Assembly: GCF_018977255.1 (NCBI RefSeq)
Contig: NW_024704742.1
Coordinates: 112,098,001-112,162,000, forward strand
From: Callorhinchus milii
Taxonomy: Eukaryota
DNA: 64,000 nt
Reading direction: 5' to 3'
In this document: positions 1-64,000 of the stretch, piece after piece
Layout of the letters: every line of letters begins with the position of its first letter
How positions within the stretch are numbered: position 1 is the first letter of the stretch
Position numbers and translations under genes: made by a program
Notes under the pieces: generated by a model
Databases searched by the model: none
Seen by the model: the letters and a program-made list of their open reading frames with translations, nothing else
Told to the model about the DNA's origin: nothing

Positions 1-299
1 AATGGTGCAAGTTACATGAAGACAAGCATAAAGATTTGCATCCTCTGTAATCCTTGGGTGCTGACAGCCCATTGCGGCATACTGTCCAAGTGTGTATGCT
101 GCTAATCCTGTAACTTTGGAAATATTTCTGAGAACACGTTTTGTATTGCAAAGCTAAATTACAAAAATACAAGATGTTGATGCAACACATTGGATCATGA
201 GTAAAATAGATGTGGGACCCACAACCTACAGCATGTTGAGTGCCCGTTCTCAGAACTACTGCTGTAAAATCCACTCCATTTCCTCACAGTCATGGATTT

Positions 300-962
300 T
301 TGGAACAGAGTAAAGAAAAGGATAGGAAACCAAGAATAGGAAGGAAAAAAGCTAAAATGGGAGAAGATGAAAGAAAAATGAATGGCGATGTGGGAAAGGA
401 GAGAAAAATGAATTACAGGAAAACTGGGAAAAGGGAAAGAATTGAAACCAAGGACACAAGGAAAAGGGGAGGGAGAAAAATAATACAGAGAGATCAAGGA
501 AAAATTAACAGAATGGAGAGGAGAGAGAATGACTGAGAGACGGTGAATTAAGGAAAAGAACATGGACACCATAAAAAAGGAAAAAAGAAAGCATAAGGAG
601 ACCAGGAAAAATACAGAACAAAGGGGAAAAAACAGAAAACTAGGAATATAGCAACATAGGAAATAGCAGACCAGGAAAAGGGAGGAAAAGTACATGGGTC
701 ATCAGGAAATGAAAAAATAGAGGAAAAAGCTTAGAAATAACAAATAGGGAAAGTATGCAGCAAAATAAGAGCAAAAGGAATCAGAACACACAGTGAAGTA
801 TACGTCGGAAACAAATGGAAAGGAGAAAAAGATAAGGGGAAACAAGGAAAAAGGGGAAAACAGTGAGCTCAGGATAATGAGAGAAAAATAGAATGGAGAG
901 ACCAGAAAACACAAGGAGACTGGGAAAAGTGGAGGGAAGAATAAATCATAGGGATAGCAGGG
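300..962 (+). repeat. Purine-rich (A/G) low-complexity tract
   Basis: Plus strand is almost all A/G with recurring GAGACCAG(G)AAAA-like words. The tract resumes at ~1349-1478 after a SINE. Confidence 0.85.
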
Positions 963-1348
963 ATAATATTAATAATAATCCTTGCATTTGATATAGCACG
1001 TTATCACATCTTCTAGACATCCTAAAGTGCTTCACAGAATATACTGCAAAGTGAATTGACTGTCTATTTTGTGGGCAAAACGTGGCAACCAATTACACAC
1101 AGCAGTATCCCACAAACAGTCGTGGATTCAAGTGATTAATTTATTATTATTTATTTATTTTTTGGAAGGAATTATTATCCCCAGAAAAGTGATCCGCCAA
1201 TCGACTAACAACTGGGTTCCTACTTACTGCTAGGTAAACAGAGGCATCTGAAGTAAGGAAACTTGTCTAACATTTTGCCCTGCTTGGAATCAAGCCCAGG
1301 TCTCTTGCTTGCGAGGCAAGTGCTCTAACCATTGAGATACAGGACTCC
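963..1348 (-). mobile_element. tRNA-derived SINE, long subfamily, near full length
   Basis: Reverse complement runs from the GGAGTCCTGTA head to the CAAATGCAAGGATTATTA tail and contains the internal GCCTCTGTTTACCTAGCAGTAAGTAGGAACCCAG block. Confidence 0.92.
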
Positions 1349-1689
1349 TTACAGAAATAAGGGGAATGAGAGCAAAAAACATAGGAGAATCAGGAAATAA
1401 GCAATAATCAAGATCAGAAAAAGAGAGAGGAAAGACATATTCAGGGAGCCCAAGAAAAAGTGAGAGGAAAAAGAACATCAGACCTATTTATCCATTTTTT
1501 ACTGGTCCTAAAAAATGACAAAGAATTAACAAATTTGCATTTTTTTGCTTTCCATGATGCAAAAATAATTAAGCCTGGTTAGAAATACTTATTTTATTTA
1601 TCAACTGAATTGAATCACAATAAATCAATTTTACTCAAATAATGTAGTGCCATGTGATGTGCCTCCAGTCTGTGCTAGTGCCACCTTTG

Positions 1690-3082
1690 TTCCATCTGCT
1701 GCTCCAGCCTATGCTTTGGGCCCCAACTCATCCCCTCCAAGCAGCAGCAATCCACTTATTATGAATGAGGAGCTGTTCCAGGTGCTGACAGGTTGATCCT
1801 GGTAGCGCCAATTGTCTCTGAGGTTAGTGCAAACTGGCACAGGAATGACTGCAGCTATGTCACATACAGACACCAGAGTGTGGGTCACGTCACCAGGGCT
1901 CAGTGCTGCTGCAGACCTTGTGTACACCTGAGAGTGCACTGACTCCCTATTTGCTGCTCTACTACTCTCCCTGGCTAGCTCCACTACTCCTGAGTGTTTC
2001 GTGATGTGATGTAGAACAGACCAGTGGACATCTGCAAAGCTTCAGAAATTCCTTTCGAAATCCCAGTGAGGGCAACTTATCCTGAAAATCTATTCCAGCC
2101 CCCAAAGATTCTTGGACATGTAATTCCAGCACTTCCATTGAATCTCCTGGAGCATTCCAGAGAGGATATCCAGCATGCTCAATGGATGTGGTGGAATAAA
2201 GCCCGAAGCTGGGCTTTCCTGATATGTGTGGTCTCATAAATCATTCTTATGCCTTCAGATCCATCAATGTGGATGCCAGCTATATCACAGAATCCTGACA
2301 CTGCAGGTGTTTCCTTTTGAAAGCCAGTATTGCAAGTCCTGCTTCTTCAGAATCCTCCCCTTCACTCCTCTATTTACCTTCGCAATAAAGCTTGACTTCT
2401 GACATCTCCCACGTAAGGTTACACTGTGAGCTCACTCCTTCCTCTTCTAAAACATCATTGCCAGATACCTGACCCTGTGCTGAGGAATGTAATGATGTTG
2501 AGAAGTATTGGGATGGAGCGACCATTTCCAAGACTGCCATCTAGCCAAGTTGTACTTGCTCTGCAGGGATACAATACAGGTCTTGATTGATATATTGTGC
2601 ATTTTAAGTTAGGAGGACGTCCCAAGGTGTTTGACACTTAATATAGAGAAAAGCAGAGAAATAAGATTGAAACATCTGCCATTATCTAATAAAGCAGTCA
2701 AATGGGCTAGATGGGCTGAATGGCCTCATTTATTGCATTTACTGAAATATAATAGTTTTATAATATACAGTCTATTCACATTAAAGAACACCTGATATTG
2801 CATAATTTTCTGTCCTCCTTAACAGCTTTGATTGTTTAACATGCAGCTTGGTCACATAACTTTGAACTTTGAACCTCATTCCATGTTCCATTGTAGCTTT
2901 CTTTATCTTCATACTCTGTCTCTCCAATATCCTCCCATTCTCTTCTGCTCGATCACGAGCATGGTGATGACAGGTAGTGGTGGTAGACTGCCCTTATTAT
3001 CCTTTGCTGCTGTAGATGATGGTTGACAACCTGTCCATTACCCTTTGCTACCCTGGATGCTAGATGAATACCTGCTGTACCT
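1690..3082 (-). pseudogene. Possible decayed coding-like remnant (perhaps DNA-transposon accessory gene)
   Basis: Minus-strand acceptor TTTTTTCTGTACTTTTATCTCAG near 3081 and stop-broken protein-like pieces (EGEDSEEAGLAILAFKRKHLQCQDSVI). No diagnostic motif. Confidence 0.2.
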
Positions 3083-3369
3083 GAGATAAAAGTACAGAAA
3101 AAAATCATAAGTCCATTATCACAATTCTTGCAATTATTTACGAGTCAAATAGCAGAACTAAACAGGACTGCTGAAGGAGCACACACACAAGGTGGAGTTA
3201 TAAAAAAGCATTTTAGAAATATAAAAAATTATTGATTTAAAACCTTGGAGGTTAGAAAGAGCTCAATTGAGCATTCTGCGCAAATAATAAAATCACTGAT
3301 TTGAAGTGCGGAATTCAAAATACTTTGTACCCAGTGAACAGTATATTTTAATCATAATACGTTTTCGGG

Positions 3370-3720
3370 GGAAAATAAGTGGTGTCTCCTTGGAATTATG
3401 AAGGCAAACTATGTTGGAATCGAGGCTCACAGTAATCACTGTGCTTGCAGACCAACCAGCTTGGCTTATCAGAAGGACTGAGGGACAGGGCAATCCCTAG
3501 CTCTGGGGCAGGAATTCTTTTCACTCCTCTTAACTCTGCAAGCCAAAGCTGTTATAGAGAGGATGATCCCAGCTGGACAAGCAGTGGGAAGCTTGTCAGA
3601 CAGTGATCTGGTTTGCATGCTCTTGAGCACGGTGATAGGTTTCACGATTTGTCAGCCACTGGGCTGACCAAAAAATCTCATGTTACTTCATAAGTAGGAG
3701 AGAACATGGATGCCTGCCAT
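3370..3720 (+). mobile_element. Unclassified old dispersed repeat (family C), copy 1
   Basis: Shares CTGCAAGCCAAAG and AGCTGGACAAGCAGTGGGA, in the same order, with 27540-28080. Confidence 0.7.
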
Positions 3721-3758
3721 AACTTAGCTTAACTTTGTTTCGACAATTGCTTACCTAT

Positions 3759-4390
3759 TGTCAGATTTCTTCAGCTTAGGTTGAATGGGTTCGCCTGGAG
3801 GTTTCCTCCTGCTTATATTGTTTAGAGAGCCAATAAAAACTCCCAACAGTCAGGATGCGGAGTCTGTGTTTAGTATAATGTTCTTCTGCACTGTGGCTTG
3901 CACAAAGACTTGTAGTCACAGGTCTTTTATATATATCAGTTGTGATTCTGCAAGAGTAGGTGAACAAATTGAACTTAAATCACCTATCATTACAGTGCAA
4001 TGCCTGTTCCTCCTCAATGCACTACAAGGCCTCACTGCCTCATGGGGGGGGCTTGAAACACTGTATTACTGCATTCACCAGGGGTTGCTGTTCTCTGTTG
4101 TAAATAAAGTCTCTAGTGTGTTCTCTGTTATAAATAAAGTCTCCAGTCTCTGCCTTCTATCTATTGTTAGCCAATTATGTGTTGGGAGTAGCTATAATTG
4201 TGGCTTTCTATGCACATTTGAGAACAACTTGATAATTCAGATACAGATTCAGTTGTGTGTGTAAAAGTAATAAATCGGCAATTTCGTTGCTGAGACCCAG
4301 ACCACTCAGTTGCGCAACCTTTATCTGCTGTTCACTCAAACAGAGTTTGCAGAGGGAACCTAGTGGTGGATAGTAAACCCTTTTTGTTGG
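3759..4390 (+). mobile_element. Possible solo-LTR-like element
   Basis: CCAAT, TATATA and several AATAAA in LTR-like order. Termini and TSD not established. Confidence 0.3.
4089..4148 (+). repeat. 30-bp tandem duplication
   Basis: TGTTCTCTGTTGTAAATAAAGTCTCTAGTG followed by TGTTCTCTGTTATAAATAAAGTCTCCAGTC. Confidence 0.9.
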
Positions 4391-5104
4391 GAGAATATTG
4401 TTTTGTTAGTCCTGGCAGAGAATCGACTGGAGACTAGGAAAAAGGAGAACAAAACATGGAATCAAAGAAAATGTAAAGAGAGTGCAAGAGAAAAATCAAA
4501 GCGACATCATGAAAACGGGAAAAGAGAAGAGGCACTGAAGATCAGGAATAAAAGAAAGAAGAAAAGATCATGGGTATTAAGGAAAGGGAGGGATTTCATT
4601 GTCTTAGAAGATGTTGGGGTAAAAATTTGATATTTCCAACAAGGAATCCCAGATAGTACTCTGAGTCACTAATAGTTATGCCTATAGGTAATGGAATAAG
4701 CGTCATACCAAATGTGATCTGTCAGGAGATTGGGGTTTTTGCAGATTGTTGTGACGTTCATCCAATAATTGTCCGGAGTCACTATTTGTGTCTCCTTGTT
4801 GCAAATACTGTATACTGTAGTTTGAAAGGCAAAAGAGAAACATTGTGTAATTAACTACATATAGTTTGGGACATGACATGTGTATGCGAGTCCCAGGATG
4901 GTGGAAGGCAAATTGGATGGACCTTGGTCTTCTTTCATCTTACAATTCTTATGTTTTTATGTTCTTATGTGGTGGACCCTCACAGACTTAGTTTACAAAT
5001 CAACAGTTTATTAGTACAGGGGATGATATTAGTGGTCTTCCAGCATCCCCAGCAGAAATGACAATGCTAACAAGCCTGGAAGTGTACAGAGTTCTTGGTT
5101 CACC

Positions 5105-5575
5105 ATTTGTCTGCCTATAACGTCCCCCACGTCGAGAGGGTGTCCCAAGGCGCTGGACAGTGTACAGCATTTCAGACCCAAGCTAGCGGCGGGGGGAGAA
5201 GGGAGGGGTGGGGAAGGGATTGGCCGATCACATGGTCGAAGAGGAGGGTCTTGAGGCGGGACTTGAAGGAGGCTAAGGAGGGTGCGAGGCGGAATGATTG
5301 GGGGTTGGAATTCCAGAAGTGGGGGCAGAATGGCTGAAGGCTTTCCCGCCAATGGTGGGGCGAGTGGGTCGGGGAACATGGAGCAGGCCGGAGCCGGCTG
5401 AGCGGAGGGAGCGTGTGCGTTGGTAGGGGATTAGGAGGTCGCAAAGGTAGGGTGGGGTGAGACCATGGAGGCCTTTGTAGGTGAGGACCAGGATCTTGAA
5501 CTGGATCCTCTGAAGGATAGGGAGCCAATGAAGTCGGGCAAGAATGGGGGAGATGGGACCATCTGGAATGAAGGG
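5105..5575 (-). mobile_element. L2 LINE 3' fragment
   Basis: Translation LARLHWLPILQRIQFKILVLTYKGLHGLTPPYLCDLL...RSLRS...GGKAFS is the typical L2 ORF2 C-terminus. Confidence 0.92.
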
Positions 5576-6610
5576 AGTAAGAGAGCACAACACTGTACTG
5601 GAGAGAATAAGAAGGCAGCTGAAAGTAGATTGGAGACTGCAACTAAGAAATGCTTTGTGTTTACAATAAAGGACTTGATAAAGACCACAAAAATCCTTTA
5701 AGGGGTAAATCGGGATTGATATTGGAGAAGATTTTGTGCCTCATGGATTTTGTACCTCAGTTTTGACAAATGGAGATTCTTTCTAATTTCCACACTATTT
5801 GTACTGAAATATTTGTTCAGGAATGTTTTAACACAAGTTTCAAAACTGTAAGATCAGTGCCTGTTTTTAATTATTTTAACATAAAATTATACAAATAGCA
5901 TTCGTTCAGACAGTAAGGGGTTAAAATCACTGCCACTGGGAAATCCTGACTGGCTTTTTACTTAAGCATTATATTTTACATAACTGAGGTGTAAAAGACT
6001 TTCCTATCATTCATGGTTATCATGTTTGAGAGTGTCAGGGGGAAAATTTCCCCCCTTTATGCCTGCCTTCCAAAGCATGGGATTGATTGTATTTTAATAA
6101 GCTTCAGATACTCTCAGCTCATCTAATCGGGTTTTTGTACTGCACACCATCACCAGATGTAGGAGACCATTGTTCTAACGTAATCACGTTCTTTAAAGGG
6201 GTATCTGACCTGCCATCTTCAAAGAGAAGTTCCTGAGATCAAAGAGTTGTGCAGCTCAAAAAGGGGTAATTGGAAAATGATCTTTAGTTCTTCCTTATGT
6301 GAAGGAAACTGGTGAGACATTTCAGTTATCAAGTGGCTCTGCGAGTCTGGACTGAGCAAAGCTACTGTGCCTCATTGAATTTGCATCCAGAATTGCATTC
6401 CTGTATCTAAAGATCTGAGGTTCTTACTTATTAATTCTGCAAAGGACTGCAAGAGTATCAATGTCTGAATTAACTCTTTTCTTCAAATACTTGTAAATAG
6501 TGGAATCTATCTCACTCTGATTGCTAAAAAAGATATCCTCGGGTTTTCTTTATAACGGAATTTTTAGCGATCAGCGTAAAATAGACCCCCATTGCCTTTT
6601 GCACTTAGTT

Positions 6611-7158
6611 AATATTACAATACAATTTACATTTATATAGTGCCTTTCACATTGAGAGGATGTCTCAAAGTGCTTTATACATCTGGCTGGGTACCCAAGC
6701 TGTAGGGGGAGAGATGAGCTGAAGAGAATAGGGGAAGGGTGAAAAATGATGAAAACCAAGTAAAGTAAGTCTTAAGGTGATCTTTAAAAGTGGGCAAATT
6801 AGAGACACTCTGGGTTGGAATCCCTGAGAAAGGGGTAGAATCCCTAAAAGCTTGCTCACCTGATGGCGGGGAAAATCATTATATTAGGCCAATGTTTGAT
6901 GTGTGGGAGGAGCAGCTGAATTGATACGGTTGCAACAGATCACTGAGATAAGGTGGTTGTGGCCATGGAGGGATTTGAATGTGAGGATAAGGATCTTGAA
7001 TTTGATCCACTGGGAGATTGGGAGTCAGTAGAACCGAGCAAGATTAGAGTTGATTGTCTCATGTGGGAGAGAACATGACTTCTGGATGGTCTGCAGCAAG
7101 TATTGGGATGAGCTGGGAAGTCTAGCAAGCAGAGCTGGCTATGATAAAGGCATGAATA
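6611..7158 (-). mobile_element. L2 LINE 3' fragment (decayed)
   Basis: GGATCTTGAATTTGATCC (IKFKIL) block and an L2-type 3' tail. Confidence 0.8.
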
Positions 7159-7189
7159 TTAGCTTGCTTCTTGTTTTACGATATAAATT

Positions 7190-8300
7190 ACAAAGAATGT
7201 ACAGCACATAAAAAGGCCCAACCAGTCTGCTGGTCCTCGGCCCATCCAGTCTGTGCTGGTGTTTATACTTCACAAAAGTCTACACCCATTCGTTACTCCC
7301 TACCATACCCTTCGATTTCCCTCTTCCTCATTGTGAAGGTCTAGCTTCAAGTCTATGTGATTCAACCACGCTTCAGGAAGAGAGTTCCACAATCTCACTA
7401 CCTCTGCATGAAGTAAAATTTTCTTTTAGATCCCCTAGTCACTGTCTTATTCTTGTACCCCGGTTACAAATTCCCCAAAACAGCATATTTATGATAACCT
7501 TATCAAAAGCTTTCATAAAAAAGCTTTTGGAGTGCTGTAGCTCAGTGGTTAGAGCACTCGCTTTGCAAGTGAGAGACCTGAGTTCAATTCCAGGCAGGGC
7601 GAAACCTTGGGCAAGTTTCCTAACTCCACACGCCTAATAATATTCCCTCCAAAACCAAAAACAATAATAAATTGGTCATTTTCAATCTACGACTGTTTGT
7701 GGGACATTGCTGTGCGCAATTGGCTGCCGCGTTCTCCCACAAATATACAGTCAATTCGCTTTAGAGTGTGTTCTGTGAAGCGCTTTGGGACGTCCTCCCG
7801 ACGTGAAAAGTGCTATATAAAATGCAAGGATTATTATTATTATTATTATAATTTTAAATATCTCTATTACGTCCCCTCTTAAAGCCTCTCATCTCTAACA
7901 AAAAAGGCCCAACCTATCCAGTCTATCCTGATAGCAGTAACCTGCCAGTCCTGATATCAATTTTGTAAACCTACACTGTACTCTTTCCATTGCTGCTACA
8001 TCCTTCTTATAGTGTGGAGACCTGAATTGGATACACTATTCCAAATGTGGTCTAACCAAGGTTTGTATAAATTCAACATCACATCACTTCCTTACTTTTA
8101 TATCCCATGCCTCTGGATATAAATCCCAAGACTCCATTGGCCTTTTCATATTGCTGTATCCACCTGCGTGACTACTTTTAGAGATTTGTGGATCTGAATC
8201 CCCAGAGCTCTTTGCTCCTCGAGATGGCTTCTTTATTTTTCCTGCTGAAGTGTATTATGTTGCATTTTCCTACTAAACTTCATTTGCCATCTGTCTGCCC
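7190..8300 (-). mobile_element. CR1 LINE 3' fragment interrupted by a SINE
   Basis: CCTGAATTGGATACACTATTCCAAATGTGGTCTAACCAAGG is the reverse complement of the LVRPHLEYC-like CR1 motif. CR1-type 3' UTR near 7200. Confidence 0.85.
7529..7849 (+). mobile_element. tRNA(Ala)-derived SINE, short young subfamily, full length
   Basis: A box TAGCTCAGTGG, B box GAGTTCAATTCC, (TTA)n tail. Nearly identical to 20777, 58091 and 58936 copies. Confidence 0.95.
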
Positions 8301-8439
8301 ATTATGCTAGTTTTAGCATTCGTCTGAAATAAAATAATTTGTTTTATCATGATCATGATCATATTTGCCATCTTTAAAAATAGAATTTTGAAGAAGCAGG
8401 ACCCGGCACTTAATTTGGTACAATCCTTGAATATGAAAG

Positions 8440-8812
8440 TGTTAACTTCAAGATCCTCACACTCGTGTTCAAATCCCTTCACTCTCTGGCACCTCCCCTA
8501 CCTCTCCAACCTCCTCACTCCCCAATCCATCACCTGGTGCCTCCGCTCGACTAGCACCAGTCTGCCACTGGTCCCTCGCACCTTCCGCCCCACCATCGGA
8601 GATTGCGCCTTCATCCACTAAGCCCCGAAACTCTGGAACACTCTCCCTCAATCCATCTGCCTTTTTCAAGTCCCACCTGAAAACCTTCTTCTTCAATCGT
8701 GCTTACGGTCACCTCCCCCGACCACCCCGGCTCGGAGTCAGGCTCTGCCACTGTTAAGCATTCTGAGACTCTACCCTGCATGGAGGACATTATATAAGTG
8801 CAAGTTGTTGTT
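8440..8812 (+). mobile_element. L2 LINE 3' fragment
   Basis: PYLSNLL...LRST...RPTIGDCAF translation and GCAAGTTGTTGTT tail. Confidence 0.88.
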
Positions 8813-9094
8813 AATTGTTAGGTTCTGGGCTGCCTAATGCATGATTGAAAACTGCAGCTTCCATAACACACTGGATATGTTTCACTTACAAGAACTGCAC
8901 ATAGTTGATTTCCAAATAAGTATCATTGAACACGAGTTTAAAACTGCAATAAGTAAATATCAATAGATCAGACACAGGGTGACTCCAGAGAAGTTACGGC
9001 TACAATTGTAATACAATGGAATACAAAGCAAGTAAATGTTAGCCTAGCAAAGCTTTCTGGTAGCAACCAGCTCAGTATTTGAGGAAGAGCATTA

Positions 9095-9850
9095 TAACCA
9101 TCTTCGTGCCCACAGCTTGGACACACATCCCTTTCCATTGAGTGATGGTTCTACCAGTTGAAAGTGTGGAGCTTGAGCAGCAGCTGTTTACCTCTCCACA
9201 AACAAATCAAGGTGGATTCCAAGCCTTGGATATACAAACATATGTTTATGAACTCGGTCTTCAGGTAACATCTTCCAGCAAACGTCATCACAAGCCTTAG
9301 CGTTTCTTCATAAGACTTTCTGATGGACATTTGCCTTCAACGTGGTGGCAGGACATTTAAAGGACAGTTTATGACATGCTAGCCACCTGATGTTCTCAGG
9401 GTCCAAGTCAAATGCCACGTTCCAGGTTTACTCAACACTGGCTACTTAATCTAGGGCTTTGGCAAATAGAGGTGCCTACTGTGAAGCTACCTCTGCCACC
9501 AGTGTGCTTATTGGCAAGTCAGTGTAGGAAGTGCTCTTCCTCCCTCCAGCCACTTCCCTTGTTTGCCACAAATCCATCTCACTGCTTGATCCTGGACTTC
9601 GATAAATGGGTCAAAGGAAGCCTCTCCCGGTCATCCCCTGGAGCTCAGAACAATAAAAGAGGACTGTTTGCACACAGGTCTTATGTGCCACAAGCTTAAC
9701 CTGCATTGAGACCTTGGTCTCCTTGAAGAGAGACGAGTACAACTGGATTGCCCTTCACCCCGTCTCTGCTCAGTCATTCAGATCAGTGTCCAAACAAAAG
9801 TTGGTGCTCACCACAATCCCCAAGTACTTTATGGGAAGAGGTTGCAGTTA
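9095..9850 (-). mobile_element. Decayed RTE/RTEX-like non-LTR retrotransposon ORF2 3' part
   Basis: Minus frame reads PIKYLGIVVSTNFCLDTDLND*AETG*RAIQLYSSLFKETKVSMQVKLVAHKTCVQTVLFYCSELQG (KYLG and LLYGSE-like motifs), then a CPSCG knuckle-like motif near 9110. Confidence 0.65.
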
Positions 9851-10184
9851 TTTGTTGTTTTCCAGAAGGTTCCGAAAGAGGCGATTTCTCAATTTAGACT
9901 ATGATCAAACCACAAGGGAATTTGAAATAGGCTTAAACCTTGTTAATCACACACATACAGCATGTGCGCATGAGAAAAAAGATTGTAATGCTTTGGAACT
10001 AATTCCATTTCTAAGTTAGTCTCATAGTTTTGAAAGCACCATCCTATTAAGCTTCTTTGCAGCGCAACCATACAAATGGACAAGTTGAAACGGTTTAGGA
10101 GTACTGTACGTCATGAGCATTTGAGGAACAGAACCCTGGGTGACTGTCTCTCCTCCTGTTTAACTCTTCTGATTCTGATCTACT

Positions 10185-10480
10185 GTTTGTTCCTCACTCT
10201 CATTGTTCCTCACTCTCGTCGTCCTACCATCAGTGATCAAGCCATCAGCAACTGTGTCATCACTTTGTGGAACGCTTTCCCCAAATCCTTTGCCTTGCTC
10301 TTTCTCTCTATGCCTTCAAAGCATCCTTAAAAATCTATCCCTTTGCCTGTATGTTTGATCAACACCCTTAAATTTTGCTACCTCTCCTTGTTGCTCAGTG
10401 CTCCCTTTCGTCTGTATGAAGTGCTTTGAGATATTCATCCGATGTGAAAGGTTCTGTAAAAGTGAAAGTTGGTGTTGTTT
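10185..10480 (+). mobile_element. L2 LINE 3' fragment (decayed)
   Basis: RPTISDQAIS...LWNAFP translation and TGTTGTT tail. Confidence 0.8.
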
Positions 10481-11461
10481 GCATAGCTGGGGGTTGTGCA
10501 AAAAATGACAGGCTTCTCAGCCTTTCAACTGCTCTGCAGATGTCTATTGTTGATGATTAGAGATATGGTCAGAGAGAATGTGACAAAAGCGTAGCTGACT
10601 GAGTCTTCCTGCAGATGAAGGGAAATGACGCAGAAGAATTTGCAGATATTTTGCAACAATGCTAAAAGTACTGTTGCAAGAGATCACAAGAGAGTTAGGA
10701 TGTAGCAGACACTTGGGCTCATTTGATTTCATATTTACATACTTAAAATACCAACCTCATAGGTCAAAGATGTTAGTTGTGCCAGTTAGATGTCACAAGT
10801 TACTGACCCACTGGGAACATGTGGATGCCATGGCATGCAAATTAAATGAGGGATTTACATGGTTGAAATTCTGTCTTGGAAGAAGTAGATCTATCACATC
10901 AATAATGACCATTAAAGTCATTTTAACCTATTGTACTGATAAATATCTAGTGAAAAAGATTTTTCTCCCAAATTTGACTTAAAACACACATATTTCCAAT
11001 GTCCGAAATGATGCAAGCATCAGTTTCTGAGAGTGCATGATCAGAATCTAGTTGTGTGCATCTGCAGTTACTAATGAAGCATCTATGATGACTTTGTGTG
11101 CTTATGAGCAATTGGAATTTTTGCTGGAGCATGAAATCAGGCTTCTAATACAAACTTCTGTATATTGTAGTGTTGGAGATGGTGTGAAAAACGTCAAAGA
11201 AAGCAACAGAAAATTAAACACTCCGATTGAAACAGAGAAGAGATTCAGAGTCAGAGAGTGAGACAGTTACACTGAGAATGAGAGACACTGAGAACGCGAA
11301 AGCTTGTGATAGTGAAAGAGAGAGGTGCTTTGAATGAATTAATGTTAGTTTATGATTTTTTTTGCGCCAGTTCAGTAGCATTTAAGGATTCTCGAAACTT
11401 ACAACTCCACTGCCAAGTGAGGGCTCTCTGATTGCCTAGTTAGTGAGATTAACCAGCTCCT

Positions 11462-11474
11462 GTCACCTAGCAAC
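11462..11474 (+). promoter_or_regulatory. RFX X-box-like motif
   Basis: GTCACCTAGCAAC matches the X-box consensus and lies in non-repeat sequence. Function untested. Confidence 0.35.
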
Positions 11475-13021
11475 CACGCAATAGGGAGGAGTAACCCAAG
11501 GCTGGAGCAGTCATTCAACTCGACCAGTAACTAGTGAATGAATGGATTCTGAGCTTGCTCTGTTGCCTTCAGAAGCCATGCTCACTGCCCACGTCTCCTT
11601 TACTCTGTGTATTACATCACCAGAACATACCAGCTTGTCAATCTCCTGCACAGGAGCCCTGAACAGTACTAGATGGTTTGAAAAACATACACACAGGTCA
11701 TGGGGTCAATTGATCTTTATTAAACCTTTGACCCTAATAATGATCTTTAAAGTCACAGTTTTGACAAATGTAACTAGTGAAAAACATACAAAGACAATTC
11801 TAAACAGATTGATAGATCTTGCATGTAAACATGTAAAAGGGAAGAGAAAATGATGCCATTAATATCATTGTGCAAGGATTATTATTATTTTTATTATCAT
11901 TATTATTACCTACATCACTTACAAATGATAGCCCAATGCGTCCATGTTAAACAACTAGACAGAGATATAAAGATGCCTCTGAAGAGACCACAAATATATA
12001 AAGAATGAAAATAACAGTAGCCTTTGACAACACTCTTACCAGCCACCACGAATAATATGCATATCAATAGTCTGTGAATCTGCAGCAGTCCCATGAAGGT
12101 GTTTTACCATCTTCACTCTGGAATAACTGAGGGATGAACCTTTCGGTGCTGAACCTTTCCAACAAAGTAAAAAAGTAATGTCCAAGTTTCTGTGAAGTGT
12201 GAAGTCTGTGAACTGTGAACGAGCTTGTAACTCAAAGCTGGAGATGGTAGCCATGAGCCATGAATCAATTCAGCTAGATTATCCTCTTGGCCAGCTTCAT
12301 CTTGTAGCTTGCTTTTTAAGAAGGTGGAGAAAGATTGTTTTGTGGACCACTGCAAAAAAAAAGAGTCATGTACACTATCGAGTCCTCCATGCTGTCTGGC
12401 TGAAGCAGTTGCTTCACTTGCAGCTGGTTGATCCCTTCCTACTTCAATGGAAGGATGTATATTTAGAATGTCACTATGAAAAGTAAACCTTCAAAATGGC
12501 CGCTTCCAGAAATTGACAGCATGAACTTAAACTCAGCACATTCTCTTATTACCCCTTCCACACGCTTGCAGAATGTCTAGCAAAATTGAGAATTGGTATC
12601 CTGTATACATATCATACATATTAAAATCTGTTCAGTGAAACACGGTTAGCAATAGTGGTTTTGTTCTGAGGTATTACTCTTATATTGCAAATGTTTCTGA
12701 AGGCTGGGTCTGAGCGGGAGTTACGAGTCTACTCTGTGCTAAGTTGAGAGAGTTATTTGATGAGAGGAGCTGCTTCTAGCTGCACAGACTGAAATAAACA
12801 GATATTTGCCTGAAAGCAGCAATAGCTGTAAGTAAAGTTTCACTTAAGGGAACAAGTTCCCCATTCTGACTTGCGCCCATTCTGCCATGATGGTTCCAAG
12901 GACAGAAACCTGGAGCTTGATAATGACAAGCTCAACTAGGGGTACTTTAGCACTCATATTAAAAGCCTCAGAAAAGATAGAATTTGAATAGGAAAATAAC
13001 ACTGCCCTGTATACCACCTAT

Positions 13022-13477
13022 TGAGTCTGTCTCAGTTGATAGAACTCTTGCCTCTGAATCAGAAGGTTGTGGGTTCAATCCCATATCAGGGCTTCAAAAC
13101 CATGGTCTAGGCTGACACTCCAGTGCAGTGCAGTGCAGGGGGTGTGCTGCACTATTGGAGGTGCTGTGCTTTGGATGAGATATTAAACTAAGGTCTTGTC
13201 TGCCTGCTTAGGTGAAAGGTAAAGATCTCATGTCACTATTTGAAAAGAGAAAATGGTTTTGACCAGTGTCCTACCCAACAATGCCCCAAATAATATTGAG
13301 CATTCAGTTCATGCTATTTGTGGGATATTGCTACGTGGATACTCTCTGCCATGTACACCTACAGATACACAGTCACCACACTTCACGGTAAATTCCTATG
13401 AAGTACTTTGAGATATCTCTCAGTGATGTGAAAAGGTGCTATATCAAATGCAATTATTATTATAATATTATTATTAT
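13022..13477 (+). mobile_element. DeuSINE (SacSINE1/AmnSINE1-like) element, near full length
   Basis: tRNA-like head (GCCTCTGAATCAGAAGGTTGTGGGTTCAATCCC), Deu-domain-like GGATGAGATATTAAACTAAGG...AAAGATCTCATG, L2-like tail. Confidence 0.85.
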
Positions 13478-13725
13478 GTACTGACCTAATTAACATCAAA
13501 TATTTCACATTGGCTCTGCAGAGGTGCTATATCTAGGTCACCACAATGGGAATTGTAGAACCCTTAGGAATGCTATCAAACTTATGAACAGCCCCAAACT
13601 ATGAAGAATAGTGAATATGTATTTAGAAGGAATAGGTCATATGAAATACTTTGAGAAATGCATTAAACAGAAAGCTACCTGTTATGGATAATATGGATAT
13701 ATTACAAGTTTGAAGGAAGTAACAT

Positions 13726-13966
13726 ATAATAATAATAATAATCCTTGCATTTGATATAGCGCTTTTCACGTCAGGAGGACGTCCCAAAGCGCTTCACAGA
13801 ACACACTGTAAAGTGAATTGACTGTACATTTGTGGGCAAACGCGGCAGCCAATTGCGCACAACAATGTCCCACAAACAGTCGTAGATTGAAAATGACCAA
13901 TTTATTATTGTTTGGGGTTTTTGGAGGGATTATTATTAGGCGTGTGGAGTAAGGAAACTTGCCCAA
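13726..13966 (-). mobile_element. 5'-truncated short-subfamily SINE
   Basis: Near-identical to the 3' ~240 nt of 7529-7849. Confidence 0.93.
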
Positions 13967-14432
13967 CATATTGTATTTAGAGAACACATTATTTTTAAGA
14001 AATAAATTTTATAATTATTTCATGCTGCTGCATTTACAATATTTGGAGCAAAGCTGCTTCCCTATAGAAAGCGATGTAGCTTGCTCTAGTCAGGATCGGG
14101 ATGTGGACCAGAAATCTGGGTTTAGAGTTAATTCAGCCTGTTCAACATCCCTTTCTATCAGGAGGTAAAACTAGCTACTTTACATGATGTGCAGTTGCAC
14201 AGAACATTGAAATTAGGTGCTTTTTTAATGTTATTAAAGAAGAGGTCGGCAATCGTCTATTCAAAGTACACATCCCTTCCAAAAGATAGCCTGAGAGCTT
14301 GGAATAGGCTTAGAGACCTGAGCTCTCACCCACCTTGTTTACATTGTTGTGGGTGTGAATCTCTCCACTCCTGAAGCCTCCTCCTCAAGTTAGTGCCAAG
14401 GAATCACTTACAAATATACAGTTTAAAGATAT

Positions 14433-14720
14433 ACAACAACAACTTGCACTTATAAAATGCCCTTCATGTCGGCGTGAATGCCCTAACATCTCAGACTGAT
14501 TTATGAGAGATTTGCATGGTTGAAAAGATAGGATTTTGGACAGCTTTTTAAAGAAGGTAGATAGGGTGAGACAAAAGGGTAGAGTGAGGGAATTGCAGAG
14601 GTTGGGAGCATGGCGGTTGAAGGGTGGAGGTGATGAACATGTGAAGCTTTGTGCGGGTAGGAGAGCTGGGGAAGATTGGCAGTCACAAAAGTATATAAAT
14701 GAGGGTTTAAGCAGCGGTGA
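14433..14720 (-). mobile_element. L2 LINE 3' fragment (decayed, internally deleted)
   Basis: CAACAACAACTTGCAC tail and SLKSCPKSYLFNHA-like translation. Confidence 0.7.
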
Positions 14721-15299
14721 ACATGAAATGGTAGGGGTGTTGTTGCCGTTGGTGTATGAACGTATTAATTTGTAAGTAAAAAAAACTTTTCAACCATATA
14801 AACTGTTTTTGCAAGTTTCCGCCTACAGACTTGAAGAATCATCTATTTTTGGTCATTCTCTATATGAGCACTGTAATTGAAGGGTCAGACAAAAATTACT
14901 GGGGTAAAGTATGCAGTGTTTTTTTAACGTGCTTCTTGTATTAATTAACACAAGGAATGTGATAGGAGACAAGAGTAAACTTTACCTCCCTCTTCCCAAA
15001 TATTTCAAATACTGTGGTTGCACTTTGCCTTTACTTAGATGTGCAGCAGTAACACATTTATAGATATTCCTATCATCAGAAAGGCTAGAATTGTTACATA
15101 TTCAAACATGAAAACTGGAAATTCTGTGGCAAAGTATTATTGTAGCTGCTTGATTATTTTGATGCAATGCCAACAAGAAGTGTCCAAAAGTTTCAAAACT
15201 CTCTCAGAATATCATAATTGCCTTAGGACGTCTTCCCGATGTGAAAGGCGCTCAATAAATGTAATTTTGATGTTGTTGTTTTATTGTTGAATATGTAAT

Positions 15300-15790
15300 A
15301 ATAATACTTGAATTTGATTTAGTGCCTTTTATAACGGGAGGACGTCTCAAAGAGCTTACAAGTTTTACTGTAAAGTGTAGTGACTGTGAATATTTGTTGG
15401 TGAATGAGACAGACAATTCACACACAGCAATGAACCACAAATGGCCATGGAGTGAATAATCAATTTTATTTGGGGTTGTTGGCCAGGACACCGAGATAAA
15501 TTCACTTCTCTTTTCGATTGGTTCCATGGAATCTTTGATAATAATAATAATCCTTGCATTTGATATAGTGCCTTATCACATTGTTGAGACATCTCAAAGG
15601 ACTTCATAGAATATATTGTAAAGTGAAAGGACTGAGTATTTTGCTGAAATGTCCACCTGAACAGGCAGACTGGGTATCAGTTTAACATCTCCTCTGGAAG
15701 ACAGCACCCTCAATAATGTAGTGTTCCCCAGGACTGCACTGGAGTGTCAGGATACTCTGTGTGAGTTCAAAGTCCTAAAGTGCGGCCTGA
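15300..15790 (-). mobile_element. DeuSINE-like element with nested SINE tail (15538-15646)
   Basis: Collinear with the reverse complement of 13022-13477, split by an ATAATAATCCTTGCATTTG fragment. Confidence 0.8.
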
Positions 15791-16089
15791 ACAGTTAAAC
15801 ATTTAAACAGTTAAACATTCAATGAAATGATTTCTTGTGTGTATGAAATGCGTGCTTTATTTCCTTTGGGAAACCCCCACAATCCCAATCAGAAATCCTA
15901 CTGGAGATAAATGTCAGAAACATCATGTGAGGTTGTATAATATTGAGGTGGAGTCAATTAAAATTCTATCCTACTTGTATAAACCGCACTCTAATAAAAC
16001 TTGGAGCAACAGTGTACCTACATGACAATAGACACCACACTTCAAAGTAACTCAATGTGGGAAATGCTTTGAGATGTACTGACAAGATC

Positions 16090-16822
16090 ACAGGGTTCTC
16101 GGATAACGAAGGCTCTTCAGCCTATTTGATCTCAGGCTTTAGAATATGAATAGTCTCCCCATAACCAGAATGAAGCTGTTCCTTAAAGCAGTTCACTGTT
16201 CTGATGTCAACCGAACTTGCTGTTAATTATTCCAATTGTTGATCATCATCTGCTGAAAGAAATATTTCTGGTCTATCTCCTAAAATTACCCTTCAGTATC
16301 CTGAACCTGTGACCTCTTTTCCTGCTGTCTTGCTGTATTGTTTTGTTTTATTTTCTCTTTCCCATTTAGCATCTTATATTATCTCTGTGAGGTCCCTGCT
16401 GAGACTTATCCTTTCAAGGATGAAGAGCCCTAGTCTGTCTTGTCGTTCCTTAAAGCGTATCCCTCTAGTACTGAAGATCTGCCTCGTTGCTCCTTCTACA
16501 TTGCCTCTAGGGTCTGGCAGCTTCCTTATGTCATGGTGACAAGAACTGTATGCAGTACTCCAGGTGCAGCTTAACTAGAGCATTGTACTGCTTGAGCATG
16601 ACTTCTGGGATCCAAACTCAACTAGTTTGTCAGTGTAGTTCAGCCTTGTTTGCCTTGTTTATTGTTGTCTCACACTGTTTGTTCATGATTGTGAGAAATC
16701 GGTCAACTAACAATGGTCTTTTTCAACTTCCCTCTCAGCAAGCTCTATCCCGAATGGAGTACACGTGCTTCCTATTTATATTTCCTATATGGTATGTCTT
16801 GCATTCATTTGTGTTGAACGTC
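16090..16822 (-). mobile_element. CR1 LINE 3' fragment
   Basis: AGAACTGTATGCAGTACTCCAGGTGCAGCTTAACTAGAGCATTGTA is the reverse complement of YNALVKLHLEYCIQF. Confidence 0.85.
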
Positions 16823-17974
16823 ATGATGACAAGGCACTATGTTACATTCAACTATTATTCATTAGTTACTGTTATTAATTCTTCAAAAAAAATGTAAGAA
16901 ATTCAAAATGCTGGGAATTAGAAGGAAAAAGCAGAAATACTGATTAATCAGCATCTGAAAGAGAAAGTAATACAAGTAATTTCATAGGATGCAATGACAC
17001 ATCTCAAATACTCTGTGATATGATTTGATATTTAACCAAGCAATATTTTTGATTGCTACAGCATTCTACAACAACAACTTGCATGTATATGGTACACCTC
17101 ACACAAGGTAGCAGCGCAATGTGCTTAGTTATGCAAGAAGTAGTGGGGTACAGAGAAGGAGAATAGGAGGAATTTATACTCTTGTGGAATCTAAACGCCG
17201 TCATGAACTAGTCACTGTTTTCGTGCTGTATAATTTTATGTAATTCTATGCAGTGAATTATCTTGTTTCAGTGTAGTGTAGGATTTACTTCTATTGTTAA
17301 CCAACCTTGGAATCAACCTCTATAAATCAGCTGGAAATAAAGCATACGAGGAAAGAATGTGAGGCAAAAATGGTAAATTATTAGCGGTGTTGAACATAAG
17401 GGAGGCTTGTTCCATTTTGGAGGAAAGTGCGAAGAAGTGGGTCATGATGGTGTCAGCCACAGGTGTTTTAGTGGTGTAGTGTATTTTATCATGTGGATTT
17501 TACCATGTGATGAGAATTATGTCACCATAAAATTTATCACATTTACAAAATGTTTTGACCGTTTAACAGTAAAACTGATCAGTGTCATAAATGCTGTCAG
17601 TGCATGATCTGGTGGACTAGTACCACATCTGCCATCCAATGTAATGTGGGGCATGTTGTACTCAAGATGCTATATTTACCACTTTTTTCAGGCCAAGCCA
17701 TCGTCCAAACTGTATGGTGCAAGTGAAATCATTCTGCTGAAGAGCAGAGTCATCCATACTCCTTATGCTCAGATATTCATACCTGAACACCTTAGCACAG
17801 GTGACACCTGCATACGATGCTGCAGTCAATTACCTACCCTAAAGAAAACTCATGAGATGACTCTGCATCTCGAAAATGTCTGCAATTTGGAAATGTACAT
17901 TGCACGATCAAAACAAAATCATGGTCAAGGAGATAGGAATTTGGTCAACATCTTTAAGCACAAGAATGATCCTT

Positions 17975-18160
17975 TCATAGAAACAGGATAGGCCATTAAG
18001 CCCATTGAGCCTGTTCCACCATTCTATAAGAACATGACTGATCTGTATCTCAGGTCAAATTACCTGCCCTTGCTCTGTATCCCTTAACACCCTGATCTAA
18101 TAAATAATTATCCACTTCAGTCTAAAAAATGTGAATGGATCCAGCATCCGCAGCCTTACC
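17975..18160 (-). mobile_element. CR1 3' end fragment
   Basis: ATAGAAACAGGATAGGCCATTAAGCCCATTGAGCCTG, a CR1-type 3' UTR. Confidence 0.65.
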
Positions 18161-18689
18161 AAAATAAACTGTGAGCCCTAACAATACCACATGTATCAGA
18201 GAACACTGAAGCAAAGAGATGTGTGATTAAATAGTCTATTGATTATTCAAACAGCGATAAAATATTATGAAACACAAAACCTTCATAAATGGTAAAACTA
18301 CCTGGTTAAACGAGTATTTATGTCATTATTCCCAGGTCATCCAATAAAATATCCTGATACGGGATATTTAGAGAGATGAATGGGGAAAACAAAATACTTT
18401 AGCCAACAATAAAACAAATATATACTCTATGTTGGATACCCACAATATATCTGATTGCCAGTTGCTTTTGCTGAGTTGAGACTGTAGGTACGAAGCAGGT
18501 CTCACTGATTTGAGATATGTTCCTGGGATTGGCAAATAGCACGTCTAAACAGACAGGAACTTTAAGAAGATGCACATCCTTGAGCAAAAAGTTATACAAG
18601 CATTAATTAATTAATAATATTGAAATATAACTATGTGACCTTACTGCCCAGCAACTCCACAAACGTCAGTTTACTTCATGTCCCCTGTC

Positions 18690-18905
18690 TGCTCCACCGC
18701 ACTATTCAGTGAGTGAGTGTTCAGTTGTTCAGCCTCCATTCTCTGGACTCCATTCCAGACCCTTCCATCTTGTGCCCTCCCTCTCTGCTTCAAATCCCAT
18801 TTTAACACCTTTTTATCTGACTATTCCTTTGGCCATCTCAGTCAGTTGTGTGAAACACTTTAAGACATCCTCCTTCAAAGGCACCATATAAATTTATATT
18901 GTTGG
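18690..18905 (+). mobile_element. L2 3' fragment (decayed)
   Basis: CTCTGGACTCC...TTCAAATCCCATTTTAACACC block and L2 tail. Confidence 0.65.
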
Positions 18906-19124
18906 TTTTATTGTCAATTAATTGACTTTGTATTTGTATTGATCAATCAAGATCATTAGTTTATTTCATTTTTAATAACATCCGGTCGGGAATGTTTTAT
19001 TATTCATTAAAAACTTGTGGGGATTAAGGCATAGACCACAGCAAAATAGTTAAGGTTATCAAGCCCACTTGGGCCTGTTATAGCCTGGAGAACACTCACA
19101 GTCATCTCCTAATTTTACAATATA

Positions 19125-19285
19125 CAACAATAACAACTTATAATAATAATAATAATAATAATCCTTGTATTTGATATAGAGCCTTATCAAGTCTTTGGGA
19201 CGTCTCAAAGTGCTTCACAGAATACTGTATATTTTGTGGGCGAAACTTGCATTCATATAGTGCCCTTCACAGTCTCAGAGCGCTG
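19125..19285 (-). mobile_element. L2 tail with nested SINE 3' fragment (19140-19246)
   Basis: CAACAATAACAACTT | ATAATAAT...GGGCGAAAC | TTGCATTCATATAG. Confidence 0.75.
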
Positions 19286-19784
19286 AAATGTATCATTTGC
19301 AGTTTTTCCTGTTTTCCTCTTAGTAGTTTGTGTGAGTGGTGCACATTATGGCCACAGAGCTTAGGGTTGTGATTTCAAACACACTTGAATATCAGAAAGC
19401 CTGGGATGGGAAAAAAAACTTTAGACCCCTAAGCCACTCCTTTCAATATCATGAAAAACCTACCTTATCACCCTGTCAGGGTCTTCAGCCCACTTGTCTC
19501 TTGGGGAAGTTGTACATTCTAATAAACTACAAAGGTATTTTGAGCAAAACTTTAGCGTATTCTTGCAGCCCCATTTAAGTATACTATTGAATCCTGTTTT
19601 GCTTCCCTTCACACCCCCACACCCCAAACACCAAATCGCTGCAGTATAGAAATCATTATAGGATATTAATTCCCCTTGGTTTTCTTGTATCCCACAATAC
19701 TATTCTCAAGCAGATACTTACCCAATTAATATTTTTTGAAAGAATTAAATGACTTGATGTTATATCCTTTCAGATATGTCAGGG

Positions 19785-20025
19785 CAGCAGAATAAGAGGG
19801 CACAGATTCAAGGTAGCAAGGGACAGTTTGAAGACAGGCAATGGATCGTATTTCATTACCCAGAGGGTAATTAACGCCTAGAATGGGTTATCAGGAAGGG
19901 TCATTGAGCTAGGATGCTGGACTCATTTTAAAAAAAAGCTTGATGCTGTGATCGGAGGATGATAGGTTGGGTAGGATGAGATCAAATGGGCCAAAAGGCC
20001 TTGTTCATTCAAACCAATCTTGTGG
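19785..20025 (+). mobile_element. CR1 3' fragment
   Basis: AGAGGGCACAGATTCAAG (RGHRFK) ... ACCCAGAGGGTAATTAAC (TQRVIN). Confidence 0.8.
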
Positions 20026-20776
20026 ACTATTTTCATTGGTAGATTGTTCTACAGTATCCACTTGTGTAAAGTCTATCATGTAGAAAACACAGAAATTTAC
20101 AGCACAGAGGAAGGCCATTTGGCTCACCTTGTAGTCCCTAAGTGTAGCAATCTATTCATTACTTTTTTTGGAAATTGACTTATAAGTGTTAGAGTCCTCT
20201 GTAAAGGAAAATATTTTCTGAACACCTGATCCCTTTTTTAATATTAAATCTTTGCCATTGATTTCTCATCTCATGTTCTAGTTTAAGTAGTCTGCTCACT
20301 TCTGCTTAATTGTTTGACTTTGTTACTAATTGTAGGTTCCTTTTTTACCTAGTAATTCAGATGGATGTAAAGGGACCACTCTGCCGTTGTTATTTTAAAG
20401 AAATGTGGAATCTTTTTCCCAGTTATCCTAGTTTATATTCTCCTCCCACCTAAACTTACTGCAAATTCAAATTAATTAGCAGTCAGGCCTTATTCACCCT
20501 GATCTCTCACGATCTAATGAATTTCCTCAGTGCAGGGCAAGTATAGAACCTGGGCATTTGCTGGACAGTGTGGCTCATTATGATACCATACAATTACACA
20601 CAAGCCATCGAGGAAGCAAATAAAGCATTTCATTGAGAAACTANTTTTTTTAACTGAGTGAGTAACCTCATAGATATATTCTAACGGAATAAATGACCTC
20701 ATCTTATGTTTGTTTGTTTTTCGACAAGGTTGTTAATGGGCTTTCTGAAGTTGGGAAATAACGTCAGCTCGGAGCG

Positions 20777-21111
20777 AATAATAATAATAATAATAGTAAT
20801 AATAATAATCCTTGCATTTGATGGAGCGCTTTTCACGTCGGGAGGACGTCCCGAAGCGCTTCACAGAACACACTGTAAAGTGAATTGACTGTATATTTGT
20901 GGGTGAACGCGGCAGCCAATTGCGCACAGCAATGTCCCACAAACAGTCGTAGATTGAAAATGACCAATTTATTATTGTTTTGTTTTGGAGGGATTATTAT
21001 TAGGCATGTGGAGTAAGGAAACTTACCCAAGGTTTCGCCCTGCCTGGAATTGAACTCAGGTCTCTTGCTTGCAAAGCGAGTGCTCTAACCACTGAGCTAC
21101 AGGACTCCACA
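20777..21111 (-). mobile_element. Short-subfamily SINE, full length
   Basis: Complete head to tail, flanked by AGCGAA at 20773-20778 and 21111-21116 (TSD). Confidence 0.95.
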
Positions 21112-21408
21112 GCGAACATATAACATTAAAAAGAGAAGCAACTCAGTAATGTTTATTCCTCTGCAGCCCCACTTTGTGCACTTATCAGAAGCACTTCCAC
21201 CATAACCCAGTGCCGTAACTCACAAGCAATAGCCCTTTTTCTATTGTAGCAAGATCCTATTGTACAGCAATGCTGATTGGGCAATATTTCACTTATTTTA
21301 ATCTTTAATGTTGAATCTCAGTGGTATGCTTACCCAAATATATGTATAAATTGCAATTCGAAACAGTAGGAAACCTGGTTCAAGGTTTGCCTTGAATGTT
21401 TGCCAAGT

Positions 21409-22097
21409 CACTACCTCACCCCTCACGCTGCTGAAACTCTGGTCCACGCCTTTGTCACCTCAAGGTTGGACTATGGGAACTCTCTCCTCGCCGGCCTTCC
21501 CGCACCTCCCTCCACAAGCTGCAGGTCATTCAGAACTCTGCAGCTCGTGTACTGTCCCGCACCAGGCTTCGCGACCACATCACTCCCACCCTCGCTCGCC
21601 TCCACTGGCTCCCCATCCCCCAGAGGATCGAATTCAAGATCCTCATCCTCACCTACAAGGCCATTCACGGCCTTGCTCCCTCCTACCTCTCCGACCTACT
21701 ATCCCCCCACATACCTGCCCGTACCCTCCGTTCCTCTGGCTCCGGTCTGCTCCACGTCCCCCGCCCCAATCGCCCGACCATCAGTGGTCGGGCCTTCAGC
21801 CTCTCAGCCCCCAGGCTCTGGAACTCCATCCCCCAGTGCCTTCGCCTTGCTTCCTCCCTTTCCTCCTTCAAGGCCGGTCTCAAGACCTTTCTCTTTGACC
21901 GAGCCTTCAGCTCCCCTCTCGACTCTCTTCCCCCTCCTCGCTTCCTCCCTCCCCTCACCCTGACCATTTCCCCCCTCCTCGCTCCCTCCCTTCCCTCCCC
22001 TCACCCTGACCATTTCCCCCTGCTCGGGTCCTGACCCAACTGTGCAGCGCCTTGGGACGTCCTCCCAAGGTGCTTTATAAATGGAATCTTGTTGTTG
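21409..22097 (+). mobile_element. Young L2 LINE 3' fragment
   Basis: HYLTPHAAETLVHAFVTSRLDYGNSLLAGLP translation, CpG-rich, TTGTTGTTG tail. Internal ~45-bp duplication at ~21930-22020. Confidence 0.95.
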
Positions 22098-22329
22098 CCT
22101 TAAAGTAATTTATCTGTACATTTGTACTACTGTATTTGTATCTTGATCTTTCCAGAGTGTACTTTTATTAAAATTAGTGAAATGTTGCTTAACCTGCTAT
22201 TGCTGCATAATAGCTTAGATAATACTGTATGTTTATATTCTATTATCAATATACATTATTTTGTTAATCAGTTAGCTTCTGATTTCATGTTTCAGAATTG
22301 TACAGTGTAACTGTCTTGTAACTTCTTAA

Positions 22330-22445
22330 TGTGGGATTCTATCAACCCACAAAATACACAGTCAATCCACTTTAGAGTGTATCCTGTGATGGACTTTGAG
22401 ACTTCTCAATGACGTGATAAGGTGCTATATCAAATGCAAAGATTT
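22330..22445 (+). mobile_element. SINE 3' fragment
   Basis: CCCACAAAATACACAGTCAATCCAC...GCTATATCAAATGCAA. Confidence 0.8.
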
Positions 22446-22499
22446 ATTTATCCATCAAAGTATCATTATTGTACTAATAATGCAAGTCATGGGCAGGAT

Positions 22500-25400
22500 T
22501 TTTAAAATGTGCTGAAAGAGTTAAGTTTGTGAAACAGCATAATCGTGGCATTGCATAACTGGTCTGATGTGACAATTATCAGATTGAACCTATTTTGAAA
22601 TGTCTCTAATTTACCCCAAATGTGTGGTGATAATCAACACATGGAAGTTGATGTCAGCTGCAGGATTTTTGGGTACGATCGCCAGGGAGTGAGCTGAACC
22701 ATGGAAATCAGGTTAGAGGTTTGTCTCCAGCTCCGCAATGGTGGAGTGAAAAAAAAAGCTACATTTCTTGAAAGATTTGATGTGATAGTCATCACATTAA
22801 ATTTGTTATGATTTGCAATTACTCATACTTTCCTAAAGACTGAGCATGGAATGAAGCCTTACCCCCGCCCCTACTATAGCACGAGGACATTGCATTTTAC
22901 AGCCCAATATTTCTTAATTTCTTCGGTAATTCATGGGCACCAGACTGGCGGTATATGCAAAGGTAAAACACAGCCATGGAGATATCGTAGCATGTTCATT
23001 TCAACCAGCCAAAATCAATGTGCAGATTTAAACTATAGATTGCAAGCAAATGGTAAACTGTTTCTGAAGCATTATCGACTGCTCATTATGAAGCAGTCAA
23101 TGGTCCATTTTAACCTTCTGCAGGTTTTGTGGCCATTCGACCACCCACCCTGGACTGTTCTCTGGTGCCGTAATACCAACAATATCTTAAAATCATGCCA
23201 AAAGAACACAACGTTTGTGGTTCACATGCTCATTCGTAATAATTATGAATTAAAAAAGTATTTGCAATTCTTATGTGCAAGATTAGAATCCTTGCTTTGG
23301 ATAGAACACATTTGTGTTGGGAGGATGTTTCAAAGCACTTCAAAAGATTTACCGTGAAGTGCAGTGACTGTGTATTTTATAAATAAATGCCGACAAAATG
23401 TACTTATATTGTCAATAATAAGGATGATGGTAACACCAAATACTGGATCAGCCATAGCATGTCTGCTACACAGTAACATGTTATCATCTACATTGGTGCT
23501 GTGTGATCTTGCACTTGTACTAGGACTTAGTCTAAAACATACGCACTTTTCGTGTGGCCATATTAGACTTATATTCTGTAAGTATCTTCCAAATTGACCG
23601 TCATTATAAATATTAACCTACAAAGGAAAATTAGAGCCTCTGCTTCCTATGTCACAAAATCCTTTTGAATATGTTTGCAGGAAAATTGCATATGGCGGAA
23701 GGCAAATATAAAAAGGATGCTTCAATATTAATTTTTGCTTAAAGCTGATTTTCTTTTTTTCAAAAAAATCCATGCTACAAAACAAATTTTATTGGATAGA
23801 GATTCCATTATACTGAGCTTGCTGCTGGAATTTAGTATGCCTTTGTTTGTCCCACTGAGGCTCCCATATTCTCCCAAACGTTTGTCTAATATTTCACCGT
23901 TGCTCAGTCGTTTTCAGAAATCTACACTCTAAATTTGGATTAGAGACTTTTTGTCACTGTTGCCATGGGCAATTGGCTCATTATGGTAATTAACAAGCAC
24001 AAAATGTGCACCACTTAAGACCGCTTTTCATTGGATGCTCAAATGCCATTAAAGCTAATGTCAATGGCACTGTCACGCTGGCACAGCAGAGTGTCTGGGC
24101 TATATTGATGACGTTAACGGCAAATGCCGAAAACCCATTTACTGCTATAGAATATAACCTCCTAAATAGAACTTATACATATTGCATCGTCAGTGTGTCT
24201 TTTTAAATCGTAGCTCAGGACAAATCTTGCACAGAGTAAAGATTAATTTTCAAAACATGTGCATTGAACTTGAAAAAAATTATTTTCAACAAAGAAAATT
24301 CCAGTTTAATTCAAATTGAGAAAATTGATATTCATTGTACGAGCATAAAAAAAGCACAGCCTGCTTAAAGCGCGGACCATAGAACGGTGTTGTGGAACGC
24401 TGGAATAGATTGGTGAAGATGCTGGAAATTGTGACCGAATTTGCATGTAAATAATCCAAGCGACACTCAGGATTCACAGTGCCGTGTGGAAACTGAAGAA
24501 AGCCATTTGCTGGTTTACATGCAAGAGTCCGCCGCCATTTTGTGAGGACAAACAAAGCGTCGATTCTACTATAGAGTTATGAAGCCATTCAGTGGATAAT
24601 GTGTACAAAGAATAATATGTACAGTTTTGTTCCTGACTACAATAAGCTGGGCCTGAGGCCTAATATGTGTAAAACTATTTCTCACACACCCTGCATATTT
24701 TATTGAGGCCCTGTGAGGGGCTTTCAGTAGAAAGTCACTGGACTGAATTAGTTTCACCTCTGCTGCTTCTTGGTGAACTATTTCTTAGAAAATACAAAGA
24801 AAATCCCATAAATTAAGGTTAAGGGAAGATTTATTACTGTGCGTTCAAAAAAAATCAAAAGAATTAAAATGCGCTATTTGAAATGCGGATTTCTCCATTT
24901 GCTTAGCACCAAGCTCGCTTTAGGTGAAACGGGAAGGTTTGAAAATGTGTTTGTGTAAACATCCTAAATCTGATTCTGCAGTTGAAACCCTGGAGTTAAG
25001 ACTGCACGAAGGAAATGCTGGAACAGTTTGCCTCAAACTGAAAAAAAAACATTTGTCACTTTACTTCAAATTGCCCATATATATTTTTTTCCAAGGATAT
25101 TATTCTGTTCCCTCTCCAGCCTTTTCCTTTGGTGCCGTCCAGATAAATGGCAACTCTTTATCAATGCCCTTAAATAATTTCTTCGAATATTAAAAATTCT
25201 GAGTACAGAGTCTTCAGCCTGTCTCTTCCTTGAGGTGCAGCTGTCACAGCACACCAGTGACATTATTATGTAAATTATTAGGGAGCTTTCTCTTTCATTG
25301 AATTAATCTTTTGCAGACTGGGCTTGATTTGAGGCTGGAACTGAAGGAACATGCACAGCACAATAAGACGGCAAACTTGAATTCTCACACTTTAGTGAGG

Positions 25401-26950
25401 GAATCTGAAAGTGGAAAGGATATGTTAAAGTAAAAAAATATAAATATTAAACCATAATTACTTGCGAGTAAAAAAAATTTCCACGCGTCTAAAATTGTCA
25501 CTACAGATAAAACCACTAAAAATGATCATACCCTTAAGAGTATAAAATGGTGCATAGACATGTAGAGGTGTGTATAGTTAGTGTAATGATCTCATTAATT
25601 GAGATTTGGAACTTTTCAGTGACTGGAGGGAACCAAAAACTTTCCAACAGTGAATTTAATTTTAACCATTTAAAATATGGGGAAATGATAGATTTTTCTT
25701 CTGGGATCACTTCTCCCCTTTCATAAGCTTTGTTACGTTTTCATCTTACTCTTATATTCTTCGGTGCAATTAAGCCCTGCCCTAGTAATTCCCAGCAGAA
25801 GATGCTTGTTCTGATGAGCTTTTAGCAGTTCAGTGATTGTTGTGAATGCTGATAGTAAAGGGGAAATAGAGGACATTTGAATAGTAAACTAGAAATCAAA
25901 AATGATTTCCTGATTATTCCCAAGAGCTGACATCTCAAGGACTAAATTCTGTGTCACCCAGTTTGCTATAAAGTGCGTTGTCTTTATAAATCTGAACGTA
26001 ATAAAGTTAACTATTTGATTTCTTTTGATCTACCTAGATTGAGGATTATTAAAAATGTAACCTACTTTTCCGTGATCCTCCATAGTCTCTTATGCCTCAA
26101 CTCACCTCACTTCAGTGGCTGCACCTTCCTTTATTAGGGACAAAGAATTAAATTAAGAGGGTCAACTTAACCAAACGCTGAACGTAAAGTAGCACTGAGC
26201 AGGGATAGGGTGCCAATTTTGTTACACCATATAAAGTCTAAACAAAGGGAAATGCCTTTTAAAAATCACAGCTGGAATTTTAAGCTCTGTTTCGTTACCA
26301 CTTGCAGAACTGAAACTGACACCTTATAGTTATCTTTTTAAAGAACAGAGCAACTGACCCAATTTTAAAATTCTTTGTCCCAGCTCTGTCATTCAGCACC
26401 GCAATGCATTCTATTTTTGGCTGAGAGAGCACCCAGCCTTCCAATGCATTCATTTCAAAATAAATCCATTGGAGTAAAAGGCCATACAAATGGTGTACTA
26501 ATTTGGTGAAATGTACAGCTTTTCATAATGTGTTCCTTGTGATAATTATGAAATGCTGCAAATTTTACACTAATATATATTTCAAAATATGGACCAATGC
26601 TATAGTTACAGTGGAATTGGTATTTATATCAAACTATAAATCTGAAATTGACTTGGTTTGATCGTATCTGAAGAGGAGAGGCACATTGAAATTTTAAATA
26701 ATTTTATTGCAAAGTTGCGTAAATCTTAAAACAAAAAACGTACTCTTCATTTACATAATGCATCATGGCCTTCACTTACTGTGCATTCAATATGCTGCAC
26801 TATTTCAGGAAATCCACCTGTTTTAAAACAAATAGGAATCATTCATTGAAAGATTGCTTGACATTCAAATGATTCAAGTACTGTACTACAGATTTGGAAC
26901 TTCTGGTGTACAGTAAGATACGTTTAGCTTGCAACACTGTGCATCGTTCC
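22500..26950. promoter_or_regulatory. TE-poor block, candidate cluster of conserved non-coding elements
   Basis: About 4.4 kb without recognisable SINE/LINE in a TE-dense window, with retained CpGs and TAAT, TGTCA, X-box, octamer and YY1 motifs. Confidence 0.5.
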
Positions 26951-27100
26951 ACACCCAGCAATCAGAACCCACTTATAGTGAACATTATAAGTCTTTTCTA
27001 ATTCCGTGGAACACGTTCAAATTGAAAGTGAACAATGATGCCTTTTAATTCCCATATTGGATCTTCAGTAGAAGAAAGACTGTTGAGATTATCAGAGGAA

Positions 27101-27298
27101 TGGTAATAATTCCTTCCAAATAAATAAAGATAATTTAATCGCTCTATCCATGACTGTTTGTGGGACACTGCTGTGTGCAATTGGCTGCCGCGTTTTGCCC
27201 GCAAAATATACAATCACTACAATTTACAGTATATTCTGTGAAACACTTTGAGGCGTCTCGCAGATGTGATAAGGCGCTATATCAAATACAAGGATTAT
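27101..27298 (+). mobile_element. 5'-truncated SINE
   Basis: GACTGTTTGTGGGACACTGCTGTGTGCAATTGGCTGCCGCG...CAAGGATTAT. Confidence 0.88.
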
Positions 27299-27539
27299 GT
27301 ATGCTGTGATTTCTCATGTTAGGCTATGCTTCACATTGTGATTTCTCACGTGGTAAACCCTTGCTGATCTTAACTGATTTCTAGCCAAGAAGTTACAAAA
27401 TACCTCCCAAAGAAGTCTTCAGTCACTTCTGGGTACTTTTAGTGACTGGAAAAGGTTGACGGGCTATTAGGTGGGTAGGATACTTGCTGTAGAGACTTAA
27501 ACAAAACAAACTCCCTCAAAGTGGGTAAAAGCACTACCA

Positions 27540-28080
27540 GGTCCACCTTGGAGTTGAACTGGCTCCAAGGTGATGTGCTTCATAAATAAATGTCGGAATT
27601 GAATCAATCCTCTGTGTGGTCTTGATAGTCTGATTCCTGAGCCAGGTGGATCCACAGTACTCCAGGGTATGTCTGGTGACAGACCAGCCTGCCTGGTTCA
27701 TCGGCAGGACTTGGAGGGGTAGACTGTGGGCAGGGATTCTTCCCATTTGGCTCCTCTTCCCCCTGCAAGCCAAAGTCCTAACAGATAGAGTGGTCCTAGC
27801 TGGACAAGCAGTGGGAGCCCTTGCCATGCAATACTCTCAATGGCACGCTATGGGGTTTTAGCTGGTTAGACTCCAGCACTACTCCAACACACACTCTTGT
27901 CTCCAAGCTTTGGCTCTTGTAACCTGAGCCTAATAGTCTTTGGAATTAGGTAAACAGGATATATCCCTCCATTCCAGGCACAGCAAAGTTTCTACATGTA
28001 GGTAGCATGCATATGTGGATCTCTTAGTTTGGTTTGGATACTCTGAAACATGGTAATGGGGTTCAGCGTGTAGCAGACAT
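27540..28080 (+). mobile_element. Unclassified old dispersed repeat (family C), longest copy
   Basis: The 5' part matches 3370-3720 and the 3' part matches 46540-46800. Confidence 0.7.
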
Positions 28081-28139
28081 CTGTGTGACTAACAAAAAGT
28101 CATTCTGACGAGGGAATTGCACATTCCCCTCCAAATTGG

Positions 28140-28464
28140 GGAGTCCTGTAGCTCAGTGATTTGAGCACTCCTTTGCAAGCGAGAGATCTGGGTTCGATTC
28201 CAGGCAGGGTGAAACCGTGGGGAAGTTTCCTTACTCCACACGCCTGATAATAATCTCTCAAAGAAAGCAATGATAAATTGGTCACTTCAATCCACGACTG
28301 TTGGTGGGACACTGCTGTGTGCAATTGGCTGCTGTGTTTCGCCCACAAATATAGTCAATTCACTTTGCAGCATATTCTGTCAAGCGCTTTGAGATGTCTC
28401 GAAGATGTGAAAAGCGCTATATCAAATGCAAGGATTATTATTGTTATAGTATATTATTATTATT
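28140..28464 (+). mobile_element. tRNA-derived SINE, full length
   Basis: GGAGTCCTGTAGCTCAGTG head, GGTTCGATTCC B box, TTA tail. Confidence 0.93.
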
Positions 28465-28469
28465 TCATT

Positions 28470-28810
28470 CCTTGTCTGGTTTGTTTTAGCTGATTACAGC
28501 CGGGCCAACAGAAGAGGTACTACAATTTATTTCAGTACACTGGACTTGGGAAGGGACAAATCAGCCAGGATTTCTGCTTTTACTTGCAAACTAATGGATG
28601 TTATTGGAAATTGTGCTTATGTGGACATCAGTTGGTGAGGACATTATTAAGCCTTTATCCCCTCCTCTCCCATAGTTAATAGCCTACCAACACTCATTCT
28701 CGGAGCACACACACAAAGAGCAATTACTTGGGCAAGGTACTAGAAGCCTTCTGGCATCCTTGAAATTGCACCTGGCAAAACAACACCGTTAGGAGAGGAA
28801 AAGGAGACAA
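28470..28810 (+). mobile_element. Old SINE-like repeat (family B)
   Basis: TTAGCTGAT...AAATCAGCCAGG...GTGAGGAC...AATAGCCTACCAACACTCA...ACTTGGGCAAGGTAC, collinear with the 31410, 52570 and 53600 copies. Confidence 0.65.
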
Positions 28811-30224
28811 CATTATCTGAAAAAGAGGGCAAAAAGCAAGTAATAAAAGCATTGACACAATAAAAAATATACTCACTCACTGCAAACGACTTGCTTCTAA
28901 TCAATCTAAAGTGGCCTGAAAGGAACAGTCCCTTGGAAGTGTTCTTGATATGTGTGAGCACCTTTAGTACATTAAAGTGTCCACAGGTGCCACAAACATC
29001 AATATGAACATGAACTTCATGTTGACCAGGCAGTAAAACCTCAACCACATACAGACAGTAAAATCACAGCAGTGACAAAAACGTGGAAATTCACCCCCGC
29101 ATGAAAAATAGTATTTTGTCTTTAATTAACTTATTAAATTGTAAATAAATAATAATTAATAAATAATAATAAAATAAACCTTGCATTCCATATCGCACCA
29201 CTCACGTCGGGAGGATATCTCAAAGCACTTCACCGGATTGTCCTATAAACAACAACATACATTTATATAGCACCCTTCATGCAGGGTAGTGTCTTTGAGC
29301 GCTTAAGTGTGACGTGCAAAGTTTAGTTACATTTAGTATATTTATCTGTGAATAATGTTATTTGTACATTTTATTAATATGTTAATAAGCACCACAGCCA
29401 TTTAAGTTCAGTACTGGATGCATCACTAGTTATTGTTAAATTGTTATTGTTTGTAACTATTTGTCATTATTAAAATTGTTCTGAATTTTAGTACCAAACT
29501 ATAGCCAGGATATGCTACACTAAAGCCTCACTGATACTTCTCAAACAAAGGCCCATATTAATATTGCTTCCCGCCCACCCATTGGCACTGCCAGAGGGTT
29601 TCTGGGTCTCAGTGCTGTGATGACAAGCTCCCATTAATGCAATGTGACAAATTTCAGCAATGGAATTTTTATAAAAATGTTAATGCCACACTAGCCTCAG
29701 TCAATATAGCCGATAGGCATCTCAAAGGCAATGCAGCACTGAGCACTCTGTGTCCTTTAGTAATTCTGTACTTCTGCAAAAATATACAGACTCCCTTCTC
29801 TGACAGGACTGATGCTTCTTCATTTTATTCTGTGGTTTTCCTCCTTGAACTGTTTTGTTCTCCAGTGATTATGTAATTAGGGCAAATCTGAAAGAAAGAG
29901 ATTGTCTATTTTAACACTCAACAAGTGTGGGCTTTCCTCCCAGCATTCGTGTGAAATCATGATAGCATGAAAGCAGCCAGGAAGTGGACTTAAAGCAGTA
30001 TGGCTTAATTTAGCATCTATGCCAGTAAAATCACAAGTATTGCAATTCCAACCACGTAAAACTCTAAATTTAGGATTTAAAAATAAATTAGCACTGCCTA
30101 AAAAACAATAATAACAACTTCTAGTACTACTCCTGGATTTCTAGCAAGTCCACTACCTTACAAATATAAAATTTACAATGCGCCTTTTTACATCAGGGGA
30201 ACATCTCACGGCATTGGAATAATA

Positions 30225-30652
30225 ACCCTTACATTGGGTTAGTGCCTTTCAGAACAGGAGGATGTCCCAAAACACTTCACAGGATTTACTGTAAAGTGCA
30301 GTGACTTTTTTTGTGTGTGGGCACACATGGGAGCCAGTTTGCACACAGCAATGTCCCACAGACAGCCATGAAGTGAGTGATCAATTTAATTTGGAGATTG
30401 TTGGTCAGGACCCTGGAGAAATTCCCTTCTCTTTTCAAATAGTGTCATGAAATTTTTAACATCCACCTAAACAGGCAAATGGGGCCTCAGTTTAATGTTT
30501 CATGTGAAGGACAGCACCTCTGACAATGTCGGACACCCCCAGCACTGCATCAGAGTGGCAGCTTAGACAAGAGGTGTTCCAAGTACTGACGTGGAACATT
30601 GAACCCACAATCTTTTGACTCAGAGGTGAGAGTGCTACCAATTGAGCCAGAT
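30225..30652 (-). mobile_element. DeuSINE-like element, near full length
   Basis: Reverse complement of the 13022-type head (GAACCCACAATCTTTTGACTCAGAGG) and Deu block. Confidence 0.85.
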
Positions 30653-30934
30653 GATTTTCATACTGAGTTACTCTGTAACTGAGCACTCTCTCAGCTGCAG
30701 TCTGACTTAGCTGCTTGCACCCCTCAAGGTAATTTACAGTTTACCTAATCAAGAAATAGATCAGAGGGATCTGGGATCAAACAGGTTGAGAGAGATTTAG
30801 CACAATGTTTTGACGTAAATAAAATATTTAAATTGATTTTTCTTCAAGAGTAATGAGGGTTTTTTATATTAAAAAAATCTATTCCTTTAAATTAAGATCT
30901 CAACGGTCTACAAAAAGTATTAAACGGAACAGTA

Positions 30935-31180
30935 GAAAAAAAGCTCTTTACACGAGATAGGTTGGAATGTGGAATTCTCTGCCCCCGAAGCACTGTTGAA
31001 GCAAAGGCCATAAATTATTTTGAAAGGGAATTAGATAGAGGCTTGAAAAATAGAAAGATTAAAAGCTATGAGGAGCAAGCAGGGAGTGGGATTGGATCAG
31101 ATAAAATTGCTCATATGGAAAAAAAACACTAGTGCAGCCTTGATGGGGTAAATGGCCAGTTTCCACACAACTCTATTCCT
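30935..31180 (+). mobile_element. CR1 3' fragment
   Basis: GGAATGTGGAATTCTCTGCC (WNSLP) ... AAAGGGAATTAGATAG. Confidence 0.75.
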
Positions 31181-31409
31181 TCAATGATCCAGCAGCACTG
31201 TATACAGCTGCCTAAAATTAAAACAAACTTTTTCAGTTTTGTGATATTGAGTACTGTTCTAGGTGTTAATGCAGATACTAATGGCAAGAATAATATTTAT
31301 TATTGCCTTTGTAATATCACGGTACCCAGTCCCAGCAAAGATTCAGTTGTATTTGATCAATGTAAAATGACATATACTCGGATGGTTCTCTCCTCCTCAG
31401 CTTGTAAGA

Positions 31410-32035
31410 TGACTCATTGCCCAGTGAGATATTGAGCAATACAGTCACACAAGGTTCCAAGATTGAATCCCATTCTATGCTGAGTTAGCTGCTGAGACAC
31501 TAGTTAGCCTCAGTGCCATGAGCAAGGCAAGCAAAATCAAGTCAGGGTGTCCCTCCAGAGGGCTGAAATTCCACGTAGACTTAGCTTGTAAGACTATGTT
31601 ATAATTTAAGTCCATACAGAATCATGAAAATATTTAAATTCAGTTTCAATTTGGAAGCTGGTTTTCCAGAGTTCTTAAAAAGAACCAGCTTCCAGGTTGG
31701 TACTGAACTTAATCATTTTCCACAATATTGTGCAATCTTACATTTTCAGCCAGAACATTCTCACTGACAAGAACTGGGTGAACGTTGGACCTCTGAATAC
31801 TACTGTACCAGTGGGCCTGGTGGCCAGTTTGGATGTTGAGGCAGAACCAATCAGCCATGATATCCCCCAACACCCACTCGAATAACCTGCTCATATTCAT
31901 TGTTATATATTAGCCCTATATTGCTAATATAATTTTTTTTAAAATTGGCCCCAGGAAACACACATTAGTACCCCAACATGAGTTAACACCTTGGGAGAGA
32001 AGAGAAAAAAAATTGAATAAAGAAAAAAATAAAAT
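31410..32035 (+). mobile_element. Old SINE-like repeat (family B) interrupted by a MITE
   Basis: CTATGCTGAGTTAGCTG...AAAATCAAGTCAGGG, continues after 31751 and ends in an A-rich tail. Confidence 0.6.
31560..31751. mobile_element. Palindromic MITE, PIF/Harbinger-like
   Basis: Termini GGGCTGAAA / TTTCAGCC, 3-bp TSD AGA (31557-31559, 31752-31754), internal 27-bp stem. Confidence 0.7.
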
Positions 32036-32269
32036 TTACTCAGATAGTTTTGCCATTAGTTTATCAAAATCTGGGACACAATTGAAGCACATCCCACAGT
32101 AGCTAATGTGCATGACATATGTGAAGCTTCACTCCAGCAGGTCAATTCATCTGAACAAAAACTCAAGAGTTTGTGATTCATTCTTTTTTTAATTAAAAAT
32201 TTCAAATATGTAACATCAAAGAAATTCTGTTGAAAGGTTTGTGTGTTTCTTCCTTGAATATCATTGAGT

Positions 32270-32390
32270 GCAGGAGGCGGGCACTGTTTATTTAAAGCCC
32301 TGTGCAGTATTGCAATCACAGCATGGTTCTGTCAGGAATCCGGCTTGTTTACTGACCGAAGTAATGTAAGTAGGTATCCATGGCAACTCC
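32270..32390 (+). promoter_or_regulatory. Candidate enhancer: GC box, forkhead site and RFX X-box
   Basis: GGAGGCGGG (~32272), TGTTTAC (32346-32352), GTATCCATGGCAAC (32374-32387). Confidence 0.35.
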
Positions 32391-32639
32391 AAACAGCAAA
32401 CAGGCAAAAAGAGCTAGTTCTGTTAACCTGTAATCTATATATTCCATTTTACAGGAGCAGGTTAGGAAGGAGGACATTTATCTAAATGTATTTTCATGCA
32501 TCAAGACTCTGAGTGGCTCGAATATTCTGGACCTTGTGAAATACGAAATTGGGGGAATACAGTACTTGATGTGATAATTGTCATTAGTGCGAGTCATCGG
32601 ATCACATGGTCCATTTCCCTCCTTTATTTCTTACATGCT

Positions 32640-33138
32640 TACGGTCGTGCTTAAGGTCACCTCTTCCCTCCCCGGGCTCGGTGTCAGGCCACTCTTAAGC
32701 ACTCCGAGACACCGTCCCGCATGAAGGGCGCTAAATAATTGCAAGTTGTTGTTACAGTAATCCTGTGAACTGCTTTGAGATATCCTCCTGATGTGAAAAG
32801 CACTATAACAATGCAAGGATTATCATTATCATTATTATTATTATTATAATAAATATCTAAACCCTACATAAATCATCTGAAAGCACAGTCCTCCTTCCCA
32901 TCCATTAGTCACTTGTCCGAGTCACCTGGACACCACCAGCATTTGTAAGTTGTGGCGATGATCCACTGCCTCTCCACTTTCAAATCTCGCCTAAAGACCT
33001 TGCTTTTTGATGGTGCTTTTGGTCACCTCCTCCCTCCCTCTCCCTTTGATTCGTTGTCAGCCTCTCCCACTGTGAAGCGCTCCAGGATGCTACCCCAAGT
33101 TGATTGAGGCTATATAAATGCAAGTTGTTGTTGTTGTT
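32640..33138 (+). mobile_element. Stacked L2 and SINE 3' fragments
   Basis: L2 tail ending GCAAGTTGTTGTT (~32752), SINE tail (~32755-32850), second L2 3' piece ending (TTG)n at 33138. Confidence 0.8.
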
Positions 33139-33822
33139 ACTTTTGAACTGGGCATAATTTTCTAAAGGTAAACCAGTCATTTTGTGGATTCCTGGATTGA
33201 TAGGAATATTTACCTATCATCAAATCTCCACTTTCAAATAAGTCAAACAACAGTCACTTGTCGAACAACATTTCCGTAGCCCAGCCCAAGACCATCAGAA
33301 TCAGTAGATAATTGTAAATTTCTGAACCTTGGCGATCAGTGTAAATTTCAAATAAAATTTTACACACTAGTAGGGAGAATAAGATGTTATTCTCTAGATA
33401 AATGTACCAACCAATTGAGAATCACTCATGTTGTATCCTTGCCTTGCTTTATCTAGGTGTTATTCCCAATTCATCTCTCTAACACTGGTTATCAACCTTT
33501 TTGCTCTCCTCTGAGCTATCTTTATGGCTTACGCAAGCCTCTTTTGTCACACCAGCAACAACAACTACAACAACTTGCACTTATATAGCTCCCTCTACGC
33601 CAGGCGGCATCTCAGAGTGCTTATACTGTAGAGCAAGAACTCTATAGTGTAAGTGTAGTCTAACCAGAGCAACATACAGCAAGACCATGATTGAGAACAA
33701 TTTGCTGAAACTCCGCTTTGATTCCAATCTGATTTTTGACCTCCATGAAGCCAAATTGCAGCAAAACAGGTTCCTGGTTCCCAGGAGGAGATCAGTGGGG
33801 TCTGTTGGATTGACGTTCAATA

Positions 33823-34005
33823 CAGGGTGACCAAAAAATTGTGATAACTTTTCTATTATCTAAAAAATATACATCAACAACAACAACAAGATTATATTTG
33901 TATAGCGCCTTTCATGTCGGAAGGACGTCCCAAGGTGCTGGCATCATCATTTCTTTAAGACTTATTAGACATTGTAATGGTATCACAATTTTTCTGATCC
34001 CCCTT
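33823..34005. mobile_element. Tc1/mariner-like MITE with nested L2 tail (~33875-33940)
   Basis: TA-flanked imperfect TIRs: CAGGGTGACCAAAAAATTGTGATA and TATCACAATTTTTCTGATCCCCCTT. Confidence 0.7.
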
Positions 34006-34189
34006 TATATACATACATAGGATATGTCCATCCATAGGATCCATCATTTACAAATCCATTTGCAAATATTTCTTACTTTGTCTCTCATCATTTCAAAAAC
34101 ATATAGAGTGAAAAATAGATATTTCACAAATAATCTATTGTGAAATGTCGCATTTTACATCTATTTCTAAAGAAATAGGCTGCTGTTAG

Positions 34190-34580
34190 CAACAACAACA
34201 AAAATAACAATGAATTTATATAGCCCCCTTTACACAGGATAGCATCTCAGAGCATTGTACAGTGGCAGGATTGGATGCTGAGCAAGGAAGAAAGCGGAGG
34301 TGTCAATAAGAGCTAAATTTAAGTGGGATTTAAAAATAGCTACATAGGGATTGAGGCAGGGAGTTCCAGAGGTTGTTGTGCGGTGGCTGAAGGCAAGACC
34401 ATTGATGGTAGAACAGAGGGGTCAGGGGATACACAGCAGGCCTGTGCCAGCTGAGCAAAGGGGAAAGGTAGAGGAGGTGGTATTTGCAGGTCAGAGAGAT
34501 AGGGAGGTGCTAGGGCTTGAAAGGATTTGTATGTGAGGGTGAGGATCTTGAAATTGATCCTTTCAGAAACAGGGAGCAGG
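34190..34580 (-). mobile_element. L2 LINE 3' fragment
   Basis: GAGGATCTTGAAATTGATCC, GGGAGTTCCAGAG and CAACAACAAC tail. Confidence 0.85.
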
Positions 34581-35959
34581 ACTGACTATACTTTTTTTTT
34601 AATATCCTGGAGACAGTGTTTCACAGAGTATCGATTGAGTTCTCAGTATCCTATTTTTAACACCAATCTCTGTGATCCAGAGCAGCAACAGAGTGGAGAT
34701 CTATTTTTGCGTAATCATTAAACTGAGTCCAGGAGAATGGTTCATGAGGAACAGGAAAGCCTTCAATTTGGACCAAGGAGATGTTATGCTTCTTCAGTGG
34801 ATAAATGTCTAAAAATCATCTGAAGAATAAAAATTTAAAGTAAAAAAAAAACAGTTTGAGTGAAAAGTTCAATTGCCTCACTATATAAAGAACAAAGATA
34901 GCTGTGTTTCATCCTGATATACAGTTTGGTCAGGATTTGTAGATACTCTTGGATTCCCTCATGACTTTAGAAAATTAGGATTTAGCTGTAATATTGTATA
35001 GGCTCTCACTGTGAAAAGATAGGATTTGTACTTCCAAGATACACACATAAAATGTCTAGTATTAATTATACAGCCAACGCCCCTGTACTTGCCAGTGACA
35101 TATTTATTTAGTTGTTTCTTTTCACATGAAAGTGGTTGCACATTCCCACCATAAGAAGTCCTGAGTGTTCCTTTTTAAAAGATGAACATAAACATGGTAT
35201 TGAACCAATTTAATGGATAAAAACATAATGGACTCCAGTGGTAGAACAAAGCATTTCACATCTGACTTTGTCGCTATGATTGCGTGGGTTAGGAGATAAT
35301 TGTCGGCCTTTTAAATAAGCTTGTTCCCTCTCGCACTCGCTCTTCCTTTGTGTCTCATGCACCATTTCAGTACTCAAGTGTTCATACAAATGATACATTT
35401 CTGCATCAACAGTGTTAGACATCTTTGTGTCAATGGTTTTGATTATCAGCGTAACTAACCCTAATGGCAACAGTAATGTGCAACAGGTCAATGGTATTAC
35501 TGCCATCAACTCTTTCATTCGCTACTGAATGTGAAGTTTAAATGGGTCTCAGAGCATAAATGTAGCATGTGAGAATAGCATTGGACTTTTTCCCTTGTTT
35601 TTAAAAGGTTTTAGGTCGTGCAGGAACTTTATATGAAACATTTTTAATACAATTAAAGTTAATAACAAACAATTTTGTCAAAACAAATTCCAGCATGATT
35701 TAAAACAATGGAGCTTTCAGTATAAACTTGATTCTTGCTCTATATAAATGTAGTAACAAAAGCGAACCACTGATAAAAAAAATTAGCCCACAGGAGGATT
35801 TAATGCAATGTTAAAGCACGTAAGGTAGAAATTCTGCTCATGTCTAGATTTATTCCATTTATAAAGCATATCACAGTGCTCAGAATTAAGTAAATTGTTG
35901 AATTCAGTATTAATTTTGAAGCCGTTTTTCTCTAGTTCTTAAAAAAGCTTTACAAGATC

Positions 35960-36180
35960 ACAAGATTGGTTTAGATGAAGAAGGCTCTTCATCCCATCTA
36001 TTCTCGTTCTTCCAAATTACCTACCCTGCCATCCCCCCACCACAGCATTAAGTTGTTTTTTAAATCAAGCATCCTTCCTGGCAACCTGTTGCAGTCGTTA
36101 ATTACTTCCTGAGTGAAGACAAACTTCCTAGTGTCTGGCTTAACATTGCCCTTTCCAACCCTAAACCTATGTCTTCTGTA
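35960..36180 (-). mobile_element. CR1 3' fragment
   Basis: Reverse-complement similarity to 19785-20025. Confidence 0.65.
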
Positions 36181-36330
36181 ACTTAGGTGTTATATAAAGA
36201 ATCTGAGTTTTGCAAATGGAGATTCTTTCTAATAACTAAAATTACCAACCCTCTGATACACGGAAACACCACTTAGACACAATCTACTTCCAGAGCAGAG
36301 TTAACGCTGAGTCAATGGGAATTTGTAGTT

Positions 36331-36790
36331 ATACAACTTGGATTTATATAGCGCCCTCCACACCGGACGCTCAGAGCGCTTCACAGTAAAGGATCCCGGG
36401 GCCGAGCCAGGGGGAGTGGGAGAAAGGTCACCAAAGGCGCGGTCGAAAAGATAGGTCTTCAGCAGAGACCTGAAAATGGGGAGGGAGGGGACGAGACGAA
36501 GGGAGTGAGGAAGGCAGTTCCAGAGCCTCGGGGCATAGTGGCTGAAGGCACGGCCGCCAAGGGTGGAGCGGAGGACTCGGGGGATGAGGAGGAGGCCAGA
36601 CCCAGAGGAACGAAGGCAATGGGTACTATTTTGAGGAGAGAGGAAGTCAGAGAGGTAGGGGGATAGGCAGCCAGTGCAGTCTGTCAAGGACTGGGGTGAT
36701 TGGGGAGCGGGTTTTTGTAGGCAGAGTTTTGAAAGATTTGAATTTTATGGATGGTAGTGGATGGGAGACCGGTAAGGAGGGTGTGGGAGA
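36331..36790 (-). mobile_element. L2 LINE 3' fragment
   Basis: PYLSDFL...LRSSGSGLLLIPR...GGRAFSHYAPRLWNCLP...KTYLFDRAF. Confidence 0.93.
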
Positions 36791-38184
36791 GAACTGGAAG
36801 TAGAGCACAATGCTCTTTCTTCCAGGGATCCAATGTCCAGATGATGGGGTTTATTATACACAACGTATATACTCCAGTGCAGAGGAATACGCTGTATATA
36901 ATGAACAACACTGTTTTTATTGATTGTATAAAAATTCCCTTAGCACATTTGAACTTATTACACATTGTAGACCTCACTATTGGGGATTTCCAGTTTTCTT
37001 TTGGCCTGTGAAGCAGATATGCAAGGAAATTATGGCATGGCAGGCACTTGTCTCTGAACACGTAACTATCTATTATTTTCAATCGGACAGTTCATAGTCT
37101 GATGTGGATTAGGGTGAAGAGTATTTATTATTTATTTATTTATTACTCATGACTAATGGGCCATGATTTTCTCACACCAGCTTAGACCATCCTGGGAAAA
37201 GAGAGGATGGAGGAATAATTCCCCATGCTTCCCAGCAACTCAAAAATCACAGTGATCCATAAAGCACAGAGAAGGTATTAGATGATTTTTTTTGTCAGCC
37301 AGGTGTCAGACACATGCAGAAACCCATCGCTATGCTTTAAGAGTATCCAAACCAAACATTTAACAAATCTCAAGAAGAATTAGAGGTTAGAAGACACCAT
37401 GTAGTAGATACGTGGAACAAAAATCCTAACAAAAGCAATTAAAGTTATATCAATCAACTCCTTTTAAAAGAATTAGATAAGCCACATGAATCTGGATGTG
37501 AACAGTATTGGTTATAGCACAGACTGAAATGGCAAATACTCTGCAGGCCATAATGGTTTCTATTTGCTGTTATTTTAATTTGTTTTATTTACACAAAGGA
37601 GTGATACATTGGTAATATTCTAAGTAATACATTTTAGTCTTGGCTAGGCTGTTAAAATTCAGCCAGGGCAGGGTGCTATCAGGTGTAACATTATTATCAA
37701 GAGTTACCAGTTACAAACTGGAGCAAACGACAACTACTATACCACTCCGGCTCCTTTGATAAAGAACCTGTGATGCTGAACGTGTTTCTAGGACATTGTG
37801 AGTATATGAGTATCAGCGGTTGCTATCAGAAGATTTAGCAATTTCTCACGATGACTTGCTGCTCTGCAGAGTATTACCATTATAGCATTGTGAAACCACT
37901 TAGACTTAATTTACCTCATGCCCTATCACATCTTTCTCCAGACCTTTGTACGACTTTTATGAATCAAGGCATTGCTCAACCCTTAATAATTGCCCCAGTA
38001 CCTGTGCACCTTCTTCCTGATGAGATTTACAGTGTTTCATCATTTATGTTGGACTGCCTAAAATTCTCATTTTCCACAATGTTTAAATGGACACTTCAGT
38101 CCTTTTTGTTTTAGGCTCCTTAGAGACTTGATTTTCCTGAGACCATCAGACTCAATAATGAAAATTATCTTAAAATAATAGCAA

Positions 38185-38345
38185 AAATAATCCTTGCATT
38201 TGCTGTAGCACTTATAATGCCAAGATATCTCAAAGCATGTTACAGTAATTACCATTATGTAGTTTCTGTGTAATTTGTAGGTGAACTTGGTAGCAATTTG
38301 CTCACGGCAATGTCCCACAAACAGCCAGAAGGTGAATACTCTCAA
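38185..38345 (-). mobile_element. SINE 3' fragment
   Basis: AATAATCCTTGCATTTG...GCAATGTCCCACAAACAG. Confidence 0.75.
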
Positions 38346-38659
38346 TTTACCTTTTCTTACATTCAGAAGAGGTGGAAGGAGAAAATAGGAGAGAGGAAAG
38401 AACTATCAATTTTTCTCATAATTATTCATAAAGTTATAATTTTAGCATTCTAAAGGAGATAAATATTTGCATTAGATTTTTTTTAAAAATCCTGGTCTGT
38501 TTGTCCTGCATCAGGATGTACTGAGATGGCTGTCAGTCACAATTAACAGCTGACATAGTATAATCTACACAATAGTACAGGGAGGAAAAGGAAATAAAAT
38601 GTATCTCCTTAAATAATATCTATATAATAAAATTATTAATATAATATATTTAATAAAAT

Positions 38660-38920
38660 CTATCCGGCTCTGGCAGCGTCAACCTCCATGGTTGCACACT
38701 ACAACTCACCAAGCCAGTTAGGAACCTTGGTGTCTTGTTTAACCCTCAACTGTCTTTTCTTCCCCACATCCAAGCCATGACCCGCTCTGCCTTCCTTCAC
38801 CTCCGTAACATCGCCCGACTTCGCCACTACCTCACCCCTCAGGCCGCTGAACCTCTTGTTCATGCCTTCATCACCTCCAGGCTCGACTATGCAATCGCCC
38901 TACTTGTCAGCCTTCCCAAC
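38660..38920 (+). mobile_element. L2 ORF2 internal fragment
   Basis: FLHLRNIARLRHYLTPQAAEPLVHAFITSRLDYA. Confidence 0.9.
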
Positions 38921-39035
38921 TGTGAAGAATTTTATTCTGATCACTTTAGATTTTTCTTCCATTGTGGTGACTATTCCACACACCTGATTTCTTTGGGTAC
39001 CTGCTAGTGTCAAAACATTTAGATAGATAATATAT

Positions 39036-39384
39036 ATAATAATAATCCTTGCATTTCATATAGCACCTTATCACGTCTTTGAGATGTCTCAAAGCACTTC
39101 ACAGAATATACTGTAAAGTAAATTGACTATATATTTTGTGGGCGAAACGAGGCAGCCTATTGCGCACAGCAGTGTCCCACAAACAGTCGTGGATTAATTG
39201 ACCAATTTATTTTTTTTAAATTTTGGAAGGAATTATTACCCCCGGAAAAGCGATCCATTTATAACTGGGTTCCTACTTATTGCAAGGTGAACAAAGACAT
39301 GTGGAATAAGGAAACTTGCCTAACATTTCTCCTTGCTGGGAATCAAACCTAGGTCCTCTCGCTTACAAAGCGAGTGCTCTAACT
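39036..39384 (-). mobile_element. tRNA-derived SINE, long subfamily
   Basis: Includes the ACTGGGTTCCTACTTATTGC internal block. Head clipped at GCGAGTGCTCTAAC. Confidence 0.9.
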
Positions 39385-39404
39385 GTTAAGGTTGATAGCC
39401 CCAC

Positions 39405-39565
<161 letters not shown>

Positions 39566-40399
39566 ACGTCACAATGTTCAGGTATTGTGAATAAACACAC
39601 CTTATATTTCAAAATGCCCTATAATGTGATAATTTTTTTTAAAAACTACTTGCAAAAGCAGTCACTATACCCGAGAGAAATTAATGTAATAGGCTTTGTT
39701 TGTTTCTGGGAATGATAAGACACTTTTGAAAGATAAATACTGGTAAATTCCACCAGGATTAAGTCTGATCTAGTTAAAAACGAAAAATGTTATATATAAA
39801 CTGAATGTGCAAGGCAGAACCAACAGTTATTCGATGAAATAGATGGAATATTGCCATGTCAGATAACTTTTTATCTTTAAGACATATCACAAAATGTAAA
39901 TTGGTTTGTCTGAAAGAAGTTCATGTTGTCCTGTTACTCAAAGCACAATATCATTGTTTAGGTCAGTGTGATATTACTCTGCTATTTTCACTCTGTTGGA
40001 AATGTTTGTGCTATTACACACTGAGAAAAAGAATGAGCAATGGTTTATTGATGTCCTTGTTCATTGACACTGAACTCAGAATAGTATGGCGACTGAGAGC
40101 TGTGCAAAATAAGCTACTCGTGCCATGTTGACAGTATAATTTGATTCATTTCAGACAATCTGACACATTTGGATTAAAAGGCAGTGGATTCTGCAGAAAG
40201 GTACAAGTGGAGACAACTTTAGAATCCTGGAGATGGTGCAGTTGGAATATACGCCAAAGGATTAAATGCAGTAGTGTCTAAAGGTTGGTGAAATTTCTCT
40301 TCTAAAACTAATATTCCAAATGAGTGACTATTTTTGAGTGAGCAAGAGCTGTGTGTAAGCAAGGAGATAAGAATAAGGTCCGTAAATATGAGAAAGATT

Positions 40400-40575
40400 G
40401 TGGAGGTGTGTATATTTGTATCTGTACGAGAGAGTATGGAGGTGCAGTATTTATACATCTGTTTATCTGTGTGTGTGTAGGTGTGAGACAGTGACAGTAT
40501 GTGTAAGTGTATATGTGTGTCTGTGTGAGACATAGTAGGGGCATCTGTACATCTATGTGCATCTGTGTGTGTGAC
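40400..40575 (+). repeat. Degenerate (TG)-rich tract
   Basis: Interrupted GT/TG runs. Confidence 0.7.
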
Positions 40576-41250
40576 ACCAGAGATTTCTGTAAATCTGAAG
40601 GTATTGATGTGTGGAACTTCCTGTTTGTAGCCAACAAAGTGTATTGACCTCTTCAATACATAATGCCACTCAAAATGTGCAGTGTTATTAACATCCAGTG
40701 ATCCATGTACATCACCACATGTTCTTAAAGTTTCATTTGAACTCAATGCGCAGTGATTGCATGAAAAAGGCAACTTTTGGGGGGATACAATAAAAATGGA
40801 TTGGAAAGATAAATGAGGGGTGGGTTGGATGGTGTAGGTGTGTTTAAGGGAGTCTATATAGATTAATGTAAATATGATTGTGAAGCTGCATCTAAACAAA
40901 ACTGTTTATGAAAGAGACTTGAGGAGGGCTCTGTTTGTTGGTAGATTTTCCACCTTATTGCTAAAAACATTTTGAGCTTCTCTTGACTTTAAATCTACTG
41001 ACATCAGCAGTGTGATTTATAATGGGAAAAGTGGGGAATAATATGCCCTTACTGACCGGGTAGGTAATAGTGAAGAATCATCCTGTATTCATGTATGTAT
41101 TCATATTCAAAATAAAATAGAACTGGATTTTAATCAGTGTGAGACAAAGAGAATCATAAGGTTCTCCAAAATGCAAATGTTTCACTGTACTTTCTTTTAA
41201 AACTTATTTATATTTTTCAACATGTAGCTACTTTTCCCTCTCTGCTACAG

Positions 41251-41356
41251 GTTTGTGCTGTACTAGGCACCTTTACCTGACTGAGATGAACAACCAGCCC
41301 CTGCCAATGCTGCTTTGTAAACAACTGCTGAATGTTATGATCTGTGTGCTATTGGG
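41251..41356 (+). other. Candidate 106-nt exon (unknown transcript)
   Basis: CTTTTCCCTCTCTGCTACAG acceptor and GG|GTGAGT donor. One frame is open (LCCTRHLYLTEMNNQPLPMLLCKQLLNVMICVLL). Confidence 0.3.
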
Positions 41357-41682
41357 GTGAGTTCTCCTGTGATTTTCACTCTTCCCTATAAGGAAATGTC
41401 TCGTGTCTAGTTATTCACACCAGTACCTTTTCCTGACATCTAAAATATGCTTGGGACATCACAGTGCTGACCCTGCCCAGGTAGGTAAATAAACTAACAA
41501 GTTAATGTTCACCCGCTGAACACACAGTCAACTACATAGTATATCTTGTGAAGCACTTTGGGACGTCCTCCTGAAATGAAAGGCATGATAGCAGATGCAA
41601 AGAATATTATTATTGAATTATTATTATTATTATTAATCATCCAGAAGATCTACTCATGTTCAAAATAAAATGTTAATAATGA

Positions 41683-42360
41683 AAACAATCCTTGCATTTG
41701 ATATGGTGTTTTTCACATCAGGAGGGCATCTCAAAGTGCTTCACAGAATTTACTGAAAGTAATAATAATACTCCTTGCATTTAATACAGTGCCTTATCAC
41801 ATCTTCAAGACATCCCACAGCACTTCACAGAATATATACTATAAAGTGAATTGACTGTGTATTTGGTGGGCGAAACGGAAGTAAGGAGTAAAGGAAACTT
41901 GTGGAGTAAAAAACTTGCCTGTTTCGCCCCGCCCATGAATCAAACCCAGGTCCTCTAACTAGCGAGTTAAGTACTCTAACCACTAAACTGCAGGACTCCA
42001 TGAAAGTGTAGTGACTATATATTTTATAGGTGAATGCAGCAATCAATTTACATACAATAATAACCCACAAGCAATTATGAAGTAATTTTATCTGGGGGAT
42101 TGTTGACCAGAACACTGGGAGAAACTCTCTTCTTAAGTTGTTCCATGGATCTTTAGATCTTTAATGTCCACCTGAACAGACAGATAAGATCTTGGTTTAA
42201 CATTTCATCTGAAGGACGGCATCTCCAGCAATGAGCACAGCCCCAGTACTGCACTGGAGTGTCAGCATAGCCGATGCAAGTTCAAAATCCCAATGGGCAG
42301 CTTAAGCCCACAGCCTTCTGATTCAAGAGTTGAGACTTCTAGCAACTGAGCCATGCTGAC
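41683..42360 (-). mobile_element. DeuSINE-like element containing a nested SINE
   Basis: Collinear with 13022-13477 on both sides of 41761-42000. Confidence 0.85.
41761..42000 (-). mobile_element. Internally deleted SINE with 7-bp TSD
   Basis: TGAAAGT at 41754-41760 and 42001-42007. Head and tail are present, the middle is missing. Confidence 0.88.
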
Positions 42361-43388
42361 ACCTGGTTTAGAACCGTATTTCAATTATAAAATTGCCCGA
42401 AAATACAAAGGAACTACACTGAACACTGAACTTTTTTAAAATATAAATTTATATATTGTAACATGGAACTGTACAGTTTAACATTTGTATTTCATTGCAA
42501 TCATTCCTAAAGAAACACTTGTCAACTGTCGACCAATTTCAATGGTTTTTTTTGTCAGCCGAGAGTTTGACATAACTAGGAAACCCTTACTACATGCCCC
42601 TCAGGCACTTTCAGCTCCAACTGCTGAGAACTCACAATGTCAAGAGTTTCTGTTTGCAGATTCTGGAGTGCTTACTCACCATTTAAATGTAAGACAAGTG
42701 GAATGAAGAAAGGCCATTTGGACCATCAAACATTCTCCTTTCACAACTTGTAAATGTCATATTGATCCCTGACTCTCTGTTCCCCCACTCCACCTGCATG
42801 GATCTCTCAAGTATTATGTCCTCTTTCTCTAGCTCTCATGGCAAGCAAGAAGCGCAATCCTTAGCTAAATGAATTTGAATCAGCTTAGAATATATATCAG
42901 CCCTCTTTACCCAGCTTTGTTTTAAAGGAGTCAACTGAACTTAGAATTACTTACTTTTTGGGGGAGTCTATTCACACATATACCTTGTGGCATAATAAAA
43001 TTTTAAATTCCAATGGGATGCTCGGTTCAGTGAGTTTTTACAGACACGAGCTGCAGAGTTCTAATGACACCCAACTCAGCATTCTAAATAGTTTGCTGTT
43101 TGTGGAGGAAAGAGGCAGGAAGTCCAGCAAGCAGGGAGTTTGCAAAGTCAAGGCTGGATGTGATAAATGCATGAATGAGTATCTCGGCAGCCTGAGGGAA
43201 GAGGCGGTGGTAGGCAATGATGCGCAGTGGGGGAAGGCAGAATGGATCATTGCATGGATGTGGGGTTTAAAGAACAGTTGAGGGTTAAATAAGACACCAA
43301 GGTTTCACACCGGCTCTGTGAGGTGGATTGTGCATCCATGAATAGTGATGCTGTCGGTGCCTGAGGTGATGAGGTGCTGATGGGAGCC

Positions 43389-43527
43389 AATAATAATAAT
43401 AATAATAATCCTTGCATTTGATATAGCGCTTTTCACGTCGGGAGGACGTCCCAAAGCGCTTCACAGAACACACTGTAAAGTGAATTGACTGTATATTTGT
43501 GGGCGAAGGCAGCAGCCAATTGCGCAC
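43389..43527 (-). mobile_element. SINE 3' fragment nested in L2
   Basis: Near-identical to the young SINE 3' end. Confidence 0.92.
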
Positions 43528-44625
43528 CAGGAAGGCCTCCATCTAGTCAAAGTTCAACTGGAGAAAGTTAGCCCTCATTCCAGGACTCCATGTCTGACAA
43601 ACAATCTGCCAGGACAGCGGTAGTCCTGGAGTCGAAGATGGAGGCAGAGAGATAGAGTTGGGTGTCACCTGCATAAATGTGGAAATTAACCCCAAGCTTG
43701 TAGATGACATTACTGAGAAGGAGCATATGAATGTTAAAGTGAAGGGGATCAAGGACAGACTGCTGTGGAAGGCCACATGTGAAAGTACGAGGGTAGGAGG
43801 AGAAGCCATTGGTAGGTATAAAGTGCAGACAATGGGAAAGATAAGATGGAAACCAGGCAAATACACAACCATGATGGTAGAGATGAGAGAAGAGGCTGTG
43901 GAGGAGATTAGAGTGGTCGACAGAATCAAAAGTGACAGAGAGATCGAGAAGGAAGGAGAGACAGAGAGAGCCCTGGTCACAGATGGAGAGAATATCATTT
44001 GTAACTTTGACCAAGGCTGTCTCTGTGCTGTGGGCAGCATGAAAACCATATTGGAAGGGTTCATACGAGTGGTGGGAGAAGAAAGAGCGAAGCTGGTTAT
44101 CAATGACTCATTTCAGGACCTTGGAGAAAAAGGATGGTTGAAGATGGGAGGGTAGTTGGAGAACAGAAATGGACCAAGGAAGGTTTTTTGGGGTGGGAGT
44201 GTTGACAGCTGTTTTTAAGAGGGTGGATACTGTGCCAGTGGACAGAGATAAGTTGCTGATGTCCATTAATAGGGGAGCAAGGAGGTGGATCTGGGAAAAA
44301 AGGAAAGGGGTAGGGTGGAGTCAAGGGAGCAGGTGGTAGACTTTAGTTGGGAAATTATGGTGTTGAGAGTAAAGGGGGAGACAGAGTCCAAAGTGTGGAG
44401 GGAGGGATGGGTTGGGAGGGGGCAGAGGGCGAGGTGGGGAGGAGGTGGCAGTAGAAAGGATAAAACAGCAGAGTGGATCAACTCAATCTTGGATGCAAGG
44501 AAGTCCATTATTTTCTCACATTTGGAGTTGGAGGAGAGAATGGGCAAGGCATGGGAAAGTGAATGGAGTTTATGGTGGAAAAGAGAAGACTGGGCTTTTC
44601 TTTGGCCTCCAAGATGATCTTGGAA

Positions 44626-45197
44626 GAGAACAACAATAACAAAGTTACATTCGTAAAGCGCCTTTCATGTCGGGAGGCCTTCCAAAGGCGCTGGACAGAC
44701 AGAGTTACGGATCCGAGCTGGGGGTCAGGGTTGGGGAGGTTGGAAGGCAGGGGAGGAAGCAAGGAGATCAAAAGCACGGTCGAAGTGGAGCGTCTTGACA
44801 TGAGTCTTGAAGGTGGCATGGAGGGGCCGAGATGGAGGGACTGCGGGATGGAGTTCCAGAGGGTGGGGGTAGAGTGGAAGAAGGCCTGCCCGCCAATAGT
44901 GGGGCGAGCAAGGCGGGGACTTGAAGCAGGGTGGAGTCCGCTGAGCGGAGGGAGCAAACAGGATGGTAGGGGGGTGAGGAGGTTGCAGAGGTAGGGGTGA
45001 GCAAGACCATGGAGGACTTTGAAGATGAGGACCAGGATCTTGAACTGTATTCCCTGTGTGATGGGAAGCCAGTGGAGTTGGGCGAGGATGGGGGTGATAG
45101 CATCACAGAGCCTGGTGTGGGAGAAGACATGGGCTAGACATCAAGCAATGAGTTTGCATCGTTGAGCCTCGATGTAATGAAAGCATGTATGAGGGAC
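44626..45197 (-). mobile_element. Second L2 3' fragment inserted into the older L2
   Basis: It has its own tail and C-terminal motifs and splits the host frame between YRSTLTSAK and SKIILEAKEK. Confidence 0.85.
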
Positions 45198-45404
45198 GTA
45201 GAAGGACAATTTAGCTGAGGTGAGGGTGGAGCGGTAGGTTTTGGTGCAGTTCAGACGGATCTGGTGATGGATCAAATTAAGGAAAGGGAACAGTAAATAA
45301 TAAACTTTAAGTGTCCATTAGCAGATCTGAAAAAGGAAAAATATTTAGATGTGGTGGTTGAACATGTTTATGCTTGGATTTATCATATTGCCTATGACAT
45401 AGGG

Positions 45405-45710
45405 AGGTGCTTTCCAGTAGTTGTTGTCAAATGTAATGACTGCATATTTGTAGGACAATGTAGAACTCACTTTGTGCACAACATTTTCCCGCAAACAACA
45501 ATGAAGTGAATGATCAAATTTAATCCAGAATATTGTTGTCCAGGATACCCGGAGAAACTTTGTTTTCTCTTCGAATAGTTGTGACCTTTAGCATTCGCCT
45601 GAACAGGCCAACGGAGACCTTTGGCTCAATGATTCATCTGAAGAACCACAAGCTCCAATAATTCAGTGCTCCCCAGGACTACACTGGAGTGTCAGCCTGG
45701 AATATGTAAT
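45405..45710 (-). mobile_element. DeuSINE-like fragment
   Basis: CACTGGAGTGTCAGCCTGG and CCTGAACAGGC blocks. Confidence 0.75.
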
Positions 45711-45849
45711 ACTCCAGGCTCAACCATTGTACCCAAGTTAGGGACACTCAAAACCAGTCAATCATCATTGATTGAAATTCTGCTATTTCTCAACTGATTC
45801 AATAATAACTATTCAGATTGGATCAAATCTATGTTACGTTACATAGTAG

Positions 45850-46328
45850 GTGTCAGCCTAGTAGGTGTTGGTATCACTCCCGCTTCTGGGTAGGATGCTT
45901 TGTGGGCTCAAACCCTGTCTCAGAACATTGAATTTTCACAGTCTAAGCTGACACTTGGCAGTCCCTAGACACTGGGGGTAAGAATGCATTACTGGAGTTG
46001 CTATTTTCCGATGAGACTGTAAATAATAATAATAATACTAATAATAATCCTTGCATTTGATATAGCGCTTTTCACGTCTCCTAGATGTCTCAAAGCGCTT
46101 CACAGAATATGCTGTAAAGTGAATTGACTGTATATTTGTGGGCGAAACTGAGGTCCTGTCTGCCTCTTTGAAAAGAGAAAGGAATTTCACCCAGTGTCTT
46201 GGCCAACAATTGTGGGACCTTGTTCTATGCAGTTTAGTTGCCAGGTTTGCCCACAAATACACAGACAGTTGACAGCAATTCCCTACTAAGTGCTTTGAGA
46301 CTATATCAAATGCAAGGATTATTATTAT
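45850..46328 (+). mobile_element. DeuSINE-like element with opposite-strand SINE tail (46022-46148)
   Basis: GATGAGACTGTAAA | insert | CTGAGGTCCTGTCTGCC reconstitutes the Deu block. Confidence 0.8.
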
Positions 46329-46379
46329 CTTGTTTTTCATCTGAATGTAACTGCAGATACCTTGCACATTGTTTTCTCA

Positions 46380-47210
46380 AATATGCTGACTAGAAAAAAG
46401 TGGGGGCAGACCTTGTGGAACTTCACCGGCTAACCTCCAATGCAGAGCATTTGCCATTTATCACTGCTTATTATTTCCAACTACATAACCAATTTTTAAA
46501 TTAGTTGAGTCATTTGTTCCTATCCCATGAGCTTCTTTGTAGCTGGACAATCAATAGCAAGCTATGCAGTGACAGGACTACCCCAATGCACACTCTGGGG
46601 TCCGCAAGCCTTTTGCCAATCTACACCTAATACTTTCCAAAATCAGGTAAGCAGGATGGATCCCTCCAGGGTGTGAATGCATATTCCATTCCAGCAATCT
46701 ATCTCTGGGATTTTCTTGTGCAGGTGGGATGCATGAAATTCTCACTTTGGTTTAGATGCTCTTAAGCATGGTGATGGGTTCCTACATGGACAGACACACA
46801 ACGGACCAAAAATAAACTTTTCGAACAATTTCTGAAAATCTTCTGAATAACCCTCCTATTCTAGATTAGTTACTTCCTAATAGAATTCCAATAAGGTTTT
46901 ATAAAATTTCATCAATTGCATCTAAAACCATGCTGAGTGGTCCTTATATCAGTGCTCTTTGGATGAACAAGCCATATATAATACTTTCAAGGATCATCGC
47001 CACTATGGATGTCAGGCTAACTGGCCTATCAATTCAGTTTTATGCCTTAATCTTTTTTTGAATATTAGGATAACATTTGCTATCCTCTAGTCCTTTAGTA
47101 TTGCTGTACTGGACTCTGTGTGCAGCTCCTAAAATATCAGTCAATGCATTTTCTCCTTCAATCTCTTAAGGATTCTATGATGATTCCATTCTAGTCCAGG
47201 CGCTTTACAG
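46380..47210 (-). mobile_element. CR1 ORF2 fragments, interrupted by a family C repeat
   Basis: GACCTTGTGGAACTTCAC (GVPQG-like) and GGCTAACTGGCCTAT (RPVSL) on the reverse strand. Confidence 0.65.
46540..46800 (+). mobile_element. Unclassified repeat family C, copy 3
   Basis: AGGTAAGCAGGATGGATCCCTCC and TTTGGTTTAGATGCTCTTAAGCATGGTGATGGG match 27948-28061. Confidence 0.65.
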
Positions 47211-47409
47211 ATATTTAGGGGGTAATACTCCATTCATCAGCAAACTTAGCGACCTTCTCCTGTGAATGGATCTTATTCTTCTCGGGTCAGTAAATTTACC
47301 GACCATGTGAGATTAGATTGTGAAAATCCCTTTAAATACTCAATTCTGATAAAATTTACCAATCACCTGGAGAATCACACGTGTGTGCCAAAGATGGTAA
47401 ATTTCTTTT

Positions 47410-47585
47410 ACAAGGAAATTATATTAAAAGAGAATTAGATAAATGCTTAGGGAAAAGGGAATATTTAAGTGTATGGGGAGTGATCAGAAGAGTGGATTAG
47501 TTTAGGTGGCTCATGTAGAGAAAAGCATTAGGGCATGAAGATGGGCCAAATATCCTACTTCCATGCTGTAACATGCTATGATTGT
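47410..47585 (+). mobile_element. CR1 3' end
   Basis: AAAAGAGAATTAGATAAATGC...GATGGGCCAAAT...TATGATT. Confidence 0.65.
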
Positions 47586-47759
47586 ATGATTGACAGCAGA
47601 CAGGGAATCCTATGCCTTTTATATGATCCCAACCCATATTACTCTTTGTTTCCCTATGTCTTTTAAAATAAACCTTTTTTAAAATGTTTCTCCTGATCTC
47701 TTTATTAAACCCCTGATTTATGTCATGCTGTGCCTTTCAGTTTTTTAAATGAAATATAC

Positions 47760-47818
47760 TTTCATTTTTCATCCATTTAAAACATTTCATTTTTCATCCA
47801 TCTAAAACATTTCATTTT
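47760..47818 (+). repeat. 25-bp tandem repeat (~2.4 copies)
   Basis: TTTCATTTTTCATCCATYTAAAACA repeated. Confidence 0.9.
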
Positions 47819-47990
47819 CCTATGATTAGTCTGGTCTAGTGTCCCACTTAATTTCCCCTCAATGTTCCTCTCATAGCTCCAAATGTTGCTCTTCTAAAGT
47901 CTTCTGCCTATATTATTGTGTCTGACCTCAATCTTAACAACAATTTTCAATCTAATTGTACAATAATCACCTGATCCCTTCCAACTTCCA

Positions 47991-48272
47991 GACTAGTTCA
48001 ATTCCTGAGTGGGGTGAAACCTTCGGCAAGTTTCGTTACTCCACACACCTCTGTTTACCTAGCAGTAAATAGGAACCCAGCTGTTAGTCGATTGGTGGAT
48101 CGCTTTCCAGGGGTAATAATCCCTCAGAACAAATTGGGTCACTCAATCCAAGACTGTTTGTGGGACACTGCTATATGCAATTGGCTGCCGAGTTTTGCCC
48201 ACAAAATGCTCAGTCAAACCATTTTATAATATATTCTGTGAAGTGCTTGAAGATGTCTCAATGATGTGATAA
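47991..48272 (+). mobile_element. SINE, long subfamily, partial head
   Basis: CTCTGTTTACCTAGCAGTAAATAGGAACCCAG internal block. Confidence 0.88.
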
Positions 48273-49039
48273 TGATGTAAAATATAGTGAATTGATAATT
48301 AATAATTGATAGCTAATTGTATTCACAAACATTTTCTTGCTGTGAAAATCATAAAGCACATTTATAGCAGGCATACCATGTAAACATACCAGGCAGAATA
48401 GGCTGAATGGCCTACTTCTGTAACTATGTTAGACAGGAATGATTAAGGAGACATGGGATTTTGTTCTCTACAGGATAGAACATCAAAGTCAGGCAACTGT
48501 TCTGGATAAACCAAAATAAATAAGGGGTACTAGCAGGAGACATGCATCTAACCCACTTTATTATTTGAGAGCATATTCAAATATTCTTTCCTTTTTTGCT
48601 GAGCTGTGGGGAAACTGACCTCCATTCAGTCTCTATGGTTGTGAGTGGTGATCTTGACTGTAAATGTTGCTCGCAAACACTGCCACCCCTGCTTCAGAAT
48701 CAGCTGGTGGGGACCATAGCTGTAATACAACCAGGGGAGATATGTCAGGTTTTCTCTTCTCTCTTGAGGTAGAACATTCATTCACCTGGACCATGAGCAT
48801 AATAATAAAATATAGTGAATCCATTACTTGATAACCCATTTTGACAGTAGCTCCACAAAGATTGGATACCTGTGTTGAAAAGTTGATATGCCAAACCAAA
48901 TACATGTTAATTTCCATTGTTGTCAACGGTTAGTCATTTATTGTGGATATGAACTTGGAAACATGTTTCCAAGTTCATATCCCAAATTAAATGACCTTAA
49001 ATTGACTTCAGACCACATTAAATTCCAAATGTCAACAAT

Positions 49040-49505
49040 TCATCTACTTAATTTAGCCAATCTCCAATTTATTTTCTGTCAATCTTTTCTAGACTAGTCG
49101 CCTTAATAATAATCCTTGCATTTGATATAGTGCTTTATCACGTTGTCGAAGCACTTCACAGAATATATTGTAAAATGAACATCTTCGCCACCTAGCCTGG
49201 TATCATTGGTAACATTTTCAATGTTACTAGAACTACCTTACTTCACATCATCTTTGTATGAAGCTAGCCAGAACTGATGCCTGTGAAACTCCACTATCAC
49301 GTCCCCCTCCCAGAAACAGCTTTACCCATTTATTATCTTCTGGTTTCTCGTACCAAGCCAATTTTCAATCCATCTAGCTAATTTGTCATTAATTTCATTT
49401 GCCTTTATCTTCTTTAAAAGCTTCAGCTGTAGAATTTTATCAAATACCTTCAGAAAATCCAATTATGCCATAGCCACTGGACAGTCTTCGTCCACTAATT
49501 TAGTT
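49040..49505 (-). mobile_element. CR1 ORF2 fragment with nested SINE tail (~49105-49180)
   Basis: TTTATCAAATACCTTCAGAAAATCC is the reverse complement of a DFxKAFDK-like motif. Confidence 0.65.
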
Positions 49506-50299
49506 AAATTGGGACGCTCCAGATTAATTCAGAAAAAAAATCAGAAATTATTCCCAATTTAGATTTGGGAGCACCTCTCCGTTTAAATAAAATAGCAGTA
49601 TATTTAAGTGCCACAGCAGATTTTCTGGTTCATCCAATCTCTGCTATCCTATTGAACCTAAGTGGAGAATACCCATCTATCAACTACCCTGTAGGTAGGC
49701 CTGTGCAATAAGATGGGAGGTGGTGGGGAAGGGGGGCGTCCCTATATACATCATGTACAAGTCTAAATGACAGCTGCTAATTTAGAATAGGACAGATAAA
49801 ACTAGTCTATGGCCGTGTAGAGGAATGTCATCAATTGCTGGTGTGTATGGATAGGAACTGTTGCAATGTGAATGTATCCAATGTGTAAAAGAAAAGTTTA
49901 TTTCCCTTTTCCTGAATTTAGATTAAAAATCAGGTAGTATTCAGAAGATCCATATTTCAAAGCAAAACTCAGACAAAAAATATGAATTTGTTCAAAGGCC
50001 TACACCAATCACTAGAGGTAAATATGAAAGGAAAGATTTGTGAGGAGAAGGTCTGAGAGTGACTTGACATTGTTTTGATTCTGAAAACAATGTCACCATT
50101 GCCTTCTTACACTGATGGGTTTTGAAGATTTTCACACCATCCTGCAGATAGTGTTTGACCTCTCCTGACCTTTCCCTATTAGTATGGATGTCATCAGGAG
50201 CTCACCATGTTAGATGTCCCAGGAGTGATTTTGCACTCTGTGGTGTAACATGATGGAGTTCCAGTATGCTGTTCTCTATTATTACAAATCATTAAGCCT

Positions 50300-51120
50300 A
50301 TTAATGAAAGCCTGTTGACAACATCTCCTTACTTTGCCACCACCTCTCCCCCGGGCTGCTGAGACCTTCAATCACATCCAGGCGCACTAATTCGAGCATC
50401 CTGCTCACCGCTTTCCCCAGCTCCTCCACACACAAGCTGCAGACTACCCAGAACTCTGTAGCTCATCTTTCCCCCTCCACAACAACAACAACAAAGTTAC
50501 ATTTATAGAGTGCCTTTCACGTCAGGAGGACTTCCCAAGGCACTGGATAGTCCAGGGGTCAGGACTATCCCCTGCAATTCTCCTGCGGTCCACCACTCTG
50601 GCAGCTCCCTCTGCTCAACAAACAACAGCCTGCTTCATATTCCCCTCCTGACTCATCCTATCATCACAAGCCTATTACCCCCATTCCCATTCAGCTCTAC
50701 TGGTTCCCCATCCCCCAGCAGATTGAATTTAATATCCTCATCCTCACAGTCAAATCTCTACGCAGTCCCACATGCCTTACCCCACCCTACCTCTACAATC
50801 TCCTGCAATCCACCACCCTGGCAGCTCCGTCTGCTCAACAAACAACAGCCTGCTTCATATTCTCCTCCTGACTCATCACATCATCAGTGGACAAGCTTTC
50901 AGCCATTCCGCACCCACTCATTGGAACTCCATCCCAAAGTCCCTCTGCTTTGTTCATTCCTTCCAACCTTCAAAGTCCGCTTTAAGATGTTTCTTTAAAA
51001 TCATGCTTTTGGTTATCTCCACCCCCCCGCCTTTCCCTCAGCTCCCCAAACCCTATTTGGCTCTGTGAAGCATTTTAAAACTAATGTGATAGGCATTATA
51101 TAAATGTACAATTGATGTTG
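50300..51120 (+). mobile_element. Rearranged L2 3' fragment
   Basis: KLQTTQNS...GQAFSHSAPTHWNSIP, with an inverted L2 tail (~50480-50560) and an ~87-bp duplication. Confidence 0.85.
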
Positions 51121-52569
51121 TATTTCAAATGACAGTGTATGGAGACAGCTATTAAGTATCTCCTTGCTATTAAATAACTGCTTTCGTAATAAAAGGGAAA
51201 GCATTCTTGTCTGTGCCAATGAAGTTTTGTGAAAAGTACTGGGATGGCCTGCAAAATACACAGTCAGGACACAATACCCAGTCACTACACTTCACAGTAA
51301 ATCCTGTGAAGTGTTTAGAGATGATCTCCTGACATAAAAGCCATTATATCAACAACAACTTGCATTTATATCACATCCTTCACTTTAGTTAATAGCATAC
51401 AGCACTTTATCAAATATCAAATACAAGGATTTTTTTGTTCTTATGTGGTGAGAAAGGTTTAATCCTCTGTACTCTGAGCATTCCTACCCTGTGAACCCAG
51501 GTCTAGAAATGTTTTAAACCATTGGAAGAAAGGCAATGGAACTTGTTAAGATCTTGTTAAAGTTCATTGTCGGAGAACAAATGCAGCACTTCACAGCAAA
51601 GGAGGCTCCTTGAAAGGTGATTTACACACTGGGGAATGGATTAGAATGATAAAGAGCTGTCATCAACTAATAAAATGGAGTAGTCGGCTCAATAGGCCAA
51701 ACTTCTCACCTACTCTTGTAGGTGTAATGTTTGTAGAATTTCAGATCTGGCATTAATGGGGATTATGAACATGAATAACCACAAGTTACAGGAAAGCATT
51801 AAATAGTCCCAAAGTTTTCTGACCATGAAAAGGTTATTACTAGGCATGTAATCATAAAGGAGGAAGAGATGGGTCGGTGTGTACATAAGGTATGGAGGCT
51901 CATGAGTCACACAGGCAAAACATCTACTCCAGCAGTTATGCTTTCATGTCTTGCACCAATTTCAGAAACAAGAATGATTTCAAAGCTTTCAACTGCAAAC
52001 TTTGAGGAGAGACTAGCAGACTTCAACTTTACTTTAATAAGAGGTTAAACGTTTCTGGTTGTTTAACCTATGAAATAAACAAGCTGTTTAATTTAAGACT
52101 GTGGAAATGGAGATGGAAGACATAGATGTAACATGAAGACATTTTAAGCAAGTCTTAAGCTTCGAAGGATTTTTTTTCCCATGGAGTTGTGTGAACTGAA
52201 ATCTGTTTGGATTATTTGAAGCACATTTGGCATTATAATGAGGAAATCTCCATTAGCACCCAACATCGCCAAATGTACTCCACCTTTCAGTACAATTGAC
52301 ATGATTCAAAATGGTTACTACAAGATACAGTAATCTTTGTTAATTTGATGAAGCCTGAGATTGGTGGTAGGTCTTTGGAAACCCAACTCGTTGATCCAAC
52401 CAGTTCTCAAAATTTTCAGCTCACATGCTGAAAATTTATATTGCTGTAATAAAATAATTCAGACATCAAAAACATAATCACCAACACATTGAAATAATGC
52501 ATAAAGACACAATTTAAAGTAGAAGTAAAACAATTTAAACCAGGAGTCTCCAACTGGCCAATCATGATA

Positions 52570-53165
52570 TATCAATGTTTTGGGTGAGGAGATAATTGGG
52601 CTTTACCATCCCTGCTTTTGAAAAGGCTACAAACATCACTATCCCAAATGCATCTATGAATAAATGGTCATTTAAGCAAGGTACCTAGGGGTAATTGCTC
52701 ATAGCATCCCCAGTGGAAAGAGCCAAATGTCTTAAGGAGAGAAGGAATAGATATTGGTGGCAGGTGATAAAGGAACATTTCAGTTTGCAGGCTCCCGCTA
52801 CCTATTTTAGAAAGTGGGATAAACCTTTTTTGTGAAAAAAAATGTTTTATTTACTCACAAACAACCTGACATACTAATCACCTGATCATCAGCAAGGAGG
52901 TACCCATGACATGTGATCCTGGGTGCTGAGTATCAACAGGCTACTTGACCACAGAAAATATTACAGCTGAGCCTTACCCTGTCTTCACCTACATCCACAC
53001 ATGCATTTCCAGCTGGGGGTGAAGAGGAGGAGGGCAAGATAAAAGTATCACTTCCTTAGCCTAGAAACGCTGAGACCATTTGTAGTAATCCCACCCTGTC
53101 TTTCTATACACCAGGGAATGATCCAGGGTCCTGTCTGATCTCTGAGACTAGTGGCTCATTCGGTG
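52570..53165. mobile_element. Two family B fragments (52570-52760 plus, 52895-53165 minus)
   Basis: GTGAGGA...AATGGTCATTTAAGCAAGGTACC on plus; CAGGCTACTTGACC...CCCTGTCTTCACC...CACACATGCATTTCCAGC on minus. Confidence 0.55.
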
Positions 53166-53599
53166 GCATTTATCATCAGATAATGCAGGTGATAAAGGTT
53201 GGCTTCAACTTTCAAAAAGTGATGACAAGTTTTCTGTAACAAAATTAATCAACATAAGGTTAGAATGTTTTCGAAAGTATCATAAATAATTATCACATAA
53301 TTTGCTTTGCCTCTGTTTTGAAATATATATCATTGACTGCAAATCATTTTTGCAAAGATTGCAGAACACAAAACATGTTGTTTTTGAAAGTTGAAACAAA
53401 GTCCAGTGACCAATAGGCAGAGTGTTGTCTTTGGATTAACATTAAGGATGTGTGAATGACAGGCAGCATACAGAGGGAATTAAAAATAACTTTACTTAGA
53501 AGAGCATATTTCACATTTGAATGTCAAGTATTTCCCAAATATAGTACCTCTATAGCTAATTCTTTTGGCTCACAATGAATTTTAAAAACTGGTCATTGT

Positions 53600-54200
53600 C
53601 ACTGCTTTATCACCATGGAAAGTACTAAGTTATATAGGCAGGACAGTCCAGGTTGAATTGTAGTCTATGCTGATGGTTTTTGTGATGGAGTTTCACCCCC
53701 TTCCCTAACTCCAGCGTCAAGGATACTCACATGAAACCATGTAAATCTTGCCCTCAAACCACCAAAAGACTCTGCAGGCACCATCCATTGAAAAACAACT
53801 TCATGATCAATGATCGATCCACCATATCAACAGTTATAATCAACAGCAGTTAAATCTGCACACTTGGTCTCAGCCAAAAGGCAGTATATGCTGAGTTACT
53901 TAATCTCATGCCAAGTTAGCACTTTGGGTACTCTGGATGACTTCAGTAACCTTGGACTGTCGGAATGGAATGAATAAATCAATCTCTGGTTCTACTCTTG
54001 ATGCCTCTTCAGTGACTCCAAGCTGAAAGTGCACATGATATATGATGAGGGCAGTATTAGCTCGACTGTAATACTCTCCACTGTCAAATAACTTGCCAAA
54101 TTCCCTGGCTTGGCTCACATTTAAAGAATGGCCACACATATATAAGACACCCATTCAAACATACTAGAGTAACAATTGGCTGCTTCAAGAGGGGAGAAAA
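53600..54200 (+). mobile_element. Family B element split by a U2-headed insertion
   Basis: GTCCAGGTTGAA...CTATGCTGA | insert | TATGCTGAGTTAC...AAGAATGGCCAC. Confidence 0.65.
53674..53886 (-). mobile_element. U2 snRNA-headed retroposed insertion
   Basis: 8-bp TSD TATGCTGA (53666-53673, 53887-53894). Minus strand starts with GCCTTTTGGCTGAGACCAAGTGT (21/23 to U2 nt 12-34 as recalled) and ends ...CATCACAAAAACCA. Confidence 0.75.
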
Positions 54201-54814
54201 TAGACAAAATATTTTCCAGCACTTTCCTCACTCTGATACAATACCACTTTTAGATCCCAAGGGGACTTGATCACATATAACAAATGAATATTGGTTATAC
54301 GTGTGTTATGGTATCAAATCCACTATTGCAAACTACTTTTGCTATGAATTTCCCACCAAATTCTTCTGGCAGTTGGTTTCCGTATTATGGAATGCTGTTA
54401 GAAAGCATATATTAAAACCCAGTCTTGGTCATGTTTATGATCAAATTACCAGAAACACCTAATGTTTGCGCAGATTCCTGGCTCAAATGCAAATTCCAGT
54501 GTCATTCTTCTTTGTCAGATGTCAAGATTTTGAATTATTGGATGAAGAATTGTTGTAATTTAGCAAAAACTTTGCATGTAATTTCAAACAGTTAATAAAA
54601 TGAGTACTGTAGTGCCCTTATTTGTTTCAAAATGAATAACAGTAGATAGATCTGTAAATGTTTTTGTAATATTCGAAAATTTTTGCAGGTATGATCACAT
54701 TTTAATTTTTTGTAATGAATTTTAAGGTATTTTTGTGGTTGAAAAATCACCACATTCTTTTCCACACTTGTCACAATTATGTATCTCAGTGTTATTTGCA
54801 CTCAGGCAACCAAG

Positions 54815-55050
54815 TGTCAGTCTGGCTCAGTTGTTGGCACTTTTGCCTCTGATTAGAAGATTGTGGGTTCAAGTCCCACATCAGGGACTCAAACCCCGGA
54901 TCACCAGGGTTAAAAGGAGCCTTGTGAAAGAATCCCTGTCCCCAGCTAAAGTACATGTTTTCTTGAACATATAACAGTCAAAACACTTCAAAGTAACTCA
55001 TTGTGTGATGTATATTATAACGTTTGATTCAACGTTAAATGCAAGTTTTT
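54815..55050 (+). mobile_element. DeuSINE-like head and tail with large internal deletion
   Basis: GGCTCAGTTGTTGGCACTTTTGCCTCTGATTAGAAGATTGTGGGTTCAAGTCCC head. Confidence 0.7.
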
Positions 55051-56081
55051 TTCCTATTTTTTACACAGAAACAGAATTTCTAATTTGCTCTTTATTAATA
55101 CTTTGTATTGTTCATGAAACCAAAAGATACAGGCAGAATTGGCCTTTCAAATATGTAACAACTTTTACTGGATTGTAGCCTCTTTGTTTTTTAACAAAGT
55201 ATTTTAAAACCCGAGTAAAATTGCCTTGTGTAATCAGATTTTGTTTTTCCTGCAGATGGAGAAAACAACAAATTCAAAATGATCTGCAACAAGAAGAGTG
55301 AGATGAAGAACAGTTCATAAGAAGCAAAGCCTGAATACCACATTCACTTTTGATTATTTGTTTGATATGTATTGATATAAGGAAACAGCAAAGGATGTTG
55401 TAAAGTTTACTATGTTTCATGACTCTCACCGACATTAAATTATCACTGGCCATAGTTCTGAAATACAGCAAACTTTACACCAATTGTTTTTATTTTGTGA
55501 GATTGCCTTCTTTTAATTCTTTTCTTAAATAGAAATACATTGAATAAGAAAATGATGAATGTAGAACATTTGTATTAAATGTTGCAATAATTGTTCAATA
55601 TTGGAAATATTTTTGTAATGACGCTCTCCATCACCACAATCATGCCTTCTTCTGGTCCATTCTATAGATATGATCACAATGTATCATTCCTATCTTAACT
55701 TGTTCAGAGGTTCCCTCGAATGAAATGGTAAAAGATTCCTCTTGACCTCCCTGCCAAAAACAGATGTACTTGAGCCCAAGAATGTGACCACCTGAGTGGC
55801 GTTCAAACTCAGACAATTACTTCAAAGATTAGTATTGTAGCATCATTACTATCAATCTATTCACCAGTGATTTTTTAAAATTATACATGAATAAATTCTC
55901 AATCATCATTTCTCTTTTGTTTCAAAGAGAAGTTGTTCACCTCTTTCTCATAAGTTGAAGGTGAGAATTGGTGTTTGGCCATAGATTGTTTTAAGTGATG
56001 TCAATGTAATATAAAAGGATAATAAAAGTGATCTGAAAGCAAAGCATTGTGTATTATGCATTATCTTATTGGTTTTCTTTA

Positions 56082-56450
56082 GTAATAATAATCCTTGCAT
56101 TTGATACAGCGCCTTATCAGATGGTCGCAAAGCGCTTCACTATAAAGTGGATTGACTGTGTATTTTGTGGGGAAATGTGGCACCCAATTTGCACACAGAA
56201 ATATCTCTCAAACAATCATGGAATGAGTGACCGATTTTAGTTGACGGGATTAACCCCAGAGAAACTTCATTCTTTTTTGGAATCTTAACACCCTCTGACC
56301 AGGTAGATGGGGTCACGGTTTAATGTCTCATCAGAAAGACGACACTGGCGACCAGACTGCACAATCCACCAACATTGGACTGGGGCATTATCCTAGACTA
56401 TGTGATTCCAACCTTCTGACTCAAAGATGATAGTGCGCCAGGCTGACACA
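56082..56450 (-). mobile_element. DeuSINE-like element
   Basis: Tail TAATAATCCTTGCATTTG, TTTAATGTCTCATC Deu block, ACCTTCTGACTCA head. Confidence 0.8.
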
Positions 56451-57139
56451 CAGAAATAGAAATGAAATAGATAAACCACCTGATCTCATTGAGGTTGGAG
56501 ATAATCTCTGCTCCATTCTACATGTTTACAGTATGTGGGTAATTTGGCTAGATTTCTTTATTGATAGTGGTATCATTCATACATGGTATCATAGTTAATT
56601 GCTATAAACTTACAGATAATGCTGGAGTATTTGAACCTTTGTTCATGCCAGCAGGTCATGGACATGATTTTGTTGAGCTTTCACAAGACAAATAATGTAT
56701 AACCCATCATATCACTGAAGTAATAGTCTATCTTCCTGTGCTTTTCCCGTGCTTTGTTCTGAGTTACCCACACAATGTAACAATTAGTAACAATTAGTAA
56801 GCACCTTTACACAAAAGTGTAATTAGGGAGTTATTACAGTACAATTTTCTCTGTCAAGCATTTGTCAGAAAAAGATTTTCCAAAGGTCAACACATACCTT
56901 TAGATCTTGCGTAGAGGTGCTCGCATAGGCAAACACAATACCTTCTCCTTGTTTGAAAGGGGCTGTGCTGCTGAATCACTTGAGAGCTTTGCCAGCAGCT
57001 CACCACTTTATTATTTGTCTTTTTTTAACTAGAATTGATATTTCATATGTTCTTTCACCATTGTTCAATGTTGCCTAAGAACTGTTCTCAGGGGATCAGT
57101 CATAACAGCTTCTCCTCTTGATCTCAACAGAGCCTGAAA

Positions 57140-57436
57140 CTCCCCAATCCACTACCTGCTGCCTCCAAATAATTGGCTCCAGCCTCCTGCTTGTCCCTTG
57201 TGTCTTCCATTCCACCATCGGCAGCCACACTTTCAGCCACTAAGCCCTGAAACTATCCCTCTACCTTGCCCCATCCTTCCCCATCTTCAGGTCTTGCATG
57301 AAGACCTTCCTTTTCGACTGTGCTTATGTTCATCATCCCCCTCCCCCTGGCTTGAGGATGTGCTCCACCACGGTCAAGCACTCTGGGACATTGTCCCGTA
57401 TTAGAGGCGCTATATAAATGTAAGCTATTGTTGTTG
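57140..57436 (+). mobile_element. L2 3' fragment
   Basis: CCACCATCGGCAGCC...GGCGCTATATAAATGTAAGCTATTGTTGTT. Confidence 0.8.
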
Positions 57437-58090
57437 AAACCAAATTATGGTTGATATGCTGCAACCCCATCTGATACCAGCTAACTCAGCACGGGCCAGA
57501 TATCAAAGCTTCCTCGTCTGTCCAGCTCAGTCTTACCACAAGCCAAACCTTCACTAAGTGACTCATGTGAGGACCTTTGGGAAAAATACTTTTAAAATAA
57601 GGCGCTCGCAATATCCAAAATGTACAGTGGGAGCTGGAAAATGGAAGAATAATCCTTATATTTTTGGTAAGGTAAAGCATAAATATTGAGATTGACAAGA
57701 GGTTAGAAGAAATAAACAATAAAAAAGGAAGGAATTTAGAAGACCAGAAAATCATGTCTTCAATATGGAAGTCCCAGTTTACAAGTACTATTCCTCTCTA
57801 TTTCTCATACCTCCACCCTTCCCACCACCATCATAAACCTAATTTCTTCTCGATGATATCAGCATTCATCAATTTAACTACTTCGCTGAGCAAATTGATT
57901 CACATATTTACTAATTCCAAGACCACCATCCATATCCCTGCCAACTTCACTCCTTCCTGCATTCCATACATGAGCCCCTCCAATCTGGCTTCTGTCCAGC
58001 ACACAGCACCAAGACTGGTCAAATCACAAATGACATTCTCTCCATCTGCGACCAGGGTTTCCTCTGCCAATTATCAACATTGCACAACAT

Positions 58091-58394
58091 TGTGGAGTCC
58101 TGTAGCTCAGTGGTTAGAGCACTCGCTTTGCGAGCGAGAGACCTGAGTTCAATTCCAGGCAGGGCAAAACCTTGGGCAAGTTTCCTTACTCCACACACCT
58201 AATAATAATCCCTCCAAAAACAAAAACAACAATAAATTGGTAATTTTCAAACTACGACTGTTTGTGGGACATTGCTGTGCGCAATTGGCTGCCGCGTTCG
58301 CCCACAAATATACAGTCAATTCACTTTACAGTATATTCTGTGAAGCGCTTTGGGACGTCCTCCCGACGTGAAAAGCGCTATATCAAATGCAAGG

Positions 58395-58492
<98 letters not shown>
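58091..58492 (+). mobile_element. Short-subfamily SINE with expanded (TTA)~32 tail
   Basis: Full head; perfect triplet tail at 58395-58492. Confidence 0.95.
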
Positions 58493-58935
58493 CCACACCA
58501 GCCTTAATTCACAGTGACAACAAACCATTTAGCCCAAGCGTACAATTCCCCACAAGATTCATCACTAATAAACAGAAAATATTTCAAAATTATAGGAGGA
58601 TCAAGGGGACAGAGAGATACTTGACACATCTTTAACCATCTCCAATTATAGCTATATTATTAGGCACTCAATACTGTGGAACTCCTTATTTCCATTAGCC
58701 TTCCCTTCCTCCAACAATCTACAAGCCCAAAACCAAGCTTGGCATCAATCTGGCTTCTGTGCTGCCCACAGTACTGAGACTGCCATGGGCATTCTCGCCA
58801 TCTTTGACCAGGACTCTGTCTGTCTCCTTATCCTTTTTGGCTTATCTGCCAACTTCAACACTATCAACCATTCTATCCTTCTCCATTGCCTTTCCTCTCA
58901 GCTCCACTTCACAGTTTTGTCCTTCCCTGGTTTAT

Positions 58936-59256
58936 TGTGGAGTCCTGTAGCTCAGTGGTTAGAGCACTCGCTTTGCAAGCGAGAGACCTGAGTTCAATTC
59001 CAGTCAGGGCGAAACCTTGGGCAAGTTTCCTTACTCCAGACGCCTAACAATAATCCCTCCAAAAACAAAAACAATAATAAAGTGGTCATTTTCAAACTAC
59101 GGCTGGTTGTGGGACATTGCTGTGCGCAATTGGCTGCCGCGTTGGCCCACAAATATACAGTCAATTCACTTTACAGTGTGTTCTGTGAAGCACTTTGGGA
59201 TGTTCTCCCGACGTGAAAAGCGCTATATCAAATGCAAGGATTATTGTTATTATTAT
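58936..59256 (+). mobile_element. Short-subfamily SINE, full length
   Basis: Intact CTCGC-TTTGCAA-GCGAG anticodon arm (TGC, Ala), A and B boxes, tail. Confidence 0.95.
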
Positions 59257-60328
59257 AATTCTTGCCTATCCCAACAACTCCACTTTGTACTTGCCTACAG
59301 GTTCTCCTGCCCTACACCATCACATGTGACGTTCCACGGGGCTCTTTCCTTGGACCTCTCCTCTTTAATATCTACATGCTCCTGCTCGGTGATGCCATCC
59401 GCAAGTAGGAGATTAACGTTCATATGTATTCGAATGACAGCCAACCTTATCCCTCTGCCTCCATTCTTGATTCAAGGACCATTGCAGTTCTGATTGATTG
59501 CCTGATTTCCATCAATCTACATGAATGTACACTCCACCTCATGAAGCCAGAGCAGAACTTTGGTGTCTTGTTCTACTCTCAAACCCACATCCATGCCCTG
59601 ATCCATTCAGCTCCTCCCCATCCTGCCCCACCACCACACCCCCCACAACATTGCCTGTCTCCACCACTACCTCTCCCCTCAAGCTGCCGAGACACTTTTC
59701 ATACTTTCATCACTTCTAGGCTTGACTATGCCAACCTACTCTCTCTGGACCTCTGCGACCTTCTTAAACCCTACCAACCCACCCGCTCCCACTGTTCGGC
59801 AGTCACTGGCCTGCTCCACAGCCCCATCCCTACCCACCCCACCATCGAAGGGCAGGTTTTCAGCCTTTATGTCCCCACTCTCTGGAACTCCTTCGTGGAA
59901 TCTCTTCACCTCATCCCTTCCCTTGTCTCCTTCAAGGTTCATTTCAAGACTTTCCTCTTTGACCACACCTTCAGTCATCTTCCCCCACCCTTGGCCTCCA
60001 CCCCTCTCAAATCCAACCCCCAGCTTGGCTGCAAATTTTGATTGTCCAGGGCCTTGGAATGTCACTCCGACATGAAAGGTGCTCTATATATGCAATTGTT
60101 AGTGTTGAAATTACCCTTCACAACTCTAAACCTTTGTCTCCTTGCACTACTCTCTTGATACATCCTAAAGTACAGATCTGGGTTTACTACCTCAATCCCA
60201 TTTTATTTTATAGTGATAAGGACCAGACAGCCTCACCAGCTTTTCTGCTCCTTAGTCCAGGCATGACAAGACCAATTGCAGCACCCCTTCTCAGCTCAGA
60301 TAAATAATAATAATAATTACAGAGTTGG

Positions 60329-60722
60329 TAATAATAATAATCCTTGCATTTGATATAGCGCCTTATCACATCATTAAAATGTCTCAAAGTGCTTCACAAA
60401 ATATACTGTGAAGTGAATTGACTGTATATATTTGGTGGGCGAAATGTGGCAGTCAATTGGGCATAGCAGTGTCCCACAAACAGTCATGGATTGAGTGAAA
60501 AATTATTATTATATTTATTTAATTAGTTAGTTTTGAAGGGATTATTACCTCCAGAAAACAATCCGTCAATTAATTAAGAACTGGGTTCCTACTTACTGCT
60601 AGATAAACAGAGACATGTGGAGTAAGGAAACCCTCCTAAGGCTTTGCCTCGCACAGGAATCAAACCAAGGTCCTCATGCTTGCGAGATGAATGCTCAAAC
60701 CAATACGCTACAGGACTCCACA
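60329..60722 (-). mobile_element. SINE, long subfamily, full length
   Basis: ACTGGGTTCCTACTTACTGCTAGATAAACAGAG block; ends CAGGACTCCACA. Confidence 0.92.
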
Positions 60723-61575
60723 AAGATCTGAACCTGGAACTTCCTTACATTGTTTGCCTCATTGCTATACCACACCAATAATAAATAACCACCTTCCAAC
60801 TTGCAGCAACTCAGTCATGATGGTAGGTTGAAAGGAAGGTCATTTAGAGGGGAATGCATGAGAATGCAATGAAATAAATGGCAGAACTGTGGTGGCAAGT
60901 GACTGGAAAGTACTGCTGCATAGTAACACTGAGGCAAAGAAAATGATCTCAGTAAAGTAATAAATCACCACGAATAAAGCTTCCCTTCAGACAATACACA
61001 TGAGATAATACATTTACAGGTGTGTATTCATTGTATTGTCATATAATAAGAGTCTTGTGAAAAATTGCTACTATTCCAAAATGCTGTTTGAAAGAGTCAA
61101 CCATTTTAATTTCCTCTCTGCCTTCTATTGATATTTTTTTACTCTGTTACAATATAAGACAAAGCCATGATCTGCGGAGCAGACATCGAGATTCACTTTA
61201 GAGCGGTTGTTATAATTGTAGTATTTCAATTATATATCTAGGGGTTATTTTTTTGGGTGAGGGGGACATTGTGTCTAGTTAAAACAGCACATTTAATGCT
61301 GAATCAGTAGTAAAAATACTACAAGTCAGGCTTAAACCATGCAGTTTAGCGATTTGCTCAGGACTCTGGTTGAGAAACCACCTCAACACATTGATTTAGA
61401 GTGCTGCAGAATAAAGGCAGACAACGTGAATTAAGTCGGGCTCCACTTAGAAATGTCTCTTGAGCTAGATAGTCCTAGAAATTTTAATGAGCCATTTATT
61501 AATATATGACCAGTTTTTAAAAAAATAAAATTAAATAGCTAACACCTGTTAATAGAGCAATGTCCACATGCTTAC

Positions 61576-61601
61576 CTGCGCATGCAGAGCTTTCCAAAGC
61601 C
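61576..61601 (-). CDS. Candidate 26-nt micro-exon of an unidentified gene
   Basis: TTTCTATTTCCAATCTTTCTTGCCCAG | GGCTTTGGAAAGCTCTGCATGCGCAG | GTAAGC. No stop in any frame. Confidence 0.45.
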
Positions 61602-62656
61602 CTGGGCAAGAAAGATTGGAAATAGAAATCTGCAGTCATCTTTGAATTGCTTATTAATATATGGTATGCACTGATAGACATTGCTACTAGCTGTATAAAA
61701 CACCAAGGTAGAGGAACAGGGTTGTTTTTCCCCTTATATCCAGATGTTCTACTGGTCCCAAAACATAGTAAAAAAAAGACTTATTGATACATTCAAAACC
61801 TTATCAAATTAATTTTACGCCCACAATTTAGACAAGTAGTTCATGCTATCATAGTCAATATGTAGAGAGTAAATTAGAGATTTTTTTTGCAGTCCTCCTT
61901 GCTTCATCACCTGTTCCACAGCCCTTTCCCCAGTGTTTACTGTCAACTCACTTTTCTGTTGCTTATCCATAAATGATCAGACGTTTTGCTACCTCCATGT
62001 TTCTCACTGTTTTTTCAACTATTCTTAAGTGACATGTAAAGCAGAAATGTGTTAAGTTGCAGGCTGGATAATTGTTATTTTGTATTGGATATGATGTCTA
62101 CATTGTAAGAAAACAGACAGTACCAGTTGCTGTGTTAAAATGTGCACTCACAGTACTGAGTCACTGTAATTCTTCCTGCAGCTTACATACAGCTATCAGT
62201 CCTACTTTTATTGTAACAAGTAAACATTCCAGCGTATTTAAAAAAGAATATTCAGTGAATATTTTATAAAATGTTCATGTCCATCTGTATCTCAGACGGC
62301 AATCATTACAAAGATAGAGTGGGTACAGCAATGGCCCCTTGGGATCCATCTTTACATAGGTATCAAGACCTGCACAGTGGACAGCATCTGTCACATCATC
62401 ATTAGGTAGCTGTCAGCCTAGCAACAATCCACACAACACAGGTTTTACTTGTGACACTCTCATTTATGAACCTTAACACTCAGGCAGCAATAATTAGAGT
62501 TATCACAGAACGGAGAGCCTACAACAGACTTCTCGTTCAGTGCAGATCCTGGTTATTCTCCTAAGGCGACAATGCTGCTTCTGGTGCACACAGGCTACAT
62601 GTGCACATACCAGGATGATGGTTTGAGCAGCACCAGCAATGATCCACAGCACTCAC

Positions 62657-62671
62657 GCTTTGGAACCTTTG
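62657..62671 (-). CDS. Candidate 15-nt micro-exon of an unidentified gene
   Basis: CTGAT branch-like site, TTTATTTCCTCTTCTGGTTTTCTTGAACTTATCACAG | CAAAGGTTCCAAAGC | GTGAGT. Confidence 0.42.
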
Positions 62672-62934
62672 CTGTGATAAGTTCAAGAAAACCAGAAGAG
62701 GAAATAAACATCAGTTGTGCTTAAATGTTACTTATCTGACAAAGAAACAAGAAATATTGTGATTCTTTGACATCAAAACAGGTTGCATCCAGAGGTATTT
62801 TTCTAAAACAAATCTCACTTTTTCCACTTTCCTTTTATGAAGACACAGACATACGTTGAGGTACATTGACATGAGCATTAGTTGCCCTAAGCTACTTTGC
62901 CAACTTGTCTATTTTTCATTCATGACCCTAGACA

Positions 62935-63165
62935 ATGATCACTGGTGATGAAGCCACAGGGGTATCCTAGATTAGCCTGTCCCTGTCCTCAGACAACAAC
63001 CACACATGTACATTCCAACAAGAGGTCACTGGATAGATAAGGAATAGGCAACCCGACTGATTTTTCCACTCAGGTTCACTAAGATTAATTGTAATTCTCC
63101 CGCTGCCAAAAGAGCTAACATAGGGACTCTCCTAGTCCCTGTGGCTTATTGGTCACACTGTGTAG
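62935..63165 (-). mobile_element. Family B fragment
   Basis: CCTGTCCTCA...CACACATGTACATTCCA...GGTCACTGGATAG...CTGATTTTTCC. Confidence 0.55.
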
Positions 63166-63169
63166 TGTC

Positions 63170-63305
63170 TATAATAATAATAATCCTTAAATTTTAAGTA
63201 GCACCTTGCATATCAGAAGGCTGTCTCAAAGCACTTCACATGATTTATTGTAGAGTGTATTGATTGAGTATTTTCTTGGCTGAGTCTATACCAATCTGCA
63301 ACACA
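63170..63305 (-). mobile_element. SINE 3' fragment (decayed)
   Basis: ATAATAATAATCCTT...TCTCAAAGCACTTCACA. Confidence 0.7.
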
Positions 63306-64000
63306 TTTATTTCTTAATGTGGTAACAGGTTGTATGTTAATGTCTGAATCAGTATGATACCTTACATGGGTATATCCACAAGTTTACAAACATTGAACTA
63401 TAGTTTTGAAAACATTGTCAAAATCAGGCACATTAAATCACTGCATTTAGCTCTGATCTAGGGAAGAGAATATTAAGATGACTGAAATATGTAGTAATGC
63501 AAAACCATATGAGACATTCGTGAGATGACACAGAAAGGTAAACAAAGACAAACCATATTTTCAGTATATAAGTAAAAATGCCAAACGTGACCTTAATATA
63601 ATGCAATACCTTGCTTCATACAGTTTCTAATTTGACTTTCAAAATGAAAACTTATAATAGCACACTATAAATGGAAGTTAATGTTAAAATGCTAATTGCA
63701 CTTAAGCATAATTTCATTGACAAGGAGCACTCTTTTGATGTAAAATAATGTCTCAAAACATTTGATAAATGCAGTGATGCACAGAGAGTAGTGGTTTGGA
63801 CCAAATGGATGGTGAAGGGCAAGCAATATACCAGAATTAGAAATGAAGAGTATATGAACTGCAATACAGAGCAGTAGAAGATTGCAAAAGTAGGGTGGGC
63901 CAGATCATCAATTGACTTCAATAAGGTTAGGATTAACGAGTGTTTTTTTTGCTCCTCTAGTTGCCTGAAACATTCAGAAACCCAGCACCGTGCTTAAAAA

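What the first reader, a model, noticed from the sequence alone, without database searches (positions are those of the whole stretch)
53666..53894. U2 snRNA-headed retroposon (SINEU/Keno-like) with a clean 8-bp TSD
Seen: a 213-bp insert splits an older repeat and is bounded by TATGCTGA on both sides. On the minus strand it begins with GCCTTTTGGCTGAGACCAAGTGT (53882-53860), continues with ~185 nt unrelated to U2, and ends in an A-rich CACAAAAACCA. Known: U2 nt 12-34 is GCCTTTTGGCTAAGATCAAGTGT; snRNA-headed SINEs (SINEU) are described in crocodilians; Keno (Tx1) and Utopia LINEs insert near U2 nt ~37. Inference: this is a snRNA-headed SINE, or a U2-Keno/Utopia chimera, mobilised by an L1/Tx1-type enzyme in a cartilaginous fish.
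Basis: partly seen in the sequence, partly recalled or inferred. Interest (0 to 1): 0.72.

Follow-up and report, generated by a model that had tools for sequence, protein, structure and literature searches.

The report
One-off U2 snRNA chimeric retrocopy
A 23-base scrap of the spliceosome's U2 RNA, joined to an unidentified RNA fragment, was pasted into an older repeat in a chimaera-like fish genome; it looks like a single reverse-transcription accident of a known kind, not a new family of jumping elements.

Summary
The insertion is real. The flanking repeat is longer than reported: 12 bp with one mismatch (53662-73 / 53883-94), so the insert is 209 bp and starts exactly at U2 nt 12 (21 of 23 matches, to nt 34). 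Removing it rejoins an older repeat (0 of 900 control tiles scored as well). Contigs of two other studies span both junctions. There is no poly(A) and no LINE or SINE tail from this window. The family claim was not supported: of 7,939,851 contigs (963 Mb) of one run of the same species, 3 were laid at 80% likeness, namely this locus and two pieces of 37 and 34 nt. Filters and old age limit that test. The U2 part stops short of the Keno/Utopia site (nt 38/39) and no U2 3' half follows. Best reading (0.6): a single template-switch chimera of truncated U2 and another RNA, a known class of snRNA pseudogene. The body is unidentified; a weak Pfam hit (KIAA0319_N, E 0.004) hints at an mRNA fragment. 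An old, sparse SINEU-like family remains possible (about 0.2).

The parts
53883..53894 (-). 5' copy of the target-site duplication (12 bp; core 8 bp at 53887-53894 exact)
   Evidence: 11 of 12 identical to 53662-53673
53860..53882 (-). U2 snRNA-derived head, U2 nt 12-34, truncated at both ends
   Evidence: 21 of 23 matches, both differences transitions; best U2 match in the window
53674..53859 (-). 186-nt body of unidentified origin; no poly(A); three T runs of 4 or more in the insert
   Evidence: no hit in window, Rfam or local LINE/SINE tails
53717..53785 (-). possible decayed coding fragment resembling the KIAA0319 N-terminal (MANEC) domain; lead only
   Evidence: Pfam PF23597 E 0.004, 17.4 bits, below the cut-off of 27; control 0 of 150 frames at E 0.004 or better, 1 of 150 at 17.3 bits
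53710..53746 (-). 37-nt piece of the body with a remote look-alike elsewhere in the genome
   Evidence: 5 differences, one other contig in each of runs X4 and X1, unrelated loose ends; approximate E 0.008-0.03
53662..53673 (-). 3' copy of the target-site duplication
53613..53673 (+). left part of the older host repeat (probably the head of a tRNA-derived SINE; that label is inference)
   Evidence: aligns with 31405-31580 across the rejoined junction
53895..54125 (+). right part of the older host repeat
   Evidence: continues the alignment to 31405-31580; 54004-54125 matches 52906-53027 on the minus strand, E 0.0006; one 34-nt piece laid from another contig

Best explanation
A single, dead chimeric retrocopy. 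A non-LTR retrotransposon enzyme nicked an old SINE-like repeat, began reverse transcription on an internal A-rich point of some cellular RNA (no tail), copied about 186 nt, jumped to U2 snRNA at its single-stranded branch-point region (about nt 34), copied back to nt 12 and closed the site, leaving a 12-bp duplication. Shown: duplication, U2 head at its edge, same orientation of head and insert, split host repeat, presence in other samples. Inferred: template switch, internal priming, one-off status. Unknown: which enzyme, and which RNA gave the body (weak lead: a KIAA0319-family mRNA fragment, sense to the U2 head). It has no evident function or promoter.
For: U2 nt 12-34 begins exactly at the 12-bp duplication. 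U2's 5' end faces the duplication and its truncated 3' end faces the body, the layout of template switching rather than of the inverted twin-priming chimeras described in PMC4476161 (passages; the layout argument is my inference). Only 3 of 7,939,851 contigs of run X4 and 3 of 1,370,769 of X1 were laid at 80% likeness; X4 holds the whole 751 bp in one contig. Head and duplication give about 6.5% divergence (95% range 1.7-16%), and sister copies at 85% identity would show a layable piece in 79-96% of simulated cases under assumed seed lengths of 19 and 15. No tail shared with local LINEs or SINEs. Class is documented: snRNA chimeras with internal switching, one with a single-copy 'unknown' partner and a 15-bp duplication, and 5'-truncated snRNA heads made by non-L1 LINEs (PMC4476161); tailless, internally primed retrocopies (PMC5322556).
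Against: The donor of the body was not found either, although a one-off chimera needs one; it must be filtered out, missed by the aligner or more than 20% diverged. The host repeat, which has weak relatives in this window, also gave only one 34-nt piece in X4, so families of that age are almost invisible to the test; at 70% identity the simulated detection rate is 4-14%. A 37-nt piece of the body has a look-alike elsewhere (approximate E 0.008-0.03). The tool drops contigs that match human DNA, which could remove copies with an intact U2 head. The KIAA0319 lead is under the Pfam cut-off and the frame has 7 stops.
Confidence: 0.6

Rival explanations
1. A copy of an old, extinct, low-copy U2-headed retroposon family (SINEU-like) of holocephalans, whose members are now 70-80% alike and so mostly escape detection. 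The body may itself be partly U2-derived and expanded, as SINEU-3 is a rearranged U2.
For: Architecture like SINEU-1J (short U2 head plus unique 3' part; PMC4494074). A 37-nt look-alike of the body elsewhere. The host repeat is nearly invisible in the same test. No donor locus needed. Body aligns collinearly to U2 nt about 78-125 of L069: score 32, reached by 3 of 680 tiles, 6 of 680 for best of three vertebrate-like U2.
Against: Low divergence of head and duplication predicts detectable sisters; none laid. No poly(A). The extra U2 likeness is absent for 3 of 4 vertebrate-like U2 genes and for both profiles, and 15 of 227 tiles reach it when all 34 U2 sequences are allowed. Loose ends of the 37-nt look-alike do not continue into a U2 head or the same 3' end over the 30 letters shown.
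Confidence: 0.2
2. The U2 likeness is chance; the insert is a fragment of something else with a duplication (for instance a decayed tRNA-type head or a plain tailless mRNA retrocopy).
For: Only 23 nt; Rfam E 5.6, profile E 0.01-0.046 per window, and a scan reads very many windows. A-box-like and B-box-like motifs with one mismatch each lie at insert positions 7 and 64.
Against: The match starts on the first base inside the duplication and at the 5' end, where a switched template is expected; expected rate 0.0007 per window. Such box pairs occur in 60 of 604 control tiles, 14 of 604 with the A box near the start; ARAGORN and Rfam see no tRNA there.
Confidence: 0.1
3. An off-target retrocopy of a Keno (Tx1) or Utopia element, or a short derivative, that sat in a U2 gene and was co-transcribed with the U2 5' end.
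For: Both target U2 with the 3' flank starting at nt 39 (PMC4640811 passages). A master copy inside a U2 gene is the kind of contig that the human-match filter could drop (tool note; inference).
Against: U2 likeness ends at nt 34 (36 at most with a 2-nt gap), not 38; no U2 nt 39 onward after the insert; no reverse transcriptase or endonuclease similarity in any of 6 frames; no poly(A); no other copies laid. Keno/Utopia sequences themselves could not be compared.
Confidence: 0.07
4. A non-autonomous DNA transposon with an 8-bp duplication (hAT-like), or an assembly artefact.
For: The exact core of the repeat is 8 bp.
Against: No terminal inverted repeat (best local score 5 over the terminal 30-34 nt); the repeat extends to 12 bp; contigs of two other studies span both junctions.
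Confidence: 0.03

Closest known systems
Group IV snRNA pseudogenes: snRNA chimeras made by template switching (Doucet et al. 2015, PMC4476161; passages seen)
   Same: Truncated snRNA at the 5' end, another sequence 3' of it, one duplication around both; the paper lists a U5 chimera with a single-copy unknown partner, and 5'-truncated heads made by non-L1 LINEs.
   Different: The human U2 chimera in that paper is inverted (twin priming); here U2 is in the switch layout. The partner here is not a recognisable LINE or SINE 3' end and has no tail. Host is a cartilaginous fish.
SINEU (SINEU-1J, SINEU-3) of crocodilians (Kojima 2015, PMC4494074; main text parts 1-4 of 5 read, supplements not available)
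   Same: Short U2-derived head not starting at nt 1, unique 3' part, under 500 bp, about 10-bp duplication, internal T runs, sits inside an older repeat.
   Different: SINEU are families of about 140 to 7,700 copies with poly(A) tails and a preferred target; here no sister copy was laid, no poly(A), one site only.
Tailless retropseudogenes (Noll et al. 2015, PMC5322556; passages seen)
   Same: No A tail, 8-35 nt duplication, probable internal priming at an A-rich stretch; U2 is a known source.
   Different: Those are single RNAs with a near-complete 5' end; this one is two-part and 5'-truncated.
Keno (Tx1 clade) and Utopia, U2-targeting LINEs (PMC4640811; passages seen)
   Same: U2 5' sequence directly before non-U2 sequence, junction near the branch-point region.
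   Different: Junction at nt 34 not 38; not inside a U2 gene; no U2 nt 39 onward; no coding remnant.

Membership tests
SINEU | Head derived from U1 or U2 snRNA | tested here: met
   U2 nt 12-34, 21 of 23; short, so statistically modest
SINEU | Many dispersed copies sharing head/body junction and 3' end | tested here: inconclusive
   No sister copy in the window or among contigs laid at 80%; argues against a young family, but old copies and filtered contigs are not seen
SINEU | 3' poly(A) tail | tested here: not met
   longest A run 5, followed by CCA
SINEU | Target-site duplication | tested here: met
   12 bp, one mismatch
SINEU | Sequence similarity to catalogued SINEU bodies; target preference shared with Tx1-Mar | not testable with these tools
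   no Repbase or Dfam here; paper supplements not held; a single site cannot show preference
Keno / Utopia | Insertion in a U2 gene, 5' flank to nt 38 and 3' flank from nt 39 | tested here: not met
   U2 ends at nt 34; 3' flank is the host repeat
Keno / Utopia | Reverse transcriptase and endonuclease ORF or remnant | tested here: not met
   no such Pfam family in 6 of 6 frames
Keno / Utopia | UTR similarity to known elements | not testable with these tools
   no repeat library available
Group IV snRNA chimeric retrocopy | snRNA fragment and a second sequence inside one duplication | tested here: met
Group IV snRNA chimeric retrocopy | Second part is an identifiable retrotransposon or cellular RNA | tested here: inconclusive
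Group IV snRNA chimeric retrocopy | Empty orthologous site in a relative or allele | tested here: inconclusive
   no joint across the insert in 4 of 4 runs, of which two span it; the paralogous repeat at 31405-31580 serves as the empty state
Pol III (tRNA-derived) SINE | tRNA-like head with A and B boxes, no early T run | tested here: not met
   no tRNA call; box-like pair is common by chance; T4 at insert position 4
hAT-like non-autonomous DNA transposon | Terminal inverted repeats with exact 8-bp duplication | tested here: not met
   repeat extends to 12 bp

The most novel reading that the evidence does not exclude
This is one of the few recognisable copies of an extinct U2-headed retroposon family in chimaeras, possibly built from a rearranged and expanded U2 RNA, which would be an independent origin of SINEU-type elements outside crocodilians and a second system for asking how snRNA-headed elements without an internal promoter are transcribed and spread.
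Probability: 0.2. Interest if true: 0.55.

Novelty: new member of a known kind. Interest (0 to 1): 0.2.

Why it matters
As a one-off chimera it is a small data point: template switching onto U2 snRNA happened in a cartilaginous fish whose visible LINEs are of the L2/CR1 type (clade label recalled), and the insertion could serve as a presence/absence marker among chimaeras. If sister copies turn up it would be a SINEU-like family outside crocodilians, where the defining paper found none (PMC4494074); my searches found no paper joining SINEU with sharks, but Repbase and Dfam could not be searched.

Tried and rejected
No whole genome is held for this window, so no direct genome search was possible. 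Exact-pattern scans for the head/body junction: 0 hits in metagenome contigs; a U2-only pattern gave 3 viral contigs whose sequence does not match the body. Run search: 6 of 24 listed runs hold words, all one species, 3 studies; no RNA holder listed. Run X10 (another species) laid nothing and X6 covers only 53779-54150, identical to the window, so it may be the source and is left out as support; neither is evidence of absence. Folding of the insert: z -1.95, 9 of 200 shuffles as good, not persuasive. Rfam: nothing at gathering level near the locus. Whole-insert U2 pseudogene: only L069 supports it; profiles do not. Host repeat is not the SacSINE1-like family of this window (profile of 6 local copies, no hit). 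Protein searches on the body: phmmer of the least broken frame gave 3 hits that are sums of weak matches over bacterial repeat proteins, best single stretch E about 1e5, rejected; ESM Atlas best score 0.81 to unnamed clusters; PDB 0 hits; word-index search with the KIAA0319-like frame found no candidate, which is weak evidence; no paper printed the motif with KIAA0319. No KIAA0319 sequence could be fetched, so that lead stays untested at sequence level. Gene context: 148 long frames of the window gave only one Pfam hit above cut-off, an RT remnant at 43571-44107; short exons were not searched. The duplication does not start with an L1-type TT/AAAA site (consensus from PMC5322556), so the enzyme is unassigned. 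An HDV-like ribozyme in the 3' hairpin was considered by eye only and dropped (spacing does not fit; recalled topology). Earlier findings by sequence, words and nearby place: none. Supplements of PMC4494074 and PMC5499810 could not be read; they hold the SINEU and SacSINE1 alignments that would bear on membership and on naming the host repeat.

Full report
Observation. The 8-mer TATGCTGA stands at 53666-53673 and 53887-53894, 213 bp apart. The repeat is longer: 53662-53673 and 53883-53894 agree at 11 of 12, and 14 bp agree at 12. With a 12-bp duplication the insert is 53674-53882 (209 bp) and, read on the minus strand, starts on the first base of the U2-like stretch. A 12-mer with at most one mismatch has a partner 100-1000 bp away at an empirical rate of about 0.036 in this repeat-rich window, so the duplication alone is not striking; its coincidence with the U2 edge and with a split repeat is.

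U2 head. I fetched U2 genes that lie as contaminants in public genome bins (87 stretches; 34 distinct sequences kept after dropping duplicates and those cut near the pattern; one more). 53882-53860 matches U2 nt 12-34 at 21 of 23. All matches of 19 or more of 23 in the window are shifts of this one site. Expected by chance: 0.0007 per window for one U2 sequence; 0 matches of 20 or more in 10 shuffled windows. Profile E-values are 0.01 and 0.046; Rfam gives only 10.9 bits. The head is therefore probable, not certain.

Host repeat. With the insert and one duplication removed, the flanks align across the junction to 31405-31580 (score 41; 0 of 900 tiles reach it; 32 for the left side alone, 25 for the right alone) and more weakly to 57420-57580 (31; 6 of 900). 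54004-54125 matches 52906-53027 (E 0.0006). It is not the SacSINE1-like family of the window. Calling it a tRNA-derived SINE head is my inference from a B-box-like motif.

Organism. The window carries about 337-bp SINE copies with tRNA-Ala(TGC) heads and an older SINE sharing their 3' part, the pair described for Callorhinchus milii (PMC5499810, parts 1-2 of 6 read). A holocephalan is therefore likely; an earlier unchecked note on this genome says the same (e1-7812543).

Is it a family? No second copy is in the window by BLASTN or nhmmer. Six of 24 listed runs hold words of the insert, all under one species label. Laid at 80% likeness on 53400-54150: in X4 (7,939,851 contigs, 963 Mb) 3 contigs were laid; one spans all 751 bp with 6 substitutions and one inserted base, the others are a 37-nt piece in the body (5 differences) and a 34-nt piece in the host repeat (4 differences). 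In X1 (another study; 1,370,769 contigs) 3 were laid, one spanning both junctions, and the same 37-nt piece. No joint skips the insert. So the insertion is real and shared between samples, and no near-identical sister was laid. Head (2 of 23) and duplication (1 of 12) put divergence at 6.5% (1.7-16%); simulated sisters at 85% identity would show a piece in 79-96% of cases, at 70% in 4-14%, for assumed seeds of 19 and 15 letters and no indels.

What is the body? No Rfam family, no local LINE or SINE tail, no poly(A) or poly(A) signal, no terminal inverted repeat, three T runs. Two weak and mutually exclusive leads cover the same stretch. (a) One minus-strand frame hits Pfam KIAA0319_N over 23 residues (E 0.004, 17.4 bits, cut-off 27; E 0.0011 for the stop-free 27 residues chosen afterwards). 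In 150 control frames none reached E 0.004, one reached 17.3 bits (E 0.0076) and 4 reached 0.05: about a 1 in 25 chance for six frames. It is sense to the U2 head. The frame has 7 stops, and the extra base in X4 and X1 shifts it, so it is not a working exon. That the motif resembles the cysteine-rich MANEC domain is from memory plus the general description in PMC3000997 (passages); no KIAA0319 sequence could be fetched. (b) The body aligns collinearly to U2 nt about 78-125 of one vertebrate-like gene, L069 (score 32; 4 of 500 shuffles; 3 of 680 tiles), but not to L015, L079 or L091 (315-511 of 680 tiles as good) nor to profiles; allowing all 34 sequences, 15 of 227 tiles do as well. 'Vertebrate-like' is my label; the hosts are not given. 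At most one lead can be right.

Mechanism. Most likely (0.6) target-primed reverse transcription began inside a cellular RNA at the A-rich 3' stretch, copied 186 nt, switched to U2 near nt 34 and ended at nt 12. Internal switching onto snRNAs, 5'-truncated heads made by non-L1 LINEs, and a chimera with a single-copy unknown partner are all reported (PMC4476161, passages); internal priming without a tail is reported for many RNAs (PMC5322556, passages). The layout is not twin priming, in which the snRNA is inverted and its truncated 3' end would face the duplication (inference). The site lacks an L1-type TT/AAAA start, so the enzyme is open. Earlier unchecked notes on this genome report a truncated U2 fragment and a one-off 7SK-CR1 chimera; I did not test them.

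Comparison. It works like the founding event proposed for SINEU-1J, a single template switch to U2 (PMC4494074, main text parts 1-4 of 5), but fails SINEU membership on the poly(A) tail and shows no copies. It fails Keno/Utopia on junction position, absence of U2 nt 39 onward (PMC4640811, passages) and absence of coding remnants. Literature searches for SINEU-like elements in sharks gave 0 papers for 'SINEU, Repbase, shark', 2 for 'elephant shark, SINE, U2 snRNA, transposable elements' (listing only) and 4 for a looser set (passages of PMC3747384 seen); Repbase, Dfam and most subscription papers were out of reach, as were the supplements of two key papers.

Verdict. A real retrotransposed insert with a probable U2 head and a 12-bp duplication in an older repeat; most likely a single chimeric retrocopy, a new instance of a known class. 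Interest 0.2. The bold reading, an extinct holocephalan SINEU-like family, keeps about 0.2 probability and is settled by one sensitive search of a full assembly.

Noticed in passing
L001, L002, L003 (around 480-535, minus strand): Three public viral contigs of about 1.8 kb carry the 5' part of U2 snRNA (about nt 12-40, and nt 1-42 in L002, which passes the Rfam U2 gathering score) just after the end of the capsid frame, between two converging ORFs. In L002 these are a circovirus capsid and a helicase (Pfam). Whether this is already described was not searched.
   Followed up: partly
window 53750 and 53741: Runs X4 and X1 both show an extra C after 53750 and G>A at 53741 inside the insert, plus shared flank differences, so the window's haplotype differs from two other studies.
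   Followed up: no
window 7525-7869, 20777-21111, 28135-28464, 58089-58433, 58934-59263: About 337-bp tRNA-Ala-headed SINE copies, 82-94% alike, with many truncated relatives; fits the CmiSINE description.
   Followed up: partly
window 13013-13478, 30204-30668, 41990-42369, 45368-45797, 54803-54983: An older tRNA-headed SINE sharing its 3' part with the younger one; fits SacSINE1-CM.
   Followed up: partly
window 43571-44107: Reverse transcriptase remnant (Pfam RVT_1, E 3e-13); several other LINE 3' fragments at 5128-5740, 21350-22034, 44508-45140, 59409-60107.
   Followed up: no
window 31405-31580, 52906-53027, 57420-57580: Weak relatives of the host repeat, a third and very old family that I could not name.
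   Followed up: partly
L004-L090: Many bacterial genome bins in the genome collection contain eukaryotic U2 snRNA genes, often in tandem arrays, that is host contamination.
   Followed up: no
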